A DNA stretch of 64,000 nucleotides from Massalongia carnosa (GCA_965645245.1 OZ287068.1:1798001-1862000), one strand, 5' to 3'; numbered from the stretch's first letter, positions 1 to 64,000 are shown. Notes: a model not told the origin generated them from the sequence alone. Translations and numbers: made by a program.

Positions 1-759
1 TCATAGAATGTGGTTTACGCATACAGAGGAGACAAAAGCGAGTTGGTATTGAAGGTGCTGCGGGGCTTTCAGTACATTGTGGAGAACCTTGTGAAAACAT
101 ATAAGTAAAATATCGAAAAATATAGAGCGGAATAAAATGTACGTAGATGATGTGCTTGCACTGATGGCTTTTTCTGTAATCCGGGCATGTGCACGATGGG
201 ATGCGACTGATGTGGATATTGTATAGATTTCCAGTTGAGCCAGCCATGTCTACCATCTCTTGAGGAACTTGAGCACTACCGCCGCGGGTACGATGAATAA
301 CGAACATCCTGCAGTGAATGAAAGTCAGTTATGCTTGATGCAGATAACGGGAAGGGAGCAGGTCTACCGTTGCGAGATTGCTCGTCCAAGCTTCACATGG
401 AAGCTTCGTGGGGGGGTTTTCCGAAACGGCCTCAATCTTTTCTCTTGACCTGTATCCTTCTTAACTAGTTTTAATCGTTTATTCCGGACGAGAAGCGCCT
501 GTATTTCTTCCATCTGGGTATTATCGTGCTCAATAACTTCCATTTTGGCATTCTCATCCTCTACCATTGCTTTCGGAGTAGAAGCAAGCATTATTTTCTG
601 TTTTTTTGAAGGCGTCTCTAACTTTGAACCATCATCTCTGTCTAGGATCTCAAGGCTTTCGAGCTTCCTCTTCTTGTTCGTAGCGTTTCTCAACATAGAA
701 TTTGCCACTTGTGTTGATTTGGATCGTGTCCGACTCGACAGCGGCAAAGAAGCAGACAT
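1..759 (-). CDS. SWIM zinc-finger protein (fungal SWIM/RING type), 3' part outside window
   Basis: ORF 364..759 splices (GTAGAC...CTGCAG) to an exon reading MFVIHRTRGG...AGSTGNLYNIHISRIPSCTCPDYRKSHQCKHIIY (CxC-x7-CxH SWIM motif), then to VLHNVLKAPQHLQYQLAF. Confidence 0.8.
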
Positions 760-1192
760 GGTGGAAGTCGATAGATTGGTTTACTAGAGATTAAAATTTC
801 TTGCAGTATTGGTAGCAAATGCCTTAGCTCACTATGAATAATTCTGCTACCGCCAGACATTAAAGGCGAAGATAATGAAATGCCCCTCCGGGAGAACATC
901 GGATAATTAGTTGTCCGGGGTTTGCCCGCCCAGCGCAATTATGTCAACTCAGAGATAATCCCCTTATAAAATTCAAATTTCCATCTCTACTTGTCTCCAT
1001 GAATCTATAACTAAATTCCAATAAAGTGGTTTGACTGTTCAATACTACCATACTATTTCTGAATTAAGCCTAAGTTACCTGGAAGAACGCCATCAAATCA
1101 TCGCTAAATAGGGCACAGCTAGTTTTGGGTAATTGTATGAAAAATAGATTTCTCTTGCGTGCTTTGAACAGCGCTTCCGATGATACTTTGCC

Positions 1193-2326
1193 ATGGAAGC
1201 ACTACGAGAACCACATTCCGTTTCCCTGAAAGGTGGAAATGCCCTCTTACTTTGTTTGTTCAGCGATAGCTGATGAGACAATCAGTCTTACGGTTAGTTC
1301 TAGCCTTCACAATAAACGCGATTACTTATATCTTGCAGCTTGTCGAAGCCGTCGTTCGTTCAGCAGTTTCCTCTGCCTCTCCAGCCATCCGGAGGATCTC
1401 ATCCACCAAATGATGAAGAACTAGCAGAAGCTTCGCCCTCCAATGAAATAGATGACAAATTCATTATCAGTCCAATTGTATGTTGCTGAAAAGAGCCAAT
1501 GGTTTGCATTATTCAGGCTCATCTTTCTCGATAGCTTATTCTACCACCAGCCTTTGGCTCTGCGTATGTTGGAGAAACCTTTTCTTGTACGCTTTGTGCA
1601 AACAATGAGCTTGAACTAGGTGACGAAAAGATCGTCACCTCAGTGAAGATGGCAGCAGAAATGCAAGCACCGTCTTTAAAAATTCCGCTGGACCTCATGC
1701 CAATCGACGAAGAAGCTTCGCCTTCACCGGTATCACCGGGAGGCTCGATGCAAAAGATCGTACGTTTTGAGCTGAGGGAAGAGGGCAATCACGTCCTTGC
1801 TGTCAGCCTAAGCTATTCGGAAACCACCATGTCAACAGAAAATTCCGCCTCCAGCGGACGTGTAAGGAGCTTCCGAAAACTATATCAATTCGTTGCACAA
1901 CCATGTCTCAGCGTGAGAACAAAGGTTTCAGAGATCCTGTCTGCAAATGTTGACGATGAGAAACCTAAAGCTTCCAAAATCCAGCAATATGCCTTAGAAG
2001 CTCAATTAGAGAACATGGCGGATGGACCCATAACGTTGCACAAGGTTGCCTTCAGCTCGAAAGCGCCTTTCAAGTCTACGTCAATCAATTGGGACGTGGT
2101 CCAAATAGATCAGGAACAAATTGATCCTCCGATTTTGGCGCCTCGAGAGGTGACGCAGGTGGCATTTTTAGTCGAGCAACAGGATCAGCAGCGCGTTGAT
2201 AATTCTATGAAGGAAACGACCAAGGATGGCAGGACAGTTCTTGGCCAGCTAAACATTTCATGGTGGACCGCCATGGGCGATACAGGCTTCTTAACTACAG
2301 GGTGGTTGATGACACGAAGGCGATGA
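1193..2326 (+). CDS. TRAPPC13: TRAPP complex subunit 13-like (DUF974) protein
   Basis: Spliced N-terminus MEALREPHSVSLKVLRLSKPS, LILPPAFGSAYVGETFSCTLCANNE and the C-terminal ORF 1643..2326 (FELREEGNHVLAV, RSFRKLYQF, LEAQLEN, GQLNISW) match family motifs; exons ~1193-1232, 1286-1292, 1339-1477, 1534-2326. Confidence 0.88.
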
Positions 2327-3824
2327 ACTGTAGCACCCAATACGTACTAATCTCTGGAACTGACGACCTAAAGGCTTGCAATCATGGTAAGTTCTTCACG
2401 CTGATTTCGTGACCTTTTTTGAGCCAAGGCTTCTCAGGTCGGTTCAGGAAACGGCATTCGCAACTCGAAACTCCAAGGGCCTAGGAAACATGCGGCTAAA
2501 TTTATCTCCTGGTTACTCATCACACCTTAGTCACCCACTGTTAGTGCTTATTCTTTGAATACAACATCGTCAGCACAACCGACGAGTGCCTGAAAAGATA
2601 GTTATTTAAGATGATTATGGAACGGGGCTCGGTGCGTTGTTGCAAGGATCTTCCCTCGATCTTCCTAGGTTGGCCTTTGAAACGCTTTCACGATCTCTTG
2701 CTCAGTAGCTCGTTAAGGGTTGAATAGGGGAAATGAGGGGAGCCAAGCGTCAATTGTACGGAGTACACGTCGATTAAAGACTTCTTTTAGGTACCCGTGA
2801 ATGACCGAAAGTAAAACTGGTACCTGAATCCTTGTTCGCAACACGGCGTAGAGGAGTCTAGTATGATGCCTGTCAGGAGATTTGAAACTGCTGGATTACA
2901 TATGATAAAACTGGACTGATCGATATGATGTGAGTAAAAAAGATAAAGGAGTCCCACAAGCAGATCCTTGGAGAGGGCCGAGTGTTTAGTAGCCTAGAAT
3001 AGCATTTCTAACGCAATTCAGGAAGTTTGAAGCGGGGGGCAAACAGCTAGGGGGATTAGGGAGCGGGTTAACTCAGATCTGTAGGCCGAGTTAACGATCT
3101 TGCGTGATGTTTTACAGATGCAAGGAAGAGGAGAAGAAGAAGAAAAAGAAGAAGGAGGGAGAATTGTTTTTGCGTATGCTCGAGGCTATTCTGCTTATAG
3201 TAAAGTTACTTTGTATGTAAGTAATTGTGTCTAGGTACCTATACAGAGTTAGTACCCCCATCACGATCAACGCTCCCTAACACGCTGTACCTGCCTAAGT
3301 GACTAACCAAATAGATACGCATCTCAACCCAACTGGCAAATATGATCCTAGACACTCCCAACACAAATGAAATACTTACTCTCATACAATCAAATGGAAA
3401 CATAACTACCCCCTCATACATCAGGAAAGATACATGGAGAGGCAGCGGCAATTGTATCTGGCGCATGGTTTGAAACGAGGAAGCTCCTGCCTATCTGCAT
3501 CTATCGGTGCATGTGCAGGTCGCCAATAACATTTCTTTCCGTTCAACTCGCTTCACACGACTACTGCGACAGAATCGTATATTTATTTACTCTATCGGCG
3601 TGCTTGTATCCGCCTTATGCGAGATCTGTGCATTCAACAACACCCTATTACACACGATTCTCCTACCTGCAGATGAAAGGAGACGCGTCCAATCTTCACG
3701 AAATTTATTCGAGTGACCGGTCGGTACACCTTTAGCTATCTGTAATGTGAAGATACTATACTAGAAAATTCTTGTTGTGTACTTACCCCACGTTCCTTAC
3801 CCAATTGAACTCCCAATCCACTCA

Positions 3825-6800
3825 ATGGCTCCGCTCCCCCTTACCGATACTTCTTCTGCCCCGCTGGCGGAATGGTTTTTCATATCAGGTACGTATCATG
3901 CCCGCTCGTGCAACGCCTTTGCTGATTTCTCCCCAGGAGTCGATAGCCAACAGCTTAGGTGGGGGAAGGAGGAAGAGCTCGCCAACAACACTCCTCAAGC
4001 ACCCGTCGAACCCACCATCGAGGAAGACAATCTGGAAGAGACGGAGGGCCTATCTTCGGAGTATATGCCCCCTACGCCTCGAAATGGCAAGCGAAACTCA
4101 TACCACCGCCTTTCAAGGCTTTCGGACGACGCGAGATTGTCGATCTCATCATTTTCGCCTGTAGTGGAGAGAAAGGAGACGGACAGCAATAGAAGCAGCA
4201 CGACAATCAAGGGTATTCAGATCAATGGCACAAGCGGGCTTAATGATGTGGACTTTGAGAGAGCGTTACGGAAATTTGCTTCGGAGAGGGACTCGTTCTT
4301 GTCAGATCTCACTTTGAGCGCTGGCGCGGTAGTCCCAAGCCGGCCCAAGCCTCGTCCAAAAACGCAAAGGATTATCAACGAAGATAGCGTTGGCATGAAG
4401 TCGGGAGTTGGCAGCATTAGGCGGCGCATATCATTTCGAGACATGAACAGCATGAAGCGACAATCATCTGTCGCCAGGCAAGGTGAGTTTTCGATTTTAT
4501 GTGCGCAGTATCTGATTCTATGCATCTTTTCTTACAAGAGCTCCTTCGACAGCTTAATCGCTAAGTTTGTTGCTTCTAGCTTCGATTCGCACATCAAAGC
4601 GACTCAGCAACTATAACTCCGTAATTCCTAGCCCTCAACCGCTTAATCCCGAGTCCAACACCCATCCCTTGAAAAGAAGGTTTGAGCCGGTGCTCTTAGA
4701 CCGCTATCCACCCAAAAGTATGGCGGAGGAAACGAAGCGAAGAGGCATCTTTCCGGACTATGTTCCAATGTTTGCGTTCCCCAACGACGTTAACATCGTG
4801 TCGGCGGATGAACGGCCTAGATCTACCTGGCATGGGTTTGCTATGACCTCTGGGGACAACTCTCGGCTGTATGGGATCTGCCTTATTATATGGATGCCCT
4901 TAAATGAGCGAGCGTCTGCTGAATTAGAACGAAAGTGCGAGGAATGGAGACGAGATAATATGACCGACGAGGAGCGGGAATTAGCAAGCAGTCTGGGAGA
5001 AAGATTAGCCGTCGAAAGGGTGAAGCTGTCGCGACTCCTGGCAACCTTGCCTACTGTAGCTTCAGGCTCGTTAGCGAGAGAAAACCTCGAAGATGATATC
5101 AGTGCGGTCGAGGAGAAGATAGGTCTAATGACTGATCTTCTACGGCCTGTCAGGCATGGAGCTGCCTCCAAGATCGATGGACTGACTGACGGCGAAACTG
5201 GTCTTTGGATCCCAAGATCATACGGCATCCTTGGCCGAGACCCGTCGCTCACAAGCTTTTGGAAAGAATGGCTAAGGGCGGTAACCGTCCCAATGACAGA
5301 CGGAGGTGTTCTGAGAGTACCACCAAGCTCACCAAAGATCGGAATGTGGCAGCCATTGGAGAGATATGTTGTGAATCTCTGCGCGGAAGCTTTGAGTCCC
5401 GTATCTTCCAAGACGCAAGTAGAGATAGCAATTAGGGAGCTAAGATTGTTTGCACGAAAAGAAGCCATTAATGAGCTTCCTGGCTCTCGTACTGTAAGCT
5501 CGCTCGTGGACCTTGACAAGACCAAACTAACAACGGCAGACTGATTTGTACGCCCTTTTCAGAGCTCTTTCAATCCCGAACATTGTGGTATTGGTTGAGG
5601 TAAGAATGTTTCTTTCCTGAAGTGACGCCTGCTAATGCACTACAGTTCGCATTGGCCGAGTCGCGTATCATTCTCCTTTCATCTCATACATCAATGCTCC
5701 ACCTCGCAAGTAAAGCTTTGGTCGAGCTTTTATATCCCATGACCTGGGCTGGTGTATTTATCCCAGTTCTTCCAGCAAGACTTATACAGGCTCTAGAGGC
5801 TCCATGTCCATATATTGTAGGAATAGAGCGCCGATACGAAACGATTGAGCTTCCTGAGGACGACTTTGTGCTGGTTGATTTAGACCAAGATGAGATAGAA
5901 TCCACCACGCGACCAACACCTCTACCCAGGCAACAACGGCGCAAATTAACGTCCTTATTGCAATTATCCGCACCGCACCATAATCGATATGGTATTCCAG
6001 TTGGGCCTCCAGCGTATGCAATTGAAGCTTTCCCGTTCGATGCTTTTGCCTCCGAAAATCCCTCTATCTTCAATGTTAATGCTCCCCCAACATCTCTAGC
6101 CAAATTTGCCGGTCTAAATTCAGCCTCCTTTGGCGATAATGTATCCCATTTTGCTCCCAAACCTCCGTTGTTCAATGCATTCTTACAGTCAAAACCCGAA
6201 CGTCCATCAACCAGCTCTACATCCAAAGGGAGCTCTCCTCCTTCGCCCAAAATATCGCCAATATCTGGTTCTTTCCCACCCTTACCCCTCACACCCATTT
6301 CTCGCAATGATTCTGGGTTCGCTATACAAGCTAGTTTACGCGAGAAGCGGTCTGGCCATTTCGACAGCGCCTCTAAGAGAAGCTCCACCTACGGTTTTGA
6401 AAGGGCTCCCACGTTGAGACGTCCAAGTATGCCTCTCAACTGTCATTCATCGAACCATTCTTCGAGTCTTTCAATGACGACGATTTCTACAAATGGCAAT
6501 ACATTGTCAAGTTACGCACCATCTACCTATGCGCAGTCCACTCTAGCAGCTTCGACGATCATGCCTCATGTCCTAATGCAGCCTGTACGAAATACAGAGA
6601 TTACGAGTTGGGTTGAAGGGCACTGCCTTCAGTGGCGTCCCCATGATGATCGCTCCGTTTGCTCTATTTGCGAAGAAAAGGCCGAGGACGGGATTTACAA
6701 GTGTGCTGGCTGTGGTGCAAATGCCCATCCCCGATGTGCCCACCACGTCTGCATCGTTTGCCCCGCTGCTTTTCATCCCGAACAAGTCCGGGCAGCTTTT

Positions 6801-7501
6801 GTTCGGTGCTTTGCGAGTTTGTTCTACACATATCGCAAGTATCTTCAGCCTGCAGCAGGAGACCAGAAGAAAGGGGGGATGATTTATCGTTTCAACATGG
6901 AGGGATTCCTGCGAAGTCTCCCTCACGAAAATGCCGATTATATGCATGTGTTGCAGCAAACCCAAGGTATTTTACGGCATGCGGCTCTGGACTCTGAAGT
7001 GAGATTGACGTCTCGCTAGGTTTTAATGAATTCATCCACGAGCGTGAAACCAAATTGCCCCAGGATCCAGCTATAATGCTCTTCGACCAAGTCATTCTTT
7101 CCAAACGGAATCGTGGCCGCACCTCTCTATTCAGTAAATCAAAAACAAACTTCCTTTCCGACACTTCGGATCATCTCTGGCGTTCGGCAGCCGCAACGCC
7201 ACCCAAAGGAAAGATCCCCGGCGATTATAGAGCCATCATTACTAGAAGTACGCCTTTCTTCTTGCCTTATCCACGTCCATCCCCCTTCTGTCCTAATTGT
7301 TATTCACTCTTTCAAGGGTCATAGAGCCATAACTGATTGTATGCACCAGCCCCCGCTAAACTTGACCCTACCTTGATGAAAGAGCCTCGCGTCATCCAAG
7401 GTGTTCCACGCATTAATACGACCAACGCCCGCCGAAAACCTATCCCTAGCATGCTCGGTCCTATAGATCGGCTAAACGGACTCGCTCAATCCCCGCCCTA
7501 A
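3825..7501 (+). CDS. DENN-domain protein (uDENN/DENN/dDENN, Rab GEF-like) with C1-like Cys/His finger
   Basis: Joined ORFs 3777..4616, 4567..5544, 5622..7019 and 7055..7324; FEPVLLDRYP, FPDYVPMFAFP, ESRIILLSSH, FIPVLP..L.APCPYIVGI DENN motifs; CSICEE..YKCAGC..HPRC finger; last exon ends ...LAQSPP-TAA at 7499-7501. Confidence 0.88.
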
Positions 7502-9320
7502 CCCATTTCGTCTCGTATTTTCTTAATTTGATCCCGTGAGCTAAGACTTGATGCAATGGAAGAATACATCGTAGGCGCTTGAACACTTCGGGAAATGAGG
7601 CAAGGAGATGTGTACGATATCTACTATTTCTTCTTCGACTTTCTTTTTCGTGAATGGATAGAGGCTGGAGTCCGCGGATTCCCCAGCGGCGGGGAGCGTA
7701 AACCTTTGGTTTAGGGCGCTGATTTGGATTAGCGCTTTGGAGAGGGTATTGTGTTATCCATCTGGATGGCGAGGATATCTCCGACAAGGATTTATCCATG
7801 GGGTCCGGCACGATTTACCGCGGGTGCCTTGGCTGCATATGTCGAACGACAGGGAAAAGGAAGAGGAGGAGGTTTTCATCTTTTGTGTTGGAAGCCAACA
7901 GCTCATATCCTGGAAATATCAGGGGACTTGAACGGAGGAGGATGCAGTGGCAAGGGAAGATACGTAGGTAGTCCATGTTGAACGAAATCAAGGAGAGCGA
8001 GATTAAATTCTTATTATTTTGATTGGCTCACTTTCCAGGAAAGGTACAGGGGGAGCACTCGTCGTTGTCGCTTTATATTCGAAATTTCCGTCATATTGAG
8101 ATCACGCCAGCCGAAAGATTCGCTTTCTCGTATTCTGTTTCTGGATTCATCCTTGTAGATATGTTTTTTTTCATTATTTTTATTTTTATTTTTCAATCGT
8201 GTTGGTTGGTTATTTTGGTTTCCACATTTCATTCCTTCCTTTACTCGTTCCATCCTTTCTCCTCATCAATTTTCCTCCTCTTCTTGAAGAACAAAAGGAG
8301 AAAAGAAAAGAAAATTACCGCCTAATTCCTTCCCCCCCCCCCCACAAAAAGAAATAAAGAATGCAAGGTTTTCTTTCACACCTCCTCTCCAATCGTTGTT
8401 GCTGGGAGGAGGACGGACATCCATCAACGTCTCGATCGATTCATAACCTGCGATCTAGTTAGGTAAGGTGGGAACGGGACGAAACATGGTAGCAGAAAGC
8501 AAGGAGGGGGAGAGGGAAGGGAAAGGGATAGATAGGTCTCTCTCTCTCGTGCGCGCGTGTACACGAAATATGTATACACCTCATGGTCTATATAGGTACG
8601 TCGGGGAGTTTCCTAGTTGAGGATATATTATGTTATATCAAGTATAGAGATTTTGTTTGAGGTTCTTTTCTCCTCTCCTTGTAGGTATCTTTCTTTCGTC
8701 CTGGTCAAGGCAAGCAATGCAAAGCGGTTAAGGAGTAACTAGTTAAAACGAGTGATACATAGAGTCACGGCATATGCCAGCCAGAAGGATCAGGCTGTCA
8801 ATTTACCGATCTGGGTCCCTCCCTTCCTACTCTTCCTGTAGGCTTGCCTACCCGTCTGTCTACCTTCATGCGTTCGAGTTATTCTAGGAGGGATTGCGTG
8901 TGTGACAATCATTTCTGTGTGTCCATTTCCAGTTATCCCACCTATCACCCAATCTCCCTAGATCTTCCTCCCTGTTTGCTAACCCCCTACCCTTGTCCTA
9001 CCGACTCCTCCACTTCTGCGCTCGTCCACCAAACCCCCAGCTCCTAGTTCCAGCTTCTCCCCTTCGTTGCAGCACGCGGCACTTTCGTAAGAAAAAACAA
9101 GGGGGTATCATTTCAAATCCCAAACCCCGGCAAAGCCATATCGTCATGAAAGAGATTCATCGTAATCAAATCGTCATCCCTTCGTTTCAAAAAAAATACC
9201 GTAACCAACTCCCCCGGAGCCCCCTCGCCTGATTGCCTGAAGCAAAAAAAGAAAAAAAAGAAAGGGGCCACAAAGTCATCCTGCAGACCGCTAACACCGG
9301 TATGGCCCGTTTTGAAATCA

Positions 9321-12300
9321 TCAACGACGATAAATCATCGTTTGCTGCAAGCTGAGGAGCGAGTCCGCACGCTGAAATACATCCCCTTGAAACGAGCGGT
9401 CAAGACTTGCGCTCACGACCGCGGGCGTGGACGGTACAGTCGCTTGCGCCGCGGGACCTAGAGCTGCGGAGAGCGGGGTGGCGGGGATACTGAGAAGGTA
9501 ATTAGGGGAGGCATTGGAGCCTGAGGAGCCGGGGGCGCGGCGGTGGAAGAGGGTATTATTGTGGCTGTTGTGGTTGTTACTGATATTGTTGCCGTTGTTG
9601 TTGCTTGAGTAACTGTTACTCCCGGTGACAACCGACAAAGAACCTTGCCGATCAGTGGCGGGGTTGTTGTTTAGCAGCAAGCGCATCCAAGGAGAATCCT
9701 TGATATCACTCATGGCTTCACGGGCAGTAACGTGGACCGGACGAAGCGCACGAAGAAGGTCAATGGGAACCAACTCATCGCGCTTGGCGATACGGATGCC
9801 TGTAAGGAGATCGACAACTGAGTTGATGTAGCGCATGCATAGCTTCCAAAATTCCCGAGCATTGCGTACGTTGCCTGGGTCATTAAGCCCCATAGTCGAC
9901 AGCCGCATGTCCAAGCTTTCACACATGTCGAGGCAGAACTCACTGCGCCAGACAAGCTCTGCCCACAAATCGTAAATATTTTGCGGGGCATCTCTGGTCC
10001 GGGCGACAGCAAGGCAATCGTGGAATCGATCGCGGACGTAAGGGATTGCGTCGAGGCCTCTGCTAACAGAATCTTTGAGGCAAAGAAAGATTCTTTCAAA
10101 GAGAACATCTCTCACCGGATCCTCGGGCACTGCCTGACGGGCCAGAATGCTGTGTGATACCGCCATTGTGCTGTTGCTGCGCGAGCGAACCATGAGGGTA
10201 CCTGGCATAGCGAAAGACTCGGTGGATCGAGGAGTGTTGGCAATAGAGCTGGCGCTAGAACCTGTGAGTGTAGTGGTGCGACTGTTGGACCGACTTCGGC
10301 CATTCACATAAAGTGGTACAGAGCTTTGGGCACTTGCGGGTGAGTTAATGACATTAAGGTTGCTTGGCTGCTGAATAGCAGTACCGTTTCTCCATCGCCT
10401 CTCGGGATTAGGGTGTTCCCGCGTTGGGGTAAGGGAACGGTCACGACGCTTTTCACCTTCTTCATGGATGGTTGGGATGCGCTGGTGAAGGACAACTTGT
10501 ATCTCCTTGCTCTGGAACTTAATGCCAAGACTCAAGCAGGCGTTGCGAGCCTCAACGAGACTACCATAGAGCAGCAGGACAAGGGTGCGGATGTATCTTT
10601 GGTCTCCATCAGCCAATAGATGAGGAATATTGCGTTGCAGCTGATGCCCAACCTGTCGGTAAGCAACAATGCAAGCGCTGCAAGCATAGCTCACACTGCT
10701 GTTCGACCTTGCGTTTGCTTCCTTGTTGTCTTGAGATGCGTTGTCGAAGTCATGTAACTCTTGGTCTAGATGTTCGAGCTGACTGGTAGCGTTATGGTAG
10801 ACCCTTTCTAGACTTGATCTTTTAGACGTCCCATCTTTGACTACAAGGATCAAGGTCGAGATGTGCTGATGTACTTGATGGAGCGAGTACAAGACCCCCT
10901 TTGCACCCTCAACGATTGAATCTAGTGACCGTGATGCGCGTCTGTGTTCTGGTAAACTCGATAACCGCCGTACATAGGTGCCTCTCTGACGTTCCTGTTC
11001 GTGCGGGCTTGTGGAAAAACCGTTGCCGCCGTTTCGCACCCCGTTTCCCTGTTTGTCACGTAACACCGAACTGTGGCTTTGTCCACGGAAGTGAAGGCTA
11101 TTTCGGTTAGCTCTAACCTCGTCCAGAGGTCCAAGATCTACGTTCTTTCTTGTCACCATGCCCATTCGTTTGCTCTTGGTATTCTGGGTTGCTTGAAGCA
11201 CACTCTCGCTGTTACTACGATTACGCTCATTACCCATCGAAAGTGGTGCAATTCCTGGACGACGAAGCGCAGCGGTTTGTAAGAATTCATTTTGACCTGA
11301 AACTCCTCGGTAATGAGACCGGGTCGGAATGGGAGGTCGCTGGAAGCCAGCCGATTTGGCGTCTGATGCGTATTCAGACCCATTTGTGCTGGGTTTAACG
11401 GGAAACCGCAGACTTAGATTACGCTTCAGAGGACGAGGTGTGTCAAGAGGACCGTCGCTGCTACAGGTAAGTGTAAGTACGTTTTCATACAGCTATCTTC
11501 TACCGCCCTACCTCGATTCTTCGCCAGATTCTTTTGTCGCAACTTCCGCCTTGAGGTGTTTCTTGATTTTCCTTGTTAAAAGACTTTCCTTCTCATTGTC
11601 CGCCAGAGCTGTCAAGGGTGGAGAAGACGAGCCATCAATCCCATGCACAATCTGCATCAAACCTGGCTTCAGAGGATTTCCCGCAAGCTTCAATATCTTC
11701 AGAGCATCGAGTAGGCCAAGGCACGGAGGCAAATCTCCAATGTTATTGTTTAACAAAGAGAGGACTCTCAGCGCTTTCATGTGTTTTATGTCTTCCCCAA
11801 TTTTGGTAAGTGTGTTGCGACTAAGGTCGAGGATTTCCAACTGTGGGATCTTAAAAATCTGCGTCCCGCTTAGTTGGTTGACAAAGGTATACTTGGTCGC
11901 ATCACTTACTGCTTTTGGGAATTCCTTGAAACGGTTGCCGCGAAGGTTCAGATACTTTAAAGGTGTACACTCAGTAAACCGGTATGGGAGATGCCATATT
12001 TGGTTATGGGCCAACTGCAGTCTAGAGTGTATCAGCATCACCATGCTCATAGAAGCCAGAGCAAGATAGACGGAGCTCCATCCCCAAAGAGAGATCTCAA
12101 GGGGCCATACCTTTCCACGTCTTTTTTTAAAACATCTATAATTTCCTCTGGTATGTTCTCTATGTTCTTATGGCTAAGATCGATTGTCAACTTGGGCTTC
12201 ACCACCTCACCAACTTTCTCACTGCCAGCTAAGGACTGCTGGATCCCAAGCCGCGCAGTATCCACGGAGTCCCGAAACAAGTCAGCCACCTCATGCCGCG

Positions 12301-12523
12301 ATAAGGTGTACGGCATATCTTGAAGTGACTGCTGTGATAGTCCTTCGTGCACCACGGGATAATTATAATCCAGGGGATAACGACTTTCGATATATTAGTA
12401 GGTTTCGGAACGATCATTCAGTCAAAGTTAAACTTACCCGGGATAAGGCTGAGTGCGAAATCCATCGACCGTCTCTGTTACCTCATCCCATCCATCGTTG
12501 TGGCTCGGCGGGTCTCGTGCCAT
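9321..12523 (-). CDS. SOG2: RAM/MOR network leucine-rich repeat protein Sog2
   Basis: N-terminal LRRs (LTIDLSHKNIENIP, LKYLNLRGNRFKEFP, LEILDLSRN, LSLLNNNIGDLP) plus a SOG2-type C-terminus (RRLSSLPE, D.RYIRTLVLLLYGSLVE.RNA, PATPLSAALGPAAQAT); start inferred at MARDPPSH. Confidence 0.88.
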
Positions 12524-13311
12524 TGTGGAAGGACGATGCTCATGAGGGGGATGGGAATGCGCAGGAGGTGTGAGTAGTTCGCCAGTATCACCCAACTGTT
12601 TTGAAAGCCGAAGAAGTCCTAACTTAAGGCTGAAGGCACTTTATGCAGGTACCGACAGTTCTGACGCTGAAAGCCGTGAAAAGCGTGAAAAGCCAAGCCG
12701 CTAAGCCATTATCGTGTCTAGCCGGCGCTAGCAGGGATATCTGTCATGTCCGAACTCCGAGAGGATATCAGTGGTAGGTAAGGCGTGGTGCATCACGTGG
12801 GACAAGGGAGTCATCATAGGGGATGCGGTTACCCAGGTCCTCAACCATTTGACTGGCCCAACCTCAAAAAGCATGTTGCTCATGTTGCCCACATGACCCA
12901 TCATGGAAGTCTGATGGGTTAGTACTTTATACAAACCCTGATATTCAGTGGACGGTGGAGAAAAAATCCCGAGCTTGGCTACAAAGCTATATTGAACTTG
13001 CATGGGAGAGCTGAAAAGGGGGATTCAGGTTGAGTACTCTGTACAAGTGTAGAACGTATGCTTTGAAGAATTTAATCGCTGCACAAAGCTCCCCATCATA
13101 TTGAGGAACGTTCTTGCCCCTAGATCCCATCCTTGATGCTGCCATGAGGGTTTTTTGTGCGGCAAAGCGAGGTCTTTCGACCGATCAACTAACTCGCCAT
13201 CTGTACCAAGCATGAATTAAAAGAGAAGGAATGGTAGCCAGAGATTTGGTCCAGATCGAATATTTACTTACCCTGAAAATCAGCCTTAGGGAAGCGTGGA
13301 GTCAGCGCGTC

Positions 13312-14111
13312 TCAAAAGGCTTCAGTCTTCCCTTCAGCTACAGGAACGTTCTCCCCCTCCTCCTCCTCCTCCCCCCGGTCTTCTGACTCTTCCGTTGCTC
13401 GATCTTTCGGGTTATTCACCGTGTACATTGAAGCCTGAATTTGGGCCGTGAAAATAATCTCCTTAGACGCCCATGCCTTCCATCTTTCGTACTCTTGGTC
13501 TTCCAACTCCATTCCCACCTCCAGGTTTGTTTTACCAAAATATGCCCCTGTGGCGAGCGCCTCTTCCTTCGCCACTCGCCGTTCGACGTCTTCTCGTAGC
13601 CTTAGGGCGTAGAATTCTTTCCGCGCTTGATCATATGCTTTGGCCGGCGTAATGCCAGGCTTATTGTGAAGAAGCCACATCTGTCGTTGTACCACGCTAT
13701 CTATTATTAGCATTTCCCTAGAATGGGTTCAAGGAGAACCTACCTTTCGCCACTGAGTCGTTTGTGGGGCTGCATAATCTTGCTCCAGTCATCCTTCTCG
13801 GCATCTCTTCCATCATCCTCAATTACCATACGAGGCCTTGCAAGCTCCCATGGATGATCTTGGAAGAATGCCCTTCTTAGAGCATCCTCTTCATAGACGA
13901 TTTTTGTAGGTCGGAACAATTTGCTGGGTTTCTTGGTTTTGGATCTCCATACGGACTCTTTGTGCTGCAAAGGCTGTGTTCGAACCAAAGTCTGAGCTGG
14001 GGGGATTCTACCGACGATGTTAAACCAAGGAGGGGCCCCGTTGCCTCGCACGGCTAGCAGCTGAGTGGCAGTTTGGTGGACTCGGAGGGGACGCAAGTCG
14101 TACCGGCCCAT
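13312..14111 (-). CDS. RSM25: Mitochondrial small ribosomal subunit protein mS23 (Rsm25)
   Basis: [11 protein letters not shown]..., [50 protein letters not shown]; one intron ~13699-13744. Confidence 0.93.
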
Positions 14112-14423
14112 TACAAGGCCTCTTTAAAACAAAAGGGTTGATGATAGCAGCATTTAGCAGCTTGCACGATTGGTTTATTTACTAAAAATACAGTTGCGCC
14201 CAAGGATCTGTATATATTAAGAAAAGCCGGAAAGGGATCAACTTTCTTGCGTTAACGGCAGTTCCCGCAAATCTTCTCCAGATTATCGGCTCAACTCTTT
14301 TGAAATCACAGGAATTTTCCTTTCACGTTCTATCAATGTCATAGTCAACAGTGAAGCTCCTAAGGGAGCATATTTCTTTTAATGGATCAGCAGCTACCCA
14401 TATAAAATCATGTTGTACACTTC

Positions 14424-16289
14424 ATGTCCGTCTTTGGCACCTTGCAAAGGTCTACGTGTCGCCATCAGATCTTGACTTTTCTTCAACCCATTCTACAATA
14501 CGGAAGTGTGCCCCTGGCGAGCTCGCAGCAGCAGCAGCAGCGACAATATACTCAACGGAGGAATTCAGAGCCTTGGACGACTGTCAAATATAAGATGGAG
14601 AAATTTTTCATTGATGCCCTTGTTCAGGCATGTTCCTGTCGAGAACATGCTCGCCTTCCATCTACGCGGCCATCAATATCGAAACCTCCATATATCTACC
14701 ATAAAGCCCGCCGAAGACATGATCAAAGCAATTTAAGGCACACCCGATCGGTTCACGTATATGTTCGTCCTTCTGCTACTCATACTAGTGTTTCCAGGGA
14801 TGAATATAAACAAATGCTGGATTATTACCTTGATCCATTAGATGCTCAGCCGCAGAACAAAAATCTTGGGTTATCCATCTTAGCTTTAGCCCCTCTTGAA
14901 GCTCAAAGTCACATGTCAACCTTTCAAGAAAAGGATGCGGACAAGGATTCTACAGGCCCACCGTCGGCAACGGCAAAAGAGGGCGCAAGCGAGGACGAGC
15001 AGGTCATGAAGCGCTTCGTTGGGTATTTAGAAGATGAGAATAGCTCGCAAGAAGAGATAATGCAGGCATATTCTACTTTACCCTACCCCGGAGTCTCGTA
15101 TCTCTCAGATGGCTTGCACCGATTGCTACTACGGCGAATATCCGTTGTGGAGAAGAAAAACTATGAGTCAATGATGCGATATCTCTCAGTCGTGGACGAC
15201 ATGAAGGCCGCCGACCTACCCATGGTAGAAGCAGAATGGAACAGTGCAATCGCATTTGCGGGGCGTTGTTTCACAAAAGTCTCGGCAACTGAGGTGGAGC
15301 TCGCTCTCCGTACTTGGAAAGAAATGGAGCATGAAGCAAAGGTGCAAGGTGGAAACGTTACGTTCAACATTCTCTTCGATATAGCAACTAAAGCCGGCAA
15401 ATTCGTGCTCGCGGAAATGATCCTGAAGGAAATGAACGAACGTAAACTTAGGCTGAATCGATTTGCCCGCGTCGGCATCATTTACTACCACGGCCTGCGC
15501 GGCGACGGCGACGGCGTCCGCCAAGCCTACCGCGCCCTTGTCGACGCCGGCGAAATCATCGATACGGTCGTCATGAATTGCGTCATCGCCTCACTCATCC
15601 GCGCTGGAGAACCCGCTGCCGCGGACCAAGTCTATGAGCGCATGAAAGTCATGTTCACCACCAAAACTGGTTCCCCCGTGCCGCAGGACTGGAAGGCTGT
15701 GCGTGCCTTCGGTCGCGTGCTTGACCGCGCCGCCCGTGTGCTCCGCGCCGACCCCATCCGTCGTCTGCGCCTACAGGACGAAACATGCCTTGCGCCCAAT
15801 CTGCATACGTACGCCATTTTCGTCGAGCACCACGTAGCACACACGGGCGAGCTCCGCCGCATAACCGCCTTGCTGGACGAAATGCAGTTTCTTGGTGTGC
15901 CCATGCACGGCCGTATCTTCGTTAAATTGTTCCGTGGCTTCGCACGCTACGGCGGCGTGCGCTACACGTCGTGGACGCGAGCGCGCCTTGAGAGCGTATG
16001 GGCGGCGCTCCTGATGGCGCTGGATCATTGTACGCCGGACGTGTCGGTGCAGCGGTGGATGGTCGTGTGGGCCGTGCAGGCCTTCGGGAAGTGCTGCGGG
16101 AGGGAGCGCACGTTGGAGGTTTGGGAGGAGTTGCGCTCGAGGTGGAAAGAGGCGAGGGTGGAGGATGAACAGGCGGTGGCTTTCAAGCTAAGGGAGGTTT
16201 TGGGGGAGAGGTCTGGTGGAGATGGTGGTGATTGGGATGAAAGGTATGGTGGGTACAATGATCACGATGCAGGTGGGGGTTCGAGGTAG
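14424..16289 (+). CDS. Pentatricopeptide-repeat (PPR) protein, probably mitochondrial
   Basis: 621-aa ORF with ~35-aa repeats (VTFNILFDIATKAGKFVLAEMILKEM; VVMNCVIASLIRAGEPAAADQVYERM; PNLHTYAIFV); basic N-terminus; start codon uncertain. Confidence 0.85.
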   Translation: MSVFGTLQRSTCRHQILTFLQPILQYGSVPLASSQQQQQRQYTQRRNSEPWTTVKYKMEKFFIDALVQACSCREHARLPSTRPSISKPPYIYHKARRRHDQSNLRHTRSVHVYVRPSATHTSVSRDEYKQMLDYYLDPLDAQPQNKNLGLSILALAPLEAQSHMSTFQEKDADKDSTGPPSATAKEGASEDEQVMKRFVGYLEDENSSQEEIMQAYSTLPYPGVSYLSDGLHRLLLRRISVVEKKNYESMMRYLSVVDDMKAADLPMVEAEWNSAIAFAGRCFTKVSATEVELALRTWKEMEHEAKVQGGNVTFNILFDIATKAGKFVLAEMILKEMNERKLRLNRFARVGIIYYHGLRGDGDGVRQAYRALVDAGEIIDTVVMNCVIASLIRAGEPAAADQVYERMKVMFTTKTGSPVPQDWKAVRAFGRVLDRAARVLRADPIRRLRLQDETCLAPNLHTYAIFVEHHVAHTGELRRITALLDEMQFLGVPMHGRIFVKLFRGFARYGGVRYTSWTRARLESVWAALLMALDHCTPDVSVQRWMVVWAVQAFGKCCGRERTLEVWEELRSRWKEARVEDEQAVAFKLREVLGERSGGDGGDWDERYGGYNDHDAGGGSR

Positions 16290-16520
16290 ATGTATTTTTT
16301 TGTTATGATGCGCTGTACAGAAAGCTCAAGGAATATGGGATGGAGTTACCGTTTGGCTAGAGATTATGGTTGAACGCCTCCGCTTTGAGGATTTTGAAAT
16401 GGTCATTGGTCGCATGTTAACAAAATGTATATGATATTGCATAGAGACTTACGACTCACGCCGTAGCACCTTCAATACTCCAAATCTATTTGCTACTCCC
16501 ATATAAACTCCCAAGCGCGT

Positions 16521-18131
<1,611 letters not shown>

Positions 18132-18601
18132 CTACAACGATCAATGAATAGTACATCAAATCGCTTGGAATTTGCAAGGGTGCTTTGCAAGATTCCAAAT
18201 CACGACAACAAAATCGAAGTTTATCCTTTTTAGCTAAGATTGACGGAGCCTATCATTCGATAGTATGTGTAACTAATACTGTAGCTAGAAAAGGTTGACT
18301 TATCTAGGTAGTTTGGGGTTCTGGTCGTTATAATTGTAAGTTAAGAGTATTGAAGAGTTCATGACGATGACAAACAAACTCCGAATATAAACTCCGGGCG
18401 AGCTCCTTTTGTTGTGACAATTTTCCGCATTTTCACCTCGAGTTTGAAAAACTGGCATTTCATCAAGTTTTTCGTTAATTGTTTATCCGTGAGATTTTTA
18501 TTGCTGAATAGCCACGTAAAGTATACAAACGCAAAGTATCCTGCTTGGGCACTTTTAAGGGCTTCTACGAGCCGGCGAAATTTTTTTGACTGGCGCAATG
18601 T

Positions 18602-19579
18602 ATGGCTTTCAAGCTTTCCTGGCTCAGCACCTGCAAAGCTTCCCAGCTAAAAGCCATTGCGAGCGCTACAGGCATCAATTCCAGTGGCACCAAACCAGCC
18701 CTTACCTTGCGCCTCCTCCAAGAACTTTCAGAGTCAAAATTCAGCCTACTGAAAGATGAGAAGTCGAAAGCGCCGAAGCCCTACAACATTGTCAGTATCG
18801 ATATGGGCATCCGAAATCTCGCATACTGCCGCTTCACGCTCCCTGGCAGTTGGAAAACAGCCGGCAAAGTCATTGTTCCAACCATCCATGACTGGACCCG
18901 CATCGCCATTTCTCAGAAGACTGCCCTGACAGATGGACCCGTTATTGCAAAAGTGAAAGAGCCCTTCGACCCAGCGACCTATTCACAGCACGCTCACGAC
19001 CTCATCACCTCTTTCCTTAGCTCCCGTCCGACCCAAGTTTTAATCGAGCGCCAGCGCTTTCGCTCCATGGGCGGCTCTTCAGTCCAGGAATGGACGCTGC
19101 GCGTCAACATGTTCGAAGCTATGCTTTACGCTGTGCTGAAAACCTATTCTGCCCTTGGGCTGTGGAGTGGAGCTGTGTACCCCGTTGTGCCAAAGAAGGT
19201 GTCCAAATTCTGGCTAGGCGATGCGGAAGGCAGAAACGAACTGGGGTCGGGGTTGAAGAGCGCGAAGACGAAGACGGCAAAGATTGAGCTTGTGGGGCGG
19301 TGGTTGGAGGAGGCAAACACTAGAAGCTTTGAGCTAAAGGGAAAGGCGGCGGAGACGGGGCGGGCGTATTTGGAGAAGAGGAAGGGAAGGAGGAAGGCGG
19401 CTAAGGACGAGGAGATGAAGGAAGCGGAAAGGATGAATTCGGCGCCGGCGGATGTAGGGAAACTCGACGATTTAGCGGACTGTTTGTTGCAAGGGATGGC
19501 GTGGATCCAGTGGGAGCAGAATAGGAGGATGATAGTTTCCGAGGGTTTGGAGGCAATGGAGAAGCTTGAGAGCTACTGA
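18602..19579 (+). CDS. CCE1: Mitochondrial Holliday junction resolvase Cce1/Ydc2 (SAP domain plus RuvC-like)
   Basis: SAP domain (LKAIASATGINSSGTKPAL), IVSIDMGIRNLAYC, VLIERQRFRS, KLDDLADCLLQG. Confidence 0.93.
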   Translation: MAFKLSWLSTCKASQLKAIASATGINSSGTKPALTLRLLQELSESKFSLLKDEKSKAPKPYNIVSIDMGIRNLAYCRFTLPGSWKTAGKVIVPTIHDWTRIAISQKTALTDGPVIAKVKEPFDPATYSQHAHDLITSFLSSRPTQVLIERQRFRSMGGSSVQEWTLRVNMFEAMLYAVLKTYSALGLWSGAVYPVVPKKVSKFWLGDAEGRNELGSGLKSAKTKTAKIELVGRWLEEANTRSFELKGKAAETGRAYLEKRKGRRKAAKDEEMKEAERMNSAPADVGKLDDLADCLLQGMAWIQWEQNRRMIVSEGLEAMEKLESY

Positions 19580-19709
19580 ATTTATATACCCTAGATATGG
19601 CGATACAAGTTCCGTTTGTCATCTGAAGCCAATTGGGATGAAAACCCAAAAAAGAAGTCGTGAATAATAGTTGTAGCCAAAAGAAAACACAGATGCATCA
19701 AGTAAGTTT

Positions 19710-20594
19710 TTAGCTTGATGGCTCTATAGCTACTTGCCGAGCTGATGAACTGCTCGTTCCTTTCGACTTCTTATATCTCTTCGCCTTCAGGGTCTGTGTT
19801 TCCTCGCTAAGCACAGCAACTTCTCTCTTAGACTCCTTGCGCCTCTTCACTTTTGTGATCTTTGACTTCTTACCAATCAAAGCCATCTTGTCTCCTTTAG
19901 ATGTTTCATGATTCTTCACCTCCGTAGTCGTTGTTTCGCCACTGATTGTAGACATTTCGGGCCCTTTTTCTCCGCTTGGAAGTGGGCTATTTTCTTCCTC
20001 CTTCTCTTCTAGGATTTCATCTGTAGCCGCTTCTTCCATCTTGATCTCCTTTGTGCCCTCCCGGACCGGCACCTCGTCTAACTCCTTTAGCTCACCGCCC
20101 TCAAACTCATACCCCAACTCCCTCATCGCTTCAAGTTTTCCCTCTCGCCTCTTCTTCTCCATCCTTATCCTTTTCTCCCATTCCTCTCTTCGCATCGCCA
20201 TTCCCATCTTCCGCCCTTCGATCTTGTTCCACGGTACGGTCTTGAACCGCTTATTGGCGCCCTTCCACAAATCAGCGTGCAGTTGCTCCACTGGCGCCAC
20301 TTTGCATTTCAGAATATGTCCGAATAGGAGATATTTGTCCATTGTGTTGGCAACGATCTTCGCCACGGCGGGGGACTCGAACTCCAGGAAGGCATAGTGC
20401 TTGGATTTTCCAGTTTTGCGATTACGAGATAGGCGTAGACGGTTGATGGGCCCGAACTGGCTGAAGTATGCGCGCATTTGGTGCTCATAAAATCCATGGG
20501 GGATACATCTGGGTTTGGGGTTTAGCAATGGATTCGTTTGGGGTTACACAAGGGCTTACCCAACATAAACTACCCGACTCTCGGATTCTGGCAT
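19710..20594 (-). CDS. NOP15: Nucleolar RRM protein Nop15 (60S biogenesis)
   Basis: Exon 1 MPESESRVVYVG (20594-20560), GTAAGC intron, then CIPHGFYEHQMRAYFSQFG..LRLSRNRKTGKSKHYAFLEF..MDKYLLFGHILKC..LWKGANKRF. Confidence 0.88.
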
Positions 20595-20816
20595 TGCTGC
20601 GAGTGAAATGATGGAATAGAAAGACCTGATCAGAGGTGTCTGGCGCAACTCTGATGGTTTTGAGTGGGGCAGAAGCTGGTCAGGTTTTTTACCGACAACC
20701 GGCTTCCGGACAAAGCCCAGATCCTGACTAGTTAACTAGTTATCCGCAGCTAGTCTAAAATTGGACTTTGGAGGGTTGGAGTGGATCTGGAAGGACATGG
20801 TCAAGCACCATTAATC

Positions 20817-21577
20817 ATGGGGAAAAGAAAAAAGCAGCTATCGCATGCAGAACTCTGGGATGATTCAGCTTTACAGAGATCATGGGATGATGCGCTTTCG
20901 GAATACAAGGTTTGTTTATAGGTTCTACGGACGGTTCTATCAAAATTTTCACTGAATTATCATGTGAAGTTATATCATAGCATACATGCTCGAGGCGAAC
21001 GGGTAGAGGATGTTCTTAGGGAAGCTGAGCGGCAATCCGATACCAACGCTGAGGCAAGAGTGGGAGATACAGTGATGAACGGGAACGACATGGACCATCA
21101 AGGGAGTGCGAACCAAATCGGTGATGTTCCAGCCGAGGAACTGGAGGATGGCGAAGTTGAAGAGGAGACTGAGAATCAGATACCCGTCATTGATGTCTGT
21201 TTCTCATTCCAAAGGCTGTATCATAAGAGTTGTCTCGGAGCATTGATCAATACTAAACTATGTGTCAAACAGGCGTCGGCGCCCATTCAGCCTCCGCCTT
21301 CCAGCTATTTACCTGATAAAAGCGCAGCACAGCCTCCCGAAAATATCCCAGACATACCGCAGCTGGCTCTTTCGAATGGTGAGACTTCTGCCTATGGCTG
21401 CTGCATATAAATGGGGAGGAATAAGTAACATCTTGCGCAGTCAAAAATCAAGGGCTCAGGAACCTAATGATGTCCTGGTACTACGCTGGATACTATACTG
21501 GACTTCATGAGGGTCAACAGCAATCGACCGACGTCGCCGCTTCGAGTCTCAAGGACGAGGGCAAAGGAGGGGGCTGA
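20817..21577 (+). CDS. SMN1: Survival motor neuron-like protein (Gemin2-binding N-terminus plus YG box, no Tudor domain seen)
   Basis: MGKRKKQLSHAELWDDSALQRSWDDALSEYK|LYHSIH... and last exon NQGLRNLMMSWYYAGYYTGLHEGQ (YG box). Confidence 0.9.
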
Positions 21578-22427
21578 GTAAATAATTTCCCTACCCGCCG
21601 CATCTTTTGAGGATCATTATCGCAAGGTGACGATATGGCATATTCTTGAGGATCAGGAAGTTCATGTAGAAAGTACGCTGGAAGCTGCTGAGCCGTTTGT
21701 GGATAAGGCTAGGTAGCTATTTTGCCACAAGGACAGTTTTTCGAGACTAACAGGGATAAGGCGCACAGTATTGCGAATTCTGATCGATCATGCAATCATT
21801 TGATAATTACGATGCTCTAGCTTGTGACGTTGTACTCTGTACGGAGTAGTCTTTACCCGTTATAGCTGTGGCGCTTAGGCTTGGCTGGTACTCAAGTAAA
21901 GTCTTCGAAACGCAAGCGAGTACATTCGAAACACGTCTGAGACAGGGCAACCACAAGATTCCATTATCATGCAAGGCCATTTTGGGACCTTAGCGCCGTT
22001 CTGGACAAAGGCTTGGTTTCGTGGATGGAAATAGAGGGCGCTAAACTTCAATAGCGGCTTTTGATATGCTGGAGTCCAGTATTTTGATCCATGCGCTGTA
22101 GAGCATTTGACACCACTGGTGTCGCATCGAGCTCCCAGCCAACCTGAGGTGTATGATAATGCTCGAATAAAACTCCATCGATTCCTGTCTTCCGGCTGTC
22201 TGATTCCAGTCTCTGTTTATCATTTTTCTTGACCGTCTTTCATTCTTTACTGCTTTCCTACTTTCATTTATCTCACGAGCAGGCCCTCGAGATCATACTT
22301 CACTATTAATCTATTATATGAATCCAGTCTTTCCAGATCTCGTTGTTAAAATTCCGCTCAATACGACGCAGCTGGCATTGCAGTCTCCCCCAACAGCCAG
22401 AAATTACTTTCAATCCACTTCTATAGA

Positions 22428-23526
22428 ATGACTCGATTAACTTATCTTGCTGTATGCTTTGTCGGCTATCTAGCTCATTACAGCGTAGCCGAAAAGAATA
22501 GCCGTGGTTATACATATGGAGACAAAGGGCAATCCAAAGATGACGCTGGTTCGAATGGCGAAGTCATCAACATTACTTACAACGTCGCCCCCAAGGGTCA
22601 GGATGGCTCATCACCAGTCCAGAATGTGGCAGCTCCTCAATCAACGGTAGCAATGACACATCAGGTATATAGAAGACATATCCTCTACTTTTGGTTAGAT
22701 GGCTCACCCGGTATCTCCTACAGGTCTTTGTCGGAGGCGCTGCAGGTCTAGTCTTCACCCCGAATACTATTCAAGCAGCCGTTGGCGACACTGTCCAATT
22801 TAATTTCATGTCTAAAAATCATACTGTCACCCAGTCAAGTTTTGCAAAGCCATGTGTTAAATTGGCGGAAGGGGTTGACTCCGGGTTTTTGGCCAACCCG
22901 GACAATTTAAAAAACCCGCCACCATCGTTCCTTTTTGCTGTAAAGGACAAGAAGCCTACATGTAAGCCCGTCTTTAGCCACTGTTCGGTCTCAAGATGAT
23001 ATCGACTGACAGTCTACAGGGTTCTATTGTAGACAAAAGGGCCATTGCGGGATGGGCATGACCTTTAGCATCAACCCAACAGCCAACAAGACTCAGGATC
23101 AATTCACGCAGCTGGCCATACAGCAAAATGGAACAGTCGGCAGGGGATACGGTGCTGGTGGAAACTTATCTGCGCCCTCAGCAGTTGTATCGTCACTCCC
23201 ATCTGCATCGTTACCGGCGATTGTTTCGCCGCCTCCGCCTGCAAACCTCGCCGTAACTCCATCAGTAATACTCGCCCCTCCAGCAGCAACGCAACTTGCT
23301 ACTGGGAGCGGTGATAGCAGTGGCAGTGGCAGTGGCAGTGGCAGCGGCAGTGGTAACGGAGATTCGGGATCATGCTCTTGTTCGTGCCTTTGTGGAACCG
23401 CCGCATTTCCTGCGGGTGCAGGAATCGGGATGTATGGGGGAATGCCAGGTTAGACCTTGCGCTCCAGCATACAAGCTGAAATGTCACTAATACCGTGTTG
23501 CCATAGGAGCAGTACCTGCATCATAA
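22428..23526 (+). CDS. Secreted cupredoxin-like, Ser/Gly-rich protein
   Basis: Signal-peptide-like N-terminus; V.VGG.AGLVFTPNTIQAAVGDTVQFNF..KNHTVTQSSF.KPC; W|FYCRQ.GHCGMGMTFSIN; CSCSCLCG tail. Confidence 0.85.
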
Positions 23527-24722
23527 AGAGAAAACTATAGAAGCTGATATTGCTCTGAACGGGTTTGGTTGGAATATTGAATTCGGTGCTTTTCTTACTT
23601 TTAGTCCGGTATCCGGAGTCCTTGAGGGCTTTTATACCCCATATGTAATTTTTACAGATTTGATCTGTATATCAGGGAAGAGAAATAGAGTCTCTCGCCC
23701 GAATACTAAAGCATAGATAGAGACACAAAGCCGCCTTATGCTGAGCTTTTGTTCCTATGCAAAGTGCTCTAAGCCGGTAACCAGGCATAGGCATTCGTAA
23801 AAGGGGCTCGAATGACCAATCAAAAAATATCCAGCCCTGCTAGTTAGTTACCCCCTAACACCAAACCTGAAAGTACGCTGTCTAGATATTCCTTCACATA
23901 TTTCAATCGTCATCGTCATACACGTGCCCTAGAGTACTCTTCCATTTCCAGGTGCACATCTCGAGCTGACGCAGAAAGAGCTTCTATCAGCCTTTTCTAA
24001 TCCCCAGCACTGTCCTCTTTCTTGCGTGAGCTGCTGGGGTTCGCTTTACGGGCGTACAGATGTTTCCTCGTGGTTTTTCCTCGTGGTTTTGTCTCCATAT
24101 TCTACACCTAAGATTTGTTTGATTCGAAAGCAAAGGGGATCAATTGTATTCCGTATCAATGAATAACTGAGGAATAACATCGAGGTAGTTAACGCACAAC
24201 AAACCAAGCTAGATTCAAAACACTATCTATTTCATTTCATGGATTGATGGTTTGTTCGCCCCTAATGACGGTCTCTGGCTTATGGGACTAGGTACAAGTT
24301 TCAGTGGCTTTCTTTTCTTTCAATTCTCTGAGCCCATGCCCCACCTGTAATGACCACCCACCTACCTTACCTACGATGATTAACCGGAACTTTCCGAGAA
24401 CACTGGCCATTTCATCTAGGCCGGCCTTCTTTCGTTCTTCTCTTCTCCATCCTTCGCTAACATACTTACTCTTGTTATTATCATGCCTCCACTGAGTTGT
24501 TTATGTATTCCAGGCAATTATCGATATTCCTTCTGAATTGTCTTTGGTTTTCTTGATCTCTTTCTTGATTACATGACCAGGCGTGTTTCATGTCTTCGGC
24601 CTTTGGCCATTGCATATGTTTGTACAAGACAGGACCTAATGAGTACATTCTGACGTGAGCTCAGAGTATTGAAGCAACATCTCCATCACCATTTTTTGGT
24701 AACGAACCAAAATCGATCGATT

Positions 24723-25307
24723 ATGTGGGGTGTTCCGACTAGAGGGCTGTTGTCCATGATCCCGGAAGAGCTTCGTCAACAAATTATCAGTGAACTCAGT
24801 TACCACGATGCATGGGCACTAAAACAGACTTCGAGGCTGTTTGCAAGAGTGGTCCAAATTCCAACAGTAAAGAGTTTCCTCCTCCTCCCGGAGGGCAAAG
24901 CACTGTTTATCCTCCGGGAGTCTGAGGTCATACCTTTCAGCCACGAGCTCTGTTGCTATTGCCGTCGCCTACTTCATTTCTCCTGTTACGGACGTGAAAA
25001 GCGTCGTGAATTTACATTGAGACGTGCGTCTCTCAATTACGAAGAATGGGATTTCAAGAACCAATTTTGCCTTGAATGTGGTGTCGCACACATGAAATAT
25101 ATGCCAGGTCAGAGAATCCTTACAGGGTTTGGAGAAGCAGGTTCGAAAAACGAGGCAGTGGTTTCGTGCTGGCATTGTGGCACCCTCACTGACTTCAAAT
25201 ACCGTACTTGCGAAGCATGTTCTTTGCCTTGGAGTGGATCTATGGGGAAGAAAACCTCGCAATCTGGCTACGTATATGTGGGTGATATGGGTGAAATATC
25301 AGTATAG
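24723..25307 (+). CDS. F-box protein with Cys-rich C-terminus
   Basis: LLSMIPEELRQQIISELSYHDAWALKQTSRLF is F-box-like; several CxxC pairs follow; gene ends uncertain. Confidence 0.65.
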   Translation: MWGVPTRGLLSMIPEELRQQIISELSYHDAWALKQTSRLFARVVQIPTVKSFLLLPEGKALFILRESEVIPFSHELCCYCRRLLHFSCYGREKRREFTLRRASLNYEEWDFKNQFCLECGVAHMKYMPGQRILTGFGEAGSKNEAVVSCWHCGTLTDFKYRTCEACSLPWSGSMGKKTSQSGYVYVGDMGEISV

Positions 25308-25994
25308 CCTCGGCTCTCCTACGTATACAGAAATACCGTCAACCAATATACATTATCCTGGGTTTGGCTTGTATCATGCGCCCAGGGACTTCAATCTCAA
25401 TTGCTTGCTCTAGAGGCTATTGATAACCGCACTCACCAGCGGTAGTTTCTTTCAGTTCTCCCATATGAACTTGCTCGATAAGTAAAACCTTGACATCATC
25501 ACAAGATTCATGCATGTTCAACATGGTGGAAAGACTTTTTCTGATAAAAAGGATGTGGGTTTCCCGTAAGGCTCTAAAGCTCGTCTACAATACTAAGTTT
25601 TCTAACATGAGTTTCTAAGATACGTTATATCTTGATCACCTTAATTGAGTCATCGAAACACGATGTGTGTACATATAGAGATCTGGATAATATGAGAGGT
25701 ATCAGATTGGACTAGGAGGATAGCTATAGCGGGAGGGAGAATCCTTCATAGATTATTAGAGGGCATAACTACATATGAGTATTGATTTCAGCCATTGCTG
25801 TAGGTTCCAATCAACAAGCATGGAAATAGTTCAGAAATTAACAGCCTTGTTAACTATATCACCAATCACGTTCAAGATTCGCATGAGTTTTTAGCAGCTC
25901 CAAGTTAGCTCGTGTTGCTGTTGTGCTGCATATTTCTCCCTATATTAGATATGGAGTACTTGGTTTCAATACCTAATCCAACCCACGATATTAA

Positions 25995-26582
25995 ATGTCA
26001 ACTATCATGAGGCAAAAGATTGATGATTCCTTCGATAAATTACTTGAACTCGAAGATACATTCTACAATGAAGGTTACGATCTTGGGGTTGCGGACGGCA
26101 AACAAGCAGGGCTCATTGAAGGTCGCTTCTTTGGCCTCGAAAAAGGGTTTGAGAAATATGCCAGCATAGGCCGACTGCATGGCAAAGTAACAATCTGGGC
26201 AGGGAGGTTGTCGCCGAAGCAATCTGGAGTCCAAACCAACGGCGATCTCAAAGACACGGCGCTAACGGATCCGCCGGAACATAAGAGCATCCTTCCTGCG
26301 CTGGCGGACAATCTACGACTGGAAAAGCACGTTCGTACCCTCTACGCCCTGGTTGAGCCAGGGAGCCTCTCGACCGAAAATACCGAGGAGGCCGTCTCTG
26401 ACTTTGATGACCGACTCAAAAGAGCGGAAGGAAAGGTGAAGATCATTGAGAGGATCACAGCAGAATTGGATCTAGGCGTGTCTGGCTACCTGGACGTTTT
26501 CAAAGCAGCTCCCATGATTAAACAGAGGATTAGTGGAGATGGCAGCATCGAAGACGCAAGCAGTCTTCAACCTAGGCACTGA
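25995..26582 (+). CDS. LTO1: Lto1/ORAOV1-like (Yae1-type GX3-repeat) Fe-S assembly adaptor
   Basis: FDKLLELEDTFYNEGYDLGVADGKQAGLIEGRFFGLEKGFEKY: repeated GX3 motif. Confidence 0.8.
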   Translation: MSTIMRQKIDDSFDKLLELEDTFYNEGYDLGVADGKQAGLIEGRFFGLEKGFEKYASIGRLHGKVTIWAGRLSPKQSGVQTNGDLKDTALTDPPEHKSILPALADNLRLEKHVRTLYALVEPGSLSTENTEEAVSDFDDRLKRAEGKVKIIERITAELDLGVSGYLDVFKAAPMIKQRISGDGSIEDASSLQPRH

Positions 26583-27804
26583 TTTTTATCGCATTCCGGC
26601 TACGAAAGTCGCTCATATCTGTAAAACAGCAGCAACGCTACGCCAGAGTAAGCTCTTCAAGTTCAAGGACTGCGGGCGTCTTTGACGTGTGTTCATAGAG
26701 TACCCTCCCGTTAATATTTGTTGCCCCAGCTTTGCGGTCACCTACGCCATTCCCCACACTCTTTCAGTATGATTTTTATGCTTAGAATGCTTCAGATGTC
26801 AGTCTGTTGTAAGAGAGACCTTGGATACACTGTCCTTACCATGACCCTGTCGAGTATAGCGTTATCATGAATTAATAGAAACAGCAGCTGGTTTCAGGTG
26901 GCTCAGGTGGTCATTTTGGGGTTGGAATCGGAAGGCTAGCTGTGGTGGCTTAAATATATATTGCAGGTGGTCTCGCACCGTGCCAGCAATGAACTTTTCG
27001 TACGAGAAACTCTTGAAGCATGAAGGCTGTTCTATAAAACTACCTAGTCGTGTTTGTGCCAGTTTGTTTCTTACCTCCAACCAGTCTCCAATGAAGCTCT
27101 GGGAACTTCCCTTTTTTACGCATTCTTTTTAATACCCGGGGGCTATTGTTTGTGACTATCTTTCTCGTCATTGCTATTGCCCAGACTAGCATTCTTATTC
27201 CTGTTGCCTAAATTAGCAGTAAGTTGTTTTTTCTATGTTGTCGAAGCCAGCCTCAACCAATCCAACAGCATCGCCATTTCGCCGTCTAGCAAAACCCTCT
27301 TGTCCCTGACTCCGAGTCCATAGCTGGCCCTCTTTTAGCCACTATTGGCTCATAGGGCTCTTTCTCCAATGCCCTCGGTAAGCGAACCATCTATGGATAC
27401 GCTTTCCGCGATAGCGGAACGTCACTGATGAACGAATGGCCCATCTTCCTTGCCTAGGATTACGTGCCGGACAGGTTTAGAGTGGCCAAGAATGAACATA
27501 TTGTCATGGGAGCTGGAAAAGGGTTTGATGTGTTATTCGAGGGAACGTTGTTGTTACGGGTGCAGAACTTGCATGGGCAGGTAAGGATGCCAAGACGTAA
27601 TTGGTGATGGGCCAATGGGGGGGTTCTACCAAATGGAGTAGGATCTTTAGGGGCAGGCACTCCAGTATGAAAGGGTCAAGCATCAGTACTTTTATTACTC
27701 GAGTTCACCCCCATTTGCAACACGCCAAAATTTACTTCGGCAAAACGACTCAGTAGTATTTGAAGATTGGGAATACGACTCTTTTACCTACTCTCGGGTA
27801 CTTA

Positions 27805-29144
27805 CAGAGCACGCGGGGGACAAAAAAAAAACTACACCAAAATTTAACCGGGTTCAACCCCCCACCAAAACACAAGCAATTTCCATACAATTTTGATGGG
27901 ATAATCACCATTTCAACAACCAGTCATCCAATTCATTCAATCTATTCAATAACCAGTCATTTTACCCTCACCATCCAAAACAGCTCTCAATCTATCTGGC
28001 ATAGTAGACACCCGTTCATTGATAAATGCCTGGGAAACGTTCGCCCACCCCTCATAAATTAGCCCCTTGGTCGTATCATCATCCCAATGAGGATATTTTT
28101 TTAAATATTGCTTCGGGGCCTGCCAGCAATTTTCTATGGGGGCCAAATCAGGTGAACATGGACAGTTGAAATAGTGCTTCAGATCGTTGTTCTGCTTCCA
28201 AGTGCGTACAATGTTTGATTTGCCTGGTCCATGTCCAGAATCACCGTCTTCTTCTAAGACGAAATCGTGTTTTGCTTCAATCCAGGGCTTCACAATAGGC
28301 TCCAATATAGAGTCGATATAGACTCGTTGACTCATCTTTCCATTGGAGTTTCCAGGAACTCTGTTAAAAGTAGAAATCTGACTTGAAGTCATGACCTGCA
28401 GCAGCCCAACAGTGATGTCTCTTCTTGGCGGCCTCGTCTGGTTCATCTGCTTCTTGAATACAATCATGACAATAACGTTCACCTAATCTTCGTATGATGC
28501 GTAATTTGCCCTGAGGTCCCCATCCAAAGTGCACTTCGTCACTAAATCGAACTTGTTTCCAGTCTTCTGCATTTGGATATCTAGAAAGCATAGCATCTGA
28601 CCACTTCATACGAAGCTTTCTTGTCTTCTCGTTCACCCATCCCTTTCTGCACGCAATGCATTTGTGATAATCCATGGTGCCCATGATTCGTTGAATGGTT
28701 TTGCCACTGCAGTCTAGGCCTACTTCGAAGCCCAATTGCTCCCATGTAAGAGCGCGCGCCTCCATACCTTCTTCTTCCAATAGCCGTTCCATTTCTCTAA
28801 TCAATTTAGGCGTAACAATTTTGTGACGCCCACGAGCTTCAGAAACATCGGAATTATTATGATGACGGCGTGATGAGGCTCCTTCACGCAGGTATGCATA
28901 GCCCCTCGTACGTTCCACATCAAATGTGCGAAAAACATCCTCTTTGTGATAAGAAATGCCTTGCTTTTCGCAAAATTCAACGGCTCCCTGAATTTTAGCT
29001 TTGGTAGGAGTCTCGATATGTTTAGAATTCATAATAATGATAATTATCCCATCAAAATCGTATGTAAATTGCTTGTGTTTTGGTGGGGAGTTGAGCCCGG
29101 TTAAATTTTGGTGTAGTTTTTTTTTTGTCCCCCGCGTGCAGAGG
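27805..29144 (-). mobile_element. Tc1/mariner-superfamily DNA transposon, DD37E spacing, ~1.34 kb
   Basis: 97-bp TIRs 27809-27905 and 29043-29139 (4 mismatches by eye); TA at 27803-27804 and 29145-29146; outermost 4-5 nt of the two ends differ. Confidence 0.95.
27946..29032 (-). pseudogene. Tc1-like transposase split by a single +1 frameshift
   Basis: ORF 28364..29032 (HTH region, VRFSDE) and ORF 27946..28482 (LEEDGDSGH...SPDLAPIEN) join at TAC TTT TAA C ~28364-28372. Confidence 0.85.
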
Positions 29145-29156
29145 TACTAATCAGTG

Positions 29157-29440
29157 TGTTGTAAGCCTCAGTACCTCAGACCTGCTTTGCCCTCGCCACA
29201 GCTAAGCCTTTTCGGATTAGTATATAATTAGTCAGAAGCTAAGTCAATTTAGTTAAATGTTTAACTGTTTTAGGATAAGATTCTATTTAGCTTACTATAG
29301 TTATGTACTCGTATGCTTCGTGTAAGCACAGCAAACTTAGTAAGCAAAGCCTAACTTTAAAGGGTTAGGCATATAGACCAAATAAGTTAGCGCCGAGCTA
29401 ACCGAAAGAGGTTAGTGCAGACGAAGGCTGTGCCACAACA
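29157..29440. mobile_element. Solo-LTR-like relic (284 bp)
   Basis: Starts TGTTGT and ends ACAACA (TG..CA with 6-bp inverted termini); TpA-rich interior; no matching target-site duplication found. Confidence 0.55.
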
Positions 29441-30326
29441 CGTCTGAGGTACTGAGGCAAGGACGAGTATATGTATAAAATTGGCTTTTAAACCCCTTTG
29501 CATTCCATGGAGGCTGAACAGATATAGACCGCATGTGGTAATTCGACTTGCTGTGCGGCTCATGTACATAATCAGGTCAGGACGCGGGCTACCAATTAAC
29601 CAACACATCTTGTCGACTGCTGGTTACTCTGTACTTTGTACTTTCAGATTCGTTGAAACATGATTTTTAAGCTGTAGATTTCATCATCGGCACGCGACCG
29701 CAATTGGACTAAAGAACTCTCCATCTTCATTGTGTATCAAGACTTTCTAATTGTTGTCAAAGGTATTTGTAATGTTTTCGGAAAATTAAAGAGAAGTTTA
29801 GTATTACCAGCAGGCGACATGCTTCAGTTAGTGCCTTCTTGACCGTATCTACCTTCTCCGCACCGCTCTTTGGCTTTCGTACAGTTTAAACGATTTAATT
29901 GGCAAGTCGCGAAAAGTTGCACGCGACAGCGCACATTATCCACGAGTTAAAAAGCTTATTTCGTCCAATTCGTCCGGTTTTCCTGAGAACAGAAAAGCAA
30001 GGCAACCTTGGCTGTATAACATTACTCTAGAGATAAACCAGATACAAGTTACGGCTCAAGTTTCTAACGTCATCTCCTTCACAGAAAAGTTGACTGCCTC
30101 TGAAAGCACGCAAGTGTAAGCCGTAATCACTTCAACCATCGAAATTTCCTTCTTCATTCCCTTCCAACCCCCCTCCCGCATATTAACCCACTGTGGTCGA
30201 TGCACCAACGTTAATTACCCATCGGAGACGACGGCAGCATGACCAAACCTTTGAACAAACTTTAATCCAATCTCGTATTTAACAAGCTGAGCACACTCCT
30301 TTGCGCTCTCGGCGCTCGCAGCGCTG

Positions 30327-31698
30327 ATGTGGATCGTGCGCATCTTCTCCTCGGTGATCTTCCTAACCTCCACCATTCTCTCCATACCCTTAGCATTTGA
30401 TGTTGGTGGCAGAGCGTCTGGTCTTGCCTTTTCCTTATCGCTATTTTTATTCTACTTTTATTACTCCATGCTCCGGCTAGCGACCCCGCCTGAATCACGA
30501 TATCGACATGCTCTCGTGCAGATCATCGGATGGACGCAATGGCTGGTGTTACCTTCGCTGTTAATATGGTCTCTGAACCGCTTCTCGGTATATAACGATG
30601 GGAGCTGCAGCTGGGTGGAGCGGACCTTCAGCGGGAAAAGAGCAGAGGATGCCTCGGTGAGAGAATGGATCTTTGGTCCAGATGGGCTGGCCGAAACTAT
30701 CACCGTTGGAAGCTGGGATAAGATATTACGCTGGTCAACCCCGGTATTTCAACTATCTGAGGGATTTTGCAGCTTGCTGGTCATACAGGCTGCTGGGCAA
30801 GTTACTCGATGGCTGGTCAATAGGTCTGGGAGGAGCGATAGCTGGATGGTATGGGGATCTCCTACAACATCGAGGCTATGCTAAATAATATGTATAGATC
30901 GGACTACTGGTAATGTCTGCATCGGTCATCTCAAGCTCGGTGTATTTTCTTTTGCGAGTTACCAGGTTTCCTGAGATTGGCAATGTCGACGCTACGCTCA
31001 TTGGTATTACCATAACCTGTGCTGTGTTCCTTTGTGCTTGGGGTATAGGCAGTGGGAAAGGAAACCCAGTGGAGAGCTCGCTCCTATTTGCATATATTGT
31101 TCTATGCATCTACCAAATATTCACAGACTACCAGCCCTCGAATCCGGTGGAGCCTCTTCCGCCACCATCTCAATCCACCGACTTTCCCCCGTTTCCTCCA
31201 ATCATCATGGCTTCCTATATCACCCTTCTTCAAGCTTTGTCTGTTCTCCCTTCTGCCATCCATGCAACTTTCAGCTTCTTCGTTGCTGCCCTGAGCACCA
31301 TCACTCCATCTGTCATAATATCTCTTGCCTATCGTCTCTTCGTGCTATATGCCTCAACGCGGATCATTCCCGGAGTCCGAGAATCCGGTGCCGGTGCCCT
31401 GTCTCAGGAAGCTTCGCTTGAGGACTCGGATGGAGCTGGCCAGATACTGGGTCTCCTCAGCTGGTTCAGCCCCAGCATCCTCATCGCCGTGTACACAAGC
31501 CTACTGATGCAGCACTTTGCATCCATCAGCGGCGAAGGTGGGGACGCCAACTGGTGGACCAGTCAAGGGGGAGATGTAGGTGGGAATCTGTGGAGGTGGG
31601 TTAACCTAGCTGGGACTATGGCATTGTACGCGTTGGAGTTGTATCTGGGAAAAGATGATATAGATGGAGGCCTAACAGAGCATTGGAAGGCCGATTGA
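30327..31698 (+). CDS. ICE2: ER membrane protein Ice2
   Basis: IFSSVIFLTSTILSIPLAFDVGG..SGLAFSL, STPVFQLSEGFCSLLVIQAAGQ, G.GSGKGNPVESSLLFAY, WFSPSILIAVYTSL; intron ~30850-30897. Confidence 0.93.
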
Positions 31699-32509
31699 CC
31701 AGGGATTGAGATCTGTTTTGTGCTTGGTCTAAAGGGTGCCGAAACAACAAAGCGTCTGGGAATGTTTAAGTTGCCCGAAATCAGCCGGTGAAAGGAGCAT
31801 CCTTGGAACTGATGGCTGAACGGATGAAGGTTAACGAACGCCGCACTGTCGTGCAACCACCTTCGCTATAATCACGGCGTCCTCCGAACCATCTAGCTAA
31901 CTTTAGCTTTCTATTACACCTCATCCCCACACCCACCAACCAGCTTGGCTGTACAGCCTCCCCCAAAACACCCACACGCGCCGCCATCTGAGGGCTCCTC
32001 CCCTCCACTCCACACAGCAGACACCATCCAACCTTGTCCAGCAAAAACCCCCCATCCCTTTCAGGTCAGGGTTTGTGCAAAACCTGCTGTTCAGTTTCAG
32101 AATATTCTCACCAAGGTTGTCGTCCATCATGGGGCACAGATTGGCTAGATTTGAAGCATGGAAAGGGCGTGGGACAGGAAAAGAGTCGAAGAGAGAAATT
32201 GTATATATCCACAGCCGGGCACCATCGCTAGGTTACGTATCTTCCAATGGCGTATCTAATGGGAATGTAAATTTAAGCCTTCATCTTTCTTGCTTGCGAG
32301 ATTATGTATTCTATACCGTCTCTTTCACACCAAGGACTTTAACTTCTTACTTTTGAACAGCCCTTTCCCGTGTTTCCCGTCATCATCATTAATGTATGTC
32401 ATCCAGCTTCTTCGCACTAGTTACTCGAAAGTCATCGGATAGTGTGTTAATCTACTCGCTTCGTGCAACAACCCCTTATCTACCTAATCTATTTTATCCA
32501 GAGAGAGTA

Positions 32510-34344
32510 ATCGTGCTAAACCACTTTCGGAATGAAAGAGCATCCCTTAGTGCTTACCAGCTCAATGACGCATTGGGCTCAATGTCGTTTTTTCCATCAT
32601 CTACCCACCATCTTTGACACGTAAAAACTCCACACCATGCCTTCTGATTCTTATTATAAACTCGAAAATCGTATTGAAGAGGCCATCGACGCGCTTAATG
32701 AAGGTTGGTACAAGAATTGTACGAAGGCTGCGCGTGCATACGGAGTGCCCATTCGTCAACTTCAAAGACGATGGAATGGGTCCAACTCGAAAAGCACCCG
32801 CCCCAGCGTCAATAAAGCTCTTACGGAGGAGCAAGAGGAGGCGATTCGCGAGTATATTGATCGGTGTGACCGATTCAATATGTGCGCTAGGCTGAAGATG
32901 ATTATGGGGGCGGCGAATTATTTGATTCGTTCAGAGAATCGAAAGGTAGGGCATCAGTGGTTCAGTCGATTTCTTGAGCGAAATTCTCAATACAACAAGC
33001 GCAAACAAAAGCCCCTGGCGACGGAACGAAAAAATAGTCATAGTCTCATAGATATGAGGGATTATTTCTATAAATTGAAGGCTGTTATGAGAGACAAGGG
33101 CATCACCGAGGTGGATGTTTGGAACATGGATGAAACAGGCTTTCGCATTGGCTGTGGACGGGCTCAAATGGTGATTACCATGGACCCGAAAAAGCCTTTG
33201 CGAATGACGGATCCGGATAATCGTGCTTACATCACGACGGTGGAATGTATAAGTTCTGGAGGGGTGATTCCCCCTTTGATCATCATTTCAGGGATGCAGA
33301 TTTTGCATAAATGGTGTCAGGAAAATGATTTACACGATGACATTCTCATTGGCACCAGCGACAGTGGTTATTCAAATGATGATTTAGCTATGGACTAGTT
33401 GAATCATTTCATCGAGCATGCGAGTAGCAAAAGGCAGGGTGCATGGCTACTTTTAATCATTGACGGTTTTGGATCGCATATGACCATCCCATTCTTTGAA
33501 CTAGCCACCGCCACCAACATCGTTTTGTTTCGATTACCAGCTCATTTCACTCATCTCACTCAGCCATTGGACGTAGGTGTTTTTCAATCGTTTAAACACT
33601 ATCACACCGAGGCTATAGATCGAGCTGTCCGGTTGGGGGACATCCGTCATGCGTTCAAATCAACCGGAATCGTACCGTTTAACCCAAATGTTGTCCTGGA
33701 CAAAATTCGGGAAAAGGAGGCACAATTGAGGGAGTCAGCCATTTGAACTCCCTCCCCCCCTCTTCCATTGAATCAACATACACCCAATGGGCCCGAATCG
33801 ATTGTTCGGTACGGTCGAAAGTTTCAGAGAGCCATTGCCAAAGCGGGACCCAATGATAAGCTGGAGGTTCAACAAATTGAACGATTTGTTCGAGGCGCAG
33901 TGGCCTCCGCCCATGCTTTGAATTTGACCACCCGAGACCTTCATGCCATGCAGGAAGCAGCTTCAGCACGTCAGAAACGGGCCGTTCTTAGTGGACAGGT
34001 GGCCTCTCAGGGTGGAATCATCAAGGTGAGTCAGTGTAGGGAGCTTTGTTCAAAAAGAAAGCAGAAGGAGGAAGAAAAGGCAAAACGAAAGAAGGCTAGG
34101 GAGGAGAAAGCGGCTGAGAAAAAAAAAATTCTCAGCTGAATCAAATAGCCTTTCTCATCAATGACACATCTTTGATAGAGTAGTCAATTCTCTACGTATA
34201 AAAGTTGCAAAATTCACAATCGGAGTTGTTTTGATGACGTGGTGAATTGTTTGATGGATAGATGGTAGAAAAAACGACATTGAGGTCATTGAGCTGGTAA
34301 GCACTAAGGGATGCTCTTTCATTCCGAAAGTGGTTTAGCACGAT
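32510..34344 (+). mobile_element. Fot1/pogo-type DNA transposon (~1.83 kb)
   Basis: TIRs identical for ~60 bp (ATCGTGCTAAACCACTTTCGGAATGAAAGAGCATCC...), then an 8-bp indel and ~30 bp more similarity; TA at 32508-32509 and 34345-34346. Confidence 0.95.
32637..34139 (+). pseudogene. Fot1/pogo DD35D transposase with two in-frame stops
   Basis: Three collinear in-frame ORFs; HTH/CENP-B-like region, WNMDETGF, LIIDGFGSH and QPLDVG (35 residues between D2 and D3); stops TAG 33396-33398 and TGA 33744-33746. Confidence 0.92.
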
Positions 34345-34414
34345 TAGGGCGAGCTAGTATTTGACTGAAGGAAGGTGGAGGAAGCGAATGGGCTTCTGGA
34401 ATTCATGCTTTATC

Positions 34415-34450
34415 GATTTCGCTTAATTATCAACCGAATTAAGCGAAATC
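34415..34450. repeat. Perfect 14-bp inverted repeat with 8-nt loop
   Basis: GATTTCGCTTAATT-atcaaccg-AATTAAGCGAAATC. Confidence 0.9.
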
Positions 34451-34699
34451 ATTTTCCCACCATACATTGATCCGATGACGCAATTCTACCTTTAACAAAC
34501 AACTTTCGAGTAGCGTCTCCTCCATTTCAGGCTCTTTCCTTTACACAAACACATACACCATGATGTTGGCCGACAAAAGACCCTGTGGCGAATTTGAGTG
34601 ACGAGCACTCGCATCCATTACACAGGGACCTTTGTCGGCCGACTGACTCTGTACATGTCCATAATACTGTGTCGTTCACCCTTCCTCCATTAGCGGTCA

Positions 34700-35300
34700 G
34701 ATCTTTCTGGCTCTTTGTTCCACTTGAAAGTACCGGAGGTGCTTCTACTTTATATCTTTACTCTACGGTGTTGACCATTAGCTTGATCGTCTCCGCGGCT
34801 ATGGCTCGATCCCGAAATTCCTGCTGTCATCTTTTCTTTGATGCTCTTGAAGGCACCGGTGGTGTTGCTTCTACTCCTTAAAACTTACCCTATCATCTCT
34901 TTACTCAGCCTTCCAACCAATCCTTTAGCTACAGGTCAATCCTTCCCTAAGATCATCTGTTCTTTGCTCTACTCGAAGTCACCGCAGGTGCCTCTACTCA
35001 CTCAAACCTTGCCACGTCTTTTACTCCTTCTCGATATTTCAATCAATATTTAGCAGCTACATCTAAGTCCTCCCACCTCTCAAAAGTTACTTACTCCCTC
35101 GAAGACACCGGAAATGCTTCGCTTAAGCTTACATTATTACGTCTCTTACTTTTACTCAACCTTTCAGTCCACCTTTGGCTACGACTCAGTTACTCCCTGT
35201 AACCATCTACTCTTTGCTCTCCTTGAAGTCACCAGAGGCGCTTCTACTTAAACATGCAAATCTCATCTCTCTAACTCCTAATCAAGCATTCCTCAGCTAC
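34700..35300 (+). repeat. Degenerate ~125-bp tandem repeat (5 units), probably a decayed 41-42-codon protein repeat
   Basis: Core CTYGAAnnnACCnnnGGYGCYTCTACT at 34723, 34846, 34972, 35098 and 35222. Confidence 0.75.
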
Positions 35301-37927
35301 AACCCAAAATCCCCCGGCATTTAGACCGGTGGTTTTGAGGTCATTTTCAGCTTCGCAGCTATTCTCACGCCGAAGCCTTGAATATTTAAAGAAGGATAAA
35401 CAATACCGCGACCATGGCTTCTTAGTATCAGTTGAAAATTTCATAAATAATCCTGAGCCGTAACCCATTGGACATAAAATAAGAGGGGCCCTCTATGATA
35501 GTTTACCTTCACCAACCTCGGCAACCTTCAATATCTTTTGTGCAACCAGGAGGGCTCATTGATATCATGTAGCCGTGATCGGCTCTTGTAATCAATCCTA
35601 AAAGCAATAAAGCTGACAGAAAAAATACTAAGTCTTCTTCCGCTCAAAGGGCAACAAACAGTGTATGGCCTCTTCTCTAAGGTTTCCGATATGATCATAG
35701 ACAAAGAGAAATATGCCCCATCCAACGATCCCGGCAATACCGTTCGATCTCCATCACCGTTCTTATTCCCACTTCCACTTTCACTTCCACTCACATTGCG
35801 CAAATGAAGCTACCTGAAAGGAAAGGTTTGCTAGCCACCAAAATACTGCTAAGAAATCTACGCCTTTGGCCGTTGGAAATATCGAGACTACTAAATAGAT
35901 GAGGAAACCACTACAGTCAATGAAGATTAGCGGGGAGCAAGAAGCATTGAGATAAATCATCGACAAAGGCAAGCAGGGGAAATCGAGTTCAGTCATGAAG
36001 AAGCAACCTTCATGGAGTAAGACGGAGCGGCAGTCAAAGCTATTCAAATGGTCGGACAAGCTAAAACTTGTTCCCGTTGCCCACACGTAATTTATCGCAA
36101 ACCTATGGATCACCCAAAAACTCGAATAGGCTACGGCTAAAGGTGAAGGAGTACTAGACCATTACCATCTAGCGTCCTCTGTTTGAAGGACTGAGTGGTC
36201 TGCATATTAAGCAAGCGTTTACGCATTTCGAAGATATTTCGGTTGCTGCATTGTCGCATTGTCTACACTCTTTAAGACGGTAGTTTAACCACTAAGGGAC
36301 CCTGATGTACTCGAACCGCGAATCTGGACCATTGCAATATAATTGGAGGTAGAGAACCGGCAACTATCCAAATCTTCGAGAAGCTCAAATTGGCGATCCA
36401 AGACATTAAATAACTCCTAAGGGTCGGCCTTAAGAATACCCTCCTCAGCAAAACCGCCATTCTAAGTTGGTAGAATCTCTTGCTAAAACCCCCCCTAGCG
36501 CTTGTTCCAGTGCCAGAATAAGTTCAGGTAGGAATTCTTTAGGGCGTTATACAACTTGAATGGTTGTTTTTAATCATCTGACACGAGCTCTGTTTGGTTT
36601 TTAACATGCGGTATAGTTTTCGAATACTCGACGGGGAACGATTCTCAATGATGTTATCATGATTGGATTTAGAGAAACCTATTCATTATCCACCTTTTTC
36701 TTTGGGATATAGAATAGCACACAACCTATTTTCTTCCCCATGGGTCCCACCGTTTTTCTAGCGACAAATCAAGCCAGCCGAGGATTCTGGACAGGAGATG
36801 CATAATCAATAATAAGAACCATATGAACCACTTCGTGAACTCAAGGCATCCCGGATTTGCTACAGCGCCGGGCTGGAGTATCATGCTGCACACTTCATTC
36901 AATCATACTATTTTGCTAGGATGAGTCTATTATTTTAGTAGCTCAGATAGGGATTGTACTATCTTAGCCCAAGGTCGCCGTTAGTTCAATGTTGGGTTCC
37001 TCGCCAAGGAGAACTGGATCAATTTACCTTCCACGGGCAAAACCCCCTCATTCATATCCATCCTAGCCAAGAAAATTGCTACATGCATTATATCTTCATT
37101 GCTGCCGGCTTTTCTCACTGGCCTGTGTCCCATCCTTCGTCTCTTATCTGGCAGCTCGGTCTTTTGTTCCTCGTACCCTCAGCCGTTACCTCGCTAAGGA
37201 AAATACCCTGGCGCAATGCTCTTAATCCCCATCTCGGCTCCTTGCAGCTTCACGCTCACCAGCTTGCTTAGATGCAGAATAAACATGTTGTAGAAAAATT
37301 GGCTGGGTGAGCTGCGCATCAGGCCGCTCATATTAGGGATGACAACCATATAGGCGGAATGCGGGGGGAAAGGGTAAGGCAGGTCGGTGCAGGGAGGATT
37401 CGCAGGAGAGGTAGGAAAGCGAAGGGGGTGGATAGACAGATGGGACGTTGGTAGTAACAGCGGAGGACAAGGCGTTGGGGCCTGTTGATTCTAAGCTGAG
37501 AACAGGGCTATTGTTTGATGAGGATTCAGGGAAGATTTTGGAGCCGGAGATGTTGGGTTCTGTTACTTGGGTTATTTTAGTGGTGGGGGATTGAAGGCGT
37601 ACATCATGGAAACTGGGGGAGAAGAGGGCACGCTCAGGAGGTTGATGTATTCTTCCTTCAAAATTCGGCTACTAGATTCATGAGACCGATGTTACGTCGA
37701 AGAGCTGTCGCTTTGCTAATAGTTATCACTAGTGATTTATCGTTAATTCAAAAGCAAAGAAACCACGAAACTCGTGGATTTTTCCGATATCGAAGCCCTA
37801 ATCTCCTGTCCTTTGTAGCTTAAACCGAGTCGATACATCAAATATGAACATTGATATGAAAACATCTCCGAATTTCTCCCATTTTCCAACCTACGACGGC
37901 AGAACCCACACTCTATTCCTCAATCGC

Positions 37928-39226
37928 ATGATTCGAAACCTCTTCAAAATGGCCTCCGAAACTGCATCCAAGCGCCTCAAGACCTCTCCCCCACTAATCG
38001 GCACCCACAGGTCTATCCACCTCCCCGTCACCCACTACTGTAATCACCATGGCTGACTAAGTTCTTTCTAACTCAGCGGCCACTTCCACGCCGACGAGGC
38101 CCTAGCAGTTTATCTCCTCCGTCTCCTGCCCACCTACCAACCATCCACCCTAGTCCGCACTCGAGATCCCAACCTCCTCTCAACCTGCCACACCGTAGTC
38201 GACGTCGGCGGCGAATATGACCCTCCCACGAACCGCTACGACCACCACCAGCGTACCTTCACTGCCACCTTCCCACGGCGCAACACGAAGCTCTCGTCCG
38301 CGGGCCTCGTCTACCTGCATTTTGGAAAAGAGATCATTGCGCGCCGCACGGGACTGAGCCAGGACGGCGAGCAGGTGCGGGTGCTGTGGGAGAAGCTGTA
38401 CGGCGATTTCATCGAGGCGTTGGATGCGCACGACAACGGCATTAGCGCGTACGACCCGGCGGAGACGAAGGGTCTCACGAAGCGCTTTCACGACGGGGGC
38501 GTCTCCCTCGGCAGCATCGTCGGCGACCTCAACAACGCCTACAGCGACGACGAAGACGATACACCCCATTCCCCGGCTTCCTCCCCTACGAATATCAATC
38601 CCAGCCCCTCATCTCCCGCCCAAGATCCGAACTCCACCACCATCATTCCAAAAGATCCCTCTACCCCCCAGTCCCTCGAAGATGCTCGCTTCCTCCGCGC
38701 CTCCTCCCTAATCGGCGCCGTCTTCCTCCGAAAACTCCGCTACTGCTACCGCGCCTGGCTCCCATCCCGCTCCGTCGTCCACACTGCCTACGTCTCCCTC
38801 GCCTCCCTTCCTTCACCCTTAAATCAAATATTGATACTCCCACACAGCGTCCCCTGGAAAGACCACCTCTATACGCTCGAAGCGGAAACGTCCTCCCCCC
38901 AGCAACCACGCTCCAAAAGCTCCCCCACCCGGCACTCCCAACATCAAACCCAACAGCAGCCACCACCAGTCCTCTACGTTCTCTACCCCGAAGACTCCAC
39001 CGCCCCGCAATCAACCAAATGGCGCGTCCAAGCCGTCGGCGCCAACGAAGGCAGTTTCGAGAGCCGGAAGCCCCTCCCCGCGCTGTGGCGGGGCTTGCGC
39101 GATCGCGAATTGGACGCCGTGGCGGGCGTGGAGGGGTGCGTGTTTGTGCATGCGTCGGGGTTCATTGGCGGGAATGCGAGTAGGGAGGGCGCGCTGGAGA
39201 TGGCGAGGAGGGCGGTGAAGAGTTGA
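37928..39226 (+). CDS. MYG1: MYG1-family (UPF0160) DHH exonuclease
   Basis: LIGTH|SGHFHADEALAVYLLR, VVDVGGEYD..RYDHHQR, KLSSAGLVYLHFG, FIEALDAHDNGI, PWKDHLY, LP..WRGLRD, FVHASGFIGGN; intron ~38010-38076; in-frame ATGs at 37844, 37928 and 37949. Confidence 0.95.
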
Positions 39227-40022
39227 GGGGCGTCAGGGGGGGAAAGGGAATTTGGGGGAAGAAATAGACGGATGGAGGGAAGGGCAATCGGAGATCGAGA
39301 ACGCAGCATTTCCATCACGCAGGACCTTGGCTTAGGTAGAATACGCCGTTTTGCGGGAAAAAATAATGGGTGGAATGCATGCATGCATCCGCTTAGCAAA
39401 CATCAATGTGGGAGAAGGACAGATAGACAGGTAGTCTACACCCCCTTCCCCACCCTCTTTTTAAATTCCTTCCGAGGAAATACCAGCTCTCTCTCTCTCT
39501 CTTTTCACCTTTCATATCCACAAAAATACCCAAAAACACCATTAGATAATGGAGGGATCTGAGCGGATGAAGCGAATGGTTTCATTTAAAAGAGTGCTCT
39601 CGTGCTTCGAACCCGAATGTCGAAAAATGTTGGGCCTGAAAGTAAGTCAAATATGAGGGTCACGTTTACCAAAAAAATGGATAGAGAGATGATGGATGGG
39701 GGATAGCAAATCATCCTCCAACCAACCCCCCTCCGAAAAAGAGAATGGAAAAAGTTAGCCAAAACTCCCCCAACCAAACGCCATCATTCTCGCCTTGACT
39801 GATCGAAACACAGCGTGTCGTAGCGAAGGTTCCTTCACATGCAATCATTCGTTCATCGTCTCCCATGTGTCCCGCTAACTCCGCTTTCCCCGCCCTCCCG
39901 CTCATCCCATTCCCGTTTGGAAAATAACATCAATTGTGACCGCCCACACCCCTCGAAACCCTCTACTCCAGATCCCCAATCCCCGATCCCCGATCCCAAG
40001 CATCACAGAAATGTGAAACTAC

Positions 40023-40615
40023 TCAATGTTGCCATCGAAGTGGCACTCCCTCCTTCACCGGCGGGGGGCTTATGCTAGCCTCCTGCTTCGCCGTCGTCGG
40101 CGCACCGTCCTGCTCGTCAATGCTCGTTTGCCTGTGCAGGAAGCTGTGTTCTTTGACGGGACTGCCGCTCTGGCCACCTGGTAATGACAAACCGCCATTT
40201 ACGTGACTGGTGCCGTGACCGTTGCCAGGACCGTTGAGGGCTGGTGAAGTTAGATGTGGGATGTTTTCCGGGAGGGGGTGCTGAGAGCCGATATTGGTGA
40301 CACCACCTTCGGAGGCTTTGCCGGCTTTGGAGAGGGCGTAGTCACCAGAGTCGAAATACTTGCGTTCCTGGTGCGGGTTTGTTTACTAAGGTGAAATATC
40401 AGGGGTTGGGGAAGGCGGAATATACCTCTAGCTTCTTTTGTAATAGGTCCTTTTTGTTGGGTAGTTTGCCATATAGACGGAATAGCTTCTGCTCCTCTTC
40501 GTTGAGAGACTGGTCAAGGAAATAGTCAAACCCTCTTTCCTTTGAATCAGAATGGTAAGTAGACAGAATAGCAACTTACGCTCACGTCAACCTTGTTCTT
40601 CTGATGTGGATTCAT
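40023..40615 (-). CDS. IGO1: Endosulfine/Igo1 family PP2A inhibitor (missing from ORF track, 3 exons)
   Basis: MNPHQKNKVDVS|SLNEEEQKLFRLYGKLPNKKDLLQKKLE|ERKYFDSGDYALSK...VPLRWQH-TGA; YFDSGDY is the Greatwall/Rim15 phosphorylation site. Confidence 0.93.
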
Positions 40616-41798
40616 GATGTATGCAAACTGTTTGCAGATGAAGAAAAGGTCTTTTGTCAGCGGAGAAGCAGAATCGTGGAGAAGAATCTGCTTCCGCGGG
40701 TTTTGTCGACTGAATGAAAAGTCTAGAGAGGAACTTTGACGGTGCCTAGGCTCAAGAGGAATTGATATATGATTCTTCCGTTAATCCCGTCGTTGAAGGT
40801 TCGAGTAGTGCGAGATCAATCAAAGGAAAGTCGTCACATAGAAGGGATTCGGTCTAACTCAGACAGTGAGCATGCGCGGAGAGGGCAACTGAGCTCAACG
40901 ACTGACTAAAAGAAATGAAGTGGACTAGACACGGCGGGGGAGGGGAGGGGTTCATAAGTGAGATATGTGAATGGTTTGCAAGCGGTGATATGAAGTTCTG
41001 GGGAATAGGTACCTCATGTACTTGCTTTGGATTGGCAGATCGTGGTTTGGGCTTGAGAAGTAGTGGAGGCGGATGAATGTAAGTTTATCAAGTGGTGATC
41101 AAGGTATTTAGATTGTTTGAAGGATCAAAAGATTTTCAAACTGTAGAGCTGAAGATGTACGGTTGATAGTAAATGGTTACGGGCGATTCTGGTTCTGATA
41201 GAGCGACTGAACCGTAACACTTCTCGTATCATAAAGTTTGGTTTCAGAAGAGAAAGAAAAGCGAACAGGACCGGAGGGGGATCCAATGATGAATACTGAG
41301 ATCAATGAAACGTAAAGTACTGATACAAAGGTAAAATACAGAGGTATCTGTACTCTGTACTCCGTACCTGTTCTAGTGCCCTGAACGTTTTACGGAGTAC
41401 GGAATACATGGGTTGTTTGTTTGGGCGAGAAAAGTCAACGGAAAAGGAAATGTCTAGGCCTTCCCGCTATACCCAATGTAATCAAGCTCGGCAGCAGCAG
41501 CCCTCCGCCCTTCTCCCCTCCCACCCTCCAGTTTCTTCAATTGGCCTGATTGGCTGAAATACCTAGACAGCTCACGAGATCACCTGCCTGCTTACTAATT
41601 CAACAGACCCTCAGCCACCACGTCATTTGAAACTTTAAAAAAAGTAAAAGTGCAGCAGCATATTAACATCGTACTACTCGGACTTATGACTTTCAATCAT
41701 CAATTAGGTACATTTCTATGCGAAAAACACCTCCTTACCTAAAACCCGTTCCCCGGAAAGTGCAGAACAAACCTGGCAGTGGAATGCCTCTCTGATGC

Positions 41799-42685
41799 AT
41801 GATGCCGGACCCGCCGAACTTAGGATTGAAAACCTACATTGTGGAACACTTAGATCCTGAACTTGGCCCGTGGTCGGTCCTGGAGTACCTAGTAATCGCA
41901 AAGGAATCGGAAGAAAATGAAGCACTGTTTTGTCTTTCGTCGGTGCCCAAGAGCCTCATCATTCCACAAGAAATTCAAGTTGTGAAAGGGACTGTTGTCG
42001 AGGGTCGGAGCGTCGAGGAGTTATACGAAAAGGACAAAGGCCGTATTTGCTTGCTAGATCCAGCAGCCCTGGAGGAGCTAAGTCCACTCGATGGCGCAAA
42101 GTTTGACATATTTTTGTTTGGAGGAATTTTGGGTACGCGGATCGTTCCGGCTAGATGCCATGAACCTGGGGATCAACTGATGATGGAGCTATAGGGGATG
42201 ACCCTCCCCGAGGTAAGCCGGCCTTGATTGCCCCGCTTTCGTCGTGGAGCAAAAATGTGAATCCAAAGTAGATCGGACATCTGAGCTGCGCAGAAAAGGC
42301 TTCCACAGCCGGAGACTAGGACCTGTGCAGATGACTACCGATACCGCAGTGCGGGTGACGCGGACCATTATCCAGCAGAAAGGTGAGCCATAGGTCATTG
42401 GTACCGTGAGGCTGATCGCCGACATTATGATGTCTTAGTGCCTCTGTCCGACATCAAATTTGTGGACAATCCAGAACTCCGGATTGATGAGCATGAGAGC
42501 ACCGAGATGCCCTTTCGCTACATGGCAGACGATCGAGGGATGCCCATCATGCCACCAGTATGTCGTCCTCCAGCTTGATTGTAAACAGCGTCATATTTGA
42601 GCAGAACTGTATCTTGATAGGCTATTAGGGTATGATCGAATTGATCAAAAAGGATTCTGAGAAAGGATTTGGCGATTTATTTTAA
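41799..42685 (+). CDS. SFM1: SPOUT-family protein arginine methyltransferase Sfm1 (DUF431)
   Basis: YIVEHLDPELGPWS.LEY, CLLDP.A..ELSP.DG..FD.FLFGGILG|DDPPR|DRTSELR, RRLGPVQMTTDTAVRVT, ESTEMPFRY; 18-nt exon 42195-42212. Confidence 0.9.
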
Positions 42686-43094
42686 GTGGGTTGCAAGAGA
42701 CGTCGTGGTGATGGCTGCTATCTCTCGATTCAGATCAGCTGTGCCTAGACGAACCGTTAGACGGGTTGATGAGAACGCAAGTTAAAGAGCTTAAGCACGC
42801 GCTCAATGCGGAAGAACAAATAGCGAACAGATTCGAATGGGGCATAGAGTAGATTATCTGGAGCTGATCTTTGTGTTCTTCATCCCATGGGTCCTATGCC
42901 TGTTGAATGATACAGAGCAGGTATTTGCAAAGAGTATTTGCACGCACATCTACCTAGGTGCTCTATACTTGGGTGTATTGGATAAGGCAGAAGATGAACG
43001 AACATGAGGGATGAAGCTTAGAGCGAGCACTAGTTGCCTGAGTTCATTAATTATGACAATAGGTTCGGATTCCGTTAGAGCTGGCCTAAGCCTA

Positions 43095-43282
43095 TCCAGC
43101 GATTTAGTTGTTAATGTCATGAAAGATCTGCACTTTCTGCACTTACTATATCGGATGTAGCTTAGAGACCTAAAGTAGCTCTTATGATTGGACGAAGAAA
43201 ACGAAGTGATCAACCGTTTATGGTATGACAGAATAGGTAACAATCCTTGTAGGTACCTTACTAACAACACTAAATCGCTGGA
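43095..43282. mobile_element. MITE-like element (188 bp, TA-flanked)
   Basis: TA|TCCAGCGATTTAGT (43093-43108) ... ACTAAATCGCTGGA|TA (43269-43284), perfect inverted match; no transposase inside. Confidence 0.65.
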
Positions 43283-43687
43283 TATCATAGTACTCTAGCT
43301 AACCTAATCAAGATCTAGCTGAGGATCCTTGTACTGCCGTTTGGAGACGTGTGCTCAGATCAAAGAGTCACGTGACCAATGCGATGCACAATCACAGCAT
43401 AAACTACCGAGTACTCCGTACAGACTAGTAACGTTGGAAACTGACTGGCGCCGCATCCAGTGCTTACAATAAAGTTGTCAATACTTAGTTAAAATATTGG
43501 GATGAAACAAACCACCTTCCTGCCATTCGATGCTTGAGATGTTCCACATCCCGTATCCCAACTTGATCCGTGTTAGCTAACAAAGACGGTGTGCTTTATT
43601 TGCCAGGGTTTCCGCCAGCCCGTGACGATGACGAGTAAACTCTTGGGAAGAAGCTTACATCTTCAACCCTTTGTGTTCCTGAATCTA

Positions 43688-45703
43688 ATGATGCGGTGGC
43701 ATCCTAAACCTTGCCTCTCCGCTCTGCGATCATGGACATGGATAGGTCTGTTACTTTGGCCGGTGGCCTCGGTGACAGGCAAGACGGCAGCCGATTACTA
43801 TGTTAGCTCGATGCCTGGCCAGCCAGACGGGCCATTATTGAATATGCATGCTGGGTATTTGATCGTAGCACCATTAAAGCACTATGAGAGCTAATGAGTT
43901 GGCAAAGGCACATCGAAGTCACCCCGGAGCATCATGGCAACCTCTTCTTCTGGCATTTCGAAAACCGCCACATTGCCAATCGACGGAGAACGGTGATATG
44001 GCTGAATGGAGGTCCAGGGTGTAGCTCTATGGATGGGGCACTGATGGAAATAGGACCGTACCGGCTGAAGGACAGCGCACATCTGGTTTACAATGAAGGG
44101 TCCTGGGATGAATTTGCAAATTTGCTGTTCGTGGACAATCCTGTTGGTACCGGCTACAGCTACGTGGACACGGATAGTTATGTACACGAACTTAAGGAAA
44201 TGGCGGATCAGCTAATTATCTTCTTGGAGAAATTCTTTGACCTCTTCCCAGAGCACGAAGATAATGACGTGGGTTGCATTGGATGCATATGCCATGCCCT
44301 AGCTAACGGATGACCAGATATATATTGCTGGCGAATCATATGCAGGACAGCACATTCCTTATTTAGCGCAAGCCATTCTTGACCACAATGCCTCAGCAGC
44401 CAGAAGAAAAACCTGGAACCTTCTAGGCCTCATCATTGGAAATGGCTGGATATCTCCGTTGGAGCAGTATCATGCCTACTCGGAATACGCATTTGCAGCC
44501 GGTTTGATCAAACCTGGTTCAAATGAAGCCAAACAGCTCGAACCTACCCAACAAAAATGCGTCCAGGCTCTCAACGCCACTGGAGGGACCGACCATGTCA
44601 GTATCTCGGCCTGCGAGGATATTCTGGTGGAGATACTGCGGTTATCGCAGAAGAACAATCGCTGTGTCAACATGTATGATGTCCGCCTTGATGATACCTA
44701 TCCCAGCTGCGGCATGAAGTGGCCTCCGGATCTGGAATACGTAACCCCCTATCTTCGGCGCCAAGACGTCATTGAAGCCCTGCACGTTAGCAAAGGCAAG
44801 CAATCCGGGTGGACCGAATGTGGCGGAGCCGCCGGCGCCAATTTCGACGCTTCCAAATCAAAACCATCCATCACCATGCTTCCAAGCCTTTTAGAAAAGA
44901 TGCCCATGATTCTCTTCTCCGGCGACAAAGACTTGATCTGCAACCACCTAGGTACAGAAGAATTCATCCATAACATGGAATGGAATGGCGGCAAAGGTTT
45001 CGAGCTTTCCCCCGGCACGTGGGCCCCCCGCCGCGACTGGACCTTCGAGGGCGAGCCGGCCGGGTTTTACCAAGAAGCGCGTAATCTCACGTACATCGTT
45101 TTCTACAACTCGTCGCACATGGTGCCCTTCGACTACCCGCGCCGGACGCGAGACATGCTGGACCGCTTCCTGAACGTCGACATCGCCAGCATCGGGGGAA
45201 AACCCTCGGACTCGCGCATCGATGGAGAACAGGGCTTGCAAACGAGCGTTGGCGGCCACTCGAACAGCACCACCGCGGAGCAGGCGCAGCAGACCAAACT
45301 CGCCGCGGCCAAGTGGGCGGCTTACTACAAGTCCGGCGAGGTGGCGCTGGTGGTCGTCATCATTCTGGCGAGTGCATGGGGGTGGTACGTGTGGCGGGAT
45401 CGACGCCGGAGGACGGGATATCGCGGCCTGTTCGGCGGCTCGGGCTCCAACGGCCTCCAGTTTTTCCGGGACAACATGGGTGTCGCGGGAGCAGCGAGGC
45501 ATGTGGGCGGGGATGTAGAGACGGCGGACTTCGACGAGAGCGAGTTGGATGAATTGAATGTCGTTGGTGGCGAGGAGGGGGAGGGGGATTATGAGGGGAA
45601 ATATGGGCTTGGGGGTGGGCTGGATGGCGATGATGAGGATGATCGGCCTGGGGGCGTGAACGGGACGGCGAATGAGAAGACGAATGGGCATGCGGAGAAA
45701 TGA
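43688..45703 (+). CDS. KEX1: Pheromone-processing serine carboxypeptidase Kex1
   Basis: Signal-like N-terminus, [52 protein letters not shown], a C-terminal TM segment and an acidic tail. Confidence 0.95.
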
Positions 45704-46293
45704 GTTTGGCAGGTGGCCAAAGGGGGGGGGGGGAGGGGACGGCGAATACTGTAGGTAAGGAAGCCAGGCTGCATTTGTCGGAGTTTAGTTACCTTGCCTT
45801 GTCTCTGGAAGATGGATGGGGGGGGTTATTTCTTGGAACGTATAGGGGAAAAAGGGAACTGGGGCGAGAAGGGCAGCATTTTCTAGAGACATACAGCATG
45901 CAATTTTTTTCTAGGTATTTAATTTGCTTACTATCTTCATGGTTTCTTCTATTCCCGAGTATTTCAATAGATGAAGGGGATTCATAGCAATATAAATTGC
46001 ATTCATTGCAACGGGTTCTTAAATCAGAGGTTGGAGAGTGGTTGGTATATACCTGCTGATTTTCTTAGTCCAGGAATACTGAGAAGAGAGGTCCCGTCCT
46101 CCCTGCTCGAGTCCTGACGCAGGCGGGTGAGATACGAATGATAAAGCGTAATTTGTCTAAGTATGACTATCCTCGCTCACTCGTATATGCAAGAAATAGG
46201 TCCGGGAAGGAATTTCTTTGCATTCTTACTTCCAGCCTAACTCGAACACATTGAGTAGAACAAAAAAAGCGGTGATGGGGGGTTTCCGGGGGG

Positions 46294-46424
46294 ACGTCCA
46301 CTTCAGATACCATAACGCATAAATCGTGTCGTCACGGGCCCTCCGACACCACGCGGGGTCTGCGGAGAAAATAGCCTAAGTGCTTGACTCTATTGATTTC
46401 TGGGATTCTCATCATTGTGGACGT
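46294..46424 (-). ncRNA. Box C/D snoRNA with two rRNA guides (snR66-like and snR68-like)
   Basis: 8-bp terminal stem ACGTCCAC/GTGGACGT; box C ATGATGA (46415-46409); D' CTTA (46380-46377); C' GTGACGA (46335-46329); box D CTGA (46306-46303); 11-nt antisense elements TAGAGTCAAGC and TGCGTTATGGT matching conserved LSU rRNA segments as recalled. Confidence 0.88.
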
Positions 46425-46680
46425 GCCTTTCGGGGAAAGAGGAATGGAGGAGAAGTCTGACTTGTGCGACCAAGCGCTTTCCTTCTTGTGCCTTCCTCTC
46501 TCACAGCCAGAATCTTTCGCCTTCTTCTATTTCCCCCCAATGGATTGTGTTTCATCCCTCCTATGCAAGAGCGTAGGAGGAGAAAGGGAGGGAGAAGAAA
46601 AAAGTCGGGCTGAAAAGAGAGATCTCGAGGGTAAGGGAGGAGGGAAAACGGGCTTTGGGGAAATATGTATGAGAGGGGGG

Positions 46681-47416
46681 ACTCCTCGCCTCATGAATAA
46701 GCCCCATCGAGTTACCCCTGTGCTCTCAAAGGCAATGCCAACGGGAGAAGAAGGGCAATCGCATAACTATCCATCACGACCAAAAACACCCTCCCATGAA
46801 GTCTCCTCACCACACCAATACAATATCTTTTACCCCCAATTTCTCCCCAAGGCAGCGAGACCCCAGTAAGACAAATCCCCAGCCTCCTTCCCAACCATCA
46901 ATCTCAACCTCACCCGTTTCGAGTTCCCCATCAACGAATCCCGCCCGGAGAAAGAAAGCGCACGCGAGAAATCACAAGCCTAGTCCCGAAGAGCTCGGAC
47001 TCATATCATCGTCACTATGGTCTCTTCAGAACCGAAGCTCACGATACCCCAAGATAACTTCAACCCCGACTTGGAAAGGTGTCACGAGGTCAAAAACAGA
47101 GAGAGAAGTATGTCAGGGATGGGAAGTGCGAGCGGCGAAGGGAAAGTCCACGAAGTCAAGGGAACCAATCAGGGTTACTATCAGGAAGAACAAGGTGATT
47201 GGTGGGAAAGAAGGAAGACGGAAGTAGGGAGGGTTAAGCCGCGTAAACGTTGCTTTTATGGCGGCGCGTTTCCGCTGCTCATCTCACTGCCCCGAAGGGA
47301 AGGAGATGCGGTCCGGGGACTTTCTCCCAAAGCATATGCACATATTGTGAAGTGGTGAGAGATTTGGCAATCGTCTCGGTTCGTAAGCTTTGACTGCGAT
47401 TCTTTGAGCGAGGAGT
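46681..47416 (-). ncRNA. NME1: RNase MRP RNA (~736 nt)
   Basis: P1 ACTCCTCGC/GCGAGGAGT; P3 CAAAGCTTAC...ATATGCTTTG; CR-I GAAAGTCCCC (47324-47315) pairs with CR-V ACTCGATGGGGCTTA (46712-46698); P8 GCG-GAAA-CGC (47275-47266); CR-IV ATAGTGACGAT (~47018-47008). Confidence 0.92.
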
Positions 47417-47450
47417 GAAGAGGGAAGATGGAGTATGATGGGTGATGAAA

Positions 47451-47457
47451 ATTTATA
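47451..47457 (-). promoter_or_regulatory. TATA box for the MRP RNA unit
   Basis: TATAAAT ~35 nt upstream of the predicted 5' end; lies in the ~295-bp gap shared head-to-head with GLE2. Confidence 0.6.
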
Positions 47458-47710
47458 GTTGTGGGGGATGAGGCTGATGAGCAACTAACTAAGCGAGTGG
47501 CTGAACTTGGAAATGGTGGCTTGATGGGCTAGGCGGGCGCGGGTGCCTGTTTTGGGATTGATATACTCGCAGCCAGAGGAGAGAGGGCATTCCGGACTGA
47601 AATTGATGCGGTGGAAGATATCAGCCAAACAGCCCCTATTTGAATCCCCCCAGCAAATGATCAGAATTCAACGCACCTAGATTCTTTTCCGCCATCATCG
47701 CCAATCTATC

Positions 47711-48949
47711 ATGTCAGGCCTCTTCGGTACTGCCTCCTCCAGCTCGAGTTCCAACGCCACACTCGGGGATATCTCCAAAGACGTCGCTTTGACAGCCCCC
47801 CCCGAAGACAGCATATCCGACCTTTCATTTTCGCCCGTATCAGAGCATTTGGCCGTGGCATCATGGGACAAAAAGGTCCGCATCTACGAGATCAACCCAC
47901 AAGGCGCAAGCGAAGGGAAAGCTCTCTACGAGCACGAACAACCGGTATTCAGCTGCTGCTGGTCTAGAGTAAGCTGCTATCATTCTCGAAATCTTCAACT
48001 CGACCGCAAATGCTCACGTAAATGTAAAACTACAGGACGGCACCAAAGTTGTCAGCGGAGGCGCCGACAAGGCAGCCCGCATGCTCGACCTAACCGCACC
48101 TCAAAACCCTGCGGAACAAGTCGCCGTGCATGACCAGCCCATCCGCTGCGTGCGCTTCGTCGAAGTGCCCGGTCAAGCAACGCCCGTCCTCGTAACTGGC
48201 TCGTGGGACCGCACAATCAAGTACTGGGACCTGCGGCAGCGCACGCCCGTGGCATCGGTGACGTGCCAGGAGCGGGTCTATAGTATGGACGTCATTAACA
48301 AGCTGCTAGTCGTCGCGACGGCAGATCGCTATATTAATATCATCAATCTCGATAAGCCAACCGAGTTTTACAAGACAATGCAGAGCCCGCTGAAGTGGCA
48401 GACCCGCATCGTCAGCTGCTTCGCTGATGGCTCCGGCTTCGCAGTCGGTAGCATCGAAGGGCGTTGCGCAATTCAATATGTCGAGGATAAAGACAGCAGG
48501 TAAGCCTATTTCCCTCTCGCCCCTCTCAACGCCTCCTCGAAAGAGAATGCCCGCTAACCTGGCCCTCCCCTTTCCTTCCATATAGCGCCAACTTCTCCTT
48601 CAAATGCCACCGCCAAACCCCCCCCGGCCAGCGCGACGTCAGTCAAGTCTACTCCGTCAACGCCATTTCCTTCCACCCCGAACATGGCACCTTCAGCACC
48701 GCTGGCAGCGACGGCACCTTCCACTTCTGGGACAAGGACGCCAAGCATCGCCTCAAGGGCTATCCCGAAGTCGGCGGCACCATCCCGGCCACGGCCTTCA
48801 ACCGCCAGGGAAATATCTTTGCGTATGCCGTGAGTTATGATTGGAGCAAAGGGTACGCGGTCAATACGCCGCAAACGCCGAACAAGGTCATGTTGCATCC
48901 GGTGCAGCAGGATGAGTGTAAGCCAAGGCCGAAGGTGGGCAAACGGTAA
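47711..48949 (+). CDS. GLE2: WD40 poly(A)+ RNA export factor Gle2/Rae1
   Basis: PPEDSISDLSFSP, SWDKKVRIYE, TGSWDRTIKYWDLR, SPLKWQTR, GSIEGRCAI, FSFKCHR, GTFSTAGSDGTFHFWDKDAKHRLK, YAVSYDWSKG; two introns. Confidence 0.96.
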
Positions 48950-49730
48950 TAGGGGGTGTGGAAGCAATGAGTGGGAGCGTGTGGAGGGCCAGATGGGTTT
49001 CGTCGGATGACTCAGCGTGTGTGTGGGCTCGGCGAGGTGGACAAAAGAGGCTCTAAAAACCATCCATTCCCAGGATCTAACTAACTATTCATCATCCTCC
49101 AAAAAAAAACAAAACAAAAACGCCGCAGAAAAAAGACATGACAAAGCCCACTTATTCAAACAAGTGCTCATGGAAATGGAAATGGAAATGAAAACGCAAA
49201 CCTTCAGACAAATATCCCAAGTCACGAACAAACGGTGCGAATTTAACTACCTATTTCCCCCCCCCCCCCCCAAATTTCCTCTATCTACTGGTCTCCCTCC
49301 CTCCCTCCTCTCTCTTCTCTCTTTATTTCGTATGGATTGGATGGGTAGGCGGATTTAGTTGATAGGGAGGAAGGGATGGGAAAGGATAGTAGGCAGGTTA
49401 GAAGGAACGACAAAGAAAATGAATAGCTAGATAGTCAACTACATAATCGAAACTCCTCCCCCCTTCTCTCTCACTCCCTCCCTTCTTTTCCCTTCTTTCT
49501 CACCCTCTGTTTCCCTGTTTCTCAAAAACCCATAAAAAGAAAGAAAGAAAGAAAGAGAAACGTGAACATTAAGAAGTAGAAGCAGTAAAGACTTTTCTTA
49601 GTTTATATAAGTTAGGCCATATCTACATAACCACTAATCCTACTACATAGATATATGGCACCCACCCCCTTTTCTTCTAGCATTTCCATCTCCTTCAACC
49701 CCTAAACTTCCACCATCCACTCATCGCTCA

Positions 49731-52270
49731 TCAACTCAACCTCCCACCCGCACCCACCTCTGCACCCTCCTTCCCCCTCCCCGCCAAAAGGTTCAGCGCG
49801 CTCCCGGCCAAAATAAAACCCGCTTGATCCCTGCTAAAGGAATGCTTCACCGCAACCGTTCTCGTCCCGCCATCGCTTCCGTTTAATTTCTTTACCTGCA
49901 ACAGCACCTCCCCCTCCCCGCCATTCCGTAACATGTCGAAAAGGCCTTCCACGCTTACCAAATCCCCGGCCTCGACCGCGCCCTCGTCGTAATCCGCTGG
50001 GCGGGCGAAACACAGCGGTACTACGCCTTGCTTCTTTAAGTTCGTCTCATGGATGCGCGCGAACGATTTGGCAAGCACGACGCGTGCACCCAAAAAGCGC
50101 GGCTGCAGAGCGGCGTGCTCTCGCGCGCTGCCTTCACCGTAATTGTCCTCGGCGACCACGAGCCATTCGTGGCCTTGGGCTTGCCATTTACGAGCTAAAT
50201 CTGGAATAGAGCTTGAAGGGGATCCTGACGCGAAGTGGTCGTACGCAACGTTCGTTTCGCCTGTGGCAGCGTTGACGGCCCCGATAAGGGTGTTGGCGCT
50301 GATGTTGGGAAGGTGGCCTTTATATTTGAGCCAAGGGCCAGCGGCGGAGATGGTGTCCGTGGTGCATTGGCCCTTTATTTTAAGGAGAACACGGAGAGGG
50401 GGAAGATCCTTTTGGGGGAAAGGGTGAAAGGGCTCGAGAATGGCCAGACGGGAGGAGGTGGGGGAGATGAGGACAGGATGGGATGGGGATGGAACGCCCG
50501 GGGTGGGTTGAAGGGCGGAGTCTCCTTTGGCAAAGCCAGCGGCAGGGAGATCCGAGCCTCGAGGAGGGGAAAAGCGGAAAGGTTGGCCAGAAGGGGTGAG
50601 GAGCGAGTCAGTTAGGGGGTTAAAGGTTGTAGAGCCTGCGTAGGTCATGGCGGTGACGATTTCGGGGGAGGCGAGGAAGTTCATGGTCGCTGGATTGCCG
50701 TCGTTGCGGCCGCGAAAGTTGCGGTTGTAGGAGGTGAGGATGGCATTGATGTCGCCGCGGGAGGCGCCGTCGGTGCGCTTCCATTGCCCGATACAGGGGC
50801 CGCAGGCGTTCGCTAGTATGGTACCCCCAGCGGAAGAAAAAGTTGTGAGAGTCGAGTCACGAGAGAGCGTGGCTCGGATCTGCTCGCTGCCGGGGGTGAT
50901 GAAAAATTCGGCTTTGGGCGAGAGGCCTGCTGCTATCGCCTGCTTGACGAGATCTTCTGCTCGTGTCATGTCTTCGTAGGAGCTGTTGGTGCAGCTACCA
51001 ATAAGTCCAGCCCCAAAAGTCTCGGGCCATTTGTTGGCCTTCACAGCCTCCTTAAACTGCGACAAGGGGATAGAGAGGTCTGGTGTGAAGGGACCATTGA
51101 TATGGGGTTCGAGATTTGAAAGATCGATAGTGATGAGCTCGTCGTACTCGACATTGACGTCGGCGGAGAGAAGATTTGTCAAGTCGGGGGAAGAGGCAAT
51201 TTTGGCTGCAACAGAGGCCACTGGAGCTCTATGTGTCGAGTGTAGATATGGGATCATGCTGGGTGTGAACGGGAAAATTGACGTTGTTGCACCTACTTCA
51301 GCTCCCATGTTGCAGATTGTAGCCATTCCAGTGCAGCTGATTGTCTGAATCCCGGGGCCAAAGTACTCAATGACAAACCCTGTTCCTCCACGCACGGTTA
51401 ATATTCCTGCAAGTTTCATGATAACATCTTTTGGCGTCGCCCAGCCTTCCAGTTTTCCTTCAAGCTTCACTCCTAAAATCTTTGGAGCTTTCAGTTCCCA
51501 GGGCGCATCAACCATGGCATCAACAGCATCGGCTCCACCGACGCCAATGGCAATTGCGCCCAGTCCACCAGCATTGGGGGTGTGACTATCGGTCCCCAGC
51601 ATCATCAGCCCTGGCGCGGCGTAGTTCTCAAGAACAGTCTGATGGATGATGCCCGCACCAGGAGGCCAGAACTCAATCCCATACTTCTTTGCCGCCGACT
51701 CGAGAAAATTAAACACCTCTTTGTTGCCGATAATGGACGCAGGCAGGTCGACGTCTGCCCCTCGCTCTCCGACAATCATATGATCACAATGGATGCTGGT
51801 TGGAACTGCCGTGGATGGTAGACCACAGGACATGAATTGTAGCAAAGCCATCTGCGCTGATGCATCCTGCATAGCAACACGATCGGGTTTAAGCTTGAGA
51901 GTGGCATTTCCCCGGATGTTCCTGCCATTCTGTGTGTTTGATAATAAGGATTCCTCAGGACTGTCCAAATGCGAATAGAATATCTTTTCAGCGAGGGTCA
52001 ACGGCCGGTTTGCTCCCAGTACTCTTCGGACTGCGTGCAGGTTCTTTGTCAACCTAGAATATGGTGGTGTTCTCAAAGCTAGGTCCGAATAAACTGGGGA
52101 GGTTGGTATCGCCTCTGTGGCGAGTGACCGGTAGCCTATATTGCGATTTACGTCTCCCCAATAGCCTTGCTTGATTGAGTCAGCCAATGCTCCCACCACC
52201 ATAGGGTATTGGATAGCAGACAGACTCTCAGCACAGCCGTTCCTCGACGCCCGACTTTGAAGGGCAGCAT
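49731..52270 (-). CDS. ACO2: Mitochondrial aconitase-family enzyme, Aco2/AcoB (homocitrate dehydratase) type
   Basis: LTLAEKI, PDRVAMQDASAQMA, IHCDHMIVG, GTDSHT, LIGSCTNSS, ANACGPCIGQW, YGEGSAREHAA; start inferred as MLPFKVGRRGTAVLR plus an intron (GTCTGT...GCTGAC...AAG) rather than ORF-track start 52370. Confidence 0.9.
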
Positions 52271-52679
52271 CGTCGAAAAGCTTCGAAAAGTCCTGACGTT
52301 GAACCTTGCGCGTCTGCTCTAGCGCATGCGACAGGTATGAAGTATCTAGCACACTTTTACTACTGTACACGTACTGTTTTCCGGCTACAACGTCACGTCA
52401 CTCTATTTTTATGAGAATCACAGAAAAGAAATAGTATTAATTTGATAACATGATGGCGATGGCGTAATTGACACGGCAGACGCCATTTCCCGCATTTACA
52501 ATTCCTTGGTGGCCTCATCAAACCTCCATCACCAGTCTATAAAGTGTTGTTCAGAAGAGCAGAATAAGCTTAGCAGTAAACCCAAACGAGTGTAGGGTGG
52601 CCGATCGCAACAGCTTGCCAGTTATACGGGCAGCAAGATGGTCTGTATCGGTTTACCCACTAACCCCCCGTGGTAAAAT

Positions 52680-53587
52680 CTATAGGGCCACGGCAAGACC
52701 GAAAATTGCAAGTGCAGCCGCACTGAAAGAGCCTATATACTTGGAGGCAGATCCAGTAAATGCTTTCGAAGACGATGACGGCCCAGGGATTTTGCTTCCG
52801 GATGGTAGAATTGGGGATCCGGTTGCCGAAGAACCCGAGCCAGCTCCAGGTTTTCCCGTGGCACCTGCAAGACCGGCGCTTCCAGTAGCACTAACAAATC
52901 CAGAAGACCCAAGGACAGCAGTTGAGCTAGATGGATTATTAATAAGCAGGCTACGGGGATTCACCAGCTTTTCTTACCTAACTTTGGTGGTCCTTGTGCA
53001 TGAACATTCGGTATCATAGAATGTAGACGTGTAGGTGATGGGATACGGTGCTGAAGTGGCTGAAGTAGAGATAGAGGAGCTAATAGTCGAAGCTGATTCT
53101 GAAGTACTTGACGCGGAGGAATGCACGGTGCTTGAAGCGGAAGCTTTGCTTGTGCTTGAAGCGGAAGCTTTGCTTGTGCTTGATCCAGAGGGTTCATGTG
53201 TGCTTGAGGCAGAAGACGAAGACGCCTCGGTAGCTGTGATTCATAACAATTAATAGTTGGAGACGCGTTAAGACATGATACGAAACATACAGATGGTCTT
53301 GCCAGCTACTTTGCAGGTGTCTCTAAACGCGCTCAGCGCAGCCTCAACATTATCGCCACAGAGACTTTTGATCTGAGCTTGGACCTTGGAAGAGTCGGCA
53401 CCGCAGAGGAGGGGGATATCAGCCGGATGACTCTCGGTGCTAAAGTGAAGGTTAGAAAAAGCAAATCGCGGCATTGGGACACGCTATACTTGACAGCAGC
53501 CAAAAGACAAGCTGGGGGAGTAGCAACAGCCACATGAGCATAGATGGTTACGAAAGCAGCCAATACTGCTAACCTAAAGCCAAACAT
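52680..53587 (-). CDS. GPI-anchored Ser/Thr-rich cell wall protein with small Cys domain
   Basis: Signal peptide, PPACLLAAV|N...LCG...LCG...F..TC, Ser/Thr/Gly-rich stalk with a 24-bp tandem duplication, hydrophobic C-terminus (FTGSASKYIGSFSAAALAIFGLAVAL). Confidence 0.82.
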
Positions 53588-55137
53588 TGTGAAAAAGCGA
53601 TATGGCGAAGTGTTTTCTGGTTTGTTTTGGATGAAGCAACAATTGAATGACTGATTGTTGATGTTTACGACAATATTGGCAAGTGAAAGTGAAAAGAAAC
53701 GTACTAAAGAGCGACTTAGGTCAATAATGGAAGGGCAAGATGAAGTTGTGGAAGGAGAGACGGAAGTAAATTAGGGAGTTTAGTTAGGGAGGAGGCGGGA
53801 GCGGCTTTGAACCTGAAGGCAGGATCAACATTATTCCGTTGATGAAACGAAATTCGCTCAAATTAGGACGTGACTGCCAGACTGCCAAAGCCAACACAGG
53901 GAAAGAAACCAAAACCTGGGACGATGACTGGCAATACTATGCACGGAATGAGAAAGCTATAACCATCAACTCTAGTGGCACAATCAGGTACAGAAACAGG
54001 TCCTAAGGAATTTCAACGGAGGGGTGATTTTGAAATCAGCACGCGACTGCTCATGGACTGGATAGAGTAATCCAGATGTCTATATACGTACAAGAGAGTT
54101 ATATTTCGATGACTTGCCGACGCAACCTTCTGAAGCCTTCAGACTATGATCCCACTAACACTCTGTACCTAGGATTACTTTCACAGGGCGGCAAACGTGT
54201 TTCGGGATGAGCGACTCAGCCCAATCAATTGGGGTTTGCTTGCACGGGCTTCATGAGACATGAGACCAAAACGGTGCATGTTAGAGGGCGGGTTATTTAT
54301 TAGGCCAAAAATTGCTTTCAAAGTGTGGGATTCTTAGCATTCCCTGTAGGTCTTATATTTATTGTGAATAATATGGCAACAGACAACGCCCCTATCTAAT
54401 ACTCCTTTTCCACCTGTTACATCGGCGCAAAAAGCTGTGCAACGAATGAAGATTCAGCCAAGCTGCCTGTGTTAACGGCTCTGCGGTGACCACTGCTACA
54501 TTTACCTTGTTGGCACGAGGCCTGAATCTTGCAATAGTAGGTTTTCAGTGAAGGACATTGCATGAAGACCTCCATTACTTTGAGGGTTATGATGAGAAAC
54601 GCTGAGGCTAGCACTACCTGTCACGAATTAGCGCCCTCAATACATACTAAGCTCGTGCTGTGCCACATTGACTGGCCAAAGCTATGCTGTATGCTTCCAC
54701 TATCTGAGTTCAGCTTTGTCCATTTACATGCCACATGCCATACTGTAGGTACTTGTTTTACAACACATTTCATTTCAATCAGCTTGACCTATCATTTATT
54801 CTTCTATACGTCTTATTCAATCCTTTGTTGCTCCCGATCACTCATATTCCCACCCACACCGCATTTGTTTTGCAACTTATCATATCTTCAATCAGCGGGA
54901 ACCCTCATCCAGTCCTCCTATATACGTTGTCCTACCTCTGCCTTCTACATATGTTCTTACCACCGCTCGTGGCCTGGATAGCAAGCTTTTGATAGTACAT
55001 TGCTCTCATTCATCGTTGGTAGTCGTTCAAGCCCGTTGAGCTTTACGTAGACTACCTTTTAGGGATCTTTGTAATAAGGCTAACAGTCTAATCACGGAAT
55101 TAACGTAATTTCATCTTCCATCTGGTCCAGACCAGCC

Positions 55138-58100
55138 ATGGTTCCCAAACCAGCCAAGAATTTTCAGCAAACGCAGCCCATCACTACCGGACTCAGGATC
55201 ATTTGCGAATCATACCCAGCTGGTACTTGCCTGAGGGAGCTTCTCCAGAATGCAGATGATGCAAGAGCGACTGAGATTGAGTTCGTATTAGACACAAAGT
55301 CCTACAAGAACGGTCCACTTCTATCTGAAGCTTTGTGGGAATTCCATGGGCCCGCAATTTTGATCAGGAACAACAGTGTATTTACCGATGAAGATTTCGA
55401 AAGTATTTCCTCTGTGGGAGATTCCAGAAAAAGAGACGATGCAAGTACGACTGGGAAATTTGGATTGGGTTTCAACTCGGTAAGTGGCTGCTAAGCCGCA
55501 TAGCCAATCTTCAAGCAGAGTAGAAGTTTGGATCGATTGAAACTCGTGCAGGTTTATCACTGGACAGATGGGCCCTCGATACTCTCCCGGAATTGGCTGC
55601 TTATATTTGATCCACATCAGCAGTGGTCTGATACCATTAAAAACCCTGGAGGGCCGACATGGGATATTATTCAGAACTGTTCGTCAGTCGAGATTCAAAA
55701 CCAATTGCAGACTTTCGGGGCTTTTCGGCTTGATATGTCAAAGGAGATTGATCAAACGATAATCCGTATCCCCCTTCGAACACAGGCTCAGGCTAAGACA
55801 AGCAAAATCATTCCGCGGGAGATTACTGTGGACGAAATCACAAAGGCATTAGAAGAATTCGCGCAGGAAATGAAAGAAGGAGGCTTACTCTTCCTCAAGT
55901 ACGTTAGCAAAATCATTCTTCGAGTCAACGAAGATGTTTTGGCAAATATTCAAATAGAAGGAAATGAGCCAAACGACCTCCGAGTACGAGGTGAACTTCC
56001 CTTTGATTTTATACGGCTGTATAAGCCTCATGGAACTCTAGAAGTACCGCAAGTGCTATCCAAAAATTTCGAGCTAAAAATTGAGTATACCATGCGTACG
56101 GTGGTGACCTACCAACGCTGGTTGCTGCAGCACACCATGATGAGCACAAGCGGTGATCAGGCATTAGATGATTGGGCACGCCCACGAAAGCTTTTTGCAT
56201 GGACGGCTGTTGCAGCACGTCTCAGCGTAAGTAAATTGCGGTTGGAATATCTACCTCTAAGGCTGGATTGAAGTTAGCGGGCTTTAGGACAACGAAGCAA
56301 ACTAAAACATTGGTTAGGATACTTCGACGGATACGGCATTCCATGGGCAGCTGTTTTCTACTCTAAGACTGCCCATCTTCACCAATCAGCCTGTTCATGT
56401 ACATGGCCTATGGTCCATATCACCAGATCGCGGGCGACTCTCATCATCAGGCCAATCAACTAGATATGAAGATTTAGGTACCAAATGGAATGAATTCATG
56501 TTCCGGCGTTGTGCTTCCACCGCTTGGGCAAGTCTCTTGCTTCATCGCAAGAAGGTCTCGTGGAACAAAGAACGTTTCAATCTTTGGCCGAATATCACGT
56601 CTACCCCAACAGAGGTCTGGCAAAGACTAATCGGTTGGGTTCTTGATGAGATAATCATTAAGAATTTGCCTGTGTGGAATAGTGGGAGCGGCTGCGTTGC
56701 CTTAAGTGAAGGATTCTTCGCGAGAACGAGTAGTGAAACCCAGAAATATGCCTTAGTATTTAATCAGATCTACCTACCTACGATTTTTTTGACCGACGAA
56801 TTGCTTTGCATAATCAGATGGCGAGCAAAATGCCTGTCTACGCATATAGCGTTCGTCCAACCCGCTGTCGTACGGGGTTTTCTTAAGCAAGCTCGGGCAT
56901 CAATACCATCGGATGCATCATTGTTATTGGAGTATTGCTTACTGGATGGATTCACCAGCAGCCTGAACACCAGCGCTAAGAAAGAGCTCTATCGTGATCT
57001 ACAAGACATTGCGATTTGGCCTAACCTTGGTGGAAGTTTGTCAATCTTGCAAAACTTGTTGCTCCCTCGAGATGTGGAAGAAATGAACATATTTTTAAAA
57101 GCAAGAGAATCTCAAACTATAGACTTCAGTCGATTAACAGCTCCAGTCCGAGAAGTCTTGTTGCGCGACATTGACATAGTTCCCTCGATGCGACATCGCG
57201 TTTTGAGCGATTTGCAACAAGATTGGCAGTTTATATATCCGGTGATGGGTGAGCTTCGACCCGCTGATACCTTATCGCTGCGGTGCCTTAATCTAGACTC
57301 AGCTCTCAGCGCTATTTGGGGCTGGATCTCTGAAAGAGCACAAGAAGACAACCCAGACTTTGCTGCGCTCGACGATCTATGGCTCTTCCCAGTGAACGGA
57401 ACTTACCTTCGTCGATATGCGCCTAGGTTTGAGCCTCCTCTGATGCTTGTTGTCGACAAAAGTGAGTCGCTCTACAAACTCATGGTTAATATTTCCTCCG
57501 ACAAAAAATCTACCACGGCTCCCCTGCTTGACACCTATGTACTTCCGGCAGAAGCCATCAGACTTCTGCGTAAGCAGATACCAGTAGAATCACGAATAGC
57601 AGGAGCCTGTCTTGAACATCTAGAGTCCTGTGTTGCTTGGCTGGTCGCCTCTGAAAAAGGCGTTACCGAAGTGACTACTGGCGAGAAAGCGCTTCTATTG
57701 CAACACCTTGAGCTGCTTGTGAGAAGCACGTCGCCAATTAAGCAGTGGCCTGAAATTAGAAGCCACATAAGATGTCTTCCACTGTACAGTAAGGTTCAAT
57801 CAGAAGCACCGTTCAAGTAAGCCTCCGATTGCTATGGATTCGCAGCGAATATGCTAATTTACATCGTTAAGTGAGTGGAGCATCATCAAGAGCAACCTTA
57901 GCGGATATCACAATGCAGTCGAGCTACCCGAAGGTCTCCCTCCATTACCAAATATGCAAAGCATATCTTTTTACAACCTGACTGACCGGACCGAGAGGTT
58001 CCTCGTTAACTATTTTAATCTTATTGAAAAAATGTCCATGGAGACACTGCTGGAGACTTTTTTGCTACCATGGGCGATCAGCGCCCACGAAATTTTCAGC

Positions 58101-61100
58101 ACTGCCAAAAATAGTCTTATCGACTTCATCTTTAGGCTTGATATATCGAGAAATCCATCAGATGCATGGAAAATGATAATTTCTAGCCAAGCAATTGTAC
58201 CTCTTGACTCTGGTTCCAGCGAGAACCCAAAATGCTATAGTTGTCTGAGAAGTATAGTTTCTCCTGGTTCCTCGCTTTCTAAGCTCTACTTTGAGAATGA
58301 AAATGTCTTTCCAGATACGACGTTTTTTGAAAACCATATGGCAGCATTGATCACCCTTGGGATCAGGAGAGAGCCTATTTGGCCTGATGTGGTAGATCGT
58401 ATCAAGTGCTTCTCCACGCGTACCGCGAATGAGCTTGCGGAAAAAGTTGGTTATCTACTTAGCCTATCAACTTCTGCGCATTTTATGTTAGATCCATCGA
58501 CTGTCAACTTTATTCGAACCTTGAAATGGATTCCTGGGATACCACCTGGAGGAAACTCCACTTCCTTGCTTTCCCCGGATGAATGCCACAGTGCTGAGTG
58601 GAGCAGTCATACTGATTTGGTCTTGGGAACAACTAGGTTCTCCCCATCGGGAATGTGGAGGCGGCTTCTCGGATGGGACATAGCTATTGAGAGAGACGTC
58701 TTACTTCGCCAGCTGGATCTTTGTCTTGCGCAAAACCTTTACTCAAAAGTCAATTGTGTTCTAAACCACATCAGCCCAAACGACTATTCGGCTTTGCTGA
58801 CGAGGCCTTGTATCTTAGGGACACATAAAAACTATCGGAATCCACAGAGAACGTTTCTTCCCAAGAGTTTGTTGACCACGTATCCGATGTCCCCCTTTCT
58901 CGACGAAGTAGACTTATTCTTTGAAGAGAGTCACCCCGCATTGCTAAAAGCGCTCAACGTACGTTCGCAACCATCACTGAAGGATATTTCTGATGTACAG
59001 AGAACCATGCAAGCGTCAACCGAAGTTCTTAACCCGGACGACCTTGGCGTCATCATATCTTCGCTCGAAATTGCTACTCAACTCTATAAAACTAGTGATT
59101 TGACGGATATGCTAGTCCCAGACTCACAGAATATTCTCAGGAATCTATCAGACATTGTGCATGGGGATAGAAATGTTACCGGTGCTGTTGCGACCTTCAA
59201 TTTCACACACCCGGCGATATCTAGTAGGATTATTCAAAGTCTTGGGGTAGAGAACTGCCTCGCTCGTGCGACAAGACTGGAGATAGATTTTGATGACGAA
59301 GACGAGGATGAGTATACGCCTCGAGAAACGCTCTCAACAGCCATTTCGGACACTCTCCAGCGATACTCTATCGCCAGCACTTTCAACGAATATCTTGCAA
59401 ATGCAGAGGATTGTGGAGCCACAAAAATCTCATGGATCTTAGATGAGTGCCAAGAAGGGCATCATGCTTCTTCGACATTGTTGACTGAGGAGTTGAAGCT
59501 ACTGCAGGGTCCAGCGCTTATGGTTCATAACGATGGAGGTAAGTTATCAACTCTGATTTAAGATGGCTTATCTTAGTCATTTCTTTCCAAGATTGATACT
59601 GTTGTTCTATGCTAGCTAGTACTTTCCCTAGTGTTGCATGCATGACTAGTTCTCTCATTTCGTGCTTTTCCTCCCCTCCTCCTTTATCGGTGAATCGTTG
59701 CTTCGGTTGTCAGCACTTAAGTTTCTAGCGACGAGTCTCTTTTTGAATTTCTTGATGGCGTTCTTTGTGTGGAACGGCTCCGCCGGTAATGAGCAGGTAC
59801 TAAGCTTGCGTCAACAGTTTTCTCCGACAAAGACTTCAATGGATTCAAAGATATTGGCCGAGGCAGCAAAGGCGACGATGCGACAACAATAGGAATGTTT
59901 GGCAGAGGCGCAATGAGTATGTTTCATTTTACTGATGTGCCAATGATTGTTTCCGGCGCTTGGTTTTTAGTTCTAGACCCCCAACAAGAATCCCTTCCAA
60001 AAAACAGGCACTTCAAGCGGAAGCTCGGCGTCAAAATACCTCTGAGTATGGCCCGCAAAATATGTAAGGATCAACTTGCCCCTTTCCATGGCATTTGTGG
60101 ATACTCGGATGAAGTTCATTCCTACACGGGCACCATTTTTCGATTTCCATTCCGAAGTCCATTTACCACGACTACCTTACACAAATCACAGAAGAAAATA
60201 TCACTTGCGTCCAGAAATACTAATATTCAAAGCGGAAAGATCGTCATTGACAGCACGAAGACCCGAGAGCTGTTATTGGAGTATTTTGAGAATGCCCCAA
60301 TGGCCCTGCTCTTCTTACGGAACGTGAATAGTATCAGTTTTTCAGTTCGAGGCGAGCCGCAGTTTAGGTGGTTCGTCTTCGCAACTCGTCCAGAAGGTTC
60401 TAACAATGAGACGTTTGGGCAAGTGACGGTAACAAGCTCCCAAGACGACGAAAAACAAATCGAAAGGGTTTGGCGTGTTGGTCTCATGGATGTTCACACA
60501 TGCCCTCCTGGCGTGTCCAAACCTGGACGAGCAGCTGGGAAACTAACAACATGTGGGGTAGCAGCTTGTATCTCTGGGCCCAGAGCCGTTCAGAGGGTTT
60601 TCTGCAGGCTTCCAACTGATTTCGTGTCCACCCTTCCTATCTCTTTTCATGCTAGTTTTGGCATAACCGGCGACCGGCAATCAATCCCTTTCGAAGATTT
60701 TCATAAAGATTCCGTCATAGCTGGATGGAATCGTTGGCTGCTGGAAACTTGCATTCCTGATTTCTATCTCGAATTTCTCATAGACTTGGCACCAAAGGTA
60801 GGCGAATCGTCTTTTGCGCTCTGGCCAATCTCGAGTAAAAATGGGTTGTCGAACTCATTGTCAGATGTGGTGATAAGCTCATTCTGGCGGAAAGTTATGG
60901 ACGAAGAGCATAGACGCCGGCCTTTTTACCCCGTATGCGAGTCCACATTGATGCCCAGATATTTTTCGACTTTAATAGCCAAGCCAGGACGAAGCGGAAA
61001 ATTCGCTCGGACAGTTTCGGCAAATCTCGCCCACTTCGATTTTCTTCCTCGGTCTATCTCCTCAAAGCTTCTCCCATTGTTTCTCGGCATTTGCCATGGC

Positions 61101-64000
61101 CTTGTCCGGCTCCCTGAAGAACTTTGGCCAGATATGCAGAGGTCGCAGGCGGATGGGAAATGTACAGTGCTCAATCCGACCAATATATGTCAGCTTTTTC
61201 GACAAGAAGGCAATTATAAATTTCTAGTAGGTTTTCTCGCAGAGATGAAAGAGAACAGTAGGGTGGAGGCAATTGAAATGCTTCTCCAATCAGCTGTACC
61301 ATTATCATTGGAAGATCCAGCCAACTTGGGAATTCTTGATGGGTGCAGAATCCTACCAAGGCTTGATGGCTCTTTGGGCCTTCTAAAGCTAAACCCGGAA
61401 GCTGACTCGGAATGGACCTTTCATGCCACCGAAATAGAGCAAAAGCTGTTTGCCTTTGCGTCTTGCCTCTTTGTTGACCGAGTTTTCCAACAATCGTCAC
61501 CCGGGCCAACGTTCCTGATGCAATCATCAGCGGAACGTGTAAGTCGAAATCCGATCAGGGAGATTATGACCGCGCCATTCAACGTTCGTCCGTTGGCACT
61601 CCAAGATATTGGAGGACTGTTAGCACGATCTGAGTCACCAACCACCTCTTCTTTAGACGCGAAAAGACGAACCGGATGGACCCATGAACTGTGGAAATAC
61701 CTTGATACTAAAATCAAGGAAGAGCTCAGAGCTAAATCAAACGACGAGGACCTACAAAGCATCATAGAGTTGTTAGCGGGATGTGGTCTGCTCAACCAGC
61801 CCATCTACCTAATAAAATACTTCCAGCCAGACTCATACATTACATATACTCAATTTGAAGCTGAGCCATACATTTTAGACCCTATGGATGAGCAGCAGCA
61901 CGAACTTTGCATGGAAATCAAAGATCTTAGGCTGATCGATCATGCCTGTGCTCCTTCTCAGCTTTCGAAAGCTGAAAACAACTTGAAAGACAGACCGAGT
62001 TTCTCCCGTTTGCTCAAGGCGCTTTTAATGATCGAGAAGCAAAGGAGTGTTTCAATCAGTAATTATCTGGCGAAGGAACTAACGAGCAAATCAGTAAAGG
62101 TAGTTGCTTCTACTCGTTCATTTTTGCCATGCTAATTTTGGGTTATTGGTAGACTTTACGAAACCTTCTGATTCATTATGTGAATAGTACAGCTTCTAAC
62201 ATCCAATACATGCATGTCCTTCAGGCCCTTCCTGTCTGGCCGCATTTAGGGGCTTCAATCAGCGACTCTTCGAAATATTTACCTGCTAAAACGGCATATT
62301 TCTGCCGCCACAACTTGATGCTTATGCCATGGATTAAGGATTTGGAGAACTTCGTAAAGCCAGAGATTCTCGACTCGAGCAAGAATTTTCTGTCAAATAT
62401 AAATGTTCATTTCTTGTCAGTTGAGCAGATTTGGGATTATGTCAAGGACGGCTTACCTAAATTTCTCGATACCGCAGGGTTGGAAGAATATGTAGGTTTC
62501 GTCCACTGCCTTGCGCAGTCTTCGGTAAGGACAGGATGGTATAAATTAGCTCCGAATGGCGCCGGAGAGTTATGTCATGCATCCTCGCTCTTCGACCATG
62601 AAGAACCAATCTTCCTGGCAGCCTTTCGGGAAGAAGAACCGACGAGATACCTAAATCTAAAGCTTCGTGGGCCTTCCCTAAAGTCTTTCTGGGTTTTCAA
62701 CGGTCTTAGAACGAATCATTCAGCACGAGGTTTGACTGCCGAAGATTATTTACTATGTGCTGTTGCAATCGAGCGTCGATGGCTGAATAAAACCTTGAGT
62801 CAGACATTTTGTCAGGATGCCCAGATTGTGGCAAGTTATCTACGATGGGACAAAGATGTTCAATCTTGGCCCCAAATAACTTGGAACTCCCTTTGTAAAA
62901 TTCACATGTTTCGTGTGATCGATGAGTTTTCAGGAGAGCGCGCTTACCGTCGAAACCAAATGCATCAAATCGCCCAGAGGCAGAGCTATCGCTGTCTTGA
63001 GGATATTGCGCAGGATAAATACAAGCCGATTCTCTGGTCTCAATCTGCCTTCTCTCACGAGCCCCCGGCTGATTTCGTCTTCAAGCAGCTACCAAACTGG
63101 GGTTTACCATCAGTGGTGGAAGTGTTTAATCATGTTCAGTTTCTGATTAGCATTTGCACAGATACCGGTCCTGACGGTATGGTCGATTATTTCAAAGATA
63201 TTCAGGCATCCTACACATACTTGCAAGTAAACCAGGCGCATGTACAACTCATTCCCGGCATAAGAGATGTAAGTCTATGGATTAATCTTGATACTACGGA
63301 TATCACCGCCATCTCTGCACGGGATATTGAGCGCAATATATTGCCTGCAAAATCGCTGTGCTTGAACTGTCCAACGGATCCGCTGCCTCTGAAAGTTGCA
63401 CGGAAATTCCTGGTTCCGTACGAGATGCTTCTTAAGGCGCTGGGCTGCGAATCGATCGTTCAGCCCACGATACCGATATCCCTGACAAGTGATTCCGAAC
63501 CACCCATGACAGCAGCTTTGAAGAAAATGCGAGACTTGCGGGACAAGGGGCATCTGGTCGACGTGATTTTCGTGGCCGAAGGTTTTGAGAAGCCGGCTCA
63601 CAAGATATTCATGGCCGCCGTGTCTTCGTACTGTGAGGCACAATTTCTAGGCGAATGGGGCCGTATTCTTCAGCATCCCGCCAAGATCATGATCAGGGAC
63701 ATGAGATTCCGAACGCTCTGCCAGATGGTGGACTTTGCATACATGGGGGTTGTCGAGTGGGCGAACGTACAGGACCCTAACGACAACGACGAAGTAGCAA
63801 CGAAACTCGACGAGTTGCTGGATCTATTGCAAGGTACCGACCGTTGGTTTCTCGGGCGCCTGCACGAAAAGGCGGAAGATCACATCATGAGCCACTCGAA
63901 AGTGTAAGTTCCCCCCCTTAATAGGTCTTTCCCTTGAGATGCTTGAGGATAGCATTCATAAGCGTTTTGCAAAAAGTCGAAAACTGATTCCTGCGCTGCA
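55138..64000 (+). CDS. Giant sacsin-like protein: two HSP90/GHKL-like sacsin repeat regions and a C-terminal BTB/POZ domain; runs off window
   Basis: LRELLQNADDA..GDSRK..GKFGLGFNS|VYHWTD..FDPH..IRIPLR..LLFL..LP....PVHVHG; second copy FNEYLANAEDC..GRGSK..GMFGRGAMSMFHFTD..LDP..FRFPFR..LPISFHASF; BTB DVIFVAEG...AHKIFMAAVSSYC...MVDFAY.G; canonical GT-AG introns. Confidence 0.88.

Follow-up and report, generated by a model that had tools for sequence, protein, structure and literature searches.

The window analysed here, a stretch of 64,000 nucleotides from Massalongia carnosa (GCA_965645245.1 OZ287068.1:1798001-1862000), carries on its minus strand an RNase MRP RNA gene, a long spacer and a box C/D snoRNA of the snR66 type, and on its plus strand, diverging from these, the first exons of a gene for an mRNA export factor of the Rae1/Gle2 type. 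The MRP RNA gene (46683-47415, minus strand) matches Rfam family RF00030, the sole family above threshold across the 64 kb, at 77.7 bits (E 8e-20; gathering score 50), and the match runs from position 1 to 266 of the model, its full length, taking in the CR-I sequence GAAAGUCCCCGGAC and the 3' region AUGGGGCUUAUUC. The 3' motif occurs once in the 64 kb and is absent from all shuffles. The gene is unusually long (733 nt) and contains two internal runs of five T; an earlier note on this DNA had placed the MRP RNA at 47416-46681, almost exactly where the Rfam model puts it.

The TATA box claimed in the earlier note is present as TATAAA at 47452-47457 (minus strand), 37-42 nt upstream of the MRP RNA 5' end. 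Among the 16 related loci that offer 70 nt of upstream sequence, none has TATAWA at the matching site; inspected by eye, these loci show A-rich boxes between roughly -35 and -45, with a CT-rich tract after them. The divergent neighbour, named as GLE2 in the same note, was traced through its open reading frames and PDB matches to 47711-48503 on the plus strand (first exons), where chains annotated as 'mRNA export factor' match with an E value of 1.2e-31, and 296 nt separate its ATG from the MRP RNA 5' end. The same gene type lies divergently upstream in all 40 related loci that give a tblastn match to the exon-1 peptide.

The snoRNA (46294-46424, minus strand, 131 nt) contains, within exactly the interval first proposed for it, every part expected of a box C/D RNA. 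On the minus strand, as read from the sequence, these are a C box UGAUGA at 46414-46409 (the longer AUGAUGA spans 46415-46409), a 13-nt D' guide, AAUAGAGUCAAGC, at 46394-46382, a degenerate D' box CUUA at 46380-46377, a C' box UGACGA at 46334-46329, a D box CUGA at 46306-46303, and an 8-bp terminal stem, ACGUCCAC/GUGGACGU, that joins 46424-46417 to 46301-46294. The guide stops one base before D' and occurs once in the 64 kb. A run of seven T follows on the same strand at 46262-46268, 26 nt downstream of the snoRNA. Rfam snoRNA families gave no match at E<=10 in 45800-47700 and none at E<=1 in 20 related loci.

As the mark of snR66 we took a D' guide complementary to the LSU rRNA sequence 5'-AGCUUGACUCUA, placed such that the second U of GCUU faces the fifth base upstream of D', the target in yeast numbering being LSU U2417. 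The window guide is identical in all 13 nt to the D' guide of Neurospora crassa CD2 (EU780926), an snR66 homologue that targets 26S-Um2379 (PMC2780460, Table 1) and whose sequence and pairing, 3'-AUCUCAGUUCGA-5', are given in supplementary files 1 and 4, respectively, of that paper. Because of this identity the window snoRNA is, judged by its guide, the orthologue of snR66. The two RNAs also have the same layout of C box, guide, D' box, internal stem, C' box and D box, although CD2 is 99 nt long with a canonical D' box CUGA, and the D-side guides differ. In PMC2780460 CD2 is recorded only as 'IR' (intergenic), with no mention of MRP RNA.

To follow the arrangement beyond this window, metagenome contigs were scanned for a C box, then for the guide within 4-30 nt, and then for NCT. 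The resulting 93 loci, chosen by one guide pattern, taxonomically unlabelled and with many near-duplicates among them, contain 62 unique spacers and appear to belong to filamentous ascomycetes. None is a close relative of the window, which blastn aligned to the 93 loci only in the conserved MRP RNA and snoRNA parts. Where at least 700 nt could be read upstream of the snR66-type snoRNA, an MRP RNA lay upstream on the same strand in 55 of 64 loci, recognised by both MRP motifs in 53 and by CR-I together with Rfam confirmation in the other two. The remaining nine have neither motif; eight of them lack a D box or a terminal stem and look like chance matches to the pattern, which leaves L037 as the only convincing snoRNA among the nine without an upstream MRP RNA. 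Rfam recognised MRP RNA in all 20 loci sampled, 19 above the gathering score and one cut by the end of its contig. This survey bears out the conserved MRP-snR66 link that the earlier note had proposed, and SNR66 lies beside NME1 in Saccharomyces cerevisiae, as that note had stated and PMC9731477 confirms, with both genes on one strand. The linkage is ancient and tightly kept.

Separately, a low-depth contig (run X1) has matches to the MRP RNA 3' end and to the snoRNA guide that share a strand and are separated by about 160 nt, against 288 nt in the window.

The spacer between the two RNAs (46425-46682, minus strand) measures 258 nt, close to the 256 nt first reported, and is pyrimidine-rich in its 5' half and purine-rich in its 3' half. 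TATAWA is absent from it, as had been said of a second TATA box, and from all 62 unique spacers of the relatives. These range from 85 to 243 nt with a median of 123 nt, and the window spacer, which comes to 268 nt when measured in their way, is the longest in the comparison.

It was in this spacer that the earlier note had placed a hairpin of the RNase III type, formed by a pyrimidine-rich and a purine-rich arm (46621-46608 and 46508-46496). The two arms can indeed pair at these positions, yet the hairpin does not stand clearly above chance when the spacer is folded entire: the minimum free energy, -71.6 kcal/mol, compares with -68 +/- 4.9 among dinucleotide shuffles (z -0.74), 45 of the 200 shuffles reach a fold as stable, and CAGCC/GGCUG is all that is retained of the proposed pairing. 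When the sub-region 46626-46452 is folded by itself the arms are recovered as the base of a long hairpin (46496-46621, minus strand), with a z score of -1.95 and 6 of 200 shuffles as good. Substrates of Rnt1p-type RNase III carry an AGNN-capped stem and are cleaved 14-16 bp below the cap; no AGNN tetraloop on a stem of even 3 bp is found in the window spacer. Taken more generally, an RNase III substrate would be a near-perfect duplex of about two helical turns, kept at one place; the window has a hairpin of this sort, and in relatives the arm found there may be no longer than 5 bp.

In the relatives, a different structure occupies the spacer. From 5' to 3' it comprises a short trailer, a T-rich tract, the strand GGRUCUG, a hairpin of variable form, a 5-bp hairpin closed by the loop GUCRAA, and the strand CAGAYUC, which pairs with GGRUCUG to form a 7-bp closing helix; no base intervenes between the 5-bp hairpin and CAGAYUC, and in each of the 36 loci taken as seeds the 7-bp helix directly adjoins the 5-bp one. 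Among these seeds the three-way junction so formed is 51-91 nt long, begins 12-38 nt after the MRP RNA end and stops 15-49 nt before the C box of the snoRNA. The T-rich tract directly 5' of it has at least four consecutive T in 24 of the 36 and at least five in 11.

The two helices covary. In a MAFFT alignment of the 36 sequences their 12 pairs hold in 98.1% of cells, with two-sided changes at 11 of the 12, values that none of 500 shuffles reached and that fell to 24-52% when the partners were slid. A covariance model built from the 36 seeds, R1, finds the junction element in 59 of the 93 loci at E<=0.01, and its 47 distinct matches give the same pair counts, in an alignment that leans towards the model. 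Folded freely, 32 of the 36 elements form both helices in their minimum free energy structure, with a mean z score of -2.15; for the relatives' whole spacers the mean z score is -0.81, and 7 of 62 lie below -2. A further candidate pairing, between a conserved GUUCA after the MRP RNA 3' end and the 3' end of the snoRNA, was dropped because its two sides do not covary (e.g. L011, L014).

Covariation of this kind shows that the relatives' spacer is constrained as RNA, and it is therefore transcribed. There is strong evidence for the structure: what is conserved is a covarying, tRNA-like three-way junction, and an RNase III hairpin is not supported as the conserved signal. The conserved structure probably marks the site at which MRP RNA and snoRNA are separated.

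These data bear directly on the alternative that survives best, in which a dicistronic Pol II precursor is cut by an RNase III orthologue of the Rnt1 or Pac1 type in the hairpin at 46621-46496 and exonucleases finish the ends. The length of the window hairpin and its appearance in the local fold speak for such an enzyme, and since the closing helix of the window is weak, as described below, this lineage may have changed its signal. In addition, PMC4334505, citing Lee et al. 2003, counts yeast snR66 among the known substrates of Rnt1p and describes it as 'also processed by other ribonucleases', and an RNase III may for this reason act in Saccharomycotina and perhaps on the expanded hairpin of the window. 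As the conserved signal, on the other hand, a hairpin for RNase III does not hold: covariation is seen in the closing helix and the 5-bp hairpin and not in the long arm, an AGNN loop on a stem of at least 5 bp is found in only 7 of the 62 spacers, and the arm that the relatives carry at the place of the window hairpin differs in both length and sequence, with no more than 5 bp in the 51-nt element of L073. An arm of 5 bp is too short for an RNase III substrate. With neither an AGNN-capped stem in the window nor a whole-spacer fold better than that of shuffles, we regard cleavage by RNase III as unlikely, if the strongest of the alternatives.

The contiguous 7-bp and 5-bp helices of the junction have the geometry of the acceptor and T-arm stack of a tRNA, and a 7-bp acceptor-like helix running directly into a 5-bp stem capped by a T-like loop is found in all 36 seeds. 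The likeness goes further in 18 unique loci, where UA-GCUU-AUGGMA-AAGC-G, close to the tRNA consensus for the D arm, stands straight after the first strand of the closing helix and is followed by a long hairpin, CAGAA and the T-like arm. In L019 the Rfam tRNA model (RF00005) spans the 72-nt element end to end, with D-arm letters that are almost consensus; the score, 22.3 bits (E 0.0064 in a search of 101 nt), lies below the gathering score of 29. The loop of the T-like arm has 6 nt, where a tRNA T loop has 7. ARAGORN at default settings called no tRNA in 22 loci and none in 45000-48500 of the window. Its relaxed calls, which we set aside, were scattered and gave inconsistent anticodons, and the 210 calls of its mitochondrial mode were noise. 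Because the element of L006 has no Rfam tRNA match, default ARAGORN finds nothing and the relaxed anticodons disagree, the spacer element does not qualify as a tRNA gene; it resembles a tRNA and may derive from one.

How much of this junction the window has kept can be read from its 3' part. With filters off, a search of 6 kb with R1 gave as its best match 46474-46461 (9.6 bits, E 0.32), local to model positions 51-64, which corresponds to a T-arm-like hairpin, G-CUUG-GUCGCA-CAAG-U, at 46460-46475 on the minus strand. Its strand is the correct one, its distance to the C box downstream, 44 nt, agrees with the relatives, and it is directly followed by CAGACUU (46459-46453), within CAGACUUC (46452-46459, minus strand), which reading and alignment identify as the counterpart of the 3' closing strand CAGAYUC. 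A possible remnant of the 5' closing strand, GAGAUCUC, is found at 46619-46626 (minus strand), proposed from its position and from a GAUCU core in common with the consensus GGAUCUG; against 46459-46453 this region forms 5 of 7 pairs when aligned as in the homologues, or 6 of 7 after a shift of one base, matches for which chance could suffice. The same 6-kb search detected neither the closing helix nor the full junction in the window, and in the minimum free energy fold of 46626-46452 the 3' strand CAGACUUC pairs locally with GAAG instead. The long hairpin described above sits where the relatives have their variable arm, much enlarged by the pyrimidine and purine tracts. The T-like hairpin, and that part alone, is thus clearly kept, with the closing helix weakened and the variable arm expanded, and the window is a diverged, partial member of the conserved arrangement with an expanded spacer.

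Which polymerase transcribes the two RNAs, and in one unit or two, may be judged from the signals around them. Runs of at least five T lie inside 14 of 20 MRP RNA genes, that of the window included, and are scarce after the snoRNA, where such a run falls within 60 nt in 10 of 50 loci and a run of at least six in 7 of 50 (a count that omits 10 of the 62 loci, which could not be resolved); the T7 run of the window is not conserved. Transcription of either MRP RNA or the snoRNA by polymerase III is for these reasons unlikely. The 12-38 nt before the junction and the 15-49 nt after it, moreover, are too short to hold a second Pol II promoter. The simplest and most economical reading of these sequences would be a single precursor started at the MRP promoter. 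Against one unit, the T-rich tract that precedes the junction could end some transcripts, and in yeast gene lists NME1 and snR66 figure as two distinct genes, the clusters counted as polycistronic being five others.

The T-rich tract is also a starting point for the second alternative, in which there are two units: MRP RNA would end at the T-rich tract, and the tRNA-like element would serve as an internal A-box and B-box promoter from which polymerase III transcribes the element and the snoRNA as a dicistron. Plant tRNA-snoRNA genes and yeast SNR52 use polymerase III promoters of just this type. An A-box-like sequence, UAGCUUAUGG, in 18 loci, a B-box-like GUCGAA in all and, in the window, the T7 run downstream of the snoRNA are in keeping with such a unit, but the part that would supply the A box, the D arm, is missing from most elements, the B-box-like loop is one base short, and the terminators expected downstream of the snoRNA are present in so few loci. 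Within the window itself, a T6 run inside the spacer hairpin would stop polymerase III. In yeast, furthermore, a preprint reports RNA polymerase II on both NME1 and snR66. A polymerase III unit of this kind therefore seems to us improbable.

We return to the single Pol II precursor, which we take as the preferred reading. In this model Rae1/Gle2 is transcribed one way and MRP RNA, the structured spacer and the snR66-type snoRNA the other, the window representing a diverged copy of this plan. RNA polymerase II would most likely start some 40 nt past the TATA box and would transcribe the MRP RNA, the spacer and the snoRNA as one precursor, which an endonuclease would then cut inside the structured spacer. 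From the ends so created a 3' exonuclease would trim back to the MRP RNA 3' end, by analogy with Rex3 in yeast, and a 5'-3' exonuclease, again by analogy, would trim forward to the boundary of the snoRNP. Because the acceptor and T-arm geometry of the relatives' junction is what both enzymes recognise, RNase P and tRNase Z are rated as its likeliest conserved cutters; RNase P is the sister enzyme of RNase MRP. Taken together, a conserved cluster expressed as one Pol II precursor, cut in its structured spacer and most plausibly by these two enzymes, is in our judgement somewhat better than an even proposition.

A more specific scheme is put forward tentatively, as a possibility that we do not consider probable in all its parts. 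In filamentous ascomycetes, RNase P and tRNase Z would excise a tRNA-derived element from the one Pol II precursor of MRP RNA and snR66, and its removal would give the entry points for making the 3' end of MRP RNA and the 5' end of the snoRNA; in budding yeasts an Rnt1 stem-loop would have replaced the element, which would be partly eroded in the lineage of the window. That the element is instead a tRNA-like small RNA, freed from the precursor and serving a separate function beyond that of a cutting signal, is very doubtful, for although its strong covariation, its conserved loop sequence and an extra conserved ACACUCU motif in longer versions would suit such a role, it has no conserved anticodon-like loop, the anticodons suggested by ARAGORN are inconsistent and its middle arm is free in both length and sequence.

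How the MRP RNA 3' end is formed is little understood beyond budding yeast, and it is unclear why certain snoRNAs retain fixed neighbours. If the processing model is true, a single spacer element ties the enzyme of pre-rRNA cleavage to an rRNA methylation guide and possibly to RNase P and tRNase Z, and represents a nuclear form of 'tRNA punctuation' between two RNAs of ribosome biogenesis. The model lends itself to direct tests in fungi that are easy to work with, among them Neurospora and Aspergillus. The junction itself adds a structured RNA element absent from Rfam 15; the window on its own is a more modest finding, a diverged member with an expanded spacer. No description of a fungal MRP-snoRNA precursor or of a tRNA-like element beside MRP RNA was met in the literature searched, which covered few subscription papers, and the main texts of a paper on Aspergillus fumigatus ncRNAs and of one on Ascomycota snoRNAs mention neither MRP nor snR66.

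Among known systems, the nearest is the NME1-SNR66 pair of budding yeast, in which the two RNAs likewise share a strand and follow each other in this order. In a table of PMC9731477, SNR66 (YNCN0014W) adjoins NME1 (YNCN0013W), both of them W-strand genes flanked by KSH1 and SSN8, neighbours that differ from the Rae1/Gle2 gene of the window and its relatives. A 5' extension of yeast snR66 is reported to be processed in an Rnt1p-dependent manner, and the MRP RNA 3' end is formed by exonuclease trimming for which Rex3 is needed (PMC12129344); the yeast signal is thus reported as an Rnt1p site, whereas the relatives examined here have a tRNA-like three-way junction without an AGNN loop. NME1-SNR66 is not one of the five polycistronic clusters named for yeast.

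The polycistronic snoRNA clusters of yeast resemble our model in having one Pol II precursor, endonuclease entry in the spacers and exonuclease trimming; Qu and colleagues are said to have found in 1999 that these clusters are cut by RNase III and trimmed by Rat1p. They consist of snoRNAs only, separated by AGNN stem-loops, whereas a ribozyme RNA is here joined to a snoRNA through a different conserved fold.

A third group of systems offers the closest parallel to the junction itself. In MALAT1-mascRNA a tRNA-like element is used as a cutting signal. The dicistronic tRNA-snoRNA genes of plants, mentioned in PMC2780460, and the tRNA-5S rRNA genes of Yarrowia (PMC2566860) likewise place an acceptor and T-arm-like module next to another small RNA, so that RNase P, tRNase Z or both could free the neighbour. 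The plant and Yarrowia units are real tRNA genes transcribed by polymerase III, whereas the element described here is not a tRNA by either Rfam or ARAGORN and its polymerase III signals are inconsistent; and, unlike the tRNA of those units, it sits between two other RNAs.

The linkage of RNase MRP RNA (46683-47415, minus strand) to the snR66-type box C/D snoRNA (46294-46424) is broken in at least one lineage, represented by L037, one of the 93 metagenome-contig loci recovered by a C box and an snR66-type guide pattern. The L037 snoRNA is a convincing member of the snR66 type, possessing the boxes, both guides and the terminal stem, and neither motif searches nor Rfam detected an MRP RNA in the 1187 nt upstream of it. 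A low-depth contig of sequence run X1 (record 3, 1393 nt) matches, on one strand, window positions 46681-46714 at the MRP 3' end and 46375-46393 in the snoRNA guide, but these two elements lie about 160 nt apart in the contig as compared to 288 in the window. The contig appears to derive from another organism in which the linkage is kept and the spacer is shorter.

In most relatives, the first 5-8 nt past the MRP 3' end, directly 3' of the P1 helix, read GUUCA(C), whereas the window has GUCCCC at the same place (46682-46677). This element may form a portion of the mature 3' tail or act as a trimming stop. The 5' stem of the snoRNA is also often GUUCA in the related loci; comparison of these loci revealed no covariation between the two GUUCA elements.

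Farther into the spacer, an ACACUCU or AAACUCU motif is conserved in an internal loop of the relatives' long middle hairpin, and a small hairpin comes after the motif. The motif was seen in L015, L007, L052, L087, L026 and further long-spacer loci, and also in L012 and L030. The window's long hairpin (46496-46621, minus strand) occupies the place of the variable, or middle, arm of the relatives' tRNA-like three-way junction. Sequence run X4, labelled organism B, is identical to the window apart from breaks at 46508, where one contig ends, and at 46621, where a second contig diverges into 71 unrelated letters. The stretch between these breaks covers the long hairpin's 5' arm together with its interior, and the breaks could reflect either a strain variant in this low-complexity hairpin or an assembly artefact.

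Directly 5' of the snoRNA D box (46307-46325, minus strand), the D-side guide is GCGUUAUGGUAU, which sequence comparison of related loci found to be common to the window and the loci with the cloverleaf-like spacer (L008, L014, L026, L030, L043, L049, L058, L059, L087 and L088), and CUACGACGGUAU stands at this position in most other loci. The D-side guide probably gives the snoRNA a second methylation target that is lineage-specific.

In three contigs, one edge (the start of L006 and of L018, the end of L012) lies 0-20 nt 5' of the MRP RNA start, and the contig continues from that edge across the spacer and snoRNA. These contigs could be transcript-derived assemblies, or the assembly could have broken at the CT-rich promoter tract. 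Finally, the MRP RNA of the window, at 733 nt, is far longer than those of the 19 relatives measured (437-651 nt), and its surplus length falls in the part handled by the Rfam model as an insertion.
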